The notes under the pieces were generated by a model, which did not search any database, had not been told where the DNA came from, and saw nothing but the letters and a program-made list of their open reading frames with translations. Position numbers and translations under genes: made by a program. From NCBI GenBank assembly GCA_965242865.1, contig CBDETK010000013.1, positions 5,184,001 through 5,248,000 on the forward strand: a stretch of DNA of 64,000 bases. The letters are read 5' to 3'. Every line of letters begins with the position of its first letter. Positions within the stretch are counted from its first letter, which is position 1. The DNA is from Candidatus Latescibacterota bacterium. GTDB taxonomy: Bacteria > Latescibacterota > UBA2968 > UBA8231. This document shows, in pieces, positions 1 to 64,000 of the stretch.

Positions 1-307
1 CCCTTGCCTGCTGGTCGCCAGCCAAGGCGGGTTGAGCCGCAACATGGAGCGGCTGATGAAAATGACCGACCGCGAGTTCAAAGGCTCGCTGCGCACGCTA
101 GAGATCAATCGCCAGCACCCCATCATCCGCAACATGGCCGCCGTGCTCAAGCGCGACCGCGACTCCGACCAGTTGGAGCAATGGGCGCACTTTCTCGTTG
201 ATTTCGTCTTGCTGGGCGAGGGCACGGTCGCGGACCCGCAGCGGCTGGGCCAGAGCTTGCAATCGATCATGGGCGCGGTCACCGCACACGCGGCCGAGGA
301 GCGGTAG
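1..307 (+). CDS. htpG: Chaperone HtpG (Hsp90), C-terminal part, 5' end outside window
   Basis: MERLMK...RTLEINRQHPII...LLGEG..DP matches the HtpG C-terminal dimerisation domain. Confidence 0.85.
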   Translation, partial: PCLLVASQGGLSRNMERLMKMTDREFKGSLRTLEINRQHPIIRNMAAVLKRDRDSDQLEQWAHFLVDFVLLGEGTVADPQRLGQSLQSIMGAVTAHAAEER

Positions 308-308
308 C

Positions 309-1616
309 ATGTCCGATCCTGTGCGCCAACAAGCCCGCGCGGCCCGCGCGGCGTCGCGCACTCTCGCCGCGACCTCCGAGGAAGAGCGCAACCAAGCCCT
401 CGAAGCGATTGCCGTGGCCCTTGAAGCAAACCGCGCCCGCATCTTGGCGGCCAATGCCGAAGACCTGAAAGCTGGCGAGCGCGATGGGCTGGCGTCGCCC
501 TTGCTCAAGCGGCTCGATCTGAGCGGGCGCAAATTCGCCAGCACGGTGGACATGGTGCGCGACGTCTGCGCTCAACCCGATCCTCTCGGCCAGACCCAGC
601 GCGCCACCGAGCTCGACGACCGGCTCCACCTCTACCGAGTGACCGTGCCCATCGGCGTGATCGGGGTGATCTTTGAATCCCGGCCCGACGCCTTGGTGCA
701 AATAGCCGCCCTGTGCCTCAAGGCTGGCAACGCCGCCTTGCTCAAGGGAGGGCGCGAAGCCACGGCGACCAACCAAGCCCTCGCCGAGGTCATGCGCCAA
801 GCCACCGCGGACCTCCTTTCAGACGGGTGGATGACGCTCTTGCCCGGCCGCGAAGAAGTCCGCGCCCTGCTCGGGGAGGAGGACCTTATCGACCTCATCA
901 TCCCGCGCGGCAGCAACGAGTTTGTGCAATACATCATGCACAACACCAAAATTCCGGTCATGGGCCACGCCGACGGGATCTGCCACGTGTACATCGATGC
1001 CAGCGCAGACCTAGACAAGGCCGTGTCGATCGCGGTCGATGCCAAGACCCAGTACGTGGCCGTGTGCAACGCGGCCGAGACCTTGCTCGTCCACAGCCGC
1101 ATTGCCGCGGCGTTTTTGCCGCACGCCGTGCCGGCACTGCTGCAAAAAAACGTGGAGCTGCGCGGCGACGAGCGCACCCTCGCCCACGCCAACGGGCAAG
1201 TCAAGCCGGCCACCGAAGCCGACTGGTCCACCGAGTACTTGGACTTGGTGCTGGCGATAAAAATCGTCGATAGCGCGGCCGAGGCCATTGACCACATCAA
1301 CGCCTACGGCAGCCATCACACGGACGCGATCGTGGCCGAAGACCGAGTCGCGGCCCGCGCCTTTTTGCGCGAGGTGGATTCCGCCTCGGTGATTCACAAT
1401 GCCTCCACGCGCTTTGCCGATGGCTTCAAATACGGGCTAGGGGCCGAGGTCGGCATCAGCACCAACCGCCTACACAGCCGCGGCCCGGTCGGGTTGGAGG
1501 GCCTCGTCATCTACAAGTACATTCTCCAAGGGGACGGCCACATCGTCGATCGGTACGATGGCCCGCAGCAGCGCCCCTTCACCCATCGCCCTCTAGACCA
1601 GCACTGGCAGGACTGA
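309..1616 (+). CDS. proA: Gamma-glutamyl phosphate reductase
   Basis: [63 protein letters not shown]; ATG at 309 right after the htpG stop. Confidence 0.97.
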
Positions 1617-1617
1617 C

Positions 1618-1974
1618 ATGAGCGAGCGCACCACGGACCCAACTTATACCCCGGTTGAGCGCCACATCTTTTTGTGCGCCACTCCCACCAAGCCCAAGTG
1701 CCACAGCGACGGCACCGGGGCCGATTGCTGGGAGTACCTAAAAAAGCGGTTGTCCGAATTGGGCTACGGCCATCCGGGCCGCGGCGGCATTCACCGCACC
1801 AAGGCCGATTGCTTGCGCGTCTGCGAGTCCGGGCCGACGGCCGTGGTGTATCCCGAAGGCGTCTGGTATCACTCCATGACCGTCGAAAAGCTAGAGCGCG
1901 TCATCCAAGAACACTTGATCGGCGGACAGGTCGTAGAAGAGTGGGTCCACCGCGAGCCGTTCCGCAGCCTATAG
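1618..1974 (+). CDS. Thioredoxin-like [2Fe-2S] ferredoxin
   Basis: [33 protein letters not shown] pattern. Confidence 0.9.
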
Positions 1975-1995
1975 ACCTCAGCGGCGCAAAAGCGC

Positions 1996-3183
1996 ATGGC
2001 GCGCAACAAATCCAAATCCAAGCACATCGACCTAGAGATCAAGGACTCTCGCCTGATCTTCGACCGCGTCTGGGGCGACCTAGAGCAAGAGTTCGGGCGC
2101 GCCCAGCTCTTGTTTCCCGGGGAAATTATCTGGCTCGGCGGCGCACCCGGTGCCGGCAAGGGCACCAATACCCCCTTCATCCTCAAGGCGCGCGGCATTA
2201 CGGCCGCGGCCGTGGTGATCAGCGACTTGCTCGACAGCCCGCGCGCCCAAGAGATCAAGACGGCCGGCGGCTTGGTCGGCGACGAGGAGGTCACCTCGCT
2301 CCTCTTGCACAAGTTGCTCGACCCGATCTACGAGCGCGGCGTGATCGTCGATGGCTTCCCGCGCACCCAAGTACAGGTCGAGTGCCTCAAGCTGTTCTAC
2401 GACAAGATGACCGAATTGCGCGAGGAATTTCGCGACCGCAACTTCCCGCGCCCCCTCTTTCGCACCGTGTTGCTGTTCGTCGATGAAGAGGTCAGCGTCG
2501 AGCGCCAGCTCCACCGCGGCCGGGTAGCCCAAGAGCACAACCGCAAGGCCACCGAGCTGGGCGTCGGCCCGCTCACCGAAATCCGCGCCACGGATCTCGA
2601 CCCGGCGGCCGCACGCCAGCGCTACCAAGTCTTCAAGGAGACGACCTTTGAGGCCCTGCGCTCGCTGCGCGCCATTTTCCACTTTCGCTTCATCGACGCC
2701 GGGCAGCCGCTCGTCAAGGTGCAACAGGAGATCGAGGAGGAGTTTTCCTACCAGAGTTCGCTGGAGCTTTCGCACGACACCTTTGACCGCGTCCGCACGA
2801 TCACGCCGGCCAGCCGCCTCGTGCTCTACGCCCGCCAAGAGCTGGTCAAGCGGCTGGAGATTTACAACGAAGACCATCCCCAGCTCTTCCAGCAGGTCAT
2901 CGACAAAATCAACTTCAAGTTCATGCCCATCGTCACCCGCTACGCCATCACCGGCATGACGCTCGTCAACTCCGAGGACTCCCTGTTCGACGATCCCATG
3001 GCTTTGGCCATGCTGATCGACATCTTTTCCGAGCGCGGCTATCAGGCCCTCGTCGATGTCAACCGCATTGAGGTCCCCTGCCGCTTAGACCCCCGCACGC
3101 ACGAAATCGTCTGCCAGCACAAGCGCGTCTATCGCTTTCAGATTCGGTTCGCGGCCTCGGCCATCCGGCGCGGGTACGACTGA
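1996..3183 (+). CDS. Adenylate/nucleoside-monophosphate kinase family protein with long extensions
   Basis: GGAPGAGKGT P-loop, GGLVGD, VDGFPRTQVQ; 395 aa against about 200 for a normal Adk. Confidence 0.8.
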   Translation: MARNKSKSKHIDLEIKDSRLIFDRVWGDLEQEFGRAQLLFPGEIIWLGGAPGAGKGTNTPFILKARGITAAAVVISDLLDSPRAQEIKTAGGLVGDEEVTSLLLHKLLDPIYERGVIVDGFPRTQVQVECLKLFYDKMTELREEFRDRNFPRPLFRTVLLFVDEEVSVERQLHRGRVAQEHNRKATELGVGPLTEIRATDLDPAAARQRYQVFKETTFEALRSLRAIFHFRFIDAGQPLVKVQQEIEEEFSYQSSLELSHDTFDRVRTITPASRLVLYARQELVKRLEIYNEDHPQLFQQVIDKINFKFMPIVTRYAITGMTLVNSEDSLFDDPMALAMLIDIFSERGYQALVDVNRIEVPCRLDPRTHEIVCQHKRVYRFQIRFAASAIRRGYD

Positions 3184-3276
3184 GGCCCTAGCCTAGGGGC
3201 CTTTAAGCAGCCCCTCCATTCCGTCCCACCCCCCGTTTTTCAAACAAGTCCGCCTTTTTTGCGGTTCCCGCTGCAT

Positions 3277-3304
3277 CCGGGATCGAGGGCGTCCCGCCCT
3301 CGAT
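3277..3304. repeat. REP-like palindromic element, family A copy 1
   Basis: CCGGGATCGAGGGCGTCCCGCCCTCGAT hairpin; exact reverse complement at 16522-16549. Confidence 0.8.
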
Positions 3305-3328
3305 ACGTGGAACTTAGCCGCTGCAAAA

Positions 3329-3368
3329 GTGTATCACCAGCGGACAGTAGGTGTATCACCAGCGGACA
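3329..3368 (+). promoter_or_regulatory. Tandem 18-bp direct repeat, putative enhancer (UAS) for a sigma54 activator
   Basis: GTGTATCACCAGCGGACA at 3329-3346 and 3351-3368; 22-bp period; each copy contains TGT-N11-ACA. Confidence 0.7.
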
Positions 3369-3434
3369 CTCTCGACGCGCCTGTCGCCGGGGTGATTCGG
3401 CTCATCTCCTTGTTTTCTAAGAGGTTGAGTGTTC

Positions 3435-3450
3435 TGGCACACATCTTGCT
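3435..3450 (+). promoter_or_regulatory. Sigma54 (-24/-12) promoter
   Basis: TGGCAC-ACATC-TTGCT matches the TGGCAC-N5-TTGCW consensus, 43 bp upstream of ATG 3494. Confidence 0.85.
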
Positions 3451-3493
3451 TTTATTTGAGCAAAGACCACTACTCGGTGAGGACGAAAGAGAC

Positions 3494-4825
3494 ATGCATG
3501 CCAATATCCAACCTTTCCCCCAAACGGCCCCCGACGCCCCCGGCCTCGGCGATGGAGTTGGCATGGACCGCAAGCTCGAAAAGCCGCGGTTCTCGCCCAA
3601 GCGCATCGCCCTAGGCGCGGGTGTGTTGCTGTTTGGCGGGCTGTGTGGATACGCCCTGCTCGCGGATTTCGGGGTGCGTAAGCTGAATGTGCAGCGCGAC
3701 CGGCTGACGATTTCAACGGTCGAGTTCGGCCCGTTTCAGGAGTACATCCCGGTGCGCGGCACCATCCTGCCGCTGCGCACGGTGTACCTCGACGCCCTAG
3801 AGCGCGGTCAAGTGGAGCAGGTGTTCGCCGAAGAAGGGGCTTCCGTAGCTGCGGGCGATCCCCTGCTGCGCTTGGCCAACCCCGATCTGGAACTGAACGT
3901 CCTGCAACAGGAGGCCGAGCTGGAGCGCAGCCGGGAGGAGCTGCGCAATGGCCGGCTGACCATGCAGCAAGAGCGGCTGCGGGCGCGCAAGGCATTGCTG
4001 GAGATCGAGTACCAACTGGCGATCAACAAGCGCAACTTTGAGCGCTACGAGAACCTGTCGGCCAAAGATCTGACGGCCATCCTGTCGCGGCAGGAGTACG
4101 AGCGGCTGCGCGACGAGTACCAGTACAGCGTCCGCCGCATGGCCCTGACCCAACAGACCCAGACCCAAGACTCGCTGCTGGCGGCGAGCAAAGTGGTGCA
4201 GCTCGTCTCGGCTGTTGAGCGCATGGAGCGCAACCTGCAAATCGTCCGCGGCCGGCTCGACAACCTGACGGTGCGGGCCCCGGTGTCCGGGCAGCTAACC
4301 ATGCTCGCCGCCGAAGTCGGCGAGAGCAAGGGGACAGGGGTGCGCTTGGGCCAGATCGACCGGATCGACGGCTTTAAGGTGCGCGCCGTCATCGACGAGC
4401 ACTATATCGACCGCGTGGGCCGGGGGCAGCGCGGTCAGTTCAACAGCGGCGACGCACCCTACCGCTTGGTAATCCACAAAATTTACCCAGAGGTCAAAGA
4501 AGGCCGGTTTGCGGTTGATCTGGTGTTCGAGGGCCGAGCGCCCGAGGGCATCCGGCGCGGCCAGACCCTGCACATCCGCTTGGAGTTGGGCGATCTGGCG
4601 GAAACCGTGCAAGTGGCGCGGGGCGGATTTTACCAAGCGACCGGCGGGCACTGGGCTTACGTTCTCGACGCGGCCGGCGAGCGGGCCACGCGGCGTTCCA
4701 TAGCCTTGGGCCGCCAGAATCCCCGCGTGTACGAAGTGCTGGAGGGACTGGAGCCGGGGGAGCAGGTCATTACCTCGAGCTACGAGACCTTGGGCGAAAA
4801 CTTGGATGTGCTGGTATTGCGCTAA
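3494..4825 (+). CDS. Efflux periplasmic adaptor (HlyD/MFP family)
   Basis: N-terminal TM, lipoyl-like GQVEQVFAEEGASVAAGDPL, coiled coil, VRAPVSG, EVLEGLEPGEQVITS. Confidence 0.92.
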   Translation: MHANIQPFPQTAPDAPGLGDGVGMDRKLEKPRFSPKRIALGAGVLLFGGLCGYALLADFGVRKLNVQRDRLTISTVEFGPFQEYIPVRGTILPLRTVYLDALERGQVEQVFAEEGASVAAGDPLLRLANPDLELNVLQQEAELERSREELRNGRLTMQQERLRARKALLEIEYQLAINKRNFERYENLSAKDLTAILSRQEYERLRDEYQYSVRRMALTQQTQTQDSLLAASKVVQLVSAVERMERNLQIVRGRLDNLTVRAPVSGQLTMLAAEVGESKGTGVRLGQIDRIDGFKVRAVIDEHYIDRVGRGQRGQFNSGDAPYRLVIHKIYPEVKEGRFAVDLVFEGRAPEGIRRGQTLHIRLELGDLAETVQVARGGFYQATGGHWAYVLDAAGERATRRSIALGRQNPRVYEVLEGLEPGEQVITSSYETLGENLDVLVLR

Positions 4826-4865
4826 CGCGCCAACCGGCCACCCCAACCACAAAGGAGCGAACACC

Positions 4866-5603
4866 ATGACTGAGCACACCAACCCGGAAAACGGCTACGC
4901 GCCCCTGATCCGCACGGTCGGGCTACGCAAGCTGTACGCGACCGAGGAGGTGGAGACGACCGCCTTGGACAACGTCAATCTCGAAATCGCCGAAGGCGAA
5001 TTTGCCGCCATCATGGGGCCGTCGGGCTGCGGCAAATCCACCCTGCTCAACCTGCTGGGCCTGCTCGACAGCCCGACCGCCGGGGAATACTACCTGCTCG
5101 GCGAGGAGGTGGCCACCTATGCGGAGCGCACGCGGGCGAACCTGCGCAAGGGGACGATTGGCTTTGTCTTTCAGTCGTTCAACCTGATCAACGAGCTGAC
5201 CGTGTACGAGAACGTCGAGCTGCCCCTGCTCTACATCGGCGTCCCGGCCAAAGAGCGCAAGCAACGGGTGCAGTCCATCCTCGACTACATGCAGATCGCC
5301 CACCGCGCCAAGCACTTTCCGCTCCAGCTTTCCGGCGGCCAGCAGCAGCGCGTGGCCGTGGCGAGGGCCTTGGTCCCGGAGCCTAAGCTGGTGCTGGCCG
5401 ACGAGCCGACCGGCAACCTCGACTCGCGCCACGGCGACGAGGTCATGCAGATGCTCACCGAAATGAACCGCCACGGCACGACCGTGGTCATGGTGACGCA
5501 CTCGCCGGCCTACGCGGACTTTGCGCACCGCATCATTCACCTGTTCGACGGCAAAATCGTGACCGAGAACATCGCCAAAAGACGAGGAGCGAGGAGCGAG
5601 TAG
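4866..5603 (+). CDS. ABC transporter ATP-binding protein (LolD/MacB type)
   Basis: [32 protein letters not shown]. Confidence 0.96.
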
Positions 5604-5636
5604 GGCCGCTCTTTGCGGAGAAAATGGAGCCCCAAG

Positions 5637-8072
5637 ATGCTTCGCAACTACGTCGTAATCGCACTCCGCAGCCTGCTGCGCGACAAAGTGGTGACCAGCA
5701 TCAACATCGCGGGCTTGTCCATCGCCATCGCCGTCAGCACCATCCTCGGTCTCGGCGTCCACGGTGCGCTGACCGCGGATTGGAACCTCCGCGACGACGA
5801 CCGCCTCTTCCGCGTGGTGACGCACGAGATCAGCGCTTCGGGGCACATCCAGCACCCGGCGTACCAGCGCGAGGAGCTCGCCGTGGCACTCGCGGCTGCC
5901 TTCCCCGAAATCGCTCGCACCACGCGCGTCATCAAAACGGACATCTTAATGACGGTCGGCGAGCGGCACCTTGAACACGCGGTGGTCGAGGTCGATTCCC
6001 AGTTTCTGCAAATGTTCCACTACCCACTCGCGGCCGGCAATCCCGCCACCGCGCTGGCGGACCTCGATCAGGTCGTCATTTCCAAGCGACTGGCCGAGCG
6101 GATGTTCGGTGCTGAATTCGCGGCCTACCCGGTGCTCATAGGCCGGCCGATCGTCTTGCACGGCAACGAAGGCCCCGAGACCTACACCATCTCCGGCGTC
6201 TTCGCCGAGCTGCCGAAAAAGCGGAGCTTGGACTTTGATGCGGCAATTCGCTTTGAGAACCGAACCAAGTATGGCATGGCCAGTTACTGGGGTTCTACGG
6301 CTTCTACGTACATCGCGCTTCAGCCCCTGGCCGCGCGGGAGGCACTCGAAGCCAAGCTCCCGGCGTTCTCCCGCACGTTCATCGCCCCGGTCTGGGAACG
6401 CTACAAGGGCATTCGCTGGCAGGACGACCCCAATGCCTTCCAATTCAAACTCCAAGACGCGCGGACGATTTACCTCAACCCGCAAAGCCAAGCCTATTAC
6501 GGCTATGAAAACTCCGTGGACCTCGAATCGATTCTCGCCCTCGTCGCCTTGATTGGCGTCATGCTGACCGTCGCCTGCCTCAACGCCACGACCCTCGCTG
6601 TAGCGGGTTCCATCGGCCGGAGCGCGGAAGTCGGCATCCGCAAAGCACTCGGCGCTAGCAAGGCACAAATCGCCCTGCAGCTTTTGGTCGAGGGGGTCCT
6701 GCTGGCCTTCTTCGCCCTGATCGCCGGACTCTTTCTAGTGCCGTTAGGGCTGCCCGCCTTCAACGCGCTTTATGGAATTGACCACTGGGCCGGGCTGGCG
6801 CTCGGCGATCTGGGCCTGCCAATTATCGTCGGCGGAGGCGTCTTGTTGGCGTTGCTGCTCGGCGTCGCGGCGGGCACCTATCCGGCCCTAATCGCGGCGC
6901 ACATGCCGCCCGCGGCGGTCGCCCGCGAGGTCGGGCCGGGGCGAAAAAATAGGCTGACAAACGCGCTCCTGACCTTGCAGTACGGCATGGCGGTCTTCCT
7001 GATCTTCTGCACCATCGCGATTCATCAGCAGTTGGCTTACATCCAGTCGCACGACCTCGGATACGCGGTCGATCAAGTAGTAGTCGTCAAGCTCCGCGGG
7101 GCAGACCCGACGCGCCTCGGCAAACGCTTTAAGGAGGCCGCCCTTTCCCAGCCGGGGGTCGCGAGTGTGGCCTTGGCCGATCGCGAGTTTTCGCTCGGCG
7201 TCCGCACCAATTACATCAAACGACCGGACGGGGAGCGCGTGAGCGTGTACGTGTATGCCGTTGACCCCGACTTCTTCACCACTTTGGGCATTGACCTCGC
7301 GGCCGGTCGCTCCTTTGCGGCTGACCGGCCGGTAGATCGGACGGAAAGTGTCGTCGTCAACCAGCGTCTCGCAGAAGTCTTTGGCTGGGGAGAAAATGCC
7401 GTTGGGGAATTCCTACCGGAGTACGGGGCTTACGGCGTGAGCAAAACGCCGGCTGTCATCGGCGTCACCCCGGACTTCCACTTCCGCTCGCTTAGGGAGC
7501 CGATCAAGCCGGCCGTGTTCCACTATGGGCCGGAAGGGTCCTTTGAGCGGGCGCTGGTGCGGCTGCGCGGGGACAACGACGCCCTCGCCGGCTTGGAGCA
7601 ACTATGGGAAAAGGTGGCACCCGAGCAACCTTTTGAGTACGAGTTCCTCGACCGGGCTTTTGCTCGTCAGTACGAGAACGAGCAGGAAATCGGCCGCACC
7701 GTTACGCTGGCGTCGGTCGTCGCCGTGCTCATCGCCGGCATGGGCTTGTTTGGCCACGCGACCATCGTCCTACAGCGGCGCACCAAAGAGATCGGCGTCC
7801 GCAAAGTGCTCGGTGCCACGGTAGCAGAGATCTTCGCTTGCTTGTCGTGCGACCTGACGAAAATGGTCGCCTTGGCCTGCCTGCTGGCGTTTCCGCTGGC
7901 CCACTTCGCAATAGGCCAATGGCTGTCGCAATACGCCTATCAGTTCGGATTGGGCCTGACGACCTACTTCCTCTGCGGGGCCCTCGCTTTTGCGATTGCC
8001 CTCGGCGCGGTGGCGTACACCGGCCTCCGCGCCGCACATGAGAACCCCGTCCACGCGCTGCGCTGCGAGTGA
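5637..8072 (+). CDS. ABC transporter permease, duplicated MacB/FtsX type
   Basis: Two MacB periplasmic + FtsX halves (EVGIRKALGA; RTKEIGVRKVLGA); C-terminal NPV.ALR.E. Confidence 0.93.
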   Translation: MLRNYVVIALRSLLRDKVVTSINIAGLSIAIAVSTILGLGVHGALTADWNLRDDDRLFRVVTHEISASGHIQHPAYQREELAVALAAAFPEIARTTRVIKTDILMTVGERHLEHAVVEVDSQFLQMFHYPLAAGNPATALADLDQVVISKRLAERMFGAEFAAYPVLIGRPIVLHGNEGPETYTISGVFAELPKKRSLDFDAAIRFENRTKYGMASYWGSTASTYIALQPLAAREALEAKLPAFSRTFIAPVWERYKGIRWQDDPNAFQFKLQDARTIYLNPQSQAYYGYENSVDLESILALVALIGVMLTVACLNATTLAVAGSIGRSAEVGIRKALGASKAQIALQLLVEGVLLAFFALIAGLFLVPLGLPAFNALYGIDHWAGLALGDLGLPIIVGGGVLLALLLGVAAGTYPALIAAHMPPAAVAREVGPGRKNRLTNALLTLQYGMAVFLIFCTIAIHQQLAYIQSHDLGYAVDQVVVVKLRGADPTRLGKRFKEAALSQPGVASVALADREFSLGVRTNYIKRPDGERVSVYVYAVDPDFFTTLGIDLAAGRSFAADRPVDRTESVVVNQRLAEVFGWGENAVGEFLPEYGAYGVSKTPAVIGVTPDFHFRSLREPIKPAVFHYGPEGSFERALVRLRGDNDALAGLEQLWEKVAPEQPFEYEFLDRAFARQYENEQEIGRTVTLASVVAVLIAGMGLFGHATIVLQRRTKEIGVRKVLGATVAEIFACLSCDLTKMVALACLLAFPLAHFAIGQWLSQYAYQFGLGLTTYFLCGALAFAIALGAVAYTGLRAAHENPVHALRCE

Positions 8073-8105
8073 CAAGGGAGAGTTGGGGCCGGAACCGCCC
8101 TTCGC

Positions 8106-8366
8106 TCAAGCGGCTGTGTTCTGTTTGACCTCCCAACCGGGGAAGACCAGAACAGCCGGATGGCACTGCAAGGCTTGCGCTAGCACTTTGGCGCGCTCAA
8201 CCCCAAGCTGGACGCGGTTGTTCTCGATGGCTGAAATAGTAGATTGGGGAATGCCAGTGCGTCGGGCGAGTTCATTTTGGCTCAGCTCCTGAAGCTCGCG
8301 GATAATGCGGACGGATTCACCTACAGACACCTCAATCTGCTTCTTGGCGCGACGGTAATTTTCCAT
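8106..8366 (-). CDS. XRE-HTH antitoxin (HigA-like)
   Basis: LSQNELARRTGIPQSTISAIEN HTH, downstream of a RelE-type toxin. Confidence 0.85.
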   Translation of the reverse strand: MENYRRAKKQIEVSVGESVRIIRELQELSQNELARRTGIPQSTISAIENNRVQLGVERAKVLAQALQCHPAVLVFPGWEVKQNTAA

Positions 8367-8367
8367 T

Positions 8368-8649
8368 TCATGATCTCCGATAGTCGTGTGCCGTCAGGCT
8401 GACAACCTGCACGAGGATTTCCCTAGCTTCAATTTTGTATATGACGCGATAGTGAAGGCCGAGCCGGGACGACCTATGTCCTTTCCATTGGCCCCGCAGT
8501 GCTTCGTCGTGAAACCCTCTGATGAGCCTCAAGCCTTCAAGACCAGAGAACACGACGATATCCTTCCACTTTTCGTAACGTTTGAGGATTTCTTGGGGCA
8601 TGGATTGTAGCTGCTTATCCACCCTTCGATGTTCGAGAATACGCCACAT
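8368..8649 (-). CDS. RelE/HigB-family mRNA interferase toxin
   Basis: FHDEALRGQWKGHRSSRL..YRVIY..HDY; toxin-first gene order. Confidence 0.85.
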   Translation of the reverse strand: MWRILEHRRVDKQLQSMPQEILKRYEKWKDIVVFSGLEGLRLIRGFHDEALRGQWKGHRSSRLGLHYRVIYKIEAREILVQVVSLTAHDYRRS

Positions 8650-8684
8650 ACCATATATAATATAGATTAGTTATGGTATGTCAA
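8646..8684 (-). promoter_or_regulatory. TA promoter with operator inverted repeat
   Basis: Minus-strand TTGACA (8684-8679), 16 bp, TATTAT (8662-8657); inverted repeat ACATACCATA (8646-8655) / TATGGTATGT (8672-8681). Confidence 0.7.
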
Positions 8685-8701
8685 TTTCCAGCCAGCTTCT
8701 A

Positions 8702-9292
8702 GGACTCTTCCAGCCGCGTCCGTTCATTCGTCTGGATCGATCCGAGCGGCTTCAGGCTGCAACCGACCCGTCGTAGGACGTGGGCATTGTCGGGGCACAC
8801 GCCGGTACACAAGGCGTGGGGGTGCCCCGATCGCTTGTCGGTCCAAGCCGCCGTTACCTTGCCGCCAAAACGCCAGCGGTTGGGCGTTTATTTTCGGTTG
8901 TATGAGCAGAATATCCATACGCAGGATGTGGTATCCTTTGTCGGTCATATGATGAGCATGATACGCCGATACGCCGTACGATCGGGCTCATTTTGGATCG
9001 GTGGAGTGTGCATCGTGCGGCGGTGGCGACCCGGCAAAAAAGATACGCGGATCGACCCACCATCGAAAGGTTACCCGCCTATGCACCCGAATTGAACCCG
9101 GTCGAACAGGTCTGGAATCATACCAAGTATGGGGACTTGGCCAACTTCATCCCCGATCCCATCGAGCACCTAGCCGACGGGGTCATGCCGTCGATGACCG
9201 CCCAGCATCACGATAACCACCTGATCCGAGGCTTCTTCAAGTACGCTCAACTACCCCTGTAACGTATTCCTTTATTTTTGCAGAACTCAATA
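8702..9292 (+). mobile_element. IS630-family transposase remnant (DDE domain only, frameshifted)
   Basis: WIDPSGF..RRTWA..G.TP in one frame, DRWSVH..LPAYAPELNPVEQVW in another; ends in CAATA; no N-terminal HTH. Confidence 0.85.
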
Positions 9293-9325
9293 AACCACGG
9301 AATCAGACCAACAATAACCAACGCG

Positions 9326-10354
9326 CTAGGCAGCCAACTCGCCCTTGCGATAGGCGCGGAGGAAGGCGGCGCAGTACTCGTCGCGGCCCAGCAGCATATC
9401 CTCAGCTAGTTGGTAGGGACGGGCTTGGCGGTCGATGGCAAAGAGGGCGGCCAGCGAGGTGGTCGTCGGGTCCATGATCGCGCTGTCGGCACCCGCTTCG
9501 ACGGCCAGCAATAGAAAAACGTCGTTGATCAAGTGGCGGCAGGGCAGGCCAAAGGAGACGTTGGAGAAACCGCCGGTGATGTGGACCTCGGCCCCCAACT
9601 CGCCGCGCAGTTGGCGAATGGCGTCAAAGGCGTGGTGGCCGAATTGCGCGTCAACCGAGATGGGGAAGATCAAGGGGTCGATGTACAAATCGGCGAGCGG
9701 CAGCCCCAAGGCCAGGGCCTTGTCAACCATTTGCCGAGCGTGATCGACCCGCTCTTGCGCGCTTTGCGGCATGCCGGACTCACCCGCCGCCGTGATGACG
9801 ACTTGGGCGTTGTACTGTTGGGCCAGCGCGAGGGCTTCGGGCCGCTCTAAAGACGCGGAGTTGAGCAGCAGACGCTGGGGATGGTCGGCCCCGGCGTTGA
9901 GGCCGACGGCGAGGGTATCTAGCTGGGAGGAGTCAATGGCCAGTGCCGTCGGCGACATGGCCGCTACCGCCTGCACCAGCCAGCGCATGGCCTCTTGCTG
10001 CTCGGCGGGCTTGAGGGATATTTCATCGACATTGAGGTCGAGGAAATCGGTGCCGGCCGCTTCTTGGCGTTGTACTTGGCGGCGCAGGTAGTCGAGGGCA
10101 TCCGCGTTGCCGAGCATGGCTTGTTGCACGGCGATCTTGAGGTGTTTGACGCGGCCTTCCTCGTAGTCTTGGGTCGTTTTGACCGCGTCGGGAATTTGGA
10201 GGAACCGGCGCGTGTTGTTGGCGTCGCGGAAGCGCACGGCCTCGACGCCTTGAGGGTCTGGGCCGATGAGCTTGCCTTTGCGCAAGACGACGCGGGTAGT
10301 GTGGATGTTTTCGCCGATGACGACGAAGGGACGGTCTGTACCGGGGATGTTCAT
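9326..10354 (-). CDS. Pterin-binding methyltransferase (AcsE / MetH folate-domain-like)
   Basis: VIGENIHT, LDLNVD, IDSS, LLNSAS, YIDPL, GGFSNVSFGLP, AIMDP. Confidence 0.85.
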   Translation of the reverse strand: MNIPGTDRPFVVIGENIHTTRVVLRKGKLIGPDPQGVEAVRFRDANNTRRFLQIPDAVKTTQDYEEGRVKHLKIAVQQAMLGNADALDYLRRQVQRQEAAGTDFLDLNVDEISLKPAEQQEAMRWLVQAVAAMSPTALAIDSSQLDTLAVGLNAGADHPQRLLLNSASLERPEALALAQQYNAQVVITAAGESGMPQSAQERVDHARQMVDKALALGLPLADLYIDPLIFPISVDAQFGHHAFDAIRQLRGELGAEVHITGGFSNVSFGLPCRHLINDVFLLLAVEAGADSAIMDPTTTSLAALFAIDRQARPYQLAEDMLLGRDEYCAAFLRAYRKGELAA

Positions 10355-10517
10355 TGGAGTTCCGTATTGGGGTGAATGGGCGTTGGTTGTTGGACGAAGT
10401 TGAATGAGATAAGATAGGCTCTAGGGACGCGCTTCGCTGCTTAGAATATCGCCTCCTCCATTTTGGGTCAACCCTTGTCGTCCTCGCGCTCTGGGGCGAG
10501 AATTCAACCTATTCAAT

Positions 10518-11237
10518 CTAGAAGTGGGCGTCGCCAAGGTGTCCTTTCATTTCGAGTTGTAGAGAGCGGCAGAGCCTGTCCGCGAACCTCTCAACGCCGG
10601 GCAGTTCTGTGTAGTTGTGGGAATACACCGCCACGTTGAGTTCGCGGTGCCGGGCGTATTCGAGGAGATAAACATTGGTTTCTCCCGTCAGGTACAGGTC
10701 GATGTCATGGGCCATGGCATCCCGAATGTAACTGGTGTAGATACCGGCTCCCGTGACGCAAGCTATGCGTTGGACTGTTCTATGCGCGTCATACATGCTG
10801 CGTGGTTGCTCTTGCAGGAGCGAATTCAATGCCGAGCAAACCGCTTGGAAGCTCGTCGGGGCAGGCAGTTTGCCGATGCGAGCCTCGCCTGCTGAAGGTT
10901 TATAAACATGGTGACACCCGATTTTGGCGAGCAGGGTGGACGAGGTGCCAAAGTCTGCTAGATCCAACGGCAGATGAGCCCAGATATGCGTTAAGCCTTT
11001 GTCTTGGAGCAGCCCATAAACCGCATCTCTTTGCTCAAACATGAATTTCCAAGCGTCGTGATGGGTCGCAATTACATCTACGCGGAGATCAACGGCCTTA
11101 TAGATCGTCCTCGGCGTAATCGTGGTCGAATAGCCCAACGAGGTCGGCTGGTCGCAGTGCTCTACGATTCCCCATTCATCCGGGTGATCGTCGAGAAATT
11201 CTTTGGAAAAAAGATCATCCAACACAGCGCGAATCAT
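10518..11237 (-). CDS. Nif3/YbgI-like dinuclear metal centre protein
   Basis: THH, HLPLD, VTGAG, YLTGE, HNYTE motifs. Confidence 0.85.
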   Translation of the reverse strand: MIRAVLDDLFSKEFLDDHPDEWGIVEHCDQPTSLGYSTTITPRTIYKAVDLRVDVIATHHDAWKFMFEQRDAVYGLLQDKGLTHIWAHLPLDLADFGTSSTLLAKIGCHHVYKPSAGEARIGKLPAPTSFQAVCSALNSLLQEQPRSMYDAHRTVQRIACVTGAGIYTSYIRDAMAHDIDLYLTGETNVYLLEYARHRELNVAVYSHNYTELPGVERFADRLCRSLQLEMKGHLGDAHF

Positions 11238-11301
11238 ATAGCCATCCTAAATGACTTGAAAGCGTGGAACGTTCATCGGCACCGTCTTTTTGCATAGAGG
11301 G

Positions 11302-11353
11302 GTCATCCCGCGAAAGAACGTCACCCCGTGCTCCGACACGGGCGGGAATCCAG
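11302..11353 (+). repeat. Composite REP-like element, family B copy 1
   Basis: GTCATCCCGCGAAAGAACGTCACCCCGTGCTCCGACACGGGCGGGAATCCAG; near-identical copies at 16100 and 45794. Confidence 0.85.
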
Positions 11354-11378
11354 TCTTGAATGATGTAGAATTGCTATA

Positions 11379-11795
11379 TCAGTGTTTCCCGCTCCAGTAC
11401 GTTACTTCGAGCTTGATACCGTCGGGGTCAAAGAAGAACGTCGCGTAGTATCCCTCGCCGTACTCAGGACAGTCAATTGGCGGATCTTCGATGTCCACAT
11501 GCTCTAGGTTTTTGATCACCTTTTCGTAGATTCTTTCGACTTCTGCGCGTGAGTCCACAGAAAAGGCAAGATGGTGCAGTCCCGGCTTGCCCCGCTCGTG
11601 GCGGCCCGCCTCCGTAGTGCGGCCAATCAGCAGGATCATTCCATCCTTCTCGAATCGCAAACGGTCGATCTCGCCCTGCTCTGTCAGTCGCGGGGGCAAT
11701 GCTCGGAATCCAAGTTCTTCTAGCAAGGGAGAGTAAAACCTCGTCGCAGTATCTAATTCGGAGACTGATAACCGGATGTGATGGATGGCTGCCAT
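11379..11795 (-). CDS. VOC/glyoxalase family protein
   Basis: IHHIRLSVS..FY, GLHHLAF, GYYATFFFDPDGIKLE. Confidence 0.9.
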   Translation of the reverse strand: MAAIHHIRLSVSELDTATRFYSPLLEELGFRALPPRLTEQGEIDRLRFEKDGMILLIGRTTEAGRHERGKPGLHHLAFSVDSRAEVERIYEKVIKNLEHVDIEDPPIDCPEYGEGYYATFFFDPDGIKLEVTYWSGKH

Positions 11796-11802
11796 CTATT
11801 CT

Positions 11803-12115
11803 TCAGATGTTTGTCATTTGATGGTTGGTGCTACGTCGATCCTGTGTCGGCACACTGTCTCCCGATTCTTGGTCGAAGCCGGAGCCGCCACAATCGTCGC
11901 ATCTACAATCGTCCCTGTGTGCATCAGCAACCCGCGTTCCGAACTCTGTCTCTCGTGTAGTATCCATTGAGCCACCTTCCTTCTGCATCAAATGCGGTGA
12001 TTAGACGATAGAGCGGCAAATTTTCTTCGGAGCAAACAATGGCTAATGCCGACTCGTCCCAAAAGCCTGTCTCGCTTAACGTTTCGTATCGCCCAAACTC
12101 TGTCAAGAGACGCAT
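11803..12115 (-). other. Short ORFs or degraded gene directly after the RM gene
   Basis: ATG at 12115 abuts the RM stop codon; two overlapping ~63-aa frames; no recognisable family. Confidence 0.25.
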
Positions 12116-15100
12116 CTACACCGCGACCCTCGTCTCCGTATCCCCCGCTGTGAGCGCGTTCATATAGGCCAGCGTCATATCGCGGGTGCGGTAGGTGCCG
12201 AAGGCGGCTTCGTCGTCGCGGCGGACGATGGGGAAGGTGTCGAGGATGTATTCGGCGTCGTCCCGCGATAGGCAGTAGAGGTGGAAGTAGAGCGCGTCGA
12301 GGCGGGCACGTAGGTGGCGGCGTTCTTCTTCGTCCCATAAGAAGGGCTCGCCATCGTAGCCGAGGTCGCGGGCGAAAGGGGCCATGTCGTGGGCGGTGTA
12401 TGTGAGGCGGAGGACGTGGTCGCGGACGAGGTCGCGGGCGGTTTTATGGCCGAATTTTTGGTCGTATGCGTCGGGGGCGAGGACGGGGAGTTGCTCGACG
12501 ATGTACCAATTCAGGTGCGTGCCTTGAGCCTTCTGTCTTGCAACAAAGTCCACACATATCGCATTCAGGTTGGCCATGAGATACGCGGTGGCCAAGGGGT
12601 CGGCACTGAGGAGTAGAGGAATAGTGTTTCCATACCCCGCCCATGGGACGATGGAAGCAATGACTGTTCTCTCATTTGTAGGATTGGTGATGTCGCGGAA
12701 GCCCAAGGCGTACCCGCGACTTTGGGGCAAAGTTTTCTCTACGTTGTGGGCTGGCACCCAATACTGTGTTTGGGGCAGGAACCGGGGGTCGGCGTGTTGC
12801 GCTTGGGTTACTTCCTCGCTGAGGTACGGGTTGTGTGTGCTCTCTGGGTTGACGCGAACCGAGTTGGCGCGGTGGTCAAAGTGCCAAATCATCCGGCCTT
12901 GATACAGCGGCAAATACAGTTCCGCGCCTCTCTTCCAACGGTTGCCTTCGATGGGATAGAAACCTTCCGCATCGAGTTGTTCGGCCGTTCTGAAGAGATG
13001 AGAGTCATTGGTCATGTGAAACATTGTGTTATACCGCACCGGCCACACCTTGCGCTCTTTTCTTCCCGCACGATTCACCAACACCGGATACCACTCGTAG
13101 ATATATCGCGTGATCTCCGCGTCCTTCCGGCGGCGGAACACGGGCGCGGTGCTGGTATTCGGATTCACGCGGGCGAAGTCGTCTGGCGTCAATGGAAAGC
13201 AGCGGTCCTCGTCGTGGACTGTTTTTGTGTCGTGGAGGAAGAACGCGCATTCGGCGTGGTCGAATCGGCGCTCCTCGCCGCCCAAGATGAGGGCGCAGAA
13301 TTTGAATGAAGCGTGAACATCCTTGAAGAAAATTTTCTTGTTCTCAAAATCAAACAGACCGCCCACTTGACCTTTGGTCGAAACCGACTTGAAGAACCGG
13401 GCCGCGGTCTTGTCGGCGTAAATGCCCGACGGCGTCAACAAGCCAACAAAGCCATCCGGCTTAATCAGGCTCATCGCCCGCTCGACAAACAGCGAATAGA
13501 GGTTGATGTCGCCGCCACTGAGCAACGGATAATCGCCAGACGCCCGAACCAAGCGCCCGAGCGTGTCGGCTCGTTCCTTGGCTGCGTCGAACTCAGCCGC
13601 CAAAGACGATCTCTGATCGCGCAGATTCTGAATGCCTTTTCGTCGCGCCGCCGCTGTCGGCGCTAGCGCGAGTTCCGGGGCGCGGCTGGCAAACCACTCG
13701 ACTTCTTGCAACTTGATGCGATCCCACGGCGGATTGCCAATAACCGCGTCAAAGCCGCCCTGCGGACAGCGGTCTTGCCATTGATGCCACACCCCGGGAA
13801 AGGCCACCTCCCAATGCAGAAAGCCTTCCTCGTTAGCAATTTTTCGCGCCGCGTGCCACAACTCGGCAAACCGCGCATCGTCGTCCTCCGGCCCACGCGC
13901 CAATAGCTCATACGCATCCGCCGGATGCTGGCCGATCGTCGTGCCCAGCGGCCCCTCAAACGCATCGCGTTCCTGCTTCTTCATGCCAGCCGTCAGCCAA
14001 CGCCAACCGCACAAAAAATTGAGCAAGCCGCGAAGGTCGGCGGTCGTCTTCTCCACCCCGTCGAACAGCGCGGCAGACGCCTGCACCTCGGCCACATCCG
14101 CGTCGGACATCTCCTCAATGCGCTGCATCCCTTCGGTGGCCATCTCCGCCCCGGCAATGGCACTGCCAGCGAACATCCCACCGAGCCGATGCAACTCATC
14201 GGTGGCGTCGCGCACCCGCAAGCCGACCAGCGAGTCGCCGCCGCGCAGGTGGTGGTCGAGGAAAGACAGCGGCGCACCCACCGTAAAGCTGTGCAGCCAC
14301 AGCGACACTTTGGCCAACTCGACCGTCAGCCGATTCTTGTCAACCCCGTAGATGCAACGCTTGAGCACCATGCGGCGAATGATGGCTTGGTCGGTAAGCT
14401 GAGCCTCGTCCAAGACCCAATTCGATGCGGTGGCTCGCTGGCGAATGTCGTCCCGAATTGCCGCCACGCGCCCCACCAGCGGCGACGTGTACTCGCCGTC
14501 GAGCCATTCGGGAACCGCGGGAACGCGCTCGATCAACTCGGCGATGTAGTCCGACAGGAAATCTACGGCCGTGACGAGGAAGTGGCCGCTGCCCATGGCC
14601 GGATCCAAGACCTTGAGGTCCAAGACAGCCACCGCCGGATCAAACCGCTCAAGCTCAACGCGCCGTTCCTGCTTGGATCGGCGGTCGCTTTGGAGCGCCG
14701 CCGCCTTTTTTGCAAAAGCATTGAGCCGCTCGTCGGCCAGCGGTCGCAAGGTCCGCTCGACGATCAGATCGACCAGTTCCTGCGAGGTATAAAAACTGCC
14801 GCTGTCCTTGCGAGCATAGGGATTGAGGCGAATGGAAATGTTGCCGTCGGCGCGCACTGGCTCGCGCTCCAGCAGCCGCTCGTAGATCGAGCCAAGCTGT
14901 TGCACGGACATGTCGCGGTAGTTGACAAAGCGGCCTTCGACGTGGCTCAGGTCATGGATGATCGGCGCGAGGGGCGCGTCGGCGAGGCGAGTGGTTTCCA
15001 ATAGCGGCGCGGCATCCGCCGCGAACAGCCCGCCGTTGTAAGGCGGCAGCCCAATGGACTCGTCGCCTTGGTTGATGAGCTTGAACAACGTCGTCAGGTG

Positions 15101-16078
15101 GTCGTAATAGTTCGTCGCAATAGCCGAGAACGTGTCGTTCGCCGCCATCCGCCGCGCAATGTGGTCGCGGACGGGCTTGCGCAAACCATAATCGTCGTAC
15201 CGGGCATCGTTGACCGGCAGCAGATTGCGGTCTTCGGCGTAGAGCACAAACAGCAAGCGATAGAGGAAAATCAGCGCGGCATCCCGGCTCTCGGCGAGGG
15301 TTTGCCCCGACGCCTCAGCTAGCGCATCGACGAGACGGGGAAACACGCGCTCAAACACCACCCCAGAAAGGTCGTGCGCGACCTGTTCCTCATAGCGGCG
15401 ACCCTCGGCCAACGCCGCTTCGAGGAACGTGGTCGTGGCCCCAGCTTGGAGCGCGAAGGACGCACGGCAAAACAGCAGGTGAAAGACGCGGAGATCGTCT
15501 TCCCTGCCGGGCGCGAGCAATTCGCCCAAATCGACTTCAAAGTAGCCGCTGGCACGCGGCCGGGCGCGGTAATCGTAGAGCCGCCAGACCCGGCCATTGG
15601 TCAGAATGCCCCAGCGAACGCGCCCTTCCGACGCGATCTCTGCTGTCGCCAAGTACCGGAGGATTTGCCCGTGCGGCGACCCGCTCCGCTCCCGGCTGTC
15701 AAGCGAAAGCCCAAAGCGTTTGCTCTCTTCAACGACCGCCGCGTAGCCAAGGCGCGCACCGGCATTGCGCTCGGCCGCAGCCTGCTGCTTGGCATCGGCG
15801 TCGGCGAAAAGCAGGTGATCGGGAATGTCCTCGTTGCCCGCTCCGCTCTGCTGCGGCAAATAATCAACCCAGCCGAGCAACGCCAAAACCGGACGGATCA
15901 AGTCCTGCTCGGTCGCCGCTTCGTTGGGCTCTTGGGAACGGCTGAGCGCGTCGTACCGCAGTCGGACGCCATCCCGAAACGCAGCAAACGCCTCCGGCTG
16001 AGCACAAGACGCTTGCCACTCGGCCGTGGCCTTTATGCCGTCGGTGAGGAAGTAATGAGTGAACAGTTGGCCGGGCAT
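12116..16078 (-). CDS. Type IIG/IIL single-polypeptide restriction-modification enzyme (Eco57I-like)
   Basis: N-terminal PD..EESK nuclease with ILTNG..WRLY; MTase motif I DPAMGSGHFL; motif IV GNPPW; C-terminal specificity region. Confidence 0.92.
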   Translation of the reverse strand: MPGQLFTHYFLTDGIKATAEWQASCAQPEAFAAFRDGVRLRYDALSRSQEPNEAATEQDLIRPVLALLGWVDYLPQQSGAGNEDIPDHLLFADADAKQQAAAERNAGARLGYAAVVEESKRFGLSLDSRERSGSPHGQILRYLATAEIASEGRVRWGILTNGRVWRLYDYRARPRASGYFEVDLGELLAPGREDDLRVFHLLFCRASFALQAGATTTFLEAALAEGRRYEEQVAHDLSGVVFERVFPRLVDALAEASGQTLAESRDAALIFLYRLLFVLYAEDRNLLPVNDARYDDYGLRKPVRDHIARRMAANDTFSAIATNYYDHLTTLFKLINQGDESIGLPPYNGGLFAADAAPLLETTRLADAPLAPIIHDLSHVEGRFVNYRDMSVQQLGSIYERLLEREPVRADGNISIRLNPYARKDSGSFYTSQELVDLIVERTLRPLADERLNAFAKKAAALQSDRRSKQERRVELERFDPAVAVLDLKVLDPAMGSGHFLVTAVDFLSDYIAELIERVPAVPEWLDGEYTSPLVGRVAAIRDDIRQRATASNWVLDEAQLTDQAIIRRMVLKRCIYGVDKNRLTVELAKVSLWLHSFTVGAPLSFLDHHLRGGDSLVGLRVRDATDELHRLGGMFAGSAIAGAEMATEGMQRIEEMSDADVAEVQASAALFDGVEKTTADLRGLLNFLCGWRWLTAGMKKQERDAFEGPLGTTIGQHPADAYELLARGPEDDDARFAELWHAARKIANEEGFLHWEVAFPGVWHQWQDRCPQGGFDAVIGNPPWDRIKLQEVEWFASRAPELALAPTAAARRKGIQNLRDQRSSLAAEFDAAKERADTLGRLVRASGDYPLLSGGDINLYSLFVERAMSLIKPDGFVGLLTPSGIYADKTAARFFKSVSTKGQVGGLFDFENKKIFFKDVHASFKFCALILGGEERRFDHAECAFFLHDTKTVHDEDRCFPLTPDDFARVNPNTSTAPVFRRRKDAEITRYIYEWYPVLVNRAGRKERKVWPVRYNTMFHMTNDSHLFRTAEQLDAEGFYPIEGNRWKRGAELYLPLYQGRMIWHFDHRANSVRVNPESTHNPYLSEEVTQAQHADPRFLPQTQYWVPAHNVEKTLPQSRGYALGFRDITNPTNERTVIASIVPWAGYGNTIPLLLSADPLATAYLMANLNAICVDFVARQKAQGTHLNWYIVEQLPVLAPDAYDQKFGHKTARDLVRDHVLRLTYTAHDMAPFARDLGYDGEPFLWDEEERRHLRARLDALYFHLYCLSRDDAEYILDTFPIVRRDDEAAFGTYRTRDMTLAYMNALTAGDTETRVAV

Positions 16079-16099
16079 ATTCTTTTTTCTCTATGAGGC

Positions 16100-16153
16100 G
16101 TCCTTCCCGCAACGGAACGTCACCCCGTGCTCCGATACGGGGCGGGAATCCAG
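16100..16153 (+). repeat. Composite REP-like element, family B copy 2
   Basis: GTCCTTCCCGCAACGGAACGTCACCCCGTGCTCCGATACGGGGCGGGAATCCAG. Confidence 0.85.
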
Positions 16154-16197
16154 CGAGGGCCTCCTCAAACACAAGCCCCAGCGTTTGCCGACAACTT

Positions 16198-16500
16198 CTA
16201 ATTCCCTTCTAGTTGCCGCTTCCCCTGCTCAAAAACCTCGTCGGCCCATTCTAGCAACTCCTCACCCCACACCACGGCCTCGCTCCCTACCGCTTCAACC
16301 CGTTTCCACCAGTCTGCGTCGTCGCGATCTGTAAAGTACAGGCCGACCAGCAAGACCACCGCGCACACCACCGCGATCTTGAAAACCTTGCGCAGCAAGC
16401 TGCCTAGCAAGACTACCGCGGCCAACAACAACAAGACGCCAATGAACGGGTGCGCCTCCGCATATTCGATGATCGTCTCTAGGGAAAAATCGTCCAGCAT
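16198..16500 (-). CDS. Small two-TM membrane protein
   Basis: Two hydrophobic helices and an acidic tail; AGGGAG SD upstream. Confidence 0.7.
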   Translation of the reverse strand: MLDDFSLETIIEYAEAHPFIGVLLLLAAVVLLGSLLRKVFKIAVVCAVVLLVGLYFTDRDDADWWKRVEAVGSEAVVWGEELLEWADEVFEQGKRQLEGN

Positions 16501-16521
16501 AGCCAGCTCCCTTTCCTAAGG

Positions 16522-16549
16522 ATCGAGGGCGGGACGCCCTCGATCCCGG
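16522..16549. repeat. REP-like palindromic element, family A copy 2
   Basis: Reverse complement of 3277-3304, 28/28 identical. Confidence 0.8.
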
Positions 16550-16615
16550 TCGCATCAGGAACACCAGAAAAGGTATGTGCAAAGTAAGTGTCGCGTACTT
16601 AGGCCAGCTCCTAAA

Positions 16616-18046
16616 TCAGGCCAACGACGCAAACTCCCATTCCTCCAATGCCACCATCTCGTCCACCGCCACCGGCATCCCCACGCCCAAACCCGCCACT
16701 TGCAGCGATTCCACCGCAATTTTTCCTCCCCGCACATCGAGGGCCACCAACCCGCTTTCTACCTCCCGATAGAGCGGCCCATGCGCGACCAAGCAGGTCG
16801 CCTGCTCGTGCGCGGTCAGGTGATCCAACCCCCGCACGTAGTGATGCCCGTTGCGTTCGACATGCTCGATTCCCAGCGCGGCCACATGCGCCAAATCTTG
16901 GTGCAGCGACACCACCGGCAGGTTCATTAGGTCCTCGCCCGAAAGGAAACAACCCTCTCGCCGCCGCGCCAACGCCTGATTCGCCAGTGCCTTGACCAGC
17001 CCTTTGCACGCCTTGGACGAAACGCCTTTGTAGCCCAACGCCAAGGCTTGGCGGAAGGTGTCCAACGCGTCGTCCGACTCGTCGATGAGCAAGGGACGCC
17101 GCGCCGCCGCGGCGCGAATGCCCGCTTCTAAGGCCGCGTCCAACGCCACGCTCCGCTCCAGCGGTTGCTCAACGTAGAGGACGCGCTCGTACAGCCGCGG
17201 CTGTTTGGCTGCAAGAGCATCGAGCAAGCCAATGAGCGAGTCCAGCTCTCGATATTGCTCGTTGCCATCGAGCGTGATCTGGTACTCGGCAGCGCGGCCG
17301 TCCAACAGCTCGGCAATTGCGGCCAACCGCGCCAAATCGGTCGCCAAATCGCCGTTTACCTTGACCTTGAAGTACGTCAGCCCTTGGCGCTCGACGCAAT
17401 CGGCCAGCGACTGGGGCAACCCGTCGTCCAACCGCTCTTCGGGCGCAACATCGCTAATCGGATCGGCCAATCCCACCGTGTGCCGCACGTGTAGCTGCCT
17501 CAGCGGCGTCGCCCCGATCACTTGGCCGGGCGTCACCCCTTGCAGCTCGGGGTGAATCGCCCCCAACTCCAAGCCGAGGAGATTGGCCTTGAGCAACTCA
17601 AAGTAGCTCGCGCCCACCCCGCAGCCCACCGCGTCGATCAGGGCGCGCTCCATGAGCGTACTGCCGTGGACGGCCGTCAACCGATTCAGGCCGTGCGCGT
17701 CGCCCGCGGATACCGTCTGCGCGTACCCGGCTTGCCAGATCGCAAAGAAGGGCTGGGGAGATCTCGCCGCATCCAAATACGCCGACCGCGCCGACCGTGC
17801 CGCCCACAGCAAGTCGGCGACATTGTCTTGGTAGCTTTTGGCCGGGTCCTTGTCAAACCACTTCGGCGGGAGGATGTCGGCGGCCACCCCTCGTACCGGA
17901 GTGCCGTTTTTTAACGCGCCCTGAGCTACCACGTGGAGAATCGGCACGGCGGTCAGCACGGCCGCGCCGTATTTGAAGGGCATGCGGGTATGCACATTCC
18001 GCATGTAAAACCGCACATCTTCGAGCCTTATTTCTACGGCACTCAC
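16616..18046 (-). CDS. Enolase-superfamily (MLE/racemase-like) enzyme, paralogue 2
   Basis: YFKVKV, TLDGNEQY, VEQP, IDESD, SSKACKG. Confidence 0.8.
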   Translation of the reverse strand: MSAVEIRLEDVRFYMRNVHTRMPFKYGAAVLTAVPILHVVAQGALKNGTPVRGVAADILPPKWFDKDPAKSYQDNVADLLWAARSARSAYLDAARSPQPFFAIWQAGYAQTVSAGDAHGLNRLTAVHGSTLMERALIDAVGCGVGASYFELLKANLLGLELGAIHPELQGVTPGQVIGATPLRQLHVRHTVGLADPISDVAPEERLDDGLPQSLADCVERQGLTYFKVKVNGDLATDLARLAAIAELLDGRAAEYQITLDGNEQYRELDSLIGLLDALAAKQPRLYERVLYVEQPLERSVALDAALEAGIRAAAARRPLLIDESDDALDTFRQALALGYKGVSSKACKGLVKALANQALARRREGCFLSGEDLMNLPVVSLHQDLAHVAALGIEHVERNGHHYVRGLDHLTAHEQATCLVAHGPLYREVESGLVALDVRGGKIAVESLQVAGLGVGMPVAVDEMVALEEWEFASLA

Positions 18047-19470
18047 GAGAGTCGCGCCTCCTCAAGCGGCTGCATGGCCGCACCATTGACCGCGCCCTCC
18101 ACCCCGAGACCCGGCCGTTGCAGGGAGCCGACCGCGATTTGGCCGGCGCGAATGTCTAAAAAGCCGCTTTGGCTCTCAAAACGGTACAGGTCGCCGTGCC
18201 GCTCCGAGCACCACGCCCGCTCCGCTGCCGACAAGTGGTCCAGCCCCCGCACGTAGTGGTGCCCATTGCGCTCGACATGCCCGATTCCCAGCGCGGCCAC
18301 GTGCGCCAAATCTTGGTGCAGCGACACCACCGGCACCGCGGTCAAATCCTCGGCCGAGACAAAGCAGGGGCGGCCCGCAGCCGTGCGCTGCCAAGCGAGC
18401 GCGTAGTTGGCCAGTGCCTTGACCAACCCTTTGCAAGACTTGGACGAGACGCCGCTGTACCCCAAGTCCAAGGCGAGGCCGAAGGAACCCAAGGACCCGT
18501 CCGACTCGTCGATCAGCAGGGGGCGTTTCCTCGCCAAAACCCGGATGTCTCTCGCGAGCGCGGGGTTGAGGGAAAGGGCGCGGTCCATGGGCTGCTCAAC
18601 GTAGAGAATGCGGTGGTAAAACGCCCCTAACCCCTTTTCAATCCGCTCTAACAAGTCGAACAAATCGACCGCGTCGCTGTACTGTTCATTGCCGTCGAGC
18701 GTGATGTGGTACTCCACGCCGCTTTCGTCCAAAAGCGCGGCGATCTCCGCCAAACGCTCAAAATCGGCCGCCGGGTCGCCGCCGATCTTGAGCTTGAAAT
18801 AGCGCAGGCCCTGCCCCTCAAGGCACTCCTCCAAGGACTGGGGCAACCCGTCGTCCAACCGCTCCTCGGGCGCAATCGCAGCCGTGCGGATGGGATCGAC
18901 CAAGCCGACCGTGTGGCGGACGTACAGGGAGCGCAACGGAGTAGCCGGCAGCACGGTCGCGAGCTCCAACCCCGCTAACTCTGGGTGAATTTTCTCCAGC
19001 GCCAACCCGAGGACATTGCCCTGCAACATCTCGAAATAGGGCTGCTCCAGCGCGATCCCCAAGCCGTCGATGAGCGCCCGCTCCATCAGGGCCGCGCCGT
19101 TGGACGCCAGCAGGTCATTCGCGCCCCGCGCCCGACCCCACGCCCGACTAGCCTCGTAACCCGCCTCCCATATTGCAAATGGAGTCTCGCCAGTGCGACC
19201 TGCCTCCCGATAAGCGGCTGCGGCCGCACGCGCTCCATCCACCAAGTCGCGGATGCCATCGGCCATCGTCTTGCTTGGGTCTTTGTCGAACCATTTAGGC
19301 GACAGCATGTCTGCGGCCCAGCCCCGCGCCCGACGACCATTGCCCAGCTCTAGGTCCATGGCCATGTGCAGCGCGGTCAGGCTATCGGCGACCACGTTGC
19401 CGAACTTAAACGGCATCCGCATCCGCATCGCACGCACGTAAAACTCAATGTCTTTAATCGCCACTAACAT
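18043..19470 (-). CDS. Enolase-superfamily (MLE/racemase-like) enzyme, paralogue 1
   Basis: YFKLKI, TLDGNEQY, VEQP, IDESD, SSKSCKG; start MLVAIK at 19470 overlaps the argH end. Confidence 0.8.
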   Translation of the reverse strand: MLVAIKDIEFYVRAMRMRMPFKFGNVVADSLTALHMAMDLELGNGRRARGWAADMLSPKWFDKDPSKTMADGIRDLVDGARAAAAAYREAGRTGETPFAIWEAGYEASRAWGRARGANDLLASNGAALMERALIDGLGIALEQPYFEMLQGNVLGLALEKIHPELAGLELATVLPATPLRSLYVRHTVGLVDPIRTAAIAPEERLDDGLPQSLEECLEGQGLRYFKLKIGGDPAADFERLAEIAALLDESGVEYHITLDGNEQYSDAVDLFDLLERIEKGLGAFYHRILYVEQPMDRALSLNPALARDIRVLARKRPLLIDESDGSLGSFGLALDLGYSGVSSKSCKGLVKALANYALAWQRTAAGRPCFVSAEDLTAVPVVSLHQDLAHVAALGIGHVERNGHHYVRGLDHLSAAERAWCSERHGDLYRFESQSGFLDIRAGQIAVGSLQRPGLGVEGAVNGAAMQPLEEARLS

Positions 19471-20861
19471 TCGGCTTGGGACGCGGCCCAGGCCCGCCGC
19501 GCCTTCTCCATCTGTTCGGCCACGGCTTGGGGGCCTGTGCCGCCCTCTATATTGCGGCGTTCCAAACTGTGCCGCACGTCGAGCAGGCCGAGGGCGTCCG
19601 CGCCAAAGTCCGCGCTGTGGGCGCGCAGATCGTCCAAGCAGAGGTCGGTCAGCGCCCGGCCTTGCTCCAGCGAGGCCCGCACCAAGCGGCCGACGACGCC
19701 ATGGGCCTCGCGGAAAGGCACCCCTCGGCCCACTAAGTAGTCGGCCAAATCCGTGGCCAAGGCCGTGGAATCCACCGCGGACTCCATCCGCTCGACGCGC
19801 AATTCCATGCTTTCCCACACACCGGCGAAAACCGCTAGGCAAAGGGCCGCCGTTTCCAGCGCGTCAAAGAGCGGCTCTTTGTCCTCTTGCAGATCCTTGG
19901 CGTACGTCAACGGCACGGCCTTCATCGTCGTCAGCAGCGCCATGAGGCTGCCGTACACCCGGCCGGTCTTGCCGCGCACCAGTTCCAGCGCGTCTGGATT
20001 TTTCTTTTGCGGCATCATGCTAGAGCCGGTGGCAAAGTGATCGTGGAGCTCGACAAAGCCAAACTCGGCCGACGACCAGACGATCAAATCCTCGCAGAAG
20101 CGGCTCAAGTGCATCATGAGGATCGCCAGCGCGGCTAGGGTCTCTAGCAAAAAATCGCGGTCGCTGACCGCGTCGAGGCTGTTGGGGGTCACCTGCGAAA
20201 ACCCGAGTTCGCGGGCGAGGAATGCCCGGTCGAGCGGAAACGCGCTGCCGGCCAACGCCCCGGAACCCAACGGCAAAGCGTCGGCTCGCCGCCAAGCGTC
20301 TCCCAGCCGCTCGCGGTCGCGCTCCAACATCCAAAACAGCGCCAGCGCGTAGTGGGGAAAGAGAATGGGTTGGGCCTGCTGGACGTGGGTGTACCCGGGC
20401 AGCACCACGCGGCTGTGCTGCCCGCCCGACGCGATCAGCACGCCTTGCAGGTGGCGAAGGTGCGCTTGGAGCGATGCGATCTCGCCCCGCAGGTAGAGCC
20501 GCTCATCTAGGTTTACTTGGTCGTTGCGGCTGCGCCCGGTGTGCAGCTTGCCCCCGACCGGCCCGATCAGCTCGGTCAGCCGCTTCTCCACCGCCATGTG
20601 GATGTCTTCGAGCGCGTCCGGGAGCGCGCAGTCCGGGGCTGAAAACTCTTCCTGCACCTGCTTTAGCCCGGCTTCGGTTTGCTCCAGCTCCCCAGCGGTG
20701 AGCACGCCGGCCCGCTGCAGGGCGCGGGCGTAGGCCACGCTGCCGGCAACATCGGCCTCCAACAGCTTGCGGTCGAAGCCAATTGAGGCGTTGAACCGCT
20801 CCATCAGCTCGGCCGGTGCCCCCCGAAACCGACCGCCCCAAGGCGTTTGCACCTCGGCCAT
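19464..20861 (-). CDS. argH: Argininosuccinate lyase
   Basis: WGGRF, EDIH, HTGRSRNDQV, GSSMMPQKKNPD. Confidence 0.97.
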   Translation of the reverse strand: MAEVQTPWGGRFRGAPAELMERFNASIGFDRKLLEADVAGSVAYARALQRAGVLTAGELEQTEAGLKQVQEEFSAPDCALPDALEDIHMAVEKRLTELIGPVGGKLHTGRSRNDQVNLDERLYLRGEIASLQAHLRHLQGVLIASGGQHSRVVLPGYTHVQQAQPILFPHYALALFWMLERDRERLGDAWRRADALPLGSGALAGSAFPLDRAFLARELGFSQVTPNSLDAVSDRDFLLETLAALAILMMHLSRFCEDLIVWSSAEFGFVELHDHFATGSSMMPQKKNPDALELVRGKTGRVYGSLMALLTTMKAVPLTYAKDLQEDKEPLFDALETAALCLAVFAGVWESMELRVERMESAVDSTALATDLADYLVGRGVPFREAHGVVGRLVRASLEQGRALTDLCLDDLRAHSADFGADALGLLDVRHSLERRNIEGGTGPQAVAEQMEKARRAWAASQAEC

Positions 20862-22057
20862 CAGACCCCTTGGCGCAAGATCTCGTCGAATACATCTACC
20901 GCTTCGTCGAGGCGGTCGCGCTCGACGACTAGCGGCGGCAGGAAGCGCACCACATCGGCCCCGGCCGTGGCCACCAAGATGGCGCGCTGGCGGAAGGCGG
21001 CCAGATAGCCGGCGGCTGGCTGGCTGGTGACCGCACCGGCGATCAGCCCTTGGCCGCGGATTTCGGTAATGTGCTCAGGCCAGCGCTGTTGCAGCTTTTG
21101 CAGGCGGCCAATGAGGTGCTCGCCTTTTTCGCGCACCCCGTCGATAAAGCCCGGTTCGAGCAGCTTGCCCAAGACGGCGGTCGCCGCCGCACAGGCTACG
21201 GGATTGGCGCCGAAAGTCGCGGCGTGGTCACCGGCCTCGATGGCGTCGGCCACCTGCTGCCGCAACAGCGCTACGCCGATGGGCAAGCCGCCGCCGAGGG
21301 CCTTGGCCAAGGTCATAATATCCGGCTCCACCTCGTATTGTTGATAGGCCCACAGCGAGCCTAAGCGCCCGCAGCCCACTTGGATCTCGTCGAAAACGAG
21401 CAGCATCCCCCGCTCGTCGCACAGACGCCGCAGCCCAGCGAGAAATTCCCGCGTCGCGGCGTGGATGCCGCCCTCGGCCTGCAATGGCTCGACCAAAATC
21501 GCGCAGGTCTGCTCCGTGACCAGTGCCTCCACAGAGGCCAAATCGTTGAATTGGGCGAAGGCAATGCCCGGCAGCAGCGGCTCAAAGCCCCGGTGGTACT
21601 TGGGCTGGCCGGTCGTCGAGATGGAGCCATAGGTCCGGCCGTGAAAGGAATTTTCAAAGGCGATGAGGTGGTTTTTGGGCGGGTCGTGGGTGGTGTTGCC
21701 CCACTTGCGGCAGAACTTGAGCGAAGCCTCCCACGCCTCAGTGCCGCTGTTGCAGAAAAACACTCGGTCGGCAAACGAGTGCTCGACCAACTGCTGCGCC
21801 ACCGTTACCGAAGGGATGGTGTGGTAGAGGTTTGACACGTGCATCAGCTTGGCGGCTTGGGTCTCAATGGCCTTGAGGACCTCGTAGTCGCCGTAGCCCA
21901 ACGCATTGACCGCCAAGCCGCTGACAAAATCGAGATAGCGGTTGCCGTCTAGGTCGAAGAGATAGACCCCATTGCCCCGCTCTAGTACGAACTCGGGCCG
22001 GCCGTAGGTCTGCAAAATGTATTGCGCTTCGCCCTTGATGATGTCTTCGGTTTTCAT
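20861..22057 (-). CDS. argD: Acetylornithine aminotransferase
   Basis: FFCNSGTEA, FHGRT, DEIQVGCGRLG, LAKALGGGLPIG; start MKTEDI. Confidence 0.93.
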   Translation of the reverse strand: MKTEDIIKGEAQYILQTYGRPEFVLERGNGVYLFDLDGNRYLDFVSGLAVNALGYGDYEVLKAIETQAAKLMHVSNLYHTIPSVTVAQQLVEHSFADRVFFCNSGTEAWEASLKFCRKWGNTTHDPPKNHLIAFENSFHGRTYGSISTTGQPKYHRGFEPLLPGIAFAQFNDLASVEALVTEQTCAILVEPLQAEGGIHAATREFLAGLRRLCDERGMLLVFDEIQVGCGRLGSLWAYQQYEVEPDIMTLAKALGGGLPIGVALLRQQVADAIEAGDHAATFGANPVACAAATAVLGKLLEPGFIDGVREKGEHLIGRLQKLQQRWPEHITEIRGQGLIAGAVTSQPAAGYLAAFRQRAILVATAGADVVRFLPPLVVERDRLDEAVDVFDEILRQGV

Positions 22058-22074
22058 GGTTTTCTCCGTTGTCC

Positions 22075-22962
22075 CTACTGGACGATTTGGGTGCCAATAC
22101 CCTGCCGGGTGTAGAACTCGAGCAACATCGCATGCGGCACGCGCCCATCGACGACGTGGATTTTGCGCACCCCGGCTTTGACCGACTTGACCCCGGCTTC
22201 GACCTTGGGAATCATGCCGCCGTAAATCACCCCGCGGTCGATTAGCTCGCCCACCTCGCAGACGCGCACGGTGGACAGCAGGGACGCATCGTCTTTGAGA
22301 TCGCACATAATGCCCTGCACATCCGTTAAAAAAACCAATTTCTCCGCGTGCAACGCCGCGGCGATTTCCCCGGCCGCCGTATCGGCATTGACGTTGAAGC
22401 TCTCGCCCTGCGGGCCGCGGCCAATCGGCGCGACCACCGGGATCATGCCCTTGTCTATCAGGCCCAACAAAGGCGCGGTATCCACGTGCTCCACATCGCC
22501 GACATAGCCGATGTCCAGGGGGCCGCCCGCGGTTTGCGCCCAGTGCTTGCGCACCTGCATGACCCCGGCGTCCTTGGCCGAGACGCCCACGGCCCGCCCG
22601 CCCAACTCCCCGATCGCGCAGACGATGCGAGCGTTGACCTCGCCAAATAGCACATCCTCGACCACCCTCATCGTCGCCGTGTCCGTCACCCGCAACCCAT
22701 CTACGCGCCGGCTCTCAATGCCCACGGCTTGCAACCGGCGCGTGATGGCCGGGCCGCCGCCGTGGACCACGACCGGGCAGATGCCGACCGCCTGCATGAA
22801 GACGATGTCCTTGTGGACGGTGTCCCCGCTGCCCATCGCGCTGCCGCCGTATTTGACGACCATCACTTTGCCGCGGAATTCCCGTAGGTACGGCAGGGCC
22901 TCGATCAGGGTCTCGGCTTTGCCGATCTGGCCCTGCAAGTCCAGCAAGACCTCGGCGTCCAT
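22075..22962 (-). CDS. argB: Acetylglutamate kinase
   Basis: VVKYGGSAM, VHGGGP, GLRVTD, NVNADT, GGMIPKV. Confidence 0.96.
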   Translation of the reverse strand: MDAEVLLDLQGQIGKAETLIEALPYLREFRGKVMVVKYGGSAMGSGDTVHKDIVFMQAVGICPVVVHGGGPAITRRLQAVGIESRRVDGLRVTDTATMRVVEDVLFGEVNARIVCAIGELGGRAVGVSAKDAGVMQVRKHWAQTAGGPLDIGYVGDVEHVDTAPLLGLIDKGMIPVVAPIGRGPQGESFNVNADTAAGEIAAALHAEKLVFLTDVQGIMCDLKDDASLLSTVRVCEVGELIDRGVIYGGMIPKVEAGVKSVKAGVRKIHVVDGRVPHAMLLEFYTRQGIGTQIVQ

Positions 22963-23429
22963 CACTCCGCCTCGCCGCATACCGCGTCGATCTTGGCGAC
23001 CAATGTAGCCGCATCTCGCTGGGAACGGGTGACGACGAAGATCATGTTTTCGCCGGCCAGCGTGCCCGCGACTTCGGCCCAACCAATGCGATCAATGGCC
23101 TCGCAGACGCTCTGGGCGTGTCCCGACGCGGTCCGCACCAAGACCATGTTGATCACCTGTTCGGCTTGGACCAAGAAGTCCTGCAACTCTCGCTCTAGAA
23201 TGTGCAGGTCGCGCAGCGTAGCCCCGGCTTCGGGCAGCGTGTAGCGAAACCCTCCGTTGGCCTGCGGCACCCGGACCACGCCTATTTCGCGCAAGTCTTT
23301 CGACAAGGTCGACTGGCTGACCCCAATGCCCTGTTGCTGAAGGACCTCGGCCAATTTCTCGTGCGTATCAATGGCTTTGCTGGAAAGCAATTCCCGTATG
23401 CGGGTCTGCCGCATCTGTTTATTACGCAT
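22962..23429 (-). CDS. argR: Arginine repressor
   Basis: VSQSTLSKDLREIG HTH; GTLAGEN variant of GTIAGDD. Confidence 0.92.
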   Translation of the reverse strand: MRNKQMRQTRIRELLSSKAIDTHEKLAEVLQQQGIGVSQSTLSKDLREIGVVRVPQANGGFRYTLPEAGATLRDLHILERELQDFLVQAEQVINMVLVRTASGHAQSVCEAIDRIGWAEVAGTLAGENMIFVVTRSQRDAATLVAKIDAVCGEAE

Positions 23430-23445
23430 AATTTTTATTATTTAA

Positions 23446-23495
23446 TTGAAATAAAAATTTCAAATTAGAGTAGAGTACCGGCGGGCCGGTGTCAA
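23446..23495 (-). promoter_or_regulatory. Sigma70 promoter and palindromic operator of the arg operon
   Basis: TTGACA (23495-23490), 17 bp, TACTCT (23472-23467); palindrome TTGAAAT-N4-ATTTCAA at 23446-23463. Confidence 0.7.
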
Positions 23496-23516
23496 GCAGG
23501 AGTCGCTGCCTACGGC

Positions 23517-24299
23517 CTACGCCTGCCCCGAGGCCATGAGCTCTTGCAGGCGCAGCTTGAGTTGCCGACGGTCCAGCCCCCGCCAGAAAACCCCGCCAAC
23601 GGCCAGCGAAATGGTGCTATTCTCCTCGGAGACGACGATAATTACCGCGTCCGATTCCTGCGATAGCCCCAAGGCCGCCCGATGGCGGGTTCCCAGCCGC
23701 TGGTCTTCGACCTCTTCCGCCAGCGACAAGGTGCAGCGGGCCGCGACCAAGCGCTCGCCTTGGATGACGACGGCTCGGTCGTGCAGCGGGGTGCGCGGGC
23801 TGAAGATCGTGGCGAGCAAATCGCCCGACACCTCTGAATTTAGGGGCACCCCGGTATCAATGACCGGCCTGATTTGGACTTGGCGCACCAGCACGATGAG
23901 CGCCCCGTACCCCAACTCGGCCAAGCGTTCGACGCCGCTGACGACCTCGTCGATGACCCGCGACGGCTCGGCCTTGTACAACCAGCGGAACACCGGGGTC
24001 TGCCCCAAGGCTTGGAGGAGCCGGCGCAGTTCGGGCTGGAAGAGGATGACCAGCAGGATCAGCAGAATGGAGCGCACCTGTTCCAGAAGCCAAGACAGGG
24101 CGTTCATATTGAGCCAAGGCGCGGCCAAGGCCACGATCACCATGAGCAGGAGCCCGGCGACCATGTGGGCGGCGCGGGTTTCCTTGATTAGGGAGAGCAA
24201 GCGGTAAAAGATAAAGCCCACCAGCAGGATATCCGCCACAGAGGTCAGGGAGACGGGCAGAAAGCCAAAGAGGGTAAACAGGACCGGGTCTTTTAGCAC
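23517..24299 (-). CDS. cdaA: Diadenylate cyclase CdaA/DacA
   Basis: Three TMs, FQPELRR, TPLHD(R)A, GTRHRAALG, VSEE. Confidence 0.92.
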   Translation of the reverse strand: MLKDPVLFTLFGFLPVSLTSVADILLVGFIFYRLLSLIKETRAAHMVAGLLLMVIVALAAPWLNMNALSWLLEQVRSILLILLVILFQPELRRLLQALGQTPVFRWLYKAEPSRVIDEVVSGVERLAELGYGALIVLVRQVQIRPVIDTGVPLNSEVSGDLLATIFSPRTPLHDRAVVIQGERLVAARCTLSLAEEVEDQRLGTRHRAALGLSQESDAVIIVVSEENSTISLAVGGVFWRGLDRRQLKLRLQELMASGQA

Positions 24300-25126
24300 G
24301 GCACTTGGCCCCGCACGGCCTCGACAAAGCGGACCGCCCGCAGCGTCTCGGCCACGTCGTGGACGCGCAGGATGTGGACGCCCGCCCTAGCCGCTAATGC
24401 CGCGGCCGCTAAGCTACCTGCCAAGCTCTCAGCGGCTGACAGCCCGAGAGTCTTCCATATAAAGGATTTGCGCGAAGCCCCCACGAGCAACGGGCGCTCT
24501 AAGCGCGAGAAACGCTCTAGCATCCCCAGCAAGGCGAGGTTGCCCGCTGGCGACTTGCCAAATCCCAAGCCCGGATCCACGGCCACGCGCTCGACGCCTT
24601 GGGCTTGGGCGAAGCGCACGCGCTCTGCTAGAAAGGAATACACTGTCCCGGGTGCGTCGTCGCAGGGGGCCGACGCCGTGTTCCAGCCGTGCATCAGGAC
24701 CACCGGGGCTTTGGCCTGTGCGGCCACCGCGACCATGGCCGGATCGCAGCGCAGCGCACTAATGTCGTTGATGATGTCGGCCCCGGCCTCAAGGGCCTGC
24801 TGCGCGACTGGGGCTTTGACCGTGTCGACCGAGATGGGCACCTCGCTCTGGCGGCGAAGCTCCTCGACGACCGGGAGCACTCGGGCGCATTCCTCGGCCA
24901 CCGAGACGGCCTCGGCCACCCCGTACAGCGGCGGCCGGGACGATTCTCCGCCTATATCGACAATCGCCGCCCCTTCCTCCACCATCTCCAAGCCGCGCTC
25001 CACCGCGACCTTGGGGTCGCAGTAGCGACCTCCGTCGTAAAACGAATCGGGCGTCGCATTGAGGACGCCCATGATCTGCACTTGGTGGTTAAAGCAAAGG
25101 GGGCGACCCCTCAGCTCCCAGATCAC
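24293..25126 (-). CDS. folP: Dihydropteroate synthase
   Basis: IMGVLNATPDSFYDGG, DIGGESSRP, DPGLGFGK, GASRKS, RVHDV. Confidence 0.96.
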   Translation of the reverse strand: MIWELRGRPLCFNHQVQIMGVLNATPDSFYDGGRYCDPKVAVERGLEMVEEGAAIVDIGGESSRPPLYGVAEAVSVAEECARVLPVVEELRRQSEVPISVDTVKAPVAQQALEAGADIINDISALRCDPAMVAVAAQAKAPVVLMHGWNTASAPCDDAPGTVYSFLAERVRFAQAQGVERVAVDPGLGFGKSPAGNLALLGMLERFSRLERPLLVGASRKSFIWKTLGLSAAESLAGSLAAAALAARAGVHILRVHDVAETLRAVRFVEAVRGQVPC

Positions 25127-27060
25127 GCCTCGTCCTCGGCGCTCAAGGCGCGCACTGGTTCGCGGGCGAGCGGCTCGCCGGCCAAGACTTGGTCGATCTC
25201 GGCGTCGTCGAGGACCTCGTACGCGAGGAGGGCGCGGGCCAACGAGTGCAGCTTGTCCGCGCCCTCTCCGAGGATGCGCAGCGCGGTCTCCTCGGCCTCC
25301 ATCACCAGCTTGCGAATCTCGCGATCAACGGCTTGGGCCGTCTCTTCGCTCAGGTGGCGGCTGCGGGTAAATTCCTTGCCGAGAAAGACCTCGTCGTCGC
25401 TGCCGCCCAACGAGAGGGGGCCGAGCTCTTCGTTCATGCCCCAATCGCAAACCATGGAGCGGGCCAAGCGCGCCACTTGCTGGTAGTCGCCTTGGGCGCC
25501 GGTGGAGCGCTCGGCAAAAACCAACTTCTCGGCCGCGCAACCGCCCAGCGCCGTAGCCAGATGGGCCTTTAGCCGCGTCTCGGTCAGGGACCGCCGCTCG
25601 TCGGCTAAAAAGGAAACCATGCCCATGGCCTGCCCTCGCGGAATAATGGTGGCCTTGCCAATGGCCGGGCCGCCTTTGAGGCTCTTGGCGACCAAGGCGT
25701 GGCCGGCTTCGTGGTAGGCCGAAAGCCGCTGATCCTCCTCGGTCAGGACCATGCTGCGGCGCTCGGCCCCGAGCATCACCTTGTCTTTGGCCGCTTCAAA
25801 ATCGCCCATGTCAACGGTCTTGCGATCGCGCCGCGAGGCCAGCAAGGCCGCCTCGTTGACCAAGTTCTCCAAGTCGGCGCCGGAAAGCCCAGGCGTGCCC
25901 TGCGCCACCTTTTGCAAATCGACATCCGGGTCCAGCGGCACCTTGCGCACGTGGACCTTGAGGACGCCCTCTCGCCCCCGCACATCGGGCAGGTCAACCA
26001 CCACCCGGCGGTCGAAGCGGCCGGGCCGCAACAGCGCGGGATCGAGTACGTCCGGGCGATTGGTCGCGGCGATGAGAATGACGCCATCGTTGGACTCAAA
26101 TCCGTCCATTTCTACTAGGAGCTGGTTGAGGGTCTGCTCGCGCTCGTCGTGGCCGCCGCCAATGCCGGCCCCGCGGTGCCGACCTACCGCGTCGATCTCA
26201 TCGACGAAAATGAGGCACGGGGCATTGGCCTTGCCTTGTTCAAAAAGGTCGCGCACGCGCGAGGCGCCGACCCCGACGAACATCTCGACGAAGTCCGAGC
26301 CGCTGATCGAAAAGAAGGGCACGCCGGCTTCGCCAGCCACCGCCCGCGCCAAGTGCGTCTTGCCCGTGCCGGGCGGGCCGATCATTAAGACGCCCTTGGG
26401 AATTCGCCCGCCGAGCCGCTGAAACCGGTGTGGATCCTTGAGAAATTCAATGATCTCCTCCAGCTCCTTCTTGGCCTCGTCCGCCCCGGCCACATCGGCA
26501 AAGGTCGCCTTGTGCTTGTCTTCCAACAGGAGCTTGGCGCGGCTTTTGCCAAAGGAAAACAGCCCGCGCGCCCCGCCCTGCATCTGCCGCAACATGAATA
26601 CCCAGAAGGCGATAAACAGCAGCCACGGCAAAAAGCTGAAGAGGAAATTGTACCACCGGAAAGGTTCTTCCTCAAAGCGAAAATCAACCCCTTTTTCCTC
26701 CCACTCGCGCTTGGTCGCCCCGTCTATCGGCCCCAAGTTGACCACAAAGCGGGTTCGGTCGTGCAACACGCCTTCAAACTCGCGCTCCCCCACGATGACG
26801 GCCTCGGAGATGCGCTCCTCCTCCAAGTATTGGCGGTATTGCTTGTACGAGACGAGTTGCGGGTCGGAAGGTTTGCTGGCAAAGAACTTGGCGACGAAGA
26901 TCATCACTAACACAAAGAAGAGCCAGAACGCCTGAGTCCGCGAAGGGCGGCGCCAGCGCCGCGGCTTGTCGTCGCCATCGGCCTGCGGGCGCTCCGACCC
27001 GCGGTCCTCTACAAGGCGCTTGGGGCGTTCCTCTGGGGCCTGCTTTTTTCGTCCCTCCAT
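25123..27060 (-). CDS. ftsH: ATP-dependent zinc metalloprotease FtsH
   Basis: Two TMs, [28 protein letters not shown]. Confidence 0.98.
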
Positions 27061-27073
27061 AAGATGCTCTAGG

Positions 27074-28456
27074 TCAATCGCCGTCCCAATGCCTCAGCGT
27101 ACACAAGGCAATGCGGCGCGTAGTGGGTTTTATTCTGAAGGCATGACTAGAACGCAGCGGTGCGACCCAAGCTATTTCCTCTCCTCGGGCCAGTACGAGC
27201 ACTTCGTCGCGCGAGATTTTTGGCCACTTGGCGTCGATGAGAAAGTCGCTCAACTTCTTGTGACCTTCCATGCCCAGCGGCTGAAAGCGATCGCCGGCCC
27301 GCAGGCTGCGCACTTGCACCCGCGCACCGAGGCGGTCTGCGTCTAAAGCCACCTGTGCGCCTCCTAACTGGGCCTTGTCGAAGTGTTCCGGGGAAAAGAC
27401 TTGGACGCGGATTTTCACGCCGTGCTCTCTTAGCACGAGCGCACCGGGTATATCGAAGCCGCACGCGACCGACGGGCGTCGGCCGCGGCGCAGGATATAG
27501 CGCGTACCGCAACCCTGCCCTCGCAGCCCAGCACCCAATACCCGCAGGCGCTGGTCGCCGGCCCCAATCCAACCCCGCACTTGCTCAACGCGGGCAAAAT
27601 CAAAAGGGCTTTCGGCCACGGCGAGGCTCTGGAGCGCGGCGCGCAGTACGCGTCTTTGCATGGCTATATGATAAGCGAGAAGCCTAGTACTATCAAGGGC
27701 CACCTTGTCGTTGCAACGCTCACAACTCACTGTATCTAAAGCCTCTTGGGTTAGTTCGGCGAGCAAATCATCTTCGGCTTTGAGCAGCGCGGCCGTGCGA
27801 TTTAGAACCTCGGCGATGTTGGAATTATAGCTCCTGAGCAAGGGCATGAGTTCCCCGCGCACCCGATTGCGCAAAAAGCGCGGGTCGCGATTGGAAGGAT
27901 CCGCTCGGTAGCGCAAGCCCTGCTGCTGCGCGTACTGTTCGATCTCAGCGCGCCACACGCGCAGCAGCGGCCGCAGATAGCGGCCCGCGCGCACGATGTC
28001 CATCCCGCCTAAGCCGGTGGCCCCGCTGCCGCGCAACAAGCGCAAGATCACGGTCTCGGCTTGGTCGTCAGCGTGGTGCCCCAAGGCGATGAACTCGGCC
28101 CCGGTCCGGTCGGCGATTTGGTCGAGAAAGGCGTAGCGTTGCCGCCGCCCCGCTTCCTCCAACGACAGGCCCTCGCTTCGAGCGTATGCCCCCACATCGC
28201 GCCGCTCTACCGAGCAAGGCAGCCCGCGCCGCTGGGCCTCGCTGGCGACAAAGCGGCCATCGGCGGCCGAATCCGGCCTGAGCGCGTGGTCTAAGTGCGC
28301 CACGTGCAAGCGGTACTTTAGGCCATCCAAGACATCGAGCAGCGCACTCGAATCGACGCCGCCCGACGCGGCCACGACCAAGCTGGCCCCGCCCTCCACG
28401 CCCGCTTCCCGCAGCACTTGCCGCACCCTCGAAACGATGGATTCCATAGCAGTCAT
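27074..28456 (-). CDS. tilS: tRNA(Ile)-lysidine synthase
   Basis: SGGVDS, HHADDQAET, RNRVR, C-terminal KKLSDFLIDAK. Confidence 0.96.
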   Translation of the reverse strand: MTAMESIVSRVRQVLREAGVEGGASLVVAASGGVDSSALLDVLDGLKYRLHVAHLDHALRPDSAADGRFVASEAQRRGLPCSVERRDVGAYARSEGLSLEEAGRRQRYAFLDQIADRTGAEFIALGHHADDQAETVILRLLRGSGATGLGGMDIVRAGRYLRPLLRVWRAEIEQYAQQQGLRYRADPSNRDPRFLRNRVRGELMPLLRSYNSNIAEVLNRTAALLKAEDDLLAELTQEALDTVSCERCNDKVALDSTRLLAYHIAMQRRVLRAALQSLAVAESPFDFARVEQVRGWIGAGDQRLRVLGAGLRGQGCGTRYILRRGRRPSVACGFDIPGALVLREHGVKIRVQVFSPEHFDKAQLGGAQVALDADRLGARVQVRSLRAGDRFQPLGMEGHKKLSDFLIDAKWPKISRDEVLVLARGEEIAWVAPLRSSHAFRIKPTTRRIALCTLRHWDGD

Positions 28457-28528
28457 CCCCGGCGCGCAAAGCCAAAAAGGTACCCTGAGTGCGCCATGAG
28501 GAGGGCAAATTAGACGAAGAGGGGTCCC

Positions 28529-28565
28529 TTGACAAATGAACTAATGTGCAGTATATATAAGTTCA
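28529..28565 (+). promoter_or_regulatory. lexA promoter with candidate SOS box
   Basis: TTGACA (28529), 17 bp, TATATA (28552); TGAAC-TAAT-GTGCA (28537-28550) in the spacer; GTTCA half-site at 28561-28565. Confidence 0.7.
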
Positions 28566-28608
28566 CGTCTATTCTCACCTTTTTTCCCTAGTTTATAGAG
28601 GTTCACTC

Positions 28609-29235
28609 ATGCCCAAGCCCCTAACCAATCGCCAACAAGCAATTTACGACTTCATCGCCGACGCCATTCGCTCTGGAGGCCCCCCCACAATCCGCGAGAT
28701 CATGGACGTCTTTGGCATCAACTCCACCAATGGCGTGCGTACGACCTTGGAAACTTTGGAGAAAAAAGGCTACATCCGCCGCCGGGCGCGCCGGTCCCGG
28801 GGCATCCAACTCGTCGATTGCGCCAAGCCCACCGCCCTTGCCACAGACCTGCGCGAAGTCCCCCTAATTGGCCGGGTCGCCGCGGGCACCCCCATCCTCG
28901 CCACCCAAAACATCGAAACCACGCTCAACGTCGATGCCTCGCTCGTGCCCGCTTCCGGCGAAGTCTTCGCGCTGCGCATCCACGGCGAGAGCATGTCCAA
29001 CGCCGGGATTCTCGATGGCGACATCGTCATTGCCCGCCAGCAAGACCGCGCCGAGCGCGGCGACATCGTCGTCGCGCTGCTCGGCGACGAAGCCACAGTC
29101 AAGCGCTATGCCCCCGCGCCCGACGGCATCCAGCTCCTGCCCGAAAACGAAGCGTTCGCCCCCATCGTCGTCCCGCCCGACGCCGACGGGTTCAGCATCG
29201 CCGGCAAAGTTGTGGGCCTTATGCGCCGCTTCTAG
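28609..29235 (+). CDS. lexA: SOS repressor LexA
   Basis: PPTIREI HTH, GRVAAG cleavage site, GESM serine, TVKR lysine. Confidence 0.96.
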   Translation: MPKPLTNRQQAIYDFIADAIRSGGPPTIREIMDVFGINSTNGVRTTLETLEKKGYIRRRARRSRGIQLVDCAKPTALATDLREVPLIGRVAAGTPILATQNIETTLNVDASLVPASGEVFALRIHGESMSNAGILDGDIVIARQQDRAERGDIVVALLGDEATVKRYAPAPDGIQLLPENEAFAPIVVPPDADGFSIAGKVVGLMRRF

Positions 29236-29246
29236 GGGGTGCTTAG

Positions 29247-30575
29247 GTGGAGGCTGCTTTGCGGCGCGCCCACGCCCGCGCCATTTTTGACGCCGGGGTC
29301 GCGGCCGCCGATCCCGGCCGTTGCGTTCACCAAGCCCTCGCGGTCACCGGCGCTGAGTTGCGCTGCGGCCCGCTCCGCTTCCCGCTCAACACCATTTCCA
29401 GCCTGCGCCTAGTGGGCGCCGGCAAGGCCACCCCGGCCATGGCCACGGCCGCTGAAGCGATTCTCGGCGACCGCATTGACTGCGGGGCTATCAACGCCCC
29501 ATCCGGCTCTGCGCGACCGTTGGCGCGGGTCGAAACTTTTGCCGCTGGGCATCCGGTCCCAGACGAAGCCGGCGTAGCCGGTGCGCGCCGCCAACTCGCG
29601 CTGCTAGCTGGCTTGCCGCCCGACGCGCTGGTCCTCGGCCTCTTCTCTGGCGGCGGCTCGGCCCTGCTGCCCGCTCCGGCCGAGGGCCTAACCCTCGCAG
29701 AAAAGCAAGAAACCACCCGCCTCCTGCTCGCCTGCGGCGCGCCGATCGACGAAATCAACGCCCTGCGCAAACACCTCTCGGCCATCAAGGGCGGGTTGCT
29801 CGCCCGCGCAGCCGCGCCAGCCCGCGTCATCGCCCTCTTCCTCTCAGACGTCATCGGCGACCCCCTCGACACCATCGCCTCCGGCCCCACCCATCCAGAC
29901 GCCACGACGTTTGGCGATTGTCTGGCCATCGTCGATCGCTACGACCTGCGCCACCAGCTCCCCGCCTCAGTCCGCCAGCACCTCGAAGCCGGCGTCCGCG
30001 GTGAGCGACCGGAAACCCCCAAGCCTGGGGCCCCTTGCTTTGCCCGCGCCGAGAGCTTGGTCATTGGCAACAACCGCTTGGCCCTAGACGCGGCCGCGCA
30101 CCGAGCCCGGGCATTTGGCTACGAGGTGCTCGTCCTCACCAGCCGCTTACAGGGCGAGGCGCGCCAAGCCGCGGCCGCCTTGGTCGCCATCGCCCAAGAA
30201 ACGGCGGAAACCAACCGCCCCATCGCTCGGCCCGCCTGCCTCATCGCCGGCGGAGAGACGACCGTCACCCTGCGCGGCAACGGCAAGGGTGGGCGCAACC
30301 AAGAATTGGCCTTAGCCGCGGCCCTGCAGCTCAGCGGTTGGTCCGCCATTACCCTGCTCTCCGGCGGCACCGACGGCACCGACGGCCCCACCGATGCGGC
30401 TGGGGCCCTAGCCGACGGCCAGACCTTGAGCCGCGCCCAAGCCCAAGGGCTCGACGCCCGCGCCTTTCTCGATCGCCACGATTCCTATTCCTTCTTTGCG
30501 GCGTTGGACGACCTCGTCATCACGGGTCCTACCGGGACCAACGTCATGGATCTGCAAATCATTCTCATCGCCTGA
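29247..30575 (+). CDS. Glycerate 2-kinase (MOFRL/GckA family)
   Basis: GAGKA, HPVPD, SGGGSAL, IASGPT, GGETTV, GGRNQE, TDGTDG, TGTNVMD. Confidence 0.93.
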   Translation: MEAALRRAHARAIFDAGVAAADPGRCVHQALAVTGAELRCGPLRFPLNTISSLRLVGAGKATPAMATAAEAILGDRIDCGAINAPSGSARPLARVETFAAGHPVPDEAGVAGARRQLALLAGLPPDALVLGLFSGGGSALLPAPAEGLTLAEKQETTRLLLACGAPIDEINALRKHLSAIKGGLLARAAAPARVIALFLSDVIGDPLDTIASGPTHPDATTFGDCLAIVDRYDLRHQLPASVRQHLEAGVRGERPETPKPGAPCFARAESLVIGNNRLALDAAAHRARAFGYEVLVLTSRLQGEARQAAAALVAIAQETAETNRPIARPACLIAGGETTVTLRGNGKGGRNQELALAAALQLSGWSAITLLSGGTDGTDGPTDAAGALADGQTLSRAQAQGLDARAFLDRHDSYSFFAALDDLVITGPTGTNVMDLQIILIA

Positions 30576-30616
30576 ACATTTGACACTCGGCCCCCCTTCC
30601 GCTAGCTTTTTACACC

Positions 30617-31543
30617 ATGAGCAAGAGCCTTCTTCCGCTTGCACTCGCCCTGTTGCTGACCGGGGCGGCCCACGCGGCCTCGCGCTACGCCGGCGAGTTC
30701 CTCGGCTTGGGCGCGGGCGCTCGCGCTGCGGCCTTGGGCAGTGCTTATGTGGCTCTAGCAGACGACGCTACGGCCGGCTATTGGAATGCGGCCGGCCTAT
30801 CCGCCCTCCGCGACCGCCAAGTTCACCTGACCCATGCCGAGCACTTCTCCGGCCTCGTCCAGCGCGATTTTGTCGCCATCGCCCGGCCGGGTCGCCTGTT
30901 GCACGGCATGGCCCTGAGCTTGGTTCGCCTGGGCCTTGACGGCATTCACTTTACCGAACTGCCGGACCCGCAGCAGCCCCCCAGCACCGACAACCGCCCG
31001 CTCATTGCCTCGACCGAGCAAAGCGCCGATTACGCCCTGTATCTGTCGGGCAGTCGCCGGCTCGGGGCGCGTCTATCGCTCGGGCTCAGCGCCAAGGCCA
31101 TTTACCGCCACGTCGCCTCCATCAACGCCTACGGCTTCGGCCTCGACCTCGGGGCACGCTACCAGTTGAGCCACCAGATCGCGCTAGCGGCTAACGTGCG
31201 CGACGCGGTCACCACGCCCATCGTCTGGAATACGGACCGCACGGACCGCATCCGGCCCTCGCTGCTGCTGGGCGTCGCGTACGCCGTCCCCGTGGCCGGG
31301 GGCCAGACCACCGCCCTCCTATCCACCCGCTCCGGCGGCGATACAGCGGCCGCCGACGTCCCGCTCAACGCCGGCCTAGAATACCGCCACCCTTACATCG
31401 CCCTGCGGGCCGGGCTGGAGGAAGGCCGCCCGTCCTTTGGGCTGGGGCTTACTCCCCACCGCAACCTCGACCTCGACTTCGCCTACTTGCAGCACGATGC
31501 GCTCGAAGCAACCTACCAGTTGTCGGCCGGCTTCCGCTTCTGA
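30617..31543 (+). CDS. PorV/UPF0164-like outer-membrane beta-barrel
   Basis: Signal peptide, FLGLGAGARAAALG.A..A.ADDATA.YWN.AGL, C-terminal Phe. Confidence 0.8.
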   Translation: MSKSLLPLALALLLTGAAHAASRYAGEFLGLGAGARAAALGSAYVALADDATAGYWNAAGLSALRDRQVHLTHAEHFSGLVQRDFVAIARPGRLLHGMALSLVRLGLDGIHFTELPDPQQPPSTDNRPLIASTEQSADYALYLSGSRRLGARLSLGLSAKAIYRHVASINAYGFGLDLGARYQLSHQIALAANVRDAVTTPIVWNTDRTDRIRPSLLLGVAYAVPVAGGQTTALLSTRSGGDTAAADVPLNAGLEYRHPYIALRAGLEEGRPSFGLGLTPHRNLDLDFAYLQHDALEATYQLSAGFRF

Positions 31544-32423
31544 GCAACCCCGCGTCGGCTACGTAGCCCTAACCGGCCGCCCCAACGCGGGCAAATCCAC
31601 CCTCTTCAACGCCTTCTTGGGGCAGCGACTCTCCATCGTCACCGCCAAACCGCAGACCACTCGCAGCCGCATCCTCGGCATTCTCACCCGCCCCCAGAGC
31701 CAGATAATTTTTTTGGATACGCCGGGCCTGCTCAACGCCTCCTACAAGCTGCACGAGACCATGCTGCACCAGATCGACCAAGCCGCCCGCCAAGCCGACC
31801 TAGTCTTGCTGCTGTTCGACGCGACTCGCCCCAAGGACCGCAGCGCATTGGTGCAGCACTTCCTAGCGCACACCCGCGCCCCCGTTTTGGCCGCGCTCAA
31901 CAAAATTGACCTAGTCCAACCCACCCAGCTAGACGCCTTGCAAAAAAGTCTGGCGGACGAGTTCGGCATCGCAAGCCCGATCCCGGTTTCCGCGCGGCGC
32001 GGCGATGGACTCGGCAAACTGCTGGCGCGCCTAGAGGCCGAGCTGCCCTGCGGCCCCAAGCTCTACCCGGACGACATGGTCGCCGAACAGCCCGAGCGGT
32101 TTTTTGCCGCCGAGCGCATCCGCGAGGTCGCTTTTGAGCATCTCGAAGACGAGCTTCCCTACATGATCAATGTCCACCTTGAGGAATTTCGCCAGCGCAC
32201 AGGCCGCAAAACGTACATTCGCGCCATTCTCTACGTCGGGCGCGAGAGCCAAAAGGGCATCGTCATCGGCAAGCGAGGAACGCGCCTGCGGTCCATCGGC
32301 CGCCAAGCGCGAGCCGCCGTAGAGGAGCTACTCGACGCGCCCGTCTATATCGACCTGTGGGTAAAAGTCCGCCCAAACTGGCGCGACAAAGAGCGCGATC
32401 TGCGGGAGTTTGGGTATCGCTAG
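31497..32423 (+). CDS. era: GTPase Era (start uncertain)
   Basis: GRPNAGKST, PQTTR, DTPG, NKID, KH domain SQKGIVIGK. Confidence 0.95.
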   Translation: MRSKQPTSCRPASASEQPRVGYVALTGRPNAGKSTLFNAFLGQRLSIVTAKPQTTRSRILGILTRPQSQIIFLDTPGLLNASYKLHETMLHQIDQAARQADLVLLLFDATRPKDRSALVQHFLAHTRAPVLAALNKIDLVQPTQLDALQKSLADEFGIASPIPVSARRGDGLGKLLARLEAELPCGPKLYPDDMVAEQPERFFAAERIREVAFEHLEDELPYMINVHLEEFRQRTGRKTYIRAILYVGRESQKGIVIGKRGTRLRSIGRQARAAVEELLDAPVYIDLWVKVRPNWRDKERDLREFGYR

Positions 32424-32438
32424 GGCAAGGCGCGGCGA

Positions 32439-32852
32439 TTAGGACTTGAGCAACGTTATGCTCATCATTGGAAAATGTTGATCGAAGGCAAACGCTTGAT
32501 CGATTCTATGCTTGCGACAAACAGCAAAACTAGTGCAATCGGTGAACGATAGTTTTACTGAATTGTATTGACAAAAAATCCGCTTGGCTTCTCCAAACAG
32601 AGTACTATCAATTTTTTCGACCATTAAACTACCTGCACTTTCATAGCGTTCAATATGGTTAAGAAATTCCACGGCTAGCGCGTGATTCGCTTTACGCCGA
32701 ATAAACGTTGTGGTCTCACCAATCACGTAATCTGTCGTTAAAAATTGAACGCTCTGCCTTCCTAGGTCGTCGTAAATTTTCAAAGCGTCTTCATGGTGTT
32801 GATCGTTCCGATCTAAATAGGCGACCCAAGCCCCTGTATCGACAAAAATCAT
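32439..32852 (-). CDS. PIN-domain (VapC-like) ribonuclease toxin
   Basis: IFVDTGAW, D.HH, TTDYVIGET, SFTDCTSF, AFAFDQHF; acidic PIN residues intact. Confidence 0.92.
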   Translation of the reverse strand: MIFVDTGAWVAYLDRNDQHHEDALKIYDDLGRQSVQFLTTDYVIGETTTFIRRKANHALAVEFLNHIERYESAGSLMVEKIDSTLFGEAKRIFCQYNSVKLSFTDCTSFAVCRKHRIDQAFAFDQHFPMMSITLLKS

Positions 32853-35800
32853 GGTTTTGAATCCAGCCCATAAATAATTTGGTCGTGGTTGAGAGAGCCA
32901 TCGGTTCGGTCCGATTCATAGGCTCCAGCCAACTCGCGAAAAACTTCATACCCTTCTTTTCTTTTGGTGAAAATGTTGGCCGCTTCCAACTTAGGTAACT
33001 CCTTCACAATCGCCACCGTCTCCACACTCACCGCGATCACCTTCCCGAGCAGCTTGACGATGTACTGCGGATCATCCGACCGATTCGGGTCGTTGACAAT
33101 GCCGCTGCGCTCATCCGTCTTGACGGCATATTGATCGACGACCCATTCCAACGCCGACCGATTGCCCAGCCGATAGTCAAACGCCGCGGGCGGAATGCCA
33201 ACCAGCGTCAAGAAGTCGTTGTACTGAATCTGTGTCTTGTCTTTGGACAGCCGCATCTTTGCGACGCGCCAGTCGAGCGGCAAGTCTGGATCTTCAACGA
33301 ACTCAAGCTGATATTCGGGCACCTCTTCATAGCTAACGTGAATCTCGGCCAGCCGCTTTCCCGCTTTCGCATAAGCCCAAAAATTTGGCTCGTAGGGAAT
33401 GCGCGGCAATGCGCGCTTGAGATTGGCTTGATACCGAGCGCGGTATTGCGGGTGGTGCAACAAGCCATACACATAATGGAAAATGTCCCATTTGCCGATG
33501 GCGTCGTCTCGGTAGTTCAAGCGGAATCGCGCCAACGTTGTATCTGTTATGTTCTCGCGGCGGTTGATGCCGTCTGCGTCGTAAATGTAAAAGGGAAAGC
33601 ATTGGGAACTGTCGAGGGAGGTCAACGCCAAGCAGGGGATCATATCGGTGCAAAAACACCAATAAGCAGTACGGCCTCCAGCCCCCGGAACGATGATCAC
33701 CTGATTTTCCGCTTCAGTCTCTGGCGTGGGAAAAATAGACGGAAATACTCCCACTCTATCGTTCATCATTCTGTCAAAGTAAAAATTCGATTTTGTAAAG
33801 GGTCGATAGAGCGAACATCGCATTTTTTTGGGGGCGAATTCTGCGATTTTTCCGCTCTTCAGCTTATTTTTTAATGTTGAACTCCACTTGATTTTTGCGT
33901 CATCATACTCGACAAAGTCATCAACCTTCGTCTTTTTATCGGTCCGTTCCCATCTATCGACCTCTGCGTTATAAACACCAATCATCCGCTGGATCTTCGC
34001 AGCGAGCGCAGCTCGGTTAAAGTCGTACACCCAAGCGTCTCGCCCGGTATTGACGCCGCTGCTATACGTCTGAAAAATCACCGCCTCCTTGCTCTTGCCC
34101 GCCTTCGCTTCTTTGCTGCCCAGCGGAAGAAACGCAGCAAATTCCCGGTTTTGCAGCCCCTCGGTAAGCCAAGTATGTCGCTCGTCCGGTACTACCTCCT
34201 TCCATTCCACATTCCCGCAATGCCCCTTCTCATCGAGATAGCGATACTTCTCCTCCTTGCGCCAGTCCTTCTCGACACCGAAATAGAAAATTTTCGCCGC
34301 GGTCGCCGCACGATCGCTCCTTTTTACAAACAGGTTGATACTCACTCCAACCTGAATTCCAAAGACATTGTGAGTGGTCCCTGAGAGCTTTGGATTCTTG
34401 CGAACATTTCCACCCAAATCGAGCACGTATATTGCATCGAAATCGTCTGCGAGGTGTTTTCGCATCCCGTCAAACGCTATCCCATCGAGAAAACCATTAT
34501 TCGTTACAAATGCGACGATACCTTCCGCGCCGATCCGATCCGCAGCCCACCGAATCGCCTTTGTGTACGGGTCTTGTAGCTGCCTTTTAAGCGTCGCCTT
34601 AGAATCCTTGGCATACGTAGCCTTCACCCGCGCATCCATCGTCTCGTACTGCCGATTCTTGTTGTTGTCATTCTCGTTGACTTGACCGACATTGTAGGGC
34701 GGATTGCCGATAATCACAAACATCGGCGTCTCCTTCTGCCGTTCAACACGCGCCGTATTCTCCGCCGTAAATAGGGCCATTTGCACTTCTTCTGCCAACT
34801 CGAACGTATCCACCAAGCATATTCCCGCAAATGGCTGATAATATCCCATTGCCTCGTAAAATTCGTGCTCGATGTTCATGCTCGCGATGTAATACGGCAG
34901 CAACATCACCTCATTGCAGTGCAGATCGGAAGCATACTTACCTTCAAGCGAGGTCTTGCGAATCGCGCGCATCGTGCGGGCGATAAAATTGCCGGTGCCG
35001 ACAAACGGATCGATGATGTGAACGCCGGCGTCGGAAAGCGAGCGGCCAAATTCGGCCTTTAGAATGTGCTCGACACTTCGCACCATAAAATCGACGATCG
35101 ACTGCGGCGTGTACACAATCCCGTGCGTATCGGCGATCTCGACTGAAAAACCCTGAAAAAACTGCTCGTACACCGCGTTGAGGAAATGCTGCTTTTGGGC
35201 AAAGTCGCCGATAGTGCTCCCAGTGCGCTCAATCGCAGCGTAGAAGCGGTCGAGGCTTTGCAGGAAACCGGCGCGGTTAAAGGACCGCGACGTGAGGGCG
35301 TCAATAACCTTTTCGATCTCGGCGGCGATGACATTGCGGCGCGTAAAGTCTGGGTTGCTGAACACCGTGCGGAAAATCCGCTCGGTCAAAAGGTGCTGGA
35401 TGAGCATCTCCTCGACCGCTGCGTCCGCGAGGTTTGGATTGATCGACGAGCGACATTTGGCGAGAAAATCGGCAAAGGCGGTGGCAAACCCACGATTGTT
35501 TTGCCGTTCCCGCTGAATTTTCGCCGCCAACCCACGCCCGATCGCCGGCACCTTGCCCTTGAACTGCGCGACCGCCGCTTCCCATTCGGCGATCGCCTGC
35601 GGGCGGTGCGAAAAAAAGGCTGTAAGCGTCTCGATCAGCCGTTGTGGATCGGTCACATCCTCGTCTAAAACAGGCTCGCCGCGTTGCCAAAGAATCGCCC
35701 GAGCCGGCGTCTGAAACAGGATGTTGTCGCTGGGATACCCGGCCGCAAACTTGCGCTGCACCTCGGCTTGCAAGTCATCGTCCATATCCTTGGCTTCCCA

Positions 35801-36049
35801 AACCCCGTGCAGCAAGTTAAAATCGTCGATCAACGCGCCATCGACGACGATTCGCCTATTGCGACCACAAGCGATGGCATACTCGGGAACGAGCGTCCAG
35901 TTGACCTGTCGCCCACACCATTCGAGCAGTGCTTGAAACGCCGAGCGCACCGAGGTTTCATTCGTCACCCCAAGCCGCTCAAATTGCTCAAGCGATTCGT
36001 AGTACGCCTTAACGGGCTTATGCGTTGATTTGAGCTTGAGCGTCGGCAT
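32849..36049 (-). CDS. Helicase-less Type ISP-like restriction-modification enzyme with a C-terminal antitoxin-like extension
   Basis: N-terminal VDG..WEAKD nuclease; GIVYTP, DPFVGTGNF, GNPPY MTase; LlaBIII-like C-terminal domain ending VSVETVAIVKELP; extra 45-aa tail. Confidence 0.88.
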   Translation of the reverse strand: MPTLKLKSTHKPVKAYYESLEQFERLGVTNETSVRSAFQALLEWCGRQVNWTLVPEYAIACGRNRRIVVDGALIDDFNLLHGVWEAKDMDDDLQAEVQRKFAAGYPSDNILFQTPARAILWQRGEPVLDEDVTDPQRLIETLTAFFSHRPQAIAEWEAAVAQFKGKVPAIGRGLAAKIQRERQNNRGFATAFADFLAKCRSSINPNLADAAVEEMLIQHLLTERIFRTVFSNPDFTRRNVIAAEIEKVIDALTSRSFNRAGFLQSLDRFYAAIERTGSTIGDFAQKQHFLNAVYEQFFQGFSVEIADTHGIVYTPQSIVDFMVRSVEHILKAEFGRSLSDAGVHIIDPFVGTGNFIARTMRAIRKTSLEGKYASDLHCNEVMLLPYYIASMNIEHEFYEAMGYYQPFAGICLVDTFELAEEVQMALFTAENTARVERQKETPMFVIIGNPPYNVGQVNENDNNKNRQYETMDARVKATYAKDSKATLKRQLQDPYTKAIRWAADRIGAEGIVAFVTNNGFLDGIAFDGMRKHLADDFDAIYVLDLGGNVRKNPKLSGTTHNVFGIQVGVSINLFVKRSDRAATAAKIFYFGVEKDWRKEEKYRYLDEKGHCGNVEWKEVVPDERHTWLTEGLQNREFAAFLPLGSKEAKAGKSKEAVIFQTYSSGVNTGRDAWVYDFNRAALAAKIQRMIGVYNAEVDRWERTDKKTKVDDFVEYDDAKIKWSSTLKNKLKSGKIAEFAPKKMRCSLYRPFTKSNFYFDRMMNDRVGVFPSIFPTPETEAENQVIIVPGAGGRTAYWCFCTDMIPCLALTSLDSSQCFPFYIYDADGINRRENITDTTLARFRLNYRDDAIGKWDIFHYVYGLLHHPQYRARYQANLKRALPRIPYEPNFWAYAKAGKRLAEIHVSYEEVPEYQLEFVEDPDLPLDWRVAKMRLSKDKTQIQYNDFLTLVGIPPAAFDYRLGNRSALEWVVDQYAVKTDERSGIVNDPNRSDDPQYIVKLLGKVIAVSVETVAIVKELPKLEAANIFTKRKEGYEVFRELAGAYESDRTDGSLNHDQIIYGLDSKP

Positions 36050-36075
36050 AGCAAACCTCCATTTCAGAATCTGTC

Positions 36076-37419
36076 CTAAAACCTGCTGCGATTCAGTACG
36101 GCCCCCAGGCGCGGAAGAATCCGCGTCGGGACGAGGCGGCGATATTCATCCCAATACGCGCCATACTTTTGCTGGCAGCGCTCTTCGTCGCGCCGGGCGC
36201 GATGCAGCAGCAAAACGGTCAGAACAATCACGTAAAAATAGGGCAGGACATGCGAAAACAGGGCCGGCACCGTCCAAAAGAAGGCCGCCAAAATCTCCGG
36301 CGCGTAGTGAAAGTGCCGCGCCACGCCCCACCAACCGGACGCCAACAAAATGGTCTCTTTCTCCACGCCGTCTTCCGCGCAGTACTTGGCGACAATGAGC
36401 CGCGGCTTTTTCCCCCAGATCGTGCATTTGCCGCCCGTTGCCCGCACTACTTGACGTTGCCTATCGGCAAAGTAGTTGATCATCACCGCCCCTACTCCCA
36501 ACACCGCGATCGCGGTCGACCACGCCATACCGAGCTGATGCGGGTGATGCACCAAGTACAAAATGGGCGACGTATAAATCGCCGGCACCCACACCAAACA
36601 CCCCCAGCAAGTCATAAATCCGGCCCGGTCGTGCATGATGTCAATCGAACAGAGATAACCCGTTTCCCATACAAAAAATTTGACCAAGTAAGTCAGCATG
36701 ACGATTAGGGCCACCACCATTGAATCGCTCAAACCGCCGAGCTCGGCCTGCTTGGCCGCAAACGACAACACAATGATCGGCCACCCCATCATGCCAAAGC
36801 GACAATTGGTAAACATCTTGACGTCCCAGCCCAAGATGCGCGGGTACAGTTCCGTTCCCCAGTAATAATCGAAAATAAAATTGCCGCTCCGACCGTCCGA
36901 CCCCGAGGGAAAAAACCGGCCCTTGTAGTACAGCAACAAACAGAACGCCAAACCAAAGACATTCAACGCGCCGATAATGCCCGCAAAGTTGTCATAGACG
37001 ATCGTCGGCTCAAACCAATGGAACGCAAAGCCACCCAACAGGAACAAGCCCAGCGAAATCAAAAAACACGCCAAGCCATTGGCGCTGTACACCGGCACAT
37101 AGCCCTTCGGCGTAGTCGGCCCGCAAAAGCGCGGCCCCGGCACCACGCGCATCAACAACAATTGCACCGCAGCAAAAGTGCCGATGATTTTCCAGCCGGC
37201 CGCCGTGCCCCAGACGACCGGCTCCCAGACAGACACCAGTTTTGCAAAAAAACCAACGGCGATGACCTGCTCTACGAAAGATGCCACCGAGCCTTGGTGG
37301 TTCACATTGATCTCCCACATCAACAAGGCCGTTGAGGGGCAGCAAATCAGCAAGAACAGCGGCGCCAATGTATGGTGAAAAAGATGTCGTATTTTACTCT
37401 TCTTAGCTTGAGTATCCAT
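36076..37419 (-). CDS. Sterol Delta7-reductase (DHCR7/DWF5, ERG4/ERG24 family)
   Basis: Multi-TM; DYYWGTELYPR, FTNCRFGMMGW, DIMHDRAGF..WG.LVWVP, LLASGWWGVARHFHY, RARRDEERC..KYG.YW.EY..VP. Confidence 0.92.
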   Translation of the reverse strand: MDTQAKKSKIRHLFHHTLAPLFLLICCPSTALLMWEINVNHQGSVASFVEQVIAVGFFAKLVSVWEPVVWGTAAGWKIIGTFAAVQLLLMRVVPGPRFCGPTTPKGYVPVYSANGLACFLISLGLFLLGGFAFHWFEPTIVYDNFAGIIGALNVFGLAFCLLLYYKGRFFPSGSDGRSGNFIFDYYWGTELYPRILGWDVKMFTNCRFGMMGWPIIVLSFAAKQAELGGLSDSMVVALIVMLTYLVKFFVWETGYLCSIDIMHDRAGFMTCWGCLVWVPAIYTSPILYLVHHPHQLGMAWSTAIAVLGVGAVMINYFADRQRQVVRATGGKCTIWGKKPRLIVAKYCAEDGVEKETILLASGWWGVARHFHYAPEILAAFFWTVPALFSHVLPYFYVIVLTVLLLHRARRDEERCQQKYGAYWDEYRRLVPTRILPRLGAVLNRSRF

Positions 37420-37498
37420 TCGTCTGTCCCGTTTTCAGTGCCCTGCTCGTTGCTCACAAGCAAAATTAACGTAGATTTTACCCAAAAAGGAAACCTCT

Positions 37499-38806
37499 AT
37501 GAACGTCCTAGTCGTCGGCAAGGGAGGGCGCGAACACGCCCTCGTGTGGAAGTTGGCCCAGAGCCAGCGCATCGACAAACTCTACGTCGCCCCGGGCAAC
37601 CCCGGCATGGCCGCCCTCGCCGAATGCGTGGATATTCGCGTGGATACCCCGGTGGCCGAGCGCGACAAACTCGTCGGCGAAATCAAGCGCCTCGTCGCCT
37701 TTGCCCACGAGCGGCAAATCGGGCTGACCGTCGTCGGCCCAGACGACGCCCTCGCCGGCGGCATCGTCGATCGCTTCCGCGCCAGCGGCCTTGCCATCTT
37801 CGGCCCCACGGAAGCCGCCGCCCGCATCGAAAGCAGTAAAGTCTTTGCCAAAGAGCTAATGGAGCGCGTCGGCGTCCCCACCGCTCGGCACCAGAGCTTC
37901 ACTGACAGCCAAGCCGCCAGTGCTTACATCCGCGCACAGGGAGCCCCGATCGTGGTCAAGGCCAGCGGTTTAGCGGCCGGCAAGGGCGCGGTCGTCTGCC
38001 AGACCGTAGATCAAGCCCTCGTAGCCGCGCACGACATGCTCGACAAAGAGGCCCTAGGCGGAGCCGGCCACCAGATCGTCGTCGAGGAATACATGGCCGG
38101 CGAGGAAGCCTCGCTCTTTGCACTCTGCGACGGCGAGCATTTTATCACCTTGCCCCCCGCTCAAGACCACAAAGCCATCTACGAAGGCGACCAAGGCCCC
38201 AATACCGGCGGTATGGGGGCCTACGCTCCGGCACCCGCGATGACGCCGGCCTTGGTGCGCGCAGCCGAGGAGCGCGTCATCCGGCCCGTGCTCGCCGAAA
38301 TGCGCCGGCTGGGCACCCCGTACCAAGGCGTGCTGTACTGCGGGCTGATGTGCATCGACGCCAGCGTCAAAGTTGTAGAGTTCAACGCCCGCTTCGGCGA
38401 CCCCGAATGCCAAATTCTCATGCCCCTGCTCAAAACCGACCTCGTCGATTTGCTCGCGGCCGCCTGCGACGGTCGCCTAGACCAAGTGCAAGTCGAATGC
38501 ACACCCGGGGCGGCCGTCTGCGTAGTCATGGCTTCAGACGGCTATCCGGGCACTTACGAAAAAGGCTTGGAGATCCGCGGCTTGGAGGCTTTTGCCGGCC
38601 GCGACGATCTCCTCGTCTTTCACGCCGGCACCGCCCAACGCGATGGCCGCTTCTTTACCGATGGTGGCCGGGTGCTCGGGGTGACCGCTACGGACGCCGA
38701 TCTCCAAGCCGCGGTCGCCAAAGCCTACTCGGCCGTCGATCAGATCGCCTTTGACAACGCCTATTGCCGCCGCGACATCGCCTATCGGGCCTTGGGTCGC
38801 GCCTGA
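37499..38806 (+). CDS. purD: Phosphoribosylamine-glycine ligase
   Basis: GGREHAL, APGNPG, KASGLAAGKG, QDHK..GPNTGGMG, EFNARFGDPE. Confidence 0.97.
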   Translation: MNVLVVGKGGREHALVWKLAQSQRIDKLYVAPGNPGMAALAECVDIRVDTPVAERDKLVGEIKRLVAFAHERQIGLTVVGPDDALAGGIVDRFRASGLAIFGPTEAAARIESSKVFAKELMERVGVPTARHQSFTDSQAASAYIRAQGAPIVVKASGLAAGKGAVVCQTVDQALVAAHDMLDKEALGGAGHQIVVEEYMAGEEASLFALCDGEHFITLPPAQDHKAIYEGDQGPNTGGMGAYAPAPAMTPALVRAAEERVIRPVLAEMRRLGTPYQGVLYCGLMCIDASVKVVEFNARFGDPECQILMPLLKTDLVDLLAAACDGRLDQVQVECTPGAAVCVVMASDGYPGTYEKGLEIRGLEAFAGRDDLLVFHAGTAQRDGRFFTDGGRVLGVTATDADLQAAVAKAYSAVDQIAFDNAYCRRDIAYRALGRA

Positions 38807-38808
38807 GC

Positions 38809-39174
38809 ATGCCCAACGACGCACTCCGCCTGCGTAACATGCGCTTTTTTGCCTATCACGGGCTGTTCCCCGAAGAGACCGCGCTCGGCCAGCACTACGA
38901 AGTCGATGTGGAACTCTACGGCGACTTTCGCCGAGCGGGGCGCAACGACGACATAGACGCGGCGATCAACTATCCAGAAGTGTACTCGCTGGTGGCCGCG
39001 GCCGTAACCGGCGAGCCTTGCAAGTTGGTCGAAGCCCTGGCCGAGCGCATCGCCGAGCAGGTGGGTGCCCACTGCGCCCCGATCGAGCTCGTCGTCCGCG
39101 TCCGCAAGCCCAACCCGCCGATAGCCGCACATTTCGACGGCATTGAAGTCGAAATACACCGCTCCTATGCCTGA
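38809..39174 (+). CDS. folB: Dihydroneopterin aldolase
   Basis: FFAYHG...EE..LGQ, INY, LVEALAERIA, VRKP. Confidence 0.93.
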   Translation: MPNDALRLRNMRFFAYHGLFPEETALGQHYEVDVELYGDFRRAGRNDDIDAAINYPEVYSLVAAAVTGEPCKLVEALAERIAEQVGAHCAPIELVVRVRKPNPPIAAHFDGIEVEIHRSYA

Positions 39175-39673
39175 GCGAGCTTATATCGCCATCGGCGGCA
39201 ACCTCGGCAACCGCCGGGCGTACCTCCAAGCCGGAATCAAAGAAGTCGCCGCGCTCCCCGGCACGCGCCTCGCGGCCATCTCCCGCGCCTACGAAACCCA
39301 AGCGGTGGGGCCGGTCGCGCAACCCGATTTCCTCAACGCCGTCTTTGCCATCGAAACCTCGCTCGCGCCCGCGCCCTTGCTCGCGGCCCTGCTCGCCGCA
39401 GAAAAAAAACACCAGCGCCAACGCCGCATTCGCTGGGGGCCGCGCACCCTCGACCTCGATCTGCTTCTCTATGGGGAGCGCACCGTCAACAGCGCGGCCC
39501 TGACCCTGCCGCATCCGCGCATGCACGAGCGCCGCTTTGTGCTGGTGCCCCTCTGCGAAATCGCCCCGCGTCTGCTCCATCCCATCACCGGCCGGCCATT
39601 TGCCGCGTACCTCGCCGCACTCGCTGGCGACGGAGACGCCCGCGCCGTGGCTCCTCTCGCCCCTATCCCATGA
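39167..39673 (+). CDS. folK: HPPK (6-hydroxymethyl-7,8-dihydropterin pyrophosphokinase)
   Basis: IAIGGNLG, FLNAV, RWGPRTLDLDLL, LPHP..HERRFVLVPL. Confidence 0.96.
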   Translation: MPERAYIAIGGNLGNRRAYLQAGIKEVAALPGTRLAAISRAYETQAVGPVAQPDFLNAVFAIETSLAPAPLLAALLAAEKKHQRQRRIRWGPRTLDLDLLLYGERTVNSAALTLPHPRMHERRFVLVPLCEIAPRLLHPITGRPFAAYLAALAGDGDARAVAPLAPIP

Positions 39674-40518
39674 ACCGCATCCACACAGTCGCCGCAATGC
39701 AGGCTCAGGCCGATGCTTGGCGCAGTGCTGGCCGGTGCATTGGGCTGGTGCCGACGATGGGGTTTTTGCACGAGGGGCACCTCAGTTTGGTCGATCACAG
39801 CCTCAACGCCGCAGACCGCACGGTCGTCAGCATCTTTGTCAACCCACTGCAATTCGGGCCGCAAGAAGATTTCGCTGTCTATCCACGCGATCTAGAGCGC
39901 GATCTCGACTTGCTGACTCGCCGCGGGGTGGATGCGGTTTTCCTTCCCAAACCAGCGGAATTCTATCCCGCCGATTTCTCGACCTTCGTCGGAGTCGAAG
40001 CACTAACCAAAAGCCTGTGCGGCCCCTTCCGCCCCGGGCACTTCCGCGGCGTCACGACCGTAGTGACCAAGCTGTTCACCGCCGTCAAACCGCACCTAGC
40101 TGTCTTTGGCCAGAAAGACTATCAGCAGGCGGCTATCATTAGTCGGTTGGTGCGCGATTTGAACCTAGACTTGCGCGTCGAGGTCGCTCCCACCGTGCGC
40201 GAGGCAGATGGCTTGGCCATGAGCTCGCGCAACATCCTTCTCAGCGCCGAAGAACGGTCGCGGGCATCGGCCCTGTACGACGCCCTTACCCTAGGACGAG
40301 ACCGGATCAAACACGGCGAGCGCGACGCCAGCCGGATTATAGCCGAGCTGCGGGCGCACATCGAGCGCGAGCTTAACCCGCGCATCGACTACATTGCGAT
40401 CGCCCATCCTGACACCCTCGAAGAAGTGGCCCACATCGCCGGCCCGGTCGTCATCGCCCTCGCCGTGTGCCTATCCAACGTCCGGCTGATCGACAACATC
40501 ACGGCGGGCCCCAAATGA
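39670..40518 (+). CDS. panC: Pantoate-beta-alanine ligase
   Basis: PTMGFLHEGH, FVNPLQF, RPGHFRGV, FGQKDYQQ, GLAMSSRN, RLIDN. Confidence 0.97.
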   Translation: MNRIHTVAAMQAQADAWRSAGRCIGLVPTMGFLHEGHLSLVDHSLNAADRTVVSIFVNPLQFGPQEDFAVYPRDLERDLDLLTRRGVDAVFLPKPAEFYPADFSTFVGVEALTKSLCGPFRPGHFRGVTTVVTKLFTAVKPHLAVFGQKDYQQAAIISRLVRDLNLDLRVEVAPTVREADGLAMSSRNILLSAEERSRASALYDALTLGRDRIKHGERDASRIIAELRAHIERELNPRIDYIAIAHPDTLEEVAHIAGPVVIALAVCLSNVRLIDNITAGPK

Positions 40519-40544
40519 AAAGGGACGCGCTACGGCGCGTCCCT
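40517..40544 (-). terminator. Intrinsic terminator between convergent genes
   Basis: Perfect 10-bp stem AGGGACGCGC-TACG-GCGCGTCCCT; short T-tract on the minus strand. Confidence 0.7.
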
Positions 40545-40610
40545 CATCGGCCACCCTCTTGGTTTCGGGCGCGGACCTGTGCATGTCAATCTCCTTTCGT
40601 ATTCAGCTTT

Positions 40611-41672
40611 TCAATCAAATAGCGGCGACACTTCTTGGGCCACAGTGTGCGCTGCTTCTTGGAAAAACGCATCGAGAATGGACTCGTCGTCCGGCTCAAA
40701 GTTTCTCATAAAGTTCTGATGAATGATGAGCGTCTTATCCAACACTGCTTCGTCGTTGAGTGCATCCTGTACTACCAACTGCACTTGGCAGCTTAACCTC
40801 TGTCGTTCGGCATTGAAGCGATAGAAGCCGACAACATTGGATCTGTAGAAGCCAATCATGTACCAGTTTACAATGTAATCCAAGGTGTAGCGAATGTCCT
40901 CGGTCGAGGGAGCCGTGGTCCAGCGGACGCGGCGGAACCGTTTGAGCTCGTCCAAGAGGGCCGGTCGGATCGACTCGTGCAGTGCGACTATTTTTCTTTT
41001 CGCCTTCACTTTTGGTAGCGGGGAGATATTAAAAATTCTGAAAAAGGTAGTAGTGTTTGAGCCTCTATATCCTTCAAGTAGTTGATCGACCTTGTCGGAC
41101 AAACCCTGACTGTTGCGCGTCCTGACCAACACCTTAAATCCAGTCGGGACGCTTACCATGTCCTCCTCGGGCGGATCGATTTCCACCGGCGAGCCGACGA
41201 ATGAAACCAGCAGTGCTCTTGTATAATCTACGGCTTGGAACTTGAGCAGCTTGCTTTTGCCCGCCGCTTCGGCGATGAGCGGTTCCAGCCCAACATTCTC
41301 TTCTTTCTTTAACAGGTCGCCGGCCATATCCACGACCCGCACCAAGTACGCCTTGGCCGCGCGCTCAGCAAAATGCTCGCCGTGCAGCGCGAAAAGCTGT
41401 TCGCCGAGAGCCGTGGATTTCTTGCAATGCGTCTTCAGCACTCGCAACAGCGAGACCAAGGAATCCCGGCTCGCGGCAGCCGACAATCGAGACGCGGTAC
41501 TGACCGCCGCGACGAACTCGTCCAACGTGCCCTTATCGTCTTGCTCCATGCGGTCGCGCAACTGCTCCAAAGCCACGCGCACAAAATCCGCCTCTGGTGC
41601 AGAAGTAGCGACAGCACTCGACGCCATGTAGAAAAAGACGCAAGCCGCAATGCGACGCCACGTGTTATTCAT
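40611..41672 (-). CDS. Hypothetical exported protein, lower GC
   Basis: Signal-peptide-like N-terminus; AAGGAG SD; 353-aa ORF with no recognisable family. Confidence 0.65.
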   Translation of the reverse strand: MNNTWRRIAACVFFYMASSAVATSAPEADFVRVALEQLRDRMEQDDKGTLDEFVAAVSTASRLSAAASRDSLVSLLRVLKTHCKKSTALGEQLFALHGEHFAERAAKAYLVRVVDMAGDLLKKEENVGLEPLIAEAAGKSKLLKFQAVDYTRALLVSFVGSPVEIDPPEEDMVSVPTGFKVLVRTRNSQGLSDKVDQLLEGYRGSNTTTFFRIFNISPLPKVKAKRKIVALHESIRPALLDELKRFRRVRWTTAPSTEDIRYTLDYIVNWYMIGFYRSNVVGFYRFNAERQRLSCQVQLVVQDALNDEAVLDKTLIIHQNFMRNFEPDDESILDAFFQEAAHTVAQEVSPLFD

Positions 41673-41780
41673 GCGTCGGTCTCCTTAGCGATGGGTTTGC
41701 GAGAGATGACGGCGCGAGCTAAGTACGCGCCCCTTACTTTGCGTGCGCCCAAACGCGGCGACGACTACAGGGGGTTCCTG

Positions 41781-42569
41781 TCAGAGGGCGGGTTCGGCGG
41801 TTGACAGCTTCGCGCCATTATACGCCCATTGCAAGTGGATATGGCTGGTCAAGTCTTCATAGCTGGGATACCGCTCCAGCGTCCGTTCCCAGCAATGGGG
41901 CGTCAACACGCCCTGCACCGTTTGGTAGCTATTGTAATCCGTGATCCAAGTCGGCGGCAGAAAGCCGGAATTAGCTTGCCTGAACCATTGCGCTTCCTTG
42001 GGCGTCAGCTTTTCTCGGGTCTTGGCCAACAGGGCCGTGCGGCAGTCAAAGAGCGCCTCAAAATAGGGGCCGAACTTCCGGTCATCTACCAACACGACCT
42101 CAAAGCAATCCCCGTCCCTACTGCGCTCTTGGCCGAGGTAATCCAAGGCCACGCCCTCGCCCATAAAGCGGTCAATAAAATGCCACCGAACCGCTTCGCC
42201 CCGGTGGCGCATTGCGGCCAAGTCAGGGGGCAGGATGCCTCGATACCGCCCCCAGCGATCGTCAAAAAGGGCCTCGAATATCCCGCGCTCTCGCTTGGGA
42301 TTTTTGCTCACATAAGACGGGTTGGGGACCGCAGGGTTGAACGAAACCTCTACCTTGTATCTTTCTTTGGTGGCGATAGCGCGATCTCCCCATCCCTCGT
42401 AGTGCCAAGTCGCCACCGGATACAGGTAGGGGGTCACCGGAGGTGAGCCATGGCGTCGCGTCCTTCGGGCGGCAACTGCTCGGCAACTTCGCCAAGCGGA
42501 GCGGATTCGGCGAGTTCCTGCACGAGTTGCGCTGGATCCGCCTCGACAGCCCAGGCGCATCATTTCCAA
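41781..42569 (-). pseudogene. Hypothetical protein, N-terminus probably disrupted
   Basis: C-terminal two thirds look protein-like; the 5' part reads plausibly only in another frame (CAWAVEADPAQLVQELAES..., stop-bounded). Confidence 0.45.
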
Positions 42570-42570
42570 C

Positions 42571-44169
42571 TCACCGCACCAGCATCAACCGGCGGGTCCG
42601 CATTTCCCCGCCGACCTTCAGCACGGCCCAATACGCCCCGCTGGCCACGCGGTCCCCGCGCCACCGCGCCAAATGCTGCCCGGCCGCGAGCCGCTCCGCC
42701 ACCAAAAGGGCCATGCGTTGGCCCAAAGCATTGTAGATCGCCAGCTCGACAGCCGCTTCCCTTGTCAAGCGAAAGGGCAGGTTCACCGCGCTGTTGGCCG
42801 GGTTCGGATAAGCCGGGGCCAAGTCGCTGGCCTCGGACCGCTCCTCTCCCTGCATCGCGATGACCGTGGGCGTGACATACCGGGCCGCGAGAGCAAAATC
42901 TCCGCCCGCCAGCGAGGCTCGGCCGACGATGACCGCGGCGCTATCGGCATCCGCGACCTGCACCTGCCCGGCGTTGGCCGCGTCAAGTTCCATCGCGAGC
43001 AGTTCCCCGCGCTGGTCGCGATGGGCATGCACCCACACGGCATAATGCCCCTCGGACGCACCGGCGAAATCAACGGCTACATCGCCCGCCGAGCGAATGA
43101 CCACATTGACCGCGCCCCATTGGTTGCCAACTTCGCCAGCCAGCACCGCGAAAGGCATCTCGGGCGCAGCCATGGCAGCGGCGCGACGGCCGCGCAGGGC
43201 CTCGTACCCAACCGCGTAGTTGGCCGCGATCCACAGCCGCCAAGCTCCCTCGAAGTTCTCGACCCAGTGTTGGCTTTTGAAGGCGTCGTCAATGCCCAAA
43301 ATGCCGTTGCGCGGCTCGGCGACGATTTGGCGAATCAACTGCGGCCCATAGCGCTCGGCCAAAAACGAGGCGAACAAATAGGTCTTGCCGTAGCTCGCGG
43401 CCTCAAACGTCCAATTCGTTAGATCGACACTGGGATCCGCGAGAAAGCTCGGCACCATGCTCGGATCGGCTTCGGTAGAATCTTCGGGAGAAGCCACGAA
43501 CGTTTCGGCATACCCAGCAAGCCCTTCGTCAATCCAGCGTTCCTCGTCGGCATCTCGGCCCCAGTGGATGAGGTGCTGAAGTTCGTGCGCTAAGGTCGCG
43601 TGGGCGAGGTCGGCCCTGAAGGCCAGCTTGCCCGCGTCGAGGTAAATCGTATCGCGCCGCAATTCGGGCGACGCCCGCTCGTAGAGCCCAGCGTCGAAAT
43701 AACCGGCCACGCGCGCGTCGGGAATGTCCAAGATCAGGATGAAGATGCGGGGGTCGCTGTCCTCATCGGCCGGCTCGCCAAAGGCATCGACCGCCATGGC
43801 AAACACCCCGCGCTCGGGATCGGCCGGGGTCGCCGCGTCAAAAAGCGCGCCTAGCTTATCTACGTCCGGCTGGGCCGCAACGAGGTCCCACTGGCTTTCC
43901 TCGACGAAGATGTAGCAGTGCGTCCCCTTGTAGCGGCAGGTAGCCAACTTGAGCACGGGTTCGGTCGGCACGTAAAAGGCGCGTTGGGTCCCCACCTCAA
44001 TCGGGCCGCGCTCTTGACGGGCGTCGCCGGCCTTGGCGGCTGGCGCGGGAAAGGACGCGCGGTGCTGGTCGAGCCAGCGCGTCCCGCACATTCGCTCTTG
44101 GGCCGCGACCGCCAGCGGCAACGCGAGCAGCCACGTAGCTAAGGCCGCTTGCGAGACGAACGAGGCCAT
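42571..44169 (-). CDS. Secreted zinc metallopeptidase (M30/neutral protease-like) with T9SS type-A/FlgD-like C-terminal domain
   Basis: Signal peptide; TLAHELQHLIH..WIDEGLA; C-terminal YPNPAN..IYNALGQ..SGAY..LMLVR. Confidence 0.8.
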   Translation of the reverse strand: MASFVSQAALATWLLALPLAVAAQERMCGTRWLDQHRASFPAPAAKAGDARQERGPIEVGTQRAFYVPTEPVLKLATCRYKGTHCYIFVEESQWDLVAAQPDVDKLGALFDAATPADPERGVFAMAVDAFGEPADEDSDPRIFILILDIPDARVAGYFDAGLYERASPELRRDTIYLDAGKLAFRADLAHATLAHELQHLIHWGRDADEERWIDEGLAGYAETFVASPEDSTEADPSMVPSFLADPSVDLTNWTFEAASYGKTYLFASFLAERYGPQLIRQIVAEPRNGILGIDDAFKSQHWVENFEGAWRLWIAANYAVGYEALRGRRAAAMAAPEMPFAVLAGEVGNQWGAVNVVIRSAGDVAVDFAGASEGHYAVWVHAHRDQRGELLAMELDAANAGQVQVADADSAAVIVGRASLAGGDFALAARYVTPTVIAMQGEERSEASDLAPAYPNPANSAVNLPFRLTREAAVELAIYNALGQRMALLVAERLAAGQHLARWRGDRVASGAYWAVLKVGGEMRTRRLMLVR

Positions 44170-44774
44170 CAGTAGAAATGCCGCACCACGGAGAAAACCG
44201 CACCGGCCGGCCCCACTGCGACCTTGGGGACGAAGCCTGTATGCGCTTGATCCGCGCCGGCCGTGCGCGCCGCATGAATGGCGGCCACGAGGTGATTGGC
44301 AACCACCAATCCCGTCATGTAAAGTGCCTGCCGCCGCGCCTGCTGGCTCGCATTGCGCAAGGCGCGGTAGCGCTGGCGCGACTCGTCGCGATCCCATTCC
44401 CAGAAGAAGTCCGCGTTCACAGGATAGAGCGCGGCGTCTGGGCCGTCCTCGTAGCGGGCGAACTGGTTGTGCTCCAGCCGGCTCGCATAAAACCCCAAGT
44501 CGTCGAAATAGATGCGCCCCTTGCCCTTGGGCCGTGCGCCCGCATGTTCGGCCGCATGCGCCCGGTACTGATCGCGGCGCACTTGGCCCAACCACTCAAA
44601 GCCCCAATAGCCGCCCCACAGCGCCAATTCAGCGGCCAAGAAGCCACCGCCGCCGCCACGGGCGTATTTCTGCCCCCAACCGGGCACCAATAAGGAGCGC
44701 CAAAACGCCCCTTGGGCCTGCCCGGCCTCCGCCACGCCGGGCAGCAACAAAACCAACGCAATCCAGTGCCACAT
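44169..44774 (-). CDS. Exported/membrane protein, DUF5683-like
   Basis: Signal peptide; AFWRSLLVPGWGQKY; C-terminal NHLVAAIHA. Confidence 0.65.
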   Translation of the reverse strand: MWHWIALVLLLPGVAEAGQAQGAFWRSLLVPGWGQKYARGGGGGFLAAELALWGGYWGFEWLGQVRRDQYRAHAAEHAGARPKGKGRIYFDDLGFYASRLEHNQFARYEDGPDAALYPVNADFFWEWDRDESRQRYRALRNASQQARRQALYMTGLVVANHLVAAIHAARTAGADQAHTGFVPKVAVGPAGAVFSVVRHFY

Positions 44775-44778
44775 CAGC

Positions 44779-45696
44779 TCAATCCAATGGCTTGTACGCG
44801 ACGAGCATGGGCACGCGCTGCATGACCACTGCGAAGCGCGTCCGCTGCTGCAGGGCCGCTTCGCCCGCGCCGGCCGCCCGCGCCCGCGCCACCCGCGCCG
44901 CGTCAATGGCACTGATAACGTGATTGATCAGGATAACTCCGCTTACCGTGGAGGCTCGCTTGAGAAAGCGATTGCTGTCGTTGCGTTGGCCTTCGTAGCG
45001 CAGCCGGCGCTCGGAATGGAAATTTTCGACGGAATCGACTTCGGCCCACCCGACGGGATTGCCCGTGCCGCGCCGGACTACATCGTCCCAACCCGCTACA
45101 AATTGGTCGTATTTGCCGATCAACTCGTAGTATTGCTGGACCTCGCTCGACGCACACCCGCCAAAAGCCGCACTCCTATCTAACGCGCCCGATTCTTCCC
45201 CCGCCCGTAGCTGACTTAACCAGTCTCTGCGCGCCGGAACGTAGAACTTTTCTACGTGTTCGCCGCAGGGAAGCTCGTGCGTGATCGACGAATTGTCCGA
45301 GATCGTCGAGGTGCGCCAAGCGATGTATTCTTCTGGATCCCAGTGTTCGTCGGCCACGGCCCGGAACTCTTTCTCTAGGTCGTTGCCCTTGCTCCGCCAA
45401 GCCGCCCACAAGCCCACCAGCGCAGCTTCGGCCCCCAAGAACGCCAACCCCCGCTTCTTCGACCCCGCGTACCACTCGCCCAACCCCGGCACCAGCGCAG
45501 AGAGCAAAAACGCCCGCTTCGACGACTTGCCCTGGCGCGTTTCCACGTGCGGTGCTGGTGCCGGTTCAGCGTCGCTGTCCGCCGCCCGCAGCCCCACCAA
45601 GAACGCCTGCCCTTCCTCGCTCAAAATACTCGGCAATCCCTCGGCCCAGACGCTAGTGGCCGTTAGCATCACCAGCGCGATTCCTGTCCTCGTCAT
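44779..45696 (-). CDS. Exported/membrane protein, DUF5683-like (paralogous architecture)
   Basis: AFLLSALVPGLGEWY; QYYELIGKYDQF..GW; NHVISAIDA. Confidence 0.65.
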   Translation of the reverse strand: MTRTGIALVMLTATSVWAEGLPSILSEEGQAFLVGLRAADSDAEPAPAPHVETRQGKSSKRAFLLSALVPGLGEWYAGSKKRGLAFLGAEAALVGLWAAWRSKGNDLEKEFRAVADEHWDPEEYIAWRTSTISDNSSITHELPCGEHVEKFYVPARRDWLSQLRAGEESGALDRSAAFGGCASSEVQQYYELIGKYDQFVAGWDDVVRRGTGNPVGWAEVDSVENFHSERRLRYEGQRNDSNRFLKRASTVSGVILINHVISAIDAARVARARAAGAGEAALQQRTRFAVVMQRVPMLVAYKPLD

Positions 45697-45793
45697 GCTC
45701 GCTCCTTTCTACATTTGCGTATTATGACTTGCAGCCTCTGGACATTGTGTCCCCGCATCCTTCCCCTTGTGTCCCCGCGTCCTCCCCCTAGTC

Positions 45794-45846
45794 GTCACTT
45801 CCGCAAAAGAACGTCACCTCGTGCCCTGACATGGGGCGGGAATCCA
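45794..45846 (+). repeat. Composite REP-like element, family B copy 3 (diverged)
   Basis: GTCACTTCCGCAAAAGAACGTCACCTCGTGCCCTGACATGGGGCGGGAATCCA. Confidence 0.75.
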
Positions 45847-45869
45847 CCCAATCATACAGCCCGCTGTCA

Positions 45870-47102
45870 TTATCGCAAATACGCCCGCTCCACCTTGGCA
45901 AACGCCTCCGCAATATCCGCCACCTCTTGCGCGGCAAAATTCTCGTGAATCGACAGAATGAAATGGCTCTCAACCGCGGCGACGGCGTTGGGGCAGGCAA
46001 ACTGGGCATTGCGGTCTCCCCGATAGGCCGGCAATCCCCACGGATAGTCGCTGCCCGGAAAAACCCGCCGCTCCTTAAACCAGATCGCCTCGGAGGGGAT
46101 ATAGCGATACGTGGCCGTCACCGGAATGCCCTCGGCGGCCACGGCCCGGGCAAAGCCGTCTTTTCCCACCCGGAGCTTGGCCGCATCTACGCGAAAGCGC
46201 ATAAACCAGTACGCGCCCTCGGACTCAGGCACCTGCCACCCCAGCCGCACCGCTTGGCACTCGGCAATAGCCGCGGCGATCTGCGCGGCCACCCGCCGCC
46301 GCTGGGCGACCATCGCATCGAGCTTTTTCAGTTGCACCCGCCCAATGGCGGCCGACAGGTCGTTGCCGTTGAGATTGAGCCCGGCGCGCACGTTGGAGGC
46401 CGCATCCGCATTAAAGGGCTTGCCCCGGTCGGCAAAGCGCTTGGCCTCCCAGCAAAGTTCTTGGTCGCGGGTAAAGACTACCCCGCCCTGCGGCCCGGTG
46501 GCGTGGTGCTTGCCGCTCATGGTCGAAAAGGCCGCCACCGTGCCCAGCGATCCCGCTAGCTGGCCCTTGTAGCACGCCCCGTGGGCTTGGGCGCAATCCT
46601 CAACGACCGGGATGCCGCGCTCCGCGGCGAGCGCCAGAATCGGCGTCATATCCGCGGGCTCGCCGGCAATGTGGGCCACGACAATGGCGCGGGTGTGGGG
46701 CGTTAGCACAGCCTCGATCTGGGCGGCTCCAGCGTTGAACGACCCCGGCGCGGCATCGGCGACCACGGGCACTTGGCACAACAGGGCCGCAGGCATGGCC
46801 CCACCCGGGTCCGTAATCGGCGGAATTACGACCTCGCCAGCCGCTGCGAGCTTTAAGGCCCCCAATGCCGCGTAGAGTGCCGCAGTACCCGAGTTGACCA
46901 AATCGGCGTAGCCGCCCCCCATAAACGCGGCAAACTCCCGCTCGTAAGCCAATTCCTCCGGCCCACTGTAGCCGATCGCCTCGCCGCTCGCCTGCGCCGC
47001 CGAGAACATCCCCAGCGCGGCTTGGCGTTCCTCAGCCCCAAAAAGATGCCGCTTGGGAAATGGCGTCTCGCGGACCTTGGGGCCTCCGTCTATTGCCAAC
47101 AT
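45870..47102 (-). CDS. DegT/DnrJ/EryC1/StrS PLP aminotransferase
   Basis: NSGTAAL, VEDCAQAHGA, FSTMSGKH, GGVV. Confidence 0.9.
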   Translation of the reverse strand: MLAIDGGPKVRETPFPKRHLFGAEERQAALGMFSAAQASGEAIGYSGPEELAYEREFAAFMGGGYADLVNSGTAALYAALGALKLAAAGEVVIPPITDPGGAMPAALLCQVPVVADAAPGSFNAGAAQIEAVLTPHTRAIVVAHIAGEPADMTPILALAAERGIPVVEDCAQAHGACYKGQLAGSLGTVAAFSTMSGKHHATGPQGGVVFTRDQELCWEAKRFADRGKPFNADAASNVRAGLNLNGNDLSAAIGRVQLKKLDAMVAQRRRVAAQIAAAIAECQAVRLGWQVPESEGAYWFMRFRVDAAKLRVGKDGFARAVAAEGIPVTATYRYIPSEAIWFKERRVFPGSDYPWGLPAYRGDRNAQFACPNAVAAVESHFILSIHENFAAQEVADIAEAFAKVERAYLR

Positions 47103-47306
47103 TTGACTCCTCCCTTCCTAAACCGCGGCGGCCTTGCGCCGCCCCAGTGCAATGGTACGCGCCGCGCTTTCATCTCGGTCCCAGTCCAGACCGCCGGCAC
47201 TCCGCAAGTGCCGTTTGCCGACCTTGCCACTGGCGCGAGCGAGCGACACGCCAGTAATTTAGCCAGACCGCACCGCTCGCCGCTTACAACGTACACCGCT
47301 CCCGAT

Positions 47307-47670
47307 TTGCCCAAAAGACACGATCCCTATTCCAGCCTGCGCGTCCCGCTCTTCCGGCGCTATCTCATCGCCTCCTCGCTAGTGCGGCTGGGTACGGCCG
47401 CCCAAGGTTTGGCCATCGGTTGGGAGGTGTACGACCGCACCGGCCAAGCCCTCTCCCTCGGCATGGTCGGCCTCGTCCAAGCCATCCCCATGCTGCTCTT
47501 GACCCTGCCCGCCGGGTATTTAGCCGATGTCTTCGACCGCCGCAAGCTCATGATGCTCAGCCTAGCCGGCGCGACCCTCTGCTCGCTGCCCTTGGCCGCC
47601 TTTAGCTGGTATCAGATGCCGGTCCTTTGGATGTACTGGCTGCTCTTTTTGGACTCGTCCTTCCGCCGCC
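47307..47670 (+). pseudogene. MFS transporter, N-terminal fragment truncated by IS activity
   Basis: FRRY..AIGWEVYDRTG..LGMVGLVQAIP..AGYLADVFDRRKL (MFS motif A), then an abrupt break. Confidence 0.85.
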
Positions 47671-47691
47671 TAGATACCAACGCCACAATAG

Positions 47692-48580
47692 TAACTAATG
47701 GTGCTAGTGTTTTACAATCCGAACTCGGCGATAGACAATGGGACGAATCCGTTTTCATCGGGTTGGAATCCATGCCACTGCACCAGCAGGTTGAAGGCGG
47801 CCATGGCGAAGCGGAGATGGGCGGTGAAATACGCCCACGCTCGATGGGTCTGCTGCTTAAAGCGGCGGGTTCGGGTGAGCATGGAAAAGACGGTCTCAAT
47901 GAGCATCCGCTCGTTCCACGTGTTGCGAGGACAGACTTTCAGGTTGGCCGGATTACCGGCTTGGGCATGAAAGCCTGGGTCGCTGAAGAGGATCATCTGC
48001 TGTTGGAAGCGTCGGATCATCGGATGAAAGACCGTATCGTGGACTTATGCCGTATTCCAATCCCAATCGACGATCCGGCCCCACTGATTGACGATAACGC
48101 AGAGCTTACCGCCGACGATCCAACGATGATTGGAGAGCCCTTTCTTCCCAATGGCGTGCTGCGCCCGGCCTTGACGCACCGGATGGCGCAACTCAATGCC
48201 ATAGCTGTCGACCACCCCCAATGTCGTCGGCGCGGCGCGGAAGCGGTCGGTCCACTCGGCATGAGCGGCGAATAAGCGAAACAAGCGGGTGCGCGATGGT
48301 AGGCGCGGGAACCAAGTGTGCCAGTCCCGCACCAGCCCGTGGTAAAATGCCCGTTTACCCCCGCCTTTGAGCGCATACAACACCCCTAAGGTGACCACCT
48401 CACTAGGAATAAGGACGCTTGCGGGTGTTTGGGCACGTCAAGCATTTGATTGTCGATTCGGTAGAACAGGGCTATTATAAACTCGGCCGTGGTCGTCGGA
48501 ACGCTCCTGGGCTGAAAGGTTAGATACTCTCAGCGTAGGAACTACTTTGACCACGGTCAACATACTAGCACCATTAGTTA
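47692..48580 (-). mobile_element. IS982-like element with disrupted transposase
   Basis: Perfect 17-bp terminal IRs TAACTAATGGTGCTAGT (47692-47708 / 48564-48580); split ORFs with FPRLPSRTRLFR, VVDSYGIE, GGKL, SDPGF, ERMLIETVFS. Confidence 0.8.
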
Positions 48581-48690
48581 ATAAGGAACCGCGCCCACCG
48601 CAGGGCCAAAAACCTGGCGACGCAGGTGCTGTAGCCCATTTATCGAAAGTTCATAACATATTATTTTATATGACCTTATATATTCTTTTC

Positions 48691-49380
48691 GGTGTTGGTA
48701 TTTTGCTGTAGTCATAAAGATGCCGTTAAGAACGGCCGGCGGCAAGGTAAGCAACGGTATCGGTGCCGAGGCTGTGGCTGTACGTATACGCAAAGTTGGT
48801 CGGGTAAAGTGCATCCGCGGATCAAGCCGATGGCGATTCTGCTGTATCTGAACGGGTTGGGCTTCCGTCGGATTGGTCAGGTGCTGGGCGTCAGCCATGT
48901 GAGTGTGCAACGCTGGTGGCGCCAGCAGGCCGAAGGGGTCCACCCGACCCGGCCGGCGGCCAGGAGCCCATTCGAGATCGTGGAATTGGACGAATTGTGG
49001 CACTGGCATGGAAAAAAAACGTCCCATCTGGCTTTGGCTTGCTGTGGATCGAGCCCGTGGACGAATCCTCGCTTGGCCGTTGGGTTCTCGTGGGCAAAAA
49101 ACCTTGAGACGCCTGATGACACAACTCGCTCCCTTTCGCATTGGGCACTTTGCCACCGACTCGTGGAAAGCCTACCGGATCCTTGCTGACCAGCACCACA
49201 TCCAGAGTAAAAAGGCAACCTACACCGTAGAGGGAGTGAATTGTCGATTCAGACACTTTTTTGCTCGGTTCCGGCGAAAAACCTTGTGCTATACCAAGAG
49301 TCTGGAGGTGCTCTATCGCAGCATCCCACTCTATGTCGACTACCTCAATACAAGAATGACAACCTAAAAATACCAACGCC
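48691..49380 (+). mobile_element. IS1-family element (InsA/InsB), probably defective
   Basis: IRs GG(T/C)GTTGGTATTTT at both ends; 8-bp TSD TTCTTTTC (48683-48690 / 49381-49388); KNG..QRYRC..C, ELDELW, TDSWKAY, VEGVN.RFRH..RFRRKT.CYTKS. Confidence 0.92.
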
Positions 49381-49639
49381 TTCTTTTCTACTCGACTGTA
49401 ACCAAATTGGCACAAGCCCTTGATGAGCCGTTGGGCCGCCTTATATTAAGTGAGTGGCGGTGATTAGGGCCTTCTGTACAACTCCCCTGAGTACAGTTTT
49501 GGCGGCTCCCTTCTGTTGAGGGAGCGGGCCATTGGCTCGCTTAGTTTGTTGCTCATTAAATAGCACGGAGCCGCGCTTGGGCGCGGTGCCGATTCGCTAG
49601 TTGAGCCTTTTTATAGGCTTTGACGAGACAAGTATAGGT

Positions 49640-50416
49640 ATGGGCAAAATCATCGCTATCGCCAATCAAAAAGGCGGAGTTGGCAAGACCACTACGGCCG
49701 TCAATCTCGCCGCCTGTCTGGCCCTTTCCGGGTGCCGCACCTTACTCATCGACTTAGACCCACAGGCCAATGCCACTAGCGGCTGCAACGCCGAGCTCGG
49801 CAGCAACCACGCCTCTACCTACGAGGTTTTGCTCGGCCAGTTCAGCACGGCCTCGGCAATTTTTTCCACCGATATAAAGGGCCTTTTCATAGTGCCCGGG
49901 CACATCCGGCTCGCCGGAGCCGAAGTGGAGATGGTCGCCAGCGTCGGGCGCGACAAGCGGCTGGCCCAAGCCCTGCGCCCGGTAAAGGAACAGTACGAAT
50001 TTATACTCATCGATTGCCCGCCATCTTTGGGCTTTCTCACGATCAACGCGCTAAGTGCGGCCGACTCCGTTCTCATTCCGGTGCAGTGCGAGTATTATGC
50101 CTTAGAAGGCGTGAGCAATCTCAGTAATTCCATCCGCGTCGTGCGGCACTATCTCAACCCCGACCTCGAAATCGAGGGCGTTTTACTCACTCTGTACGAC
50201 GATCGCCTGCAGCTTTGCCGCCGCGTGGCCCAAGAAGTGCGCAACCACTTTGGCGATAAGGTTTATCAGACGGTCATCAACCGCAACATCAGCTTGGCCG
50301 AGGCCCCGGGGTTTAACCAGCCCATCGCACTCTACGACGCAGCATCGAGAGGCTCCAACAACTACAACAGCTTGGTGGCCGAGTTCTGCGCCGATAGGTC
50401 CCCTATCTTAGTCTAA
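49640..50416 (+). CDS. parA: ParA/Soj family ATPase
   Basis: NQKGGVGKTTT, DLDPQANAT, DCPPSLG, PVQCEYYALEG; no adjacent parB. Confidence 0.9.
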   Translation: MGKIIAIANQKGGVGKTTTAVNLAACLALSGCRTLLIDLDPQANATSGCNAELGSNHASTYEVLLGQFSTASAIFSTDIKGLFIVPGHIRLAGAEVEMVASVGRDKRLAQALRPVKEQYEFILIDCPPSLGFLTINALSAADSVLIPVQCEYYALEGVSNLSNSIRVVRHYLNPDLEIEGVLLTLYDDRLQLCRRVAQEVRNHFGDKVYQTVINRNISLAEAPGFNQPIALYDAASRGSNNYNSLVAEFCADRSPILV

Positions 50417-50446
50417 TTCCCGGTCTGCATTCGTTGTTCTTAATTC

Positions 50447-50474
50447 TTGACAATCGTCTTTGTTCGCCTATTAT
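50447..50474 (+). promoter_or_regulatory. Sigma70-type promoter
   Basis: TTGACA, 16 bp, TATTAT in an AT-rich tract upstream of the enhancer-binding protein gene. Confidence 0.55.
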
Positions 50475-50525
50475 ATTCACTTATGTATTAAATATCCAAA
50501 TGAGAAAAAGAAAGGGAGGTTATCT

Positions 50526-51554
50526 GTGTATTCTGGTACGTCTGCCAACTCGGACGCAGCTACTCGAATGGGTGCGTCCTCCCCCTGCTGTACTAACCAT
50601 GCCGAATTTATTACCCAAAACGCCCAAGTCCGCCGCCTGTTGGCCCAAGCGGACCGGGTCGCCAAGTCTCCAGCGACCGTGCTCCTCACCGGCGAAAGCG
50701 GCACCGGCAAAGAAGTGTTGGCGCGGCGCTTGCACCGGCGCAGCCCAAGGCGCCGGGCCTCGTTTGTGCGGCTCAACTGTGCCTCGCTGCCCGAAGGCGT
50801 ATTGGAGAGCGAGCTGTTCGGGCATGAGAAAGGAGCCTTTACCGGTGCGGTCCGCCAACGCTTAGGCCGCTTTGAGCTAGCCGATCGCGGCACCTTGTTT
50901 CTCGACGAGATTGGCGCGGCCGATATGCGCGTGCAACTGCGCCTGTTGCGCGTTTTGCAAGAGCGCGAATTTGAGCGAGTCGGGGGTACGGAGACCTTGC
51001 GAGTGGATGTGCGGGTTATCGCCGCGACCAACGTCAACTTATGGGAGGAGACCCGCAAGGGAACCTTCCGCGAAGACCTCTTTTACCGGATCAACGTCGT
51101 GCCGCTAAAGCTGCCGCCGTTGCGCCAGCGCAAGGGCGACATTCCCCTGTTGATCGAATACTTTATCCGCCGCTTGGCCGCGCAAAACAGGTGCAAAATT
51201 CACGGCCTCGAGGCCGCGGCCCTAAACCACCTCTTGGCCTACCCATGGCCGGGCAATGTGCGGCAATTGGAAAACGCGCTCGAGCGCATGGTCCTCCTCG
51301 CCGGCGACAGCTTGTTGCGAGAGGAGGATGTGCCCGAAGAAATCGTCCACTGGAAGGATGAAGACGAGCCCGAACCGGGCCAGCGCGGTTTTAGAGAAGC
51401 GCGGAACTCGTTTGAGCGGCACTTTCTCTGCGATGCCCTGCACCGGCACCGCGGGGTGATTTCGCAAGTGGCCGAAGATGTGGGGCTGTCTCGCAAAAGC
51501 CTGTACGCAAAGCTAGAACACCTCGAGATCGACTACCAACACTACCGCACCTAG
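50526..51554 (+). CDS. Sigma54 enhancer-binding protein (AAA+ and Fis-HTH) without an N-terminal sensor domain
   Basis: [41 protein letters not shown]; GTG start after GGGAGG. Confidence 0.92.
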
Positions 51555-51561
51555 CTCACAC

Positions 51562-52620
51562 TCACAGGCGCACGGCGAGCGCGCGGCGGAATTTTGCCAT
51601 CTGGCCTTCGAGATAGGCTCGGTGCTCGCCATCGGCTGGCTCCAGTGCGAGGGCTTGGCGCATAATGGCCACCGCGTGGGCATGCCGCCCCAACAGGTGC
51701 AGCAATTCCGCATAGGTGTCCAAATACACTGGGCTTTCCGCATCGAGCTTGACCGCGCGCAGCGACAGACTTAGGGCATAGCTAAGACGCCGGCCCTCCT
51801 CCGCATAGGTCCAAGCCAAATTGTTGAGGATCAGCGGGTCGTCTGGCGCCCCGGCCAAGGCGCGCTCGTAGTATTCAATGGCGCGGTCGGGCTGGGCGCG
51901 GTCGTAATAGATGCGAGCGATGTCAACGGCACTGACGACGCCGGCTTTCAGCGCGTGGTCAAAAGTACCGGCGGCCCGTGCTGCCAGCCCCAAGCGGAGT
52001 TGGCAATCCCCCAAGGTGAGGGCGAGTTGCGGGTCATCGGGGCGGAGGCGCGCAGCCTCGCTGAGCGCGGCCTCGGCCTCGGCCAGTCGCCCTTCGGCGA
52101 TCAAGAGGCGGCCGAGTTCAAGGCGGGCGAAGAGGTGGTGCTCGTCGAGTTGAATGGCGTGGCGCAGGGCTTCTATGGCCGCGTCGAGTCGGTCCTGACG
52201 GGCATGGAGCCAGCCCTCGGTGGCCCACAGCGACGCGCTCGGGCCGTAGTCTGTGCGCAGGCGGGCGAGCAATGCTTCGGTTTGGGCAAAGCGCTCTGCT
52301 CGTTGACAGATGTCGCGCAAGGCGCTGTACAGCTCGTCGTTGTCCGGCGCCAAGGCAATGGCTTGGCCGACCAGCTCCAGCGCGGCATCCCCCTCCCCCA
52401 ATCCCAACCGGGCGAGCGCGGCGATGAGGAGCAAGCGGTCGTCCGCTCCGTCTTGGCGGATGGCTCGACGCGCTTCAACCCAAGCTTGGCCGTAGAGGCC
52501 GTTGAGCAAATAGGCCCGGGCTAGCTGGGCGTGCTCGGCTCGGTAGGCACCGCATTGCGGGTTGCTGATGACAAACGCGCCGAGCAGGGCCCAGCAAACG
52601 GCCGGTCTAGCGACGCGCAT
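51562..52620 (-). CDS. Tetratricopeptide repeat protein
   Basis: Multiple TPRs; ILNNLAW..A..YLDT. Confidence 0.85.
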   Translation of the reverse strand: MRVARPAVCWALLGAFVISNPQCGAYRAEHAQLARAYLLNGLYGQAWVEARRAIRQDGADDRLLLIAALARLGLGEGDAALELVGQAIALAPDNDELYSALRDICQRAERFAQTEALLARLRTDYGPSASLWATEGWLHARQDRLDAAIEALRHAIQLDEHHLFARLELGRLLIAEGRLAEAEAALSEAARLRPDDPQLALTLGDCQLRLGLAARAAGTFDHALKAGVVSAVDIARIYYDRAQPDRAIEYYERALAGAPDDPLILNNLAWTYAEEGRRLSYALSLSLRAVKLDAESPVYLDTYAELLHLLGRHAHAVAIMRQALALEPADGEHRAYLEGQMAKFRRALAVRL

Positions 52621-53859
52621 TCAGAACTCGTGGCGGTACGTGTCAATGTGGAGCAGGAGGCCGATGGCGATGAGGTTGGACAGCAACGAGGAGCCGCCCG
52701 CGCTGAGAAAGGGCAGCGGCAGGCCGGTGATGGGCATGACGCCGATGGTCATGCCGATATTGATAAACACGTGGAAGGTCAGCATCGCGGCCAAGCCAAC
52801 GGCCGTCAGGCTGTAAAAGGCATTGTTGGCCACGGAGGCGATGTGCAGCGCCCGATAGATGAGAAAAAAGAACAGGCCCAGCACGATCAGGCCCATGGCA
52901 AACCCCCCTTCCTCCCCGATGACCGAGAAGATGAAGTCCGTATGGGCCACCGGCAGAAACTCGTGTTTGGTCTGCGTACCTTCTAGAAAGCCCTTGCCCG
53001 TCAGTCCGCCGGAGCCAATCGCGATCTTGGATTGGATGATGTTCCACCCAGAGCCGAGCGGGTCGCTCTCTGGATTGAAGAAGGTCATAATGCGGGCCTT
53101 CTGGTATGGGTGCAGGAAGTGCTCCAAAAAGTACACCGTGAGCAAACCGGCCGCGGTATTGATGAAAGCCATGGCTATCGTCAGCCAGAGCCGGCGCAGA
53201 AAATGGTGGATCAAGAAGGTACTGCCGATGGCGAACGCGGCGAAGATGTACGGAGTGCCGGCTTGCCACAGGGGCTCTAAAGAGCAGAGGACGCTGATCA
53301 GCGGAGAGATGACGAGGAAAATGAAGAACTTGCGCATGCCCGCCCAATAGAGCATGGGAAAAAACGGCGCACCAAAAGAAATGGCGGTCCCCAAGTCGGG
53401 CTGACGCACGATCAAGGCGATCGGAACCAAGATGAGAAATAAGGCCCCGAGAAAGCCGCCAAAGGTGTTGATGCGCTCGGCGTTGCGGTCACTCAAGTAG
53501 CGCGCCAGCGCGATGATGGTCGCGATCTTGACCAGTTCCGAAGGCTGTACCATCAGCGGCCCCAAGCGCAACCAGCGGGTGGCGTCGCCCGTGCCCCAAG
53601 CCAACACCGCGACTAGGCTCACAATGCTGGGCAAGTACAGCAGGTACGCAGCGCTGTAAATGACCTTTTCCGGGATATAGACGACAGCTAAGGCCACGCC
53701 CAAGGCCAAGATCGCGAATTGGACCTGCTTACTCCACGCGTTCTGCACGGCCGGGGAGTCGTTGTGATAGGTCGCGCTGTAGATTGCGACGATACCGAGC
53801 AGTACGGTGGCCAACGTCGCAATGAGGAGCGGGAAATCGAGCTGGCGGAGCAGGCGCAT
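52621..53859 (-). CDS. rodA: Rod shape-determining protein RodA
   Basis: QPSELVK, QPDLGTA, QSKIAIGSGG, HTDFIF, LPFLSAGGSS. Confidence 0.96.
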   Translation of the reverse strand: MRLLRQLDFPLLIATLATVLLGIVAIYSATYHNDSPAVQNAWSKQVQFAILALGVALAVVYIPEKVIYSAAYLLYLPSIVSLVAVLAWGTGDATRWLRLGPLMVQPSELVKIATIIALARYLSDRNAERINTFGGFLGALFLILVPIALIVRQPDLGTAISFGAPFFPMLYWAGMRKFFIFLVISPLISVLCSLEPLWQAGTPYIFAAFAIGSTFLIHHFLRRLWLTIAMAFINTAAGLLTVYFLEHFLHPYQKARIMTFFNPESDPLGSGWNIIQSKIAIGSGGLTGKGFLEGTQTKHEFLPVAHTDFIFSVIGEEGGFAMGLIVLGLFFFLIYRALHIASVANNAFYSLTAVGLAAMLTFHVFINIGMTIGVMPITGLPLPFLSAGGSSLLSNLIAIGLLLHIDTYRHEF

Positions 53860-53862
53860 GCG

Positions 53863-55641
53863 CTAAAGCACTCCGTTATCGGCTAAGAGCGTATCGGCTT
53901 GGGTGGCTTCTAAATCGAGGATGCCCTCTTGGATGCAGAACGCTTTGACGACTTCGCGCACGACCGGGCCGACGCGCTCCCCACCGCTGCCGCCCCCTTC
54001 GACCACGGCCGCGATGGCAATGGCGGGATTTTCGTACGGCGCAAAGGCCACCATCCACGCGTCGTCCTCTCGATTGGGCCGATTGGGCACTTGAGCGGTC
54101 CCGGTCTTGGCCGCGATGGCGACGCCGTCGACCCGCGCTCGGCGGCCCGTCCCGGTTTCGCTGGCTACTACCCGGCGCATGGCCTTGCGCACGATGGCGA
54201 AGGTCCGCGGCGAAATGCCCTCAATGCGCTCGCTGGGGGGCGGGGCACCGCTGATGTACGGCGTGACCAAGTAGCCACCGTTGGCAATGGCGGCCACATA
54301 GCGGGCCATCTGGATCGGCGTGGCGAGCATGGCGCCTTGGCCAATGGAGAGGTTGAGCAGGTGCCCCAAGGACCAGCCATCGTTCTCTTGGTAATACTGG
54401 CGCGAGGGCAGGAGGCCGGCGGCTTCGCCGGGATGGACGATCCCGGTCGGCTGGCCAAAGCCGAATTTGGCCGCGTACTGGTGCCACGATTCAATGCTTA
54501 TCAGCCGGGCCAAATGGTAGAAGTACACGTTGCAGGAGGTCTCGATTGCCGCGGGGAGGGTCAGGCCGCCGTGGCCGGTCCGCTTGTGGCAGCGGAACTT
54601 GCTCCGCCCCACAGTCAGCGACCCATAGCAGGGTTCAAACAAGCTCAAGGTATCGGTGACCCCGGTTTCGAGCGCGGCGATGGCACTGACCATCTTGAGC
54701 GTCGAGCCCGGTGGATACCGCCCCTGCAAGGCGCGGTTGAGGAGCACGTCTTTGCTCTGTAGCACCCGCGACCGCTCCTTTTGGGCTTGGAACGACACGA
54801 AAATGTTGGGGTCAAAGGTCGGCTTGTTGGCTAGGGCCAGCACGGCCCCGGTGCGCGGATCGAGCGCGACGAGCGCCCCGGGCAAGGTGTCGGGTAAGGC
54901 GCGTTCAGCCGCCTGTTGGACCTCCAAGTCAACAGTCAGGTGCAGGGGCGTCCCGGGCACGGGGAGTTGGTCGCGCTCTGGAAACTTCCGGCCGGTGCGA
55001 CCGGCCGCATCGATCTCGACGAACAACATGCCGTCGCGGCCGCGCAGGCTGTTCTCGTACACCTTTTCGATGCCGGTCTTGCCAATAAAGTCGCCGAGCA
55101 CGTACGCATTGTCGTTGTCGCCCTGTAGATCTTGGTCGCGGATGATGCCGATGTAACCGAGCAAGTGGGCGGCCGCCGTGCCGTAGGGATAGTAGCGCTG
55201 AGTCTCGATTTCAATGTCGAGCAGCGGCCAGTCGGCCTTGAGCCGCTCCTCTACGATCGATACCGTGCGAAAATCGACATCGCGCTTGAGGCGGATGGTG
55301 TGGTATTTGCGGCTGTACTCGCCGTCTAGGGCGGGGTCGCCGATGGCCGCGGTAAACGCGGCCGTGGCCGCGTCGAACTCCTTGGACGTGGTGCGCTCCA
55401 AGGAGACGGTGTAAAATGGCCGGGTGCGAGCCAAGATGCGGCCATCGCGGTCGTAGATCAGCCCGCGCGGGGCCTTGACGCGCCGCTGTGCAATGCGGTT
55501 TTCCTCGGACTCGCGGGCGTAGTCGGCCGAGGTGACAACTTGCAAATAAAACAGCCGCAAGACCAAAACCGCGAACAGCAAGACGACGGGCGCGAGCAGA
55601 GCGTTGAGGGGCCGGTGCTGATCTTGTTCGGGGTGCTGCAT
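53863..55641 (-). CDS. mrdA: Penicillin-binding protein 2
   Basis: APRGLIYDR, YPPGSTLK (SxxK), SCN, KTGTAQ. Confidence 0.95.
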   Translation of the reverse strand: MQHPEQDQHRPLNALLAPVVLLFAVLVLRLFYLQVVTSADYARESEENRIAQRRVKAPRGLIYDRDGRILARTRPFYTVSLERTTSKEFDAATAAFTAAIGDPALDGEYSRKYHTIRLKRDVDFRTVSIVEERLKADWPLLDIEIETQRYYPYGTAAAHLLGYIGIIRDQDLQGDNDNAYVLGDFIGKTGIEKVYENSLRGRDGMLFVEIDAAGRTGRKFPERDQLPVPGTPLHLTVDLEVQQAAERALPDTLPGALVALDPRTGAVLALANKPTFDPNIFVSFQAQKERSRVLQSKDVLLNRALQGRYPPGSTLKMVSAIAALETGVTDTLSLFEPCYGSLTVGRSKFRCHKRTGHGGLTLPAAIETSCNVYFYHLARLISIESWHQYAAKFGFGQPTGIVHPGEAAGLLPSRQYYQENDGWSLGHLLNLSIGQGAMLATPIQMARYVAAIANGGYLVTPYISGAPPPSERIEGISPRTFAIVRKAMRRVVASETGTGRRARVDGVAIAAKTGTAQVPNRPNREDDAWMVAFAPYENPAIAIAAVVEGGGSGGERVGPVVREVVKAFCIQEGILDLEATQADTLLADNGVL

Positions 55642-55643
55642 AA

Positions 55644-56111
55644 TCAAGCGGGGAAGAGCTGGCGTTTGAGGGTTAGACCGGCGAAGAAAACCGCGTTGAC
55701 CAAGCCGGTGTACGCGGCGCGGCCCAAGATGCTGCTCACCTCAAAGGGCTGATCGGCCCCGGCCCCCACGTAGTAGATGAGGTCGTGGCAGATGACGGCT
55801 CCAAAAACCAGCGCGGTCTGGACTTGAATGCTGTCGGCTACCATGCGGGCGTGGCTGAAACCCAAGCCCGCGCCGATGAGCGACTTGGCGAGCGCGTTGA
55901 CCCCGAGAGCGGCGGGCAAGTATATATCTTGCAGGATGCCGACGCCCAGCCCCATATAGGCCCCGACCACCGGCCCGCTGCGTAGCGCGATGAAGCTCAA
56001 TGCCACGAGCAATAGATCGGGTTTGATCGACCATACCTCTAGTGAATCGACCCAAGTGGTTTGCAGGATAAAGGCCAAGGCCAGCCAGAGGATATGGCGG
56101 AACGCACGCAT
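55644..56111 (-). CDS. mreD: Rod shape-determining protein MreD
   Basis: Hydrophobic; IKPDLLL, GILQD, GVNAL; directly upstream of mrdA. Confidence 0.85.
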   Translation of the reverse strand: MRAFRHILWLALAFILQTTWVDSLEVWSIKPDLLLVALSFIALRSGPVVGAYMGLGVGILQDIYLPAALGVNALAKSLIGAGLGFSHARMVADSIQVQTALVFGAVICHDLIYYVGAGADQPFEVSSILGRAAYTGLVNAVFFAGLTLKRQLFPA

Positions 56112-56112
56112 G

Positions 56113-57834
56113 TCACCGCGGGATTTGCAAGGCCGTGCCGGCTCGCAGCGTCGCCGAGAGACTGATGTTGTTTTGGCGGGCAATGTCGCGGGCGGCGAGG
56201 CCGAATTTGCGGGCGATGCCGTGCAGCGTATCGCCCCAGACCACGGTGTACACCCGCGCTCGCTCACTGGCCACCGTGAGCTGCTGACCGGGTTTAATCA
56301 GTGCCTTTTCGAGGCTGTTCCACGCCTGCAAGTCCGGGACGCTCACCGCAAACCGCCGGGCCAACTCCCACAGGGTATCGCCCGGCTGCACCGTGTAGGT
56401 CCCCTTGCCCCTTGCGGCCCTGGTGGCCTTGGCCGTGACCGGGATATAGAGAACTTGTCGCGGCCGGATGAAGTTGGGGTTTCTCAGGCTATTGGCCGCG
56501 GCAATGACGCGCGTGGGGACGCCAAAGGCTTGGGCGATATCCGAGATCGTATCGCCGCGTTGCACCCGGTACTGATGGACCGCGGCCTGCTGCGGGATCG
56601 GTAGGCTGGCGTACTGGTCGAGCAAGCGCGGCCCTTGGCCCGGCGGCACCTTCAAAACATAAGGCGGACCAGCCCCGGGCGGCGTGATGTCTTGGCGCAA
56701 CTCGGGATTGAGGTCGTGCAATGCGCGGCGCTTGATGCCCAAGAGTTTCGCGGCCGCTTTCAGATCGATGTATGGCCAGTCTTCGGGCAGGACGACTTCC
56801 TCGTACGCAAAGGCTGGCTCTTCGGCTTGGGGCTCAAAGCCAAACAGTGGTGGATCCTTGGCGATGACGGTCGCGGCCATGAAGAGCGGCACGTAGTTTT
56901 TCGTTTCGCGGGGCAGGTTGAGTTGCCAGTAGTCGTTGGTGCCGTCGCGGGCGATGGTGCGGCGGACTCGCCCCGGGCCGGCGTTGTACGCAGCCAGTGC
57001 CAAGCGCCAGTCGCCGAACTCGGCGAACAGGTCTTTTAGGTAGCGGGCCGCGGCCACGGTTGCCTTGACCGGGTCGCGCCGCTCGTCGATCCAATGGGTG
57101 CGCTTAAGGCCCATCATGCGGCCGGTATGCGCCATAAACTGCCACAAGCCCACGGCCTGCGACCGCGAATAGGCCCTGGGATTGAGGCCGCTCTCGATGA
57201 CCGCTAGGTAAAACAGGTCGCGGGGCATTCCCTCGCGCTGGAGGATATCGTCGATCAACGCGCGGTAGCGCCCGGCGCGTTGCAACCAAGTGGCAAAGGT
57301 CTTGCGACCCCGCGTCTCAAAGAAGCGGAGGCTGGCGACGACGCGGTCGTTGGCGTCGATGGGCATGTCGCAGCGGCGGGCGAGTTGGCGGATGCGGACC
57401 AAAGGCTTGGCGTCGGCCGGCAGGTGCTCCATTTTTTCCTCGGACAGCCCCTCGAGCAGCAGGTTCAAGGGGCTGTCGGCCGGCCAGTGCTCCAAGTGCG
57501 GGACCAGGTCGAGGTACGCCCGCTCAATAGCCAAGCCGAGCGCGGCGGCCTGCGCGGTATCGACGAGCGCGTCGTGTTCGTCGAGGTCGGCGAGAATGCC
57601 GAAGGCCTGGGCGAGGGCCGCTTGCGCCCGTTGGGGCTGCCCCAGCGCGTGGCTTTCGCTGGCGAGGAGCAAGTGCCAGCGCACCGTGCGGAGGTCGGCC
57701 ATATCCGGCGGCGGGTCCACAGACCGGTCCGCCGACACCCCAGGGGCCACTTGGTCAAAGCCCGACGGTCCAGCGTTTTTGCCCTGGGCACAGGCCATGA
57801 ACAGCAAGGCGATGACACAACAATACAAGCGCAT
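56113..57834 (-). CDS. mltD: Lipoprotein lytic transglycosylase with LysM repeats (MltD-like)
   Basis: Lipobox FMAC, IESG, GLWQFM, AAYNAG, ETKNYV, three C-terminal LysM (GDT). Confidence 0.9.
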   Translation of the reverse strand: MRLYCCVIALLFMACAQGKNAGPSGFDQVAPGVSADRSVDPPPDMADLRTVRWHLLLASESHALGQPQRAQAALAQAFGILADLDEHDALVDTAQAAALGLAIERAYLDLVPHLEHWPADSPLNLLLEGLSEEKMEHLPADAKPLVRIRQLARRCDMPIDANDRVVASLRFFETRGRKTFATWLQRAGRYRALIDDILQREGMPRDLFYLAVIESGLNPRAYSRSQAVGLWQFMAHTGRMMGLKRTHWIDERRDPVKATVAAARYLKDLFAEFGDWRLALAAYNAGPGRVRRTIARDGTNDYWQLNLPRETKNYVPLFMAATVIAKDPPLFGFEPQAEEPAFAYEEVVLPEDWPYIDLKAAAKLLGIKRRALHDLNPELRQDITPPGAGPPYVLKVPPGQGPRLLDQYASLPIPQQAAVHQYRVQRGDTISDIAQAFGVPTRVIAAANSLRNPNFIRPRQVLYIPVTAKATRAARGKGTYTVQPGDTLWELARRFAVSVPDLQAWNSLEKALIKPGQQLTVASERARVYTVVWGDTLHGIARKFGLAARDIARQNNISLSATLRAGTALQIPR

Positions 57835-57840
57835 GGCGGG

Positions 57841-58587
57841 TCAGTCCTCCTGCGAGACGAAAATCTGGGAGCGGACCTTGAGGGCCAAGGGGTAGTACTC
57901 CCCGATTCGCTCGGCCGCGGCTTGGGCTTGGGCCTCGGTGCGGTAGTTGCCGACTTCGATTTTGTAATAAGGTTCCTTAAAGATCACGCTGATGTCTTCG
58001 CGCTGCAGGCGCTGTTTGGCGTCGGCCACGAGGCGGCTGGCCTTGTCGTGTTCTAGGAATTGGGCGATCTGCACCTTCCAGCCAAAGGTTTTCACCGGCT
58101 CGGGCGCGGCCGGCGCGGAGGCGGCTGGGACCTCAACGACGTACGCATCGGCATAATCCGGGCCGAGCGCGGCCACCTGCTCCTTGAGCGCGGCGGCCGC
58201 GGCGCGCGTGGGGTATTGCCCTGCTTGCAGCACCGAGTGTTCGTTGCGGGCCACGAGGTGAACCTTCACCCCGAGCGCGCGTTCTAGCTCGACGCGGCGC
58301 TGGCGGGCCATCGCTTCATTGCTCAAGGCGAGCAGCTGGAGGCGATAGACCGGAGCGCGGTCTGGCACGGGGGCCGCCGGCGCGGCTGGGGGCTGGTCGC
58401 CCTCCTCGCTGTTGGGTTGGACCGGCTCGATGAGCAACGGGGCTTCGCCGAGGGTGCGCGGGTCGAACTCTTCGCCGCTCGCTGGGGCGGCATCGCCCGA
58501 CGCCGTGCGCCAGCGCGGCGCGCTCGCGCAATGGGCCGTAGCGAGCAGGGCCAGCAATAGGAGCGGATAGCTTTTATAGCTTTTCAT
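57841..58587 (-). CDS. SPOR-domain lipoprotein (two SPOR domains)
   Basis: Signal peptide ending AHC; YRLQL and GWKVQI..PYYKIEVGNY..A. Confidence 0.8.
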   Translation of the reverse strand: MKSYKSYPLLLLALLATAHCASAPRWRTASGDAAPASGEEFDPRTLGEAPLLIEPVQPNSEEGDQPPAAPAAPVPDRAPVYRLQLLALSNEAMARQRRVELERALGVKVHLVARNEHSVLQAGQYPTRAAAAALKEQVAALGPDYADAYVVEVPAASAPAAPEPVKTFGWKVQIAQFLEHDKASRLVADAKQRLQREDISVIFKEPYYKIEVGNYRTEAQAQAAAERIGEYYPLALKVRSQIFVSQED

Positions 58588-59624
58588 GGCTCGACCCAAG
58601 CACCCAAGGCCGGTTCGTACGGTGCGCGGGCGACGCCCTTTTCCGAGATGATCGCCGACACCAAGTCGGCGGGGGTGACGTCAAAGGCCGGGTTGTACAC
58701 CGGCACGGCGGCGGGTGCGGTGGGCTTGCCCAAGCCTTGGCGGACCTCGGCCGGGTCGCGCTTTTCAATGGGGATTTCCGCGCCCGAGGCCAAGGCCATA
58801 TCGAGGGTCGAGACCGGGGCGGCCACGTAAAAAGGGACGCGGTGCTCGCGGGCGAGGATGGCCAGCCCGTAGGTGCCTATTTTGTTGGCCACGTCGCCGT
58901 TTTTGGCGATGCGATCGGCCCCCACGATACAGCAGTCAATCGCCTCGCTGCGCAGGACGGCCGCGGCCGCATTGTCGCAGATGACCTTGACGTCGATGCC
59001 GCTCTGCATTAGCTCCCACGCGGTCAGCCGCGAACCTTGCAGCAAGGGGCGGGTTTCGTCGGCAAACACGGCGACTTTCTTGCCGGCCTCTTGAGCGGCA
59101 TAGACTACGCCCAAGGCCGTGCCGTAGTCGGCCGTGGCCAAGCCGCCGGCATTGCAGTGCGTAATGACTTGGCTGCCATCGCGCAAGAGGGCTGCGCCGT
59201 GGACGCCGATCTGGCGACAGATTTGGCGGTCTTGCTCAAAGAGGCGATGCGCGGCCGCGAGCAGGGCGTCGCAGATGGCGCGGTTGTCGCGCCCGGGATT
59301 CGCCGCCAGCACCGCCTGCATCTGATCTAAGGCCCAGAACAGGTTGACCGCGGTGGGCCGGGTGCGGGCGAGGCGGGCGATGGCCCCTTCCACGCGCCGA
59401 CAAAAGGCCGCGGGGGCGCAATCAACCGCGGCCTGAGCGCCGACCACGACGCCATACGCCGCGGCCAACCCAATGGCCGGGGCGCCGCGCACCACCAGCC
59501 CTTCAATGGCGCGGGCAATACCTTCGACTTGGCGATAGGGCGCGTACACCACCTCTTCGGGCAAGCGAGTTTGATCGAGCAGGATCAGCGCACCGTCCTG
59601 CCATCGGATCGTTTGCATCGGCAT
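58584..59624 (-). CDS. mtnA: Methylthioribose-1-phosphate isomerase
   Basis: LDQTRLP, VRGAPAIG, RPTAVNL, THCNAG, ETRPLLQG, VGADRI, NKIGT, NPAFDVTP. Confidence 0.96.
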   Translation of the reverse strand: MPMQTIRWQDGALILLDQTRLPEEVVYAPYRQVEGIARAIEGLVVRGAPAIGLAAAYGVVVGAQAAVDCAPAAFCRRVEGAIARLARTRPTAVNLFWALDQMQAVLAANPGRDNRAICDALLAAAHRLFEQDRQICRQIGVHGAALLRDGSQVITHCNAGGLATADYGTALGVVYAAQEAGKKVAVFADETRPLLQGSRLTAWELMQSGIDVKVICDNAAAAVLRSEAIDCCIVGADRIAKNGDVANKIGTYGLAILAREHRVPFYVAAPVSTLDMALASGAEIPIEKRDPAEVRQGLGKPTAPAAVPVYNPAFDVTPADLVSAIISEKGVARAPYEPALGAWVEP

Positions 59625-59628
59625 TGCG

Positions 59629-60024
59629 TTAGAAGGTCGAAAACTCAAGGGACGGTTCGGCCGCTTCCTCGGGCGCGTCTAGCGCGGCAAAGTCCGTGCG
59701 TTGCGCGTCGCCCCACAGCCGCTCTAGGGCGTAGAAGTCGCGGGCCTCCGCGCGAAAGATGTGGACGACGAAATCGACGTAGTCGAGCAAAACCCAGCGC
59801 TGGGCATCTGTGCCCTCAATGTGCCACGGCTTTTCGCCCAGCTCGGCGAGTTGGTCCCGCACGGCATCGACGAGGCTGCGGATGTGCTGTTCAGAGGTGC
59901 TCGTGCAGATCAGGAAGTAGTCGCAGGTATCGGTTATGGCGCGCAGATCCAGCAAGGTGATTGCGAGGGCCTTTTTATCGCGTAAAATTTCTACGGCGCG
60001 GGCGATGCGCGGCTCTGGGGTCAT
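59629..60024 (-). CDS. rsfS: Ribosome silencing factor
   Basis: DKKA..I..LD, DYFLICT, WVLLDY.DFVVHIF..R.FY.LERLW. Confidence 0.96.
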   Translation of the reverse strand: MTPEPRIARAVEILRDKKALAITLLDLRAITDTCDYFLICTSTSEQHIRSLVDAVRDQLAELGEKPWHIEGTDAQRWVLLDYVDFVVHIFRAEARDFYALERLWGDAQRTDFAALDAPEEAAEPSLEFSTF

Positions 60025-60042
60025 GGGCAGGTTCTCGGGGCG

Positions 60043-60504
60043 TTACGGGGCCGGGTCGAGCAGGCCAATGCGGCGATAGTCGCGCCCGATGATAATGGAG
60101 ACGCTCGCCAAGCTGAATTGGTCTCTCTGCTGCTGAATAAAATGGGGGATCCCCAAGACATCCGCCACTTGCCGGGCTTGCTCAATATCGCCGTCCAAAT
60201 CGACGACGAGGGTGTGCAGGTAATTGAAGCTCGATGCATTGCCTTCGTGAATCACGTCTAGCCCGAGGGCGCGTGCCTTTTTGCGGAGGCGGGCAGCGAT
60301 TTGCGATTCGCCGCCGCCGTTGAGGATTTCGACCCGAATGGGGCTGATCTGGGGAGTGGTTTCCGGCTTGGGAACTTCCCGTTGGAGCGTTGGCTGGGGA
60401 GGCGCGGCCGGCGGCCAGAAAGCCGCTTTGAGGAGCAGGGCTATGGCCACAACGGCCAGCCCCCATAAAATTAACTCCTGCCTGTTGGGGGTTTCTCGTT
60501 CCAT
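60043..60504 (-). CDS. LytR C-terminal domain membrane protein
   Basis: TM, then IRVEILNGGG..GNA..IIIGRDY. Confidence 0.85.
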   Translation of the reverse strand: MERETPNRQELILWGLAVVAIALLLKAAFWPPAAPPQPTLQREVPKPETTPQISPIRVEILNGGGESQIAARLRKKARALGLDVIHEGNASSFNYLHTLVVDLDGDIEQARQVADVLGIPHFIQQQRDQFSLASVSIIIGRDYRRIGLLDPAP

Positions 60505-60575
60505 CGCTCCAACGTCCTTCAAATGAATAGAAAACGGCAAGTTACGTCAAGCAAACAAAGAACAAAGGAGAAAAC

Positions 60576-61529
60576 ATGGAGCTCCTGCGCGAACAAGACT
60601 TTGCCCACCGCTTGTCCACGGCTGATTTTCTCGCGGCCTGTCGCCAAGCCTTCGAGCAGTATGGCGCGGGGGTCATCGCCAATCCTCCGCGCACCGAGTC
60701 CATCCAAAAGCGCGGGCCCCTCGATTGCTTTCGCTTGGACATGCCGGCCGAGTGGCCGGGGAAGTTTCGCGTACGCAAGATCATCGAAGAGCGTTCAGAC
60801 GTGGCGACCGGGCGGCTGGCCCAGCGGGAGGCGTATATCGCATTTGAAGATCTGCAACGGGGCCGGGCGTGGCGGCTAGAGGCCGGGCACATCACGGACC
60901 AGCGCACCGGCGCGGCCGGGGCACTGGGGCTCCAGTACCTAGCGGGCGCGACGGCTATTGAGCGAATCGCGATTTTGGGGACCGGCCGGATTGCGCGGAC
61001 CTTGGCCCTATCCTGCGACGCGCTCTTTGATCTGGCCGAGATCGCCTGCACGAGCCGCCGGGCGGCGAACCGGGCGGAGTTCGCCAAAGCGGTCGGGCCG
61101 GCCCTGCGCGCGCCCCTGCGGGTGGTCGCGTCGCTAGAGTCGTGTATGGCCGGGGCCGACGCCGTGCTGACGGCCGTGCCGACGCCCCAGCCCATTTTGA
61201 CCACGGCGGGGCTGGCCCAAGTCCCGTACCTCGCGGTCATCGCCGGAGACAGCCGCACGCGCCAACTCGCGCCGGAAGTGCTCTCTGAGCGCACGGTGGT
61301 CGTCGATGTGCTCGCCCAAGCCCAGCGGTCCGGGGAGTTCCGCTTTGCGGCCGAGCAGGGCCGCGCCGAGCACATCGCCTTGGCGCGCAACCCCGAGGGC
61401 GCGGTGCTGGACATCGGTGACGCGGCCTGTGGACGAATAGGCGCGGTCGCGCCGAGCGCGGTCTATCTGACGGGAATGGGTGCGCAGGACTTGTGCGCCG
61501 CGGCCATGGTGTGCCGCCTGCTCACTTGA
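60576..61529 (+). CDS. Ornithine cyclodeaminase/mu-crystallin-like protein (divergent)
   Basis: ITDQRTGAAGA, ILGTGRIA, LTGMGAQDL; AAGGAG SD. Confidence 0.75.
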   Translation: MELLREQDFAHRLSTADFLAACRQAFEQYGAGVIANPPRTESIQKRGPLDCFRLDMPAEWPGKFRVRKIIEERSDVATGRLAQREAYIAFEDLQRGRAWRLEAGHITDQRTGAAGALGLQYLAGATAIERIAILGTGRIARTLALSCDALFDLAEIACTSRRAANRAEFAKAVGPALRAPLRVVASLESCMAGADAVLTAVPTPQPILTTAGLAQVPYLAVIAGDSRTRQLAPEVLSERTVVVDVLAQAQRSGEFRFAAEQGRAEHIALARNPEGAVLDIGDAACGRIGAVAPSAVYLTGMGAQDLCAAAMVCRLLT

Positions 61530-64000
61530 ACAACCCCGAGTACTTAAAGGTCATAATGTAGTCCTGCGAGCCTTTTTTTTTGGCGCGGGGGCGGCTGTCG
61601 TAAATATCCCAGCCAAAGCCAAAGAGAAACTGATCTTTGTAAAAGGAAACGGCCACGCCCAGCGAAATGGCCAGCGAGTTTTCGGTCGAAAGGGCTTCGA
61701 GGACATTGCCGATGGCCGTGAAATGGATGCCGGAAATCAATGGGTTATCCACGTTGTGCCAGCCGGCAAAGGCCAACCCGGGCAAGCCAATCAGGCGCTC
61801 GGTTTGGCCTTGGACCGCGTCGCCATTGCGGTCGGTATAATTGCGCCCGGGGCGGATCGTCAAAAAGGACACCAGCGGCTTGGCTTCAAATTCCCACTTC
61901 CAACCCCCGGCCTCCAAAAGCTGCGACACGGTCTGCGGCGGCCCCCCCGGGTAGCTGTGGGTCGTGATTTTGAGCCGCACTCGGCGATTGTCTTCTTCGG
62001 ACAGCCGCAAGTTGAGGTCCTCCACGAGGACGCGCTCGCCGCTCGCCTCGTAGATGGTGACCTGCTGCTTTTGGGTGCTGCCTTTTTTGGGGGCATAGTT
62101 TTCGTCGAGCAGGGTCCACTCCACGAGCATCTCGCGCCCGATTAGCGCACGCCGTAGCGAGTCGGAAATCGCAAAGGCCACCTCCACTTTGGTGCCGTCT
62201 TTTTGCACGACCGGGGTATTGTTCCAGCCGACCGCCAAGGGCTGGGGCTGCTCGCCGTGCGAGACCAAGACCTCGACAATTTGCGCCAAGTTGATGTCTG
62301 CGAGCACCCCGTGCCCCTTGTATTCGAGCGGCCGGGCGCGGTCTTTGACGTCGTTGCTGACCAACAAAACGCGCCCCCGGCGCTCGCCCAAGGCATCGGG
62401 CGCGAAAAAGAGCGCGAGGCGCGCGGACTCGCCCGGGGCCAAGGCGAATCGCGCCGGCACCACGTGGGCCTCCTCGCTTTGGGGATGCGCCTCAACTTGC
62501 AGCACGGTATCGCCGACGTTGGTGGCCACAAAGGTCCGTTCCGCCTGCTGCCCCAAGTCCACATAGCCAAAATCGACCAAGCCGGCCGGATGCAGATCAA
62601 TTTCGGCGGCCATGCCGCTGCCTTGGAGCAGGATGTCGAGCGTCGTCATCTCATGCGCGCCCAAGCCGTCTAAGCGCAAGGTCCCCGAAATCGCGCCGCG
62701 GGCCGACGGGCTGAAGGCGATGTGCAGCGGCAAGGTGCGCTGGCTGTGGGCCGGCAACAGGAACTTGTTGTCCTCGTCAATCGGGGTGTGGGCGGTAAAT
62801 TCGGGGCTCGTCGAGCGGAGCTGGTGCATCTCAAAGTCGGCGTTGCCCACATTGGCTATTTCGACGACTCGGCTGCTGCTTTGGCCGACGGCGACTCGAC
62901 CGAAATCAACGGTCGCCGGGCTGAGGGCCAAAAACTGGCCGACGCCCTGCAAGCGCACCGTCTGGCGCTGGGCTTCGACCTCGACGCGCAGGCCCGCTTG
63001 GCGCGGCCCGGCCTCTTTGGGCGAAAAACTCAGCGCGACTTGGGCGCTGGCCCCGGGCTGGACGAGGACCGAGGGCTGGACGAGACCGAATTCAACGCCC
63101 TCGTCCTCGACTAGGGCGATGTTCACCACGCCCGGCTGGCCGCCTCTGTTCCACAGCAGCAGATGCGCCTGCGCGGTCTCGCCGATGGGCACGCTGCCGA
63201 AGTCTAGGTCGTCATTGAGAATCTCGATGTGCGGCGGGCTGATTTGGCCGCGCCCCGCGAGGGGGATGGCGACCACCGCCGCCTGCGGGTCGCTGGTGTG
63301 CAAGCGCAGGACGCCGCGGTGGGGGCCTTCGCTCTGCGGCGCAAACGCCGCGCTCAGGTCGAGCCGCCCTGCGGGCGCCAAGGTGGCCGACGAGTCCGCG
63401 AACTCAAGGGCAAAGGCCGCGCCCTCCATGGCGGCGTTTTCGAGGTGCAACTCGGCTTGGCCCTGATTGAGGACGGTCACGCGGCGCGTCACACGCTGGC
63501 CCACCTCAACGGTGCCAAAGTCGAGACCCACTTGCGGGAGGGGCGAAAAGGCCGCTTGCGGCGCCAGCCCGCGCCCCCGCAGGGGGACGGACCAATCCCC
63601 CAACCCGGGCGCGGCTACCACGAATTCCGTCGCGGCCGGCCCCGCGTGGGTCGGAGTGAACGCAACGTCGATCCGCGCTTCCTCGCCGGGCGCCGGCCAA
63701 GGGCCGACGTCGCCCTCCAGCCGAAAGGGGCCTTGGGGGTCGGCCAAGGCCATCTGCCCGGCCGCCACGGGCGCGCGGCCGGTGTTTTTGACGACAATGG
63801 TCCCGGTCGCCGGTCGCCCGACCGGCACCGCGCCAAAATCCAGACCTTCGGCCGGCAAAAGCACTAGGGTCGGCACGACCGCGACCGCTTGGAGCGGCAC
63901 AATGAGATGCTCATCGGCGAATAGGGCGGCGACCTGTACGACCAGCTCGCCGGCATATTCCCCGGGCGCGGCCGCCCGGAAATGCACCTCCAAGCGGCGG
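61522..64000 (-). CDS. Large surface protein with tandem ASH/choice-of-anchor-D Ig-like domains, 5' end outside window
   Basis: Five ~100-aa repeats (L/V)DFG.V..G....N.G....F.P...G; distinct C-terminal beta-rich domain. Confidence 0.8.
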   Translation of the reverse strand, partial: RRLEVHFRAAAPGEYAGELVVQVAALFADEHLIVPLQAVAVVPTLVLLPAEGLDFGAVPVGRPATGTIVVKNTGRAPVAAGQMALADPQGPFRLEGDVGPWPAPGEEARIDVAFTPTHAGPAATEFVVAAPGLGDWSVPLRGRGLAPQAAFSPLPQVGLDFGTVEVGQRVTRRVTVLNQGQAELHLENAAMEGAAFALEFADSSATLAPAGRLDLSAAFAPQSEGPHRGVLRLHTSDPQAAVVAIPLAGRGQISPPHIEILNDDLDFGSVPIGETAQAHLLLWNRGGQPGVVNIALVEDEGVEFGLVQPSVLVQPGASAQVALSFSPKEAGPRQAGLRVEVEAQRQTVRLQGVGQFLALSPATVDFGRVAVGQSSSRVVEIANVGNADFEMHQLRSTSPEFTAHTPIDEDNKFLLPAHSQRTLPLHIAFSPSARGAISGTLRLDGLGAHEMTTLDILLQGSGMAAEIDLHPAGLVDFGYVDLGQQAERTFVATNVGDTVLQVEAHPQSEEAHVVPARFALAPGESARLALFFAPDALGERRGRVLLVSNDVKDRARPLEYKGHGVLADINLAQIVEVLVSHGEQPQPLAVGWNNTPVVQKDGTKVEVAFAISDSLRRALIGREMLVEWTLLDENYAPKKGSTQKQQVTIYEASGERVLVEDLNLRLSEEDNRRVRLKITTHSYPGGPPQTVSQLLEAGGWKWEFEAKPLVSFLTIRPGRNYTDRNGDAVQGQTERLIGLPGLAFAGWHNVDNPLISGIHFTAIGNVLEALSTENSLAISLGVAVSFYKDQFLFGFGWDIYDSRPRAKKKGSQDYIMTFKYSGLFK

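What the first reader, a model, noticed from the sequence alone, without database searches (positions are those of the whole stretch)
32439..36049. RM enzyme with a fused antitoxin-like tail coupled to an orphan PIN toxin: candidate RM-guarded abortive-infection system
Seen: the Type ISP-like nuclease-MTase-TRD protein reaches the helix where, to my knowledge, such proteins usually end (VSVETVAIVKELPKL). It then continues for 45 aa (32986-32849: EAANIFTKRKEGYEVFRELAGAYESDRTDGSLNHDQIIYGLDSKP). Its stop overlaps the start (ATGA, 32849-32852) of an intact-looking VapC-type PIN gene, and no separate antitoxin gene is present. Recalled pattern: G..(E/D)S..TD.S.(N/R)HD..(L/I)Y resembles the toxin-binding C-terminus of small antitoxins found upstream of this PIN subfamily. 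Known precedent: PrrC is an RNase held silent by the EcoprrI RM complex. Inference: the RM enzyme itself is the antitoxin, so phage inhibition, degradation or loss of RM would free the RNase, giving backup defence or addiction.
Basis: partly seen in the sequence, partly recalled or inferred. Interest (0 to 1): 0.88.

Follow-up and report, generated by a model that had tools for sequence, protein, structure and literature searches.

The report
Restriction enzyme carrying a PIN-toxin antidote tail
A DNA restriction-modification enzyme in an uncultured sponge-associated bacterium ends in the short peptide that normally belongs to the antidote of a PIN RNase toxin, and the toxin gene follows it directly, so the enzyme itself most likely holds the toxin in check.

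Summary
ORF 32849-36049(-) encodes a 1066-aa single-chain RM enzyme, and PIN ORF 32439-32852(-) overlaps it by ATGA. The enzyme is DrdV-like Type IIL/IIG with no ATPase, not Type ISP.

Its last ~40 residues match the C-termini of stand-alone antitoxins of this PIN subfamily. A profile of 33 such antitoxins finds only this tail in the whole 6-Mb genome (E 7e-5). None of the 150 best RM homologue representatives carries it.

The fusion is not an artefact. It recurs in a syntenic related genome, two metagenome protein clusters, another relative and contigs from three studies. It is under purifying selection.

The same tail also ends other large proteins upstream of this PIN: an unknown ~600-aa protein 'X' and a DUF2806 protein. 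RM-X(tail)-PIN and RM-DUF2806(tail)-PIN cassettes occur in Poribacteria, Latescibacterota and Caldilineaceae. One relative shows the tail joined to RM where X would lie.

Best reading: the RM polypeptide carries the neutralising peptide, which makes the RM gene addictive. The phage-triggered 'guard' function is untested. This is a new variant of a known kind.

The parts
32849..36049 (-). Single-chain RM enzyme ORF, 1066 aa plus stop; DrdV-like Type IIL/IIG
   Evidence: PADLOC REase_MTase_IIG PDLC03621 matches profile positions 8-1013 of 1024 at E 4e-184. PDB 7lo5 (DrdV) matches at E 1e-202.
35570..36049 (-). N-terminal PD-ExK nuclease domain (about residues 1-160; D70, E85, K87)
   Evidence: Residues 13-188 align to DrdV 6-184 at E 1e-23. 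The window's K87 aligns with DrdV K81, whose mutation abolishes catalysis (passages of bioRxiv 10.1101/2021.01.06.425610).
35210..35557 (-). Helical coupler domain (residues 165-280)
   Evidence: PF22240 ISP_coupler, E 9e-17.
34412..35194 (-). N6-adenine methyltransferase domain (residues 286-546), with an FxGxG-type motif and NPPY readable in the translation
   Evidence: PF02384 at E 1.5e-12 and PF07669; translation.
32987..34078 (-). Target recognition domain, up to the helix where homologues end (residues 658-1021)
   Evidence: PF18135 covers its full profile at E 1e-100. In the AF2 model of residues 651-1066, model residues 11-370 have pLDDT 82-98 in blocks of ten.
32852..32986 (-). 45-aa antitoxin-like tail (residues 1022-1066)
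   Evidence: The stand-alone-antitoxin profile scores it at E 7.1e-5 and it is the only significant hit in the genome. It is absent from 150 of 150 RM representatives. AF2 gives pLDDT below 50 for residues 1025-1066, so it is not packed on the enzyme. Omega is 0.20 against L001.
32849..32852 (-). ATGA overlap of the RM stop and the PIN start (translational coupling)
   Evidence: The ORF that ends at the PIN start overlaps it by the same 4 bases in most of the closer PIN loci L001-L027.
32439..32852 (-). VapC-type PIN toxin gene, 137 aa
   Evidence: PF01850 at E 1.3e-13. The acidic residues D5, E46, D105 and D124 are invariant in 25 homologues. The nearest solved relative is M. tuberculosis VapC20, E 4.6e-15 with the family profile.
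32987..33004 (-). Candidate internal start: AAGGAG, a 9-nt spacer, then TTG (the Leu1021 codon). It could yield a free 46-aa tail peptide.
   Evidence: Read. In L001 the purine-rich box is shifted, giving a 12-nt spacer. Not tested.
36076..37419 (-). ERG4/ERG24-family gene, a passenger in the same low-GC island immediately upstream of RM
   Evidence: PF01222 at E 3e-72. GC profile. Present in L001 and absent in G007.
32424..37498 (.). Inserted island of about 5 kb between era and purD
   Evidence: GC is 0.43-0.60 against 0.62-0.70 in the flanks. Era and purD lie about 21 nt apart in 4 of 5 same-genus genomes examined that lack the RM-PIN block at this site.

Best explanation
The 1066-aa protein is an intact-looking DrdV-like Type IIL restriction-modification enzyme. 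Its domains are a PD-ExK nuclease, a coupler, an N6A methyltransferase and a TRD. A flexible ~40-residue peptide is appended to its C-terminus. In ordinary loci of this PIN subfamily, that peptide is the C-terminal part of the small antitoxin encoded just upstream of the toxin; established VapBC biology assigns that part to toxin binding. The PIN gene is translationally coupled to the RM gene by ATGA, so PIN is made only when a full-length, tail-bearing RM chain has been made.

Shown: the homology of the tail, its absence from other RM enzymes, the absence of any other antitoxin gene, conservation of the arrangement, and purifying selection on it.

Inferred: the tail binds and silences PIN on the RM enzyme. 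If so, any event that removes the tail frees a VapC20-like RNase. Such events include loss of the locus, a nonsense or frameshift mutation anywhere in the 3.2-kb RM gene, and proteolysis of the exposed tail. The minimal consequence is addiction: the RM gene and its reading frame are protected. The tail probably reached RM by deletion of an intervening tail-bearing gene, as seen in a related lineage. Whether phage attack on RM also releases PIN, giving guard-type abortive infection, is open.
For: - Tail homology: a profile from 33 stand-alone antitoxin C-termini hits only the RM tail among 111,488 genome ORFs (E 7.1e-5; next hit E 3).
- A tail profile searched against longer proteins returned 14 hits. 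Two are 1066-aa RM proteins and eleven are RHH, AbrB or PF01954 small antitoxins; one has no Pfam domain.
- 74 of 80 PIN loci carry the motif next to the PIN start, against 4 hits among 8029 same-strand ORFs elsewhere. This count is partly circular for the small antitoxins, because they built the profile.
- 0 of 150 best RM representatives carry the tail.
- Among 12 close RM loci in relatives, the tail is fused in 4. PIN follows directly in 3 of those, one of them only as a remnant. Six loci have neither tail nor PIN, including a 75%-identical paralogue in the same genome.
- L001 is syntenic with the window. RM is 91.5% and PIN 87% identical at protein level. Omega is 0.23 for the RM body, 0.20 for the tail and 0.54 for PIN.
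- Contigs from runs of three studies span PIN-tail-RM without frame breaks.
- The PIN acidic tetrad is invariant. The RM catalytic motifs are present.
- AF2 folds the TRD confidently and gives the tail pLDDT below 50, so it is exposed.
- Complex prediction on PIN plus tail gave a verdict of weak support: score 0.50 against a best control of 0.00. That mark was reached by 58 of 80 solved complexes and 2 of 110 mismatched pairs. At 0.60 or under it was reached by only 7 of the 80 and by both of the mismatches that passed. The runs agree in at least 93% of contacts and the partner pLDDT is at least 67.
- Deletion origin: G034 has RM-X(tail)-PIN-RelB-like. G035 has RM fused to that type of tail, followed directly by the same RelB-like gene. 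A 12-nt direct repeat in G034 lies at the RM 3' end and at the start of the X tail.
- Precedent for a short neutralising element on a swappable carrier: the Phd-C element neutralises its toxin when fused to SUMO (PMC10440598, passages read).
Against: - No experiment exists. Binding, toxicity and neutralisation are all inferred.
- The complex prediction is only weak support.
- PIN evolves faster than RM (omega 0.54; 21 nonsynonymous against 10 synonymous differences).
- The tail estimate rests on 7 substitutions.
- A large stable enzyme is an odd antitoxin if lability is needed for release.
- An internal SD-like box plus TTG could give a free peptide.
- X-PIN modules also stand without any RM gene in the ~2.6 kb upstream: 3 of the 12 full-length X loci lie behind an AAA_15 ATPase and 5 behind housekeeping genes. 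RM is therefore not an obligate partner of this toxin.
Confidence: 0.7

Rival explanations
1. Dedicated RM-guard abortive infection. PIN sits latent on the RM enzyme and is released or activated when a phage anti-restriction protein or a DNA mimic binds RM or triggers its degradation. This would give a second line of defence like PrrC/EcoprrI or PARIS.
For: The physical premise is supported. DrdV-like RM genes of one clade are repeatedly followed by tail-PIN modules in three phyla: 6 of 80 PIN loci and 6 of 12 close RM loci. The other carriers look defence-like: DUF2806 with a weak Abi_alpha match, and X beside AAA_15 ATPases. RM guardians are an accepted class (PMC12707154 passages; PMC1484252 abstract).
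Against: Nothing in the sequence shows a trigger. The tail is predicted to hang free of the RM body, so no allosteric link is evident. The fusion can be explained by deletion plus survivor bias. X-PIN also occurs with no RM gene in the ~2.6 kb upstream, 8 of 12 loci.
Confidence: 0.2
2. The true antitoxin is a free 46-aa peptide made from an internal start (AAGGAG, 9 nt, TTG at 32987-33004) nested in the RM 3' end. The fusion to RM is then incidental read-through.
For: The SD-like box and TTG can be read. A promoter-like site lies at 33071-33099(-). In G029 a 52-codon tail-only ORF precedes PIN.
Against: The SD box is shifted to a 12-nt spacer in L001. The Leu codon is part of the conserved LPxL end of all RM homologues, so its conservation says nothing. 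The promoter match is 9 of 12 and lies in a conserved coding stretch. The isolated Phd-C element failed to neutralise in the one tested precedent, which the authors attributed to possible instability (PMC10440598 passage). The tail has stayed in frame with RM in four sequence clusters and in contigs of three studies.
Confidence: 0.1
3. The tail recruits PIN, which is dimeric in known VapC proteins, as a working partner of RM rather than silencing it. PIN would act as a bridge that brings two RM chains together, or as an extra nuclease.
For: DrdV cleaves only after DNA-bound monomers assemble into dimers, trimers and tetramers (bioRxiv 10.1101/2021.01.06.425610 passages). A PIN dimer holding two tails could favour such assembly; this is my inference.
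Against: The tail is homologous to the C-terminal peptide of bona fide RHH and AbrB antitoxins. The same tail sits on unrelated carriers. All other RM homologues work without it.
Confidence: 0.06
4. The arrangement is a decaying remnant. PIN or the tail no longer functions, and the layout is a neutral scar of a deletion.
For: Decay is seen in relatives. In G007 the RM has lost residues 578-812 and PIN has lost its core. In G035 the tail is frameshifted and PIN is gone. PIN omega is 0.54.
Against: In the window, L001 and G008 both genes are intact. The PIN acidic tetrad is conserved. Omega is below 1 for all three parts. Variant contigs from other studies differ at 40 to 70 of about 2,500-2,700 positions without breaking the frame; the only indel listed is an in-frame 3-nt deletion.
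Confidence: 0.07

Closest known systems
DrdV (Type IIL single-chain RM enzyme of Deinococcus wulumuqiensis, PDB 7LO5/7LVV)
   Same: It is a full-length homologue: E 1e-202, with window residues 13-1019 aligning to DrdV 6-1025. The domain order is the same, the PD-ExK lysine is conserved and neither protein has an ATPase.
   Different: DrdV ends 4 residues after the aligned part. The window protein continues for a further ~45 residues that resemble an antitoxin C-terminus, and a PIN gene follows it.
VapBC type II toxin-antitoxin pairs (nearest solved toxin: M. tuberculosis VapC20)
   Same: The toxin is a PIN with the four acidic residues. The upstream ORF overlaps the toxin start. The tail matches the C-terminal peptide of RHH, AbrB and PF01954 antitoxins of this subfamily.
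   Different: The antitoxin part is not a small labile DNA-binding protein. It is the end of a 1066-aa enzyme, with no RHH or AbrB domain, so classical autoregulation is unlikely. No solved chain carries this tail motif (best E 0.39).
PrrC held latent by the Type Ic enzyme EcoprrI
   Same: An RNase is genetically and, in this reading, physically tied to an RM enzyme (PMC1484252 abstract; PMC12707154 passages).
   Different: PrrC is an ABC-ATPase-fused anticodon nuclease embedded in a Type I locus, and no antitoxin-type peptide is described for it in the abstracts and passages I read. Here the RNase is a VapC-type PIN tied to a Type IIL enzyme through a covalently appended antitoxin peptide. 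Activation by a phage factor is unknown.
PARIS (AriA-AriB)
   Same: A toxin nuclease is sequestered by a large partner and released on sensing an anti-restriction protein (abstracts of 10.1101/2024.01.02.573835, 10.1101/2024.01.02.573894 and PMC11455837, seen in the listing).
   Different: In PARIS the sequestering partner is an ABC ATPase, not the RM enzyme itself, and the toxin is a TOPRIM nuclease. There is no sequence relation to this system.
Multidomain PanA antitoxins and the fused CapRel system (NetFlax study)
   Same: A short neutralising element (Phd-C, PAD1) does the neutralising, while a larger, swappable domain acts as carrier or sensor. Phd-C neutralises its toxin when fused to SUMO (PMC10440598 passages).
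   Different: The carriers here are an RM enzyme, the unknown ~600-aa protein X and a DUF2806 protein. The toxin is a PIN.
PIN genes in Type I RM operons (Matelska et al. 2017)
   Same: PIN toxins are sometimes found without an antitoxin beside RM subunits (PMC5499597, section 17 read in full).
   Different: That survey reports no PIN in a Type II RM context and states that no direct TA-RM interaction had been shown. This locus is a Type II(L) context with a covalent link. Its Supplementary Figure S7 could not be seen.

Membership tests
Type IIL/IIG single-chain RM enzymes (DrdV/MmeI-like) | N-terminal PD-(D/E)xK nuclease domain with the catalytic lysine | tested here: met
   Residues 13-188 align to DrdV at E 1e-23, with D70, E85 and K87 in register with DrdV K81 (DrdV passages).
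Type IIL/IIG single-chain RM enzymes (DrdV/MmeI-like) | N6-adenine methyltransferase with SAM-binding and NPPY motifs, followed by a fused TRD | tested here: met
   PF02384 and the full PF18135 profile; both motifs are readable in the translation; PADLOC REase_MTase_IIG matches nearly the full profile.
Type IIL/IIG single-chain RM enzymes (DrdV/MmeI-like) | Sequence-specific cleavage and hemi-methylation activity | not testable with these tools
   Needs enzyme assays or methylome data.
Type ISP RM enzymes (LlaGI/LlaBIII) | RecA-like ATPase/translocase between the nuclease and the coupler | tested here: not met
   Only residues 189-1022 align to LlaGI and LlaBIII. The protein is 1066 aa with no ATPase domain, and the 1646-position PADLOC model matches only from position 759.
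VapC/PIN type II toxins | PIN fold with four conserved acidic residues | tested here: met
   PF01850 at E 1.3e-13; D5, E46, D105 and D124 are invariant in 25 homologues; VapC20 at E 4.6e-15. The NCBIfam VapC model matches only at 21 bits against a cut-off of 80.
VapC/PIN type II toxins | RNase activity that arrests growth and is neutralised by the upstream product | not testable with these tools
   The only indirect result is complex prediction weak support: 0.50 against a best control of 0.00.
VapB-type type II antitoxins | C-terminal toxin-binding peptide homologous to cognate antitoxins, encoded just upstream of and overlapping the toxin gene | tested here: met
   the ATGA overlap.
VapB-type type II antitoxins | Small protein with an N-terminal DNA-binding domain (RHH, AbrB and the like) that autoregulates the operon | tested here: not met
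   The carrier is a 1066-aa RM enzyme with no such domain.
RM-guardian abortive infection systems (PrrC-like, PARIS-like) | Toxin activated when a phage factor inhibits the RM enzyme | not testable with these tools
   No trigger can be read from the sequence.
RM-guardian abortive infection systems (PrrC-like, PARIS-like) | ABC-ATPase sensor or regulator module | tested here: not met
   Neither RM nor PIN has one.

The most novel reading that the evidence does not exclude
The ~40-residue peptide is a portable 'leash' that moves by deletion and recombination between defence proteins: a DrdV-like RM enzyme, the ~600-aa protein X with a possibly HEPN-like end, and a DUF2806/Abi_alpha-like protein. 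Whichever protein carries it becomes the keeper of a VapC20-like RNase. In the RM-borne form the RNase is released when phage counter-defence binds, unfolds or degrades the RM enzyme. One polypeptide would then be restriction enzyme, methylase, antitoxin and infection sensor at once.
Probability: 0.2. Interest if true: 0.85.

Novelty: new variant of a known kind. Interest (0 to 1): 0.72.

Why it matters
Guard systems that fire when restriction is disabled (PrrC, PARIS) are known. In those I read about, the guard and the RM enzyme are separate proteins, and how they touch is hard to study.

Here the link is covalent and can be read from the sequence. That makes three questions directly testable with a four-construct experiment: does the enzyme silence the RNase, what frees it, and does this help against anti-restriction phages?

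The locus also shows how a toxin can enforce the integrity of a 3.2-kb defence gene, because every frameshift or nonsense mutation would remove the antidote. It further shows that a short neutralising peptide is exchanged among large defence proteins in sponge-symbiont genomes. A 2017 survey of PIN genes reported no PIN in a Type II RM context and no direct TA-RM interaction (PMC5499597, section 17). My literature searches found no description of an RM enzyme bearing an antitoxin peptide.

Tried and rejected
- Tail search: the 66-aa tail alone, searched among proteins of 36-116 aa, found no candidate sharing three words. This is a sensitivity limit. The profile route later worked.
- Databases for the tail: Pfam and NCBIfam gave nothing meaningful (DUF2525 at E 0.029). 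No solved structure carries the motif (best E 0.39).
- Expression: no RNA holder was listed among the sequencing runs, so transcription, an internal start and co-transcription could not be examined. All four runs laid were contigs.
- Protein X: Pfam, PADLOC and NCBIfam gave no family. The ESM Atlas gave only 'hypothetical protein' clusters. The AF2 model was poor for residues 1-399. The wide fold search on its helical C-terminal domain gave a best Z of 7.5 (adenylosuccinate lyase helices), with several HEPN entries at Z 5-6.4. That is below the noise level the tool states for helical bundles, so a HEPN assignment is not established.
- Island ends: I looked for flanking direct repeats and found none convincing.
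- Promoter and terminator scan: only consensus-level matches.
- Single or multiple origin of the RM-tail fusion: the careful tree puts the window clade (100/100) and the G035 fused gene (in a separate 100/99 clade with two tail-less genes) apart. The backbone forks are open, so one old fusion with several losses is not excluded. The partial G007 row moved between the quick and the careful tree.
- Assembly artefact, rejected: the junction stands in L001, G008, two protein clusters and contigs of three studies.
- 'Type ISP', rejected: the enzyme has no ATPase.
- Unseen material: supplementary files of papers are closed. Supplementary Figure S7 of PMC5499597 (PIN genes in RM operons) and the NetFlax datasets may hold related cases that I could not see.

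Full report
**1. What is in the sequence**

On the minus strand, ORF 32849..36049 encodes 1066 aa and ORF 32439..32852 encodes 137 aa. The stop of the first and the start of the second share ATGA at 32849-32852. The PIN gene ends 15 nt from the convergent era gene, so there is no room for another small gene. No small ORF with antitoxin features lies on either strand.

The block lies in a low-GC island together with an ERG4/ERG24-family gene at 36076-37419. GC is 0.43-0.60 in the island and 0.62-0.70 outside it. The island sits between era and purD. In 4 of 5 same-genus genomes examined that lack the RM-PIN block at this site, era and purD are about 21 nt apart. The island is therefore an insertion.

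**2. The large protein**

- Pfam finds ISP_coupler (residues 165-280), N6_Mtase (286-478) and the complete Type_ISP_C profile (658-1000; E 1e-100).
- PADLOC calls it REase_MTase_IIG and matches nearly the whole of a 1024-position model.
- The best solved relative is DrdV, a 1029-aa Type IIL enzyme: E 1e-202, with window residues 13-1019 aligning to DrdV 6-1025.
[quoted passage not shown] 'Type ISP-like' should therefore read 'DrdV-like Type IIL/IIG'.
- The PD-ExK residues D70, E85 and K87 are in register with DrdV K81. The DrdV preprint states that mutating K81 abolishes catalysis (10.1101/2021.01.06.425610, passages read).
- The SAM-binding motif and NPPY can be read in the translation. The enzyme looks intact.

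**3. The tail is extra**

A search of 1.84 billion representatives gave 14,139 homologues. In the 150 best, the aligned part ends at query residue ~1016-1028, mostly within a few residues of the homologue's own end. None of the 150 matches a tail profile or carries the motif in its last 40 residues.

A 75%-identical paralogue in the same genome and five further close homologues in relatives end 8-20 residues after the shared LPxL.

An AF2 model of residues 651-1066 folds the TRD with pLDDT 82-98 in blocks of ten. Residues 1025-1066 stay below 50, with some helical propensity, so the tail is not packed on the enzyme. Only 4 of the 20 alignment rows carry the tail, which limits this result.

**4. 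The tail is an antitoxin C-terminus**

The PIN has 492 homologues in the word-indexed search. With their alignment I fetched 80 loci from species-representative genomes; 532 of 592 candidate stretches encoded a relative, and the best 80 were kept.

The ORF that ends at the PIN start carries the same C-terminal motif almost everywhere.

A profile built only from 33 small stand-alone antitoxins of distant loci was run against all 111,488 six-frame ORFs of the 6-Mb genome. The only significant hit is the RM tail (E 7.1e-5, 25.2 bits). The next hit has E 3.

With that profile, 74 of 80 loci have a hit of at least 10 bits next to the PIN:

| Carrier ORF | Loci |
|---|---|
| 135 aa or shorter | 49 |
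| 136-400 aa | 8 |
| longer than 400 aa | 13 |
| cut by the locus edge | 4 |
| no hit | 6 |

Only 4 such hits lie elsewhere among 8029 same-strand ORFs. The count is circular for the 33 sequences that built the profile, but not for the long carriers.

A tail profile searched against longer proteins gave 14 hits among the 8000 candidates scored. Two are 1066-aa RM proteins, eleven are small RHH, AbrB or PF01954 proteins, and one has no Pfam domain.

**5. The PIN**

The PIN matches PF01850 at E 1.3e-13. The acidic residues D5, E46, D105 and D124 are invariant in 25 homologues. The nearest solved chain is M. tuberculosis VapC20, named in the entry as a 23S rRNA-specific endonuclease (E 4.6e-15 with the family profile).

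**6. The fusion is real and maintained**

- L001, from another Latescibacterota species, has the same ERG4-RM-PIN-era order.
- Against L001, RM is 91.5% and PIN 87% identical at protein level, with no indel over the 3611 nt. Omega is 0.23 for the RM body and 0.20 for the tail (4 synonymous, 3 nonsynonymous differences). It is 0.54 for PIN (10 synonymous, 21 nonsynonymous).
- Two metagenome protein clusters are 1066-aa RM proteins whose tails are 94% and 96% identical to the window's.
- G008 has the RM end, the tail and an intact PIN at a contig end.
- Contigs of runs from three studies span era-PIN-tail-RM: X1 with 0 differences, X3 with 40 and X4 with 70. X7 contributes a short piece across the junction. 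The only indel listed is an in-frame 3-nt deletion inside PIN.

**7. Decay in relatives fits a linked fate**

In G007, at the same era-purD site, RM has lost residues 578-812 but keeps the tail in frame, and PIN has lost its core. In G035 the tail is joined to RM but is frameshifted near its end. A RelB-like gene stands where PIN should be.

**8. The tail sits on other large proteins, often behind the same kind of RM**

In Poribacteria the carrier is a conserved protein of about 575-650 aa, here called X. X has no Pfam, PADLOC or NCBIfam family.

In two Caldilineaceae loci the carrier is a 339-aa DUF2806 protein (E 1e-32) with a weak Abi_alpha match.

A tblastn search with the window RM against the 80 PIN loci finds a DrdV-like RM gene upstream in 6 of them:

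| Locus | Arrangement | RM identity to window |
|---|---|---|
| L001 | RM fused to tail, then PIN | 91% |
| L002, L006, L012, L016 | RM-X(tail)-PIN | 66-68% |
| L023 | RM-DUF2806(tail)-PIN | 61% |

G034, a Latescibacterota of another family, has RM-X(tail)-PIN-RelB-like. G029 has a more scattered layout. Its RM is followed by a DUF2321/DpnII-MboI-type nuclease gene, a HicB-like ORF, a 52-codon tail-only ORF and then PIN.

Of the 12 full-length X loci, 4 follow an RM gene. Three (L003, L010, L011) share one layout, and in L003, the one scanned, its large ORF is an AAA_15/AAA_21 ATPase. Five follow ORFs of one layout that were housekeeping oxidoreductases in the two loci scanned, L009 and L017. 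X-PIN is therefore an autonomous module that often, but not always, lies behind this RM.

**9. How the tail reached RM**

G035 and G034 share the downstream RelB-like gene and a gene of about 255 aa. G034 has X and PIN between RM and those genes. G035 has RM running straight into an X-type tail.

In G034 a 12-nt direct repeat lies at the 3' end of RM and at the start of the X tail. The G035 junction falls in that motif. Deletion between the repeats explains the fusion. An insertion of X into an older fusion would leave the same repeat, so the direction is inferred.

L005 shows a further internal deletion, with the N-terminal part of X joined to the tail.

In the RM tree the window clade (100/100) and the G035 fused gene lie apart. 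The G035 gene sits in a 100/99 clade with two tail-less genes. The backbone is unresolved. Two independent fusions are the simpler reading, but one fusion with several losses is not excluded.

**10. Mechanism**

*Shown.* An apparently active RM enzyme ends in the subfamily's antitoxin peptide. There is no other antitoxin gene. PIN is translationally coupled to RM. The arrangement is conserved.

*Inferred from established VapBC biology.* In known pairs the antitoxin C-terminus wraps the PIN and blocks its active site, so the tail should hold PIN inactive on RM.

*Indirect support.* complex prediction gave weak support for PIN plus tail, with a score of 0.50 against a best control of 0.00. That mark was reached by 58 of 80 solved complexes and 2 of 110 mismatched pairs. 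At 0.60 or under it was reached by only 7 of the 80 and by both of the mismatches that passed. The runs agree in at least 93% of contacts and the partner pLDDT is at least 67.

*Minimal consequence: addiction.* Losing the locus, or any nonsense or frameshift mutation in the 3.2-kb RM gene, removes the antidote.

*Survivor bias.* If PIN is toxic, only deletions that keep the tail translated can survive. That alone could explain why the tail ends up on whatever ORF lies upstream. This tempers the 'guard by design' reading.

*Still open.* The guard reading is not excluded. It is encouraged by the repeated RM-tail-PIN linkage across three phyla and by the defence-like nature of the other carriers.

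**11. Comparison with what is known**

PrrC/EcoprrI and PARIS are the accepted RM guardians (PMC12707154 passages; PMC1484252 abstract; abstracts in the listing). Both use ABC-ATPase modules, and the passages I read describe no antitoxin peptide on the RM enzyme.

The NetFlax study shows that short neutralising elements ride on exchangeable carrier domains. It also shows that Phd-C neutralises its toxin when fused to SUMO (PMC10440598 passages). That is the closest mechanistic precedent.

The 2017 PIN survey found PIN genes in Type I RM operons and none in a Type II context. It states that no direct TA-RM interaction had been shown (PMC5499597, section 17 read in full). The 'embedded defences' preprint describes a VapC-like PIN paired with an ABC ATPase unrelated to VapB (10.1101/2024.01.29.577857 passages).

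Three full-text searches gave no report of an RM enzyme carrying an antitoxin peptide.

**12. Verdict**

The trigger part is untested and has a simpler rival.

This is a new variant of known kinds: a type II TA pair and RM-linked abortive infection. It comes with a wider finding, a portable neutralising peptide shared by RM, X and DUF2806 carriers in sponge-symbiont genomes. Interest is 0.72.

Noticed in passing
window 36076-37419 (-): An ERG4/ERG24 sterol-reductase-family gene (PF01222, E 3e-72) rides in the same low-GC island just upstream of RM. It is also present in L001 but absent from the decayed G007 locus. This is an unusual passenger next to a defence module.
   Followed up: partly
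L002:2681-4501, L097:324-2102 and 10 further loci (alignment A3): Protein X is a conserved family of about 575-650 aa with no known domain. It carries the same antitoxin tail upstream of PIN. Its C-terminal helical domain models well (pLDDT about 80-90) and contains an R-x5-H motif. HEPN entries appear among weak fold matches (Z 5-6.4), which is not conclusive.
   Followed up: partly
L023:3485-4504, L024:3485-4504: In Caldilineaceae the tail carrier is a 339-aa DUF2806 protein (E 1e-32, with a weak Abi_alpha match). In L023 it lies directly behind a DrdV-like RM gene.
   Followed up: partly
L097:270-324 and about L097:1970-2030: A 12-nt direct repeat lies at the RM 3' end and at the start of the X tail in G034. 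The RM-tail junction of G035 (L084) falls in it, as a deletion or insertion between the repeats would leave.
   Followed up: yes
L085 (G029): 214-1399 (-): A defence cluster lies downstream of a tail-less RM. It holds a DUF2321 plus REase_DpnII-MboI protein, a HicB-like ORF, a 52-codon tail-only ORF in another frame, and then PIN. This is either a frameshifted HicB-tail antitoxin or a minimal free antitoxin.
   Followed up: partly
G019:C1:186256-193184 (L100): At the same era 3' end, another same-genus genome has a different insertion of about 6.3 kb, followed by a second copy of the last 59 nt of era. The era-purD junction may be an integration hot spot.
   Followed up: no
G000:C13:1504315-1507563 (L096) and three further places in the own genome: The genome holds a 75%-identical DrdV-like paralogue without a tail or PIN. 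It also holds three more distant (about 30% identity) single-chain RM-like genes.
   Followed up: partly
L003:581-2609 (same layout in L010, L011): An AAA_15/AAA_21 ATPase of about 500 aa and an ORF of about 170 aa lie directly upstream of X-PIN. This resembles ATPase-plus-effector defence pairs.
   Followed up: no
L004:1660-4453: An X-like ORF with a tail hit (22 bits) is separated from PIN by a 326-aa ORF. This may be an insertion between the antidote and the toxin.
   Followed up: no
window 33071-33099 (-): A promoter-like site (9 of 12 matches) lies inside the RM gene about 85 nt upstream of the tail. It sits in a strongly conserved coding stretch, so its meaning is unclear.
   Followed up: no
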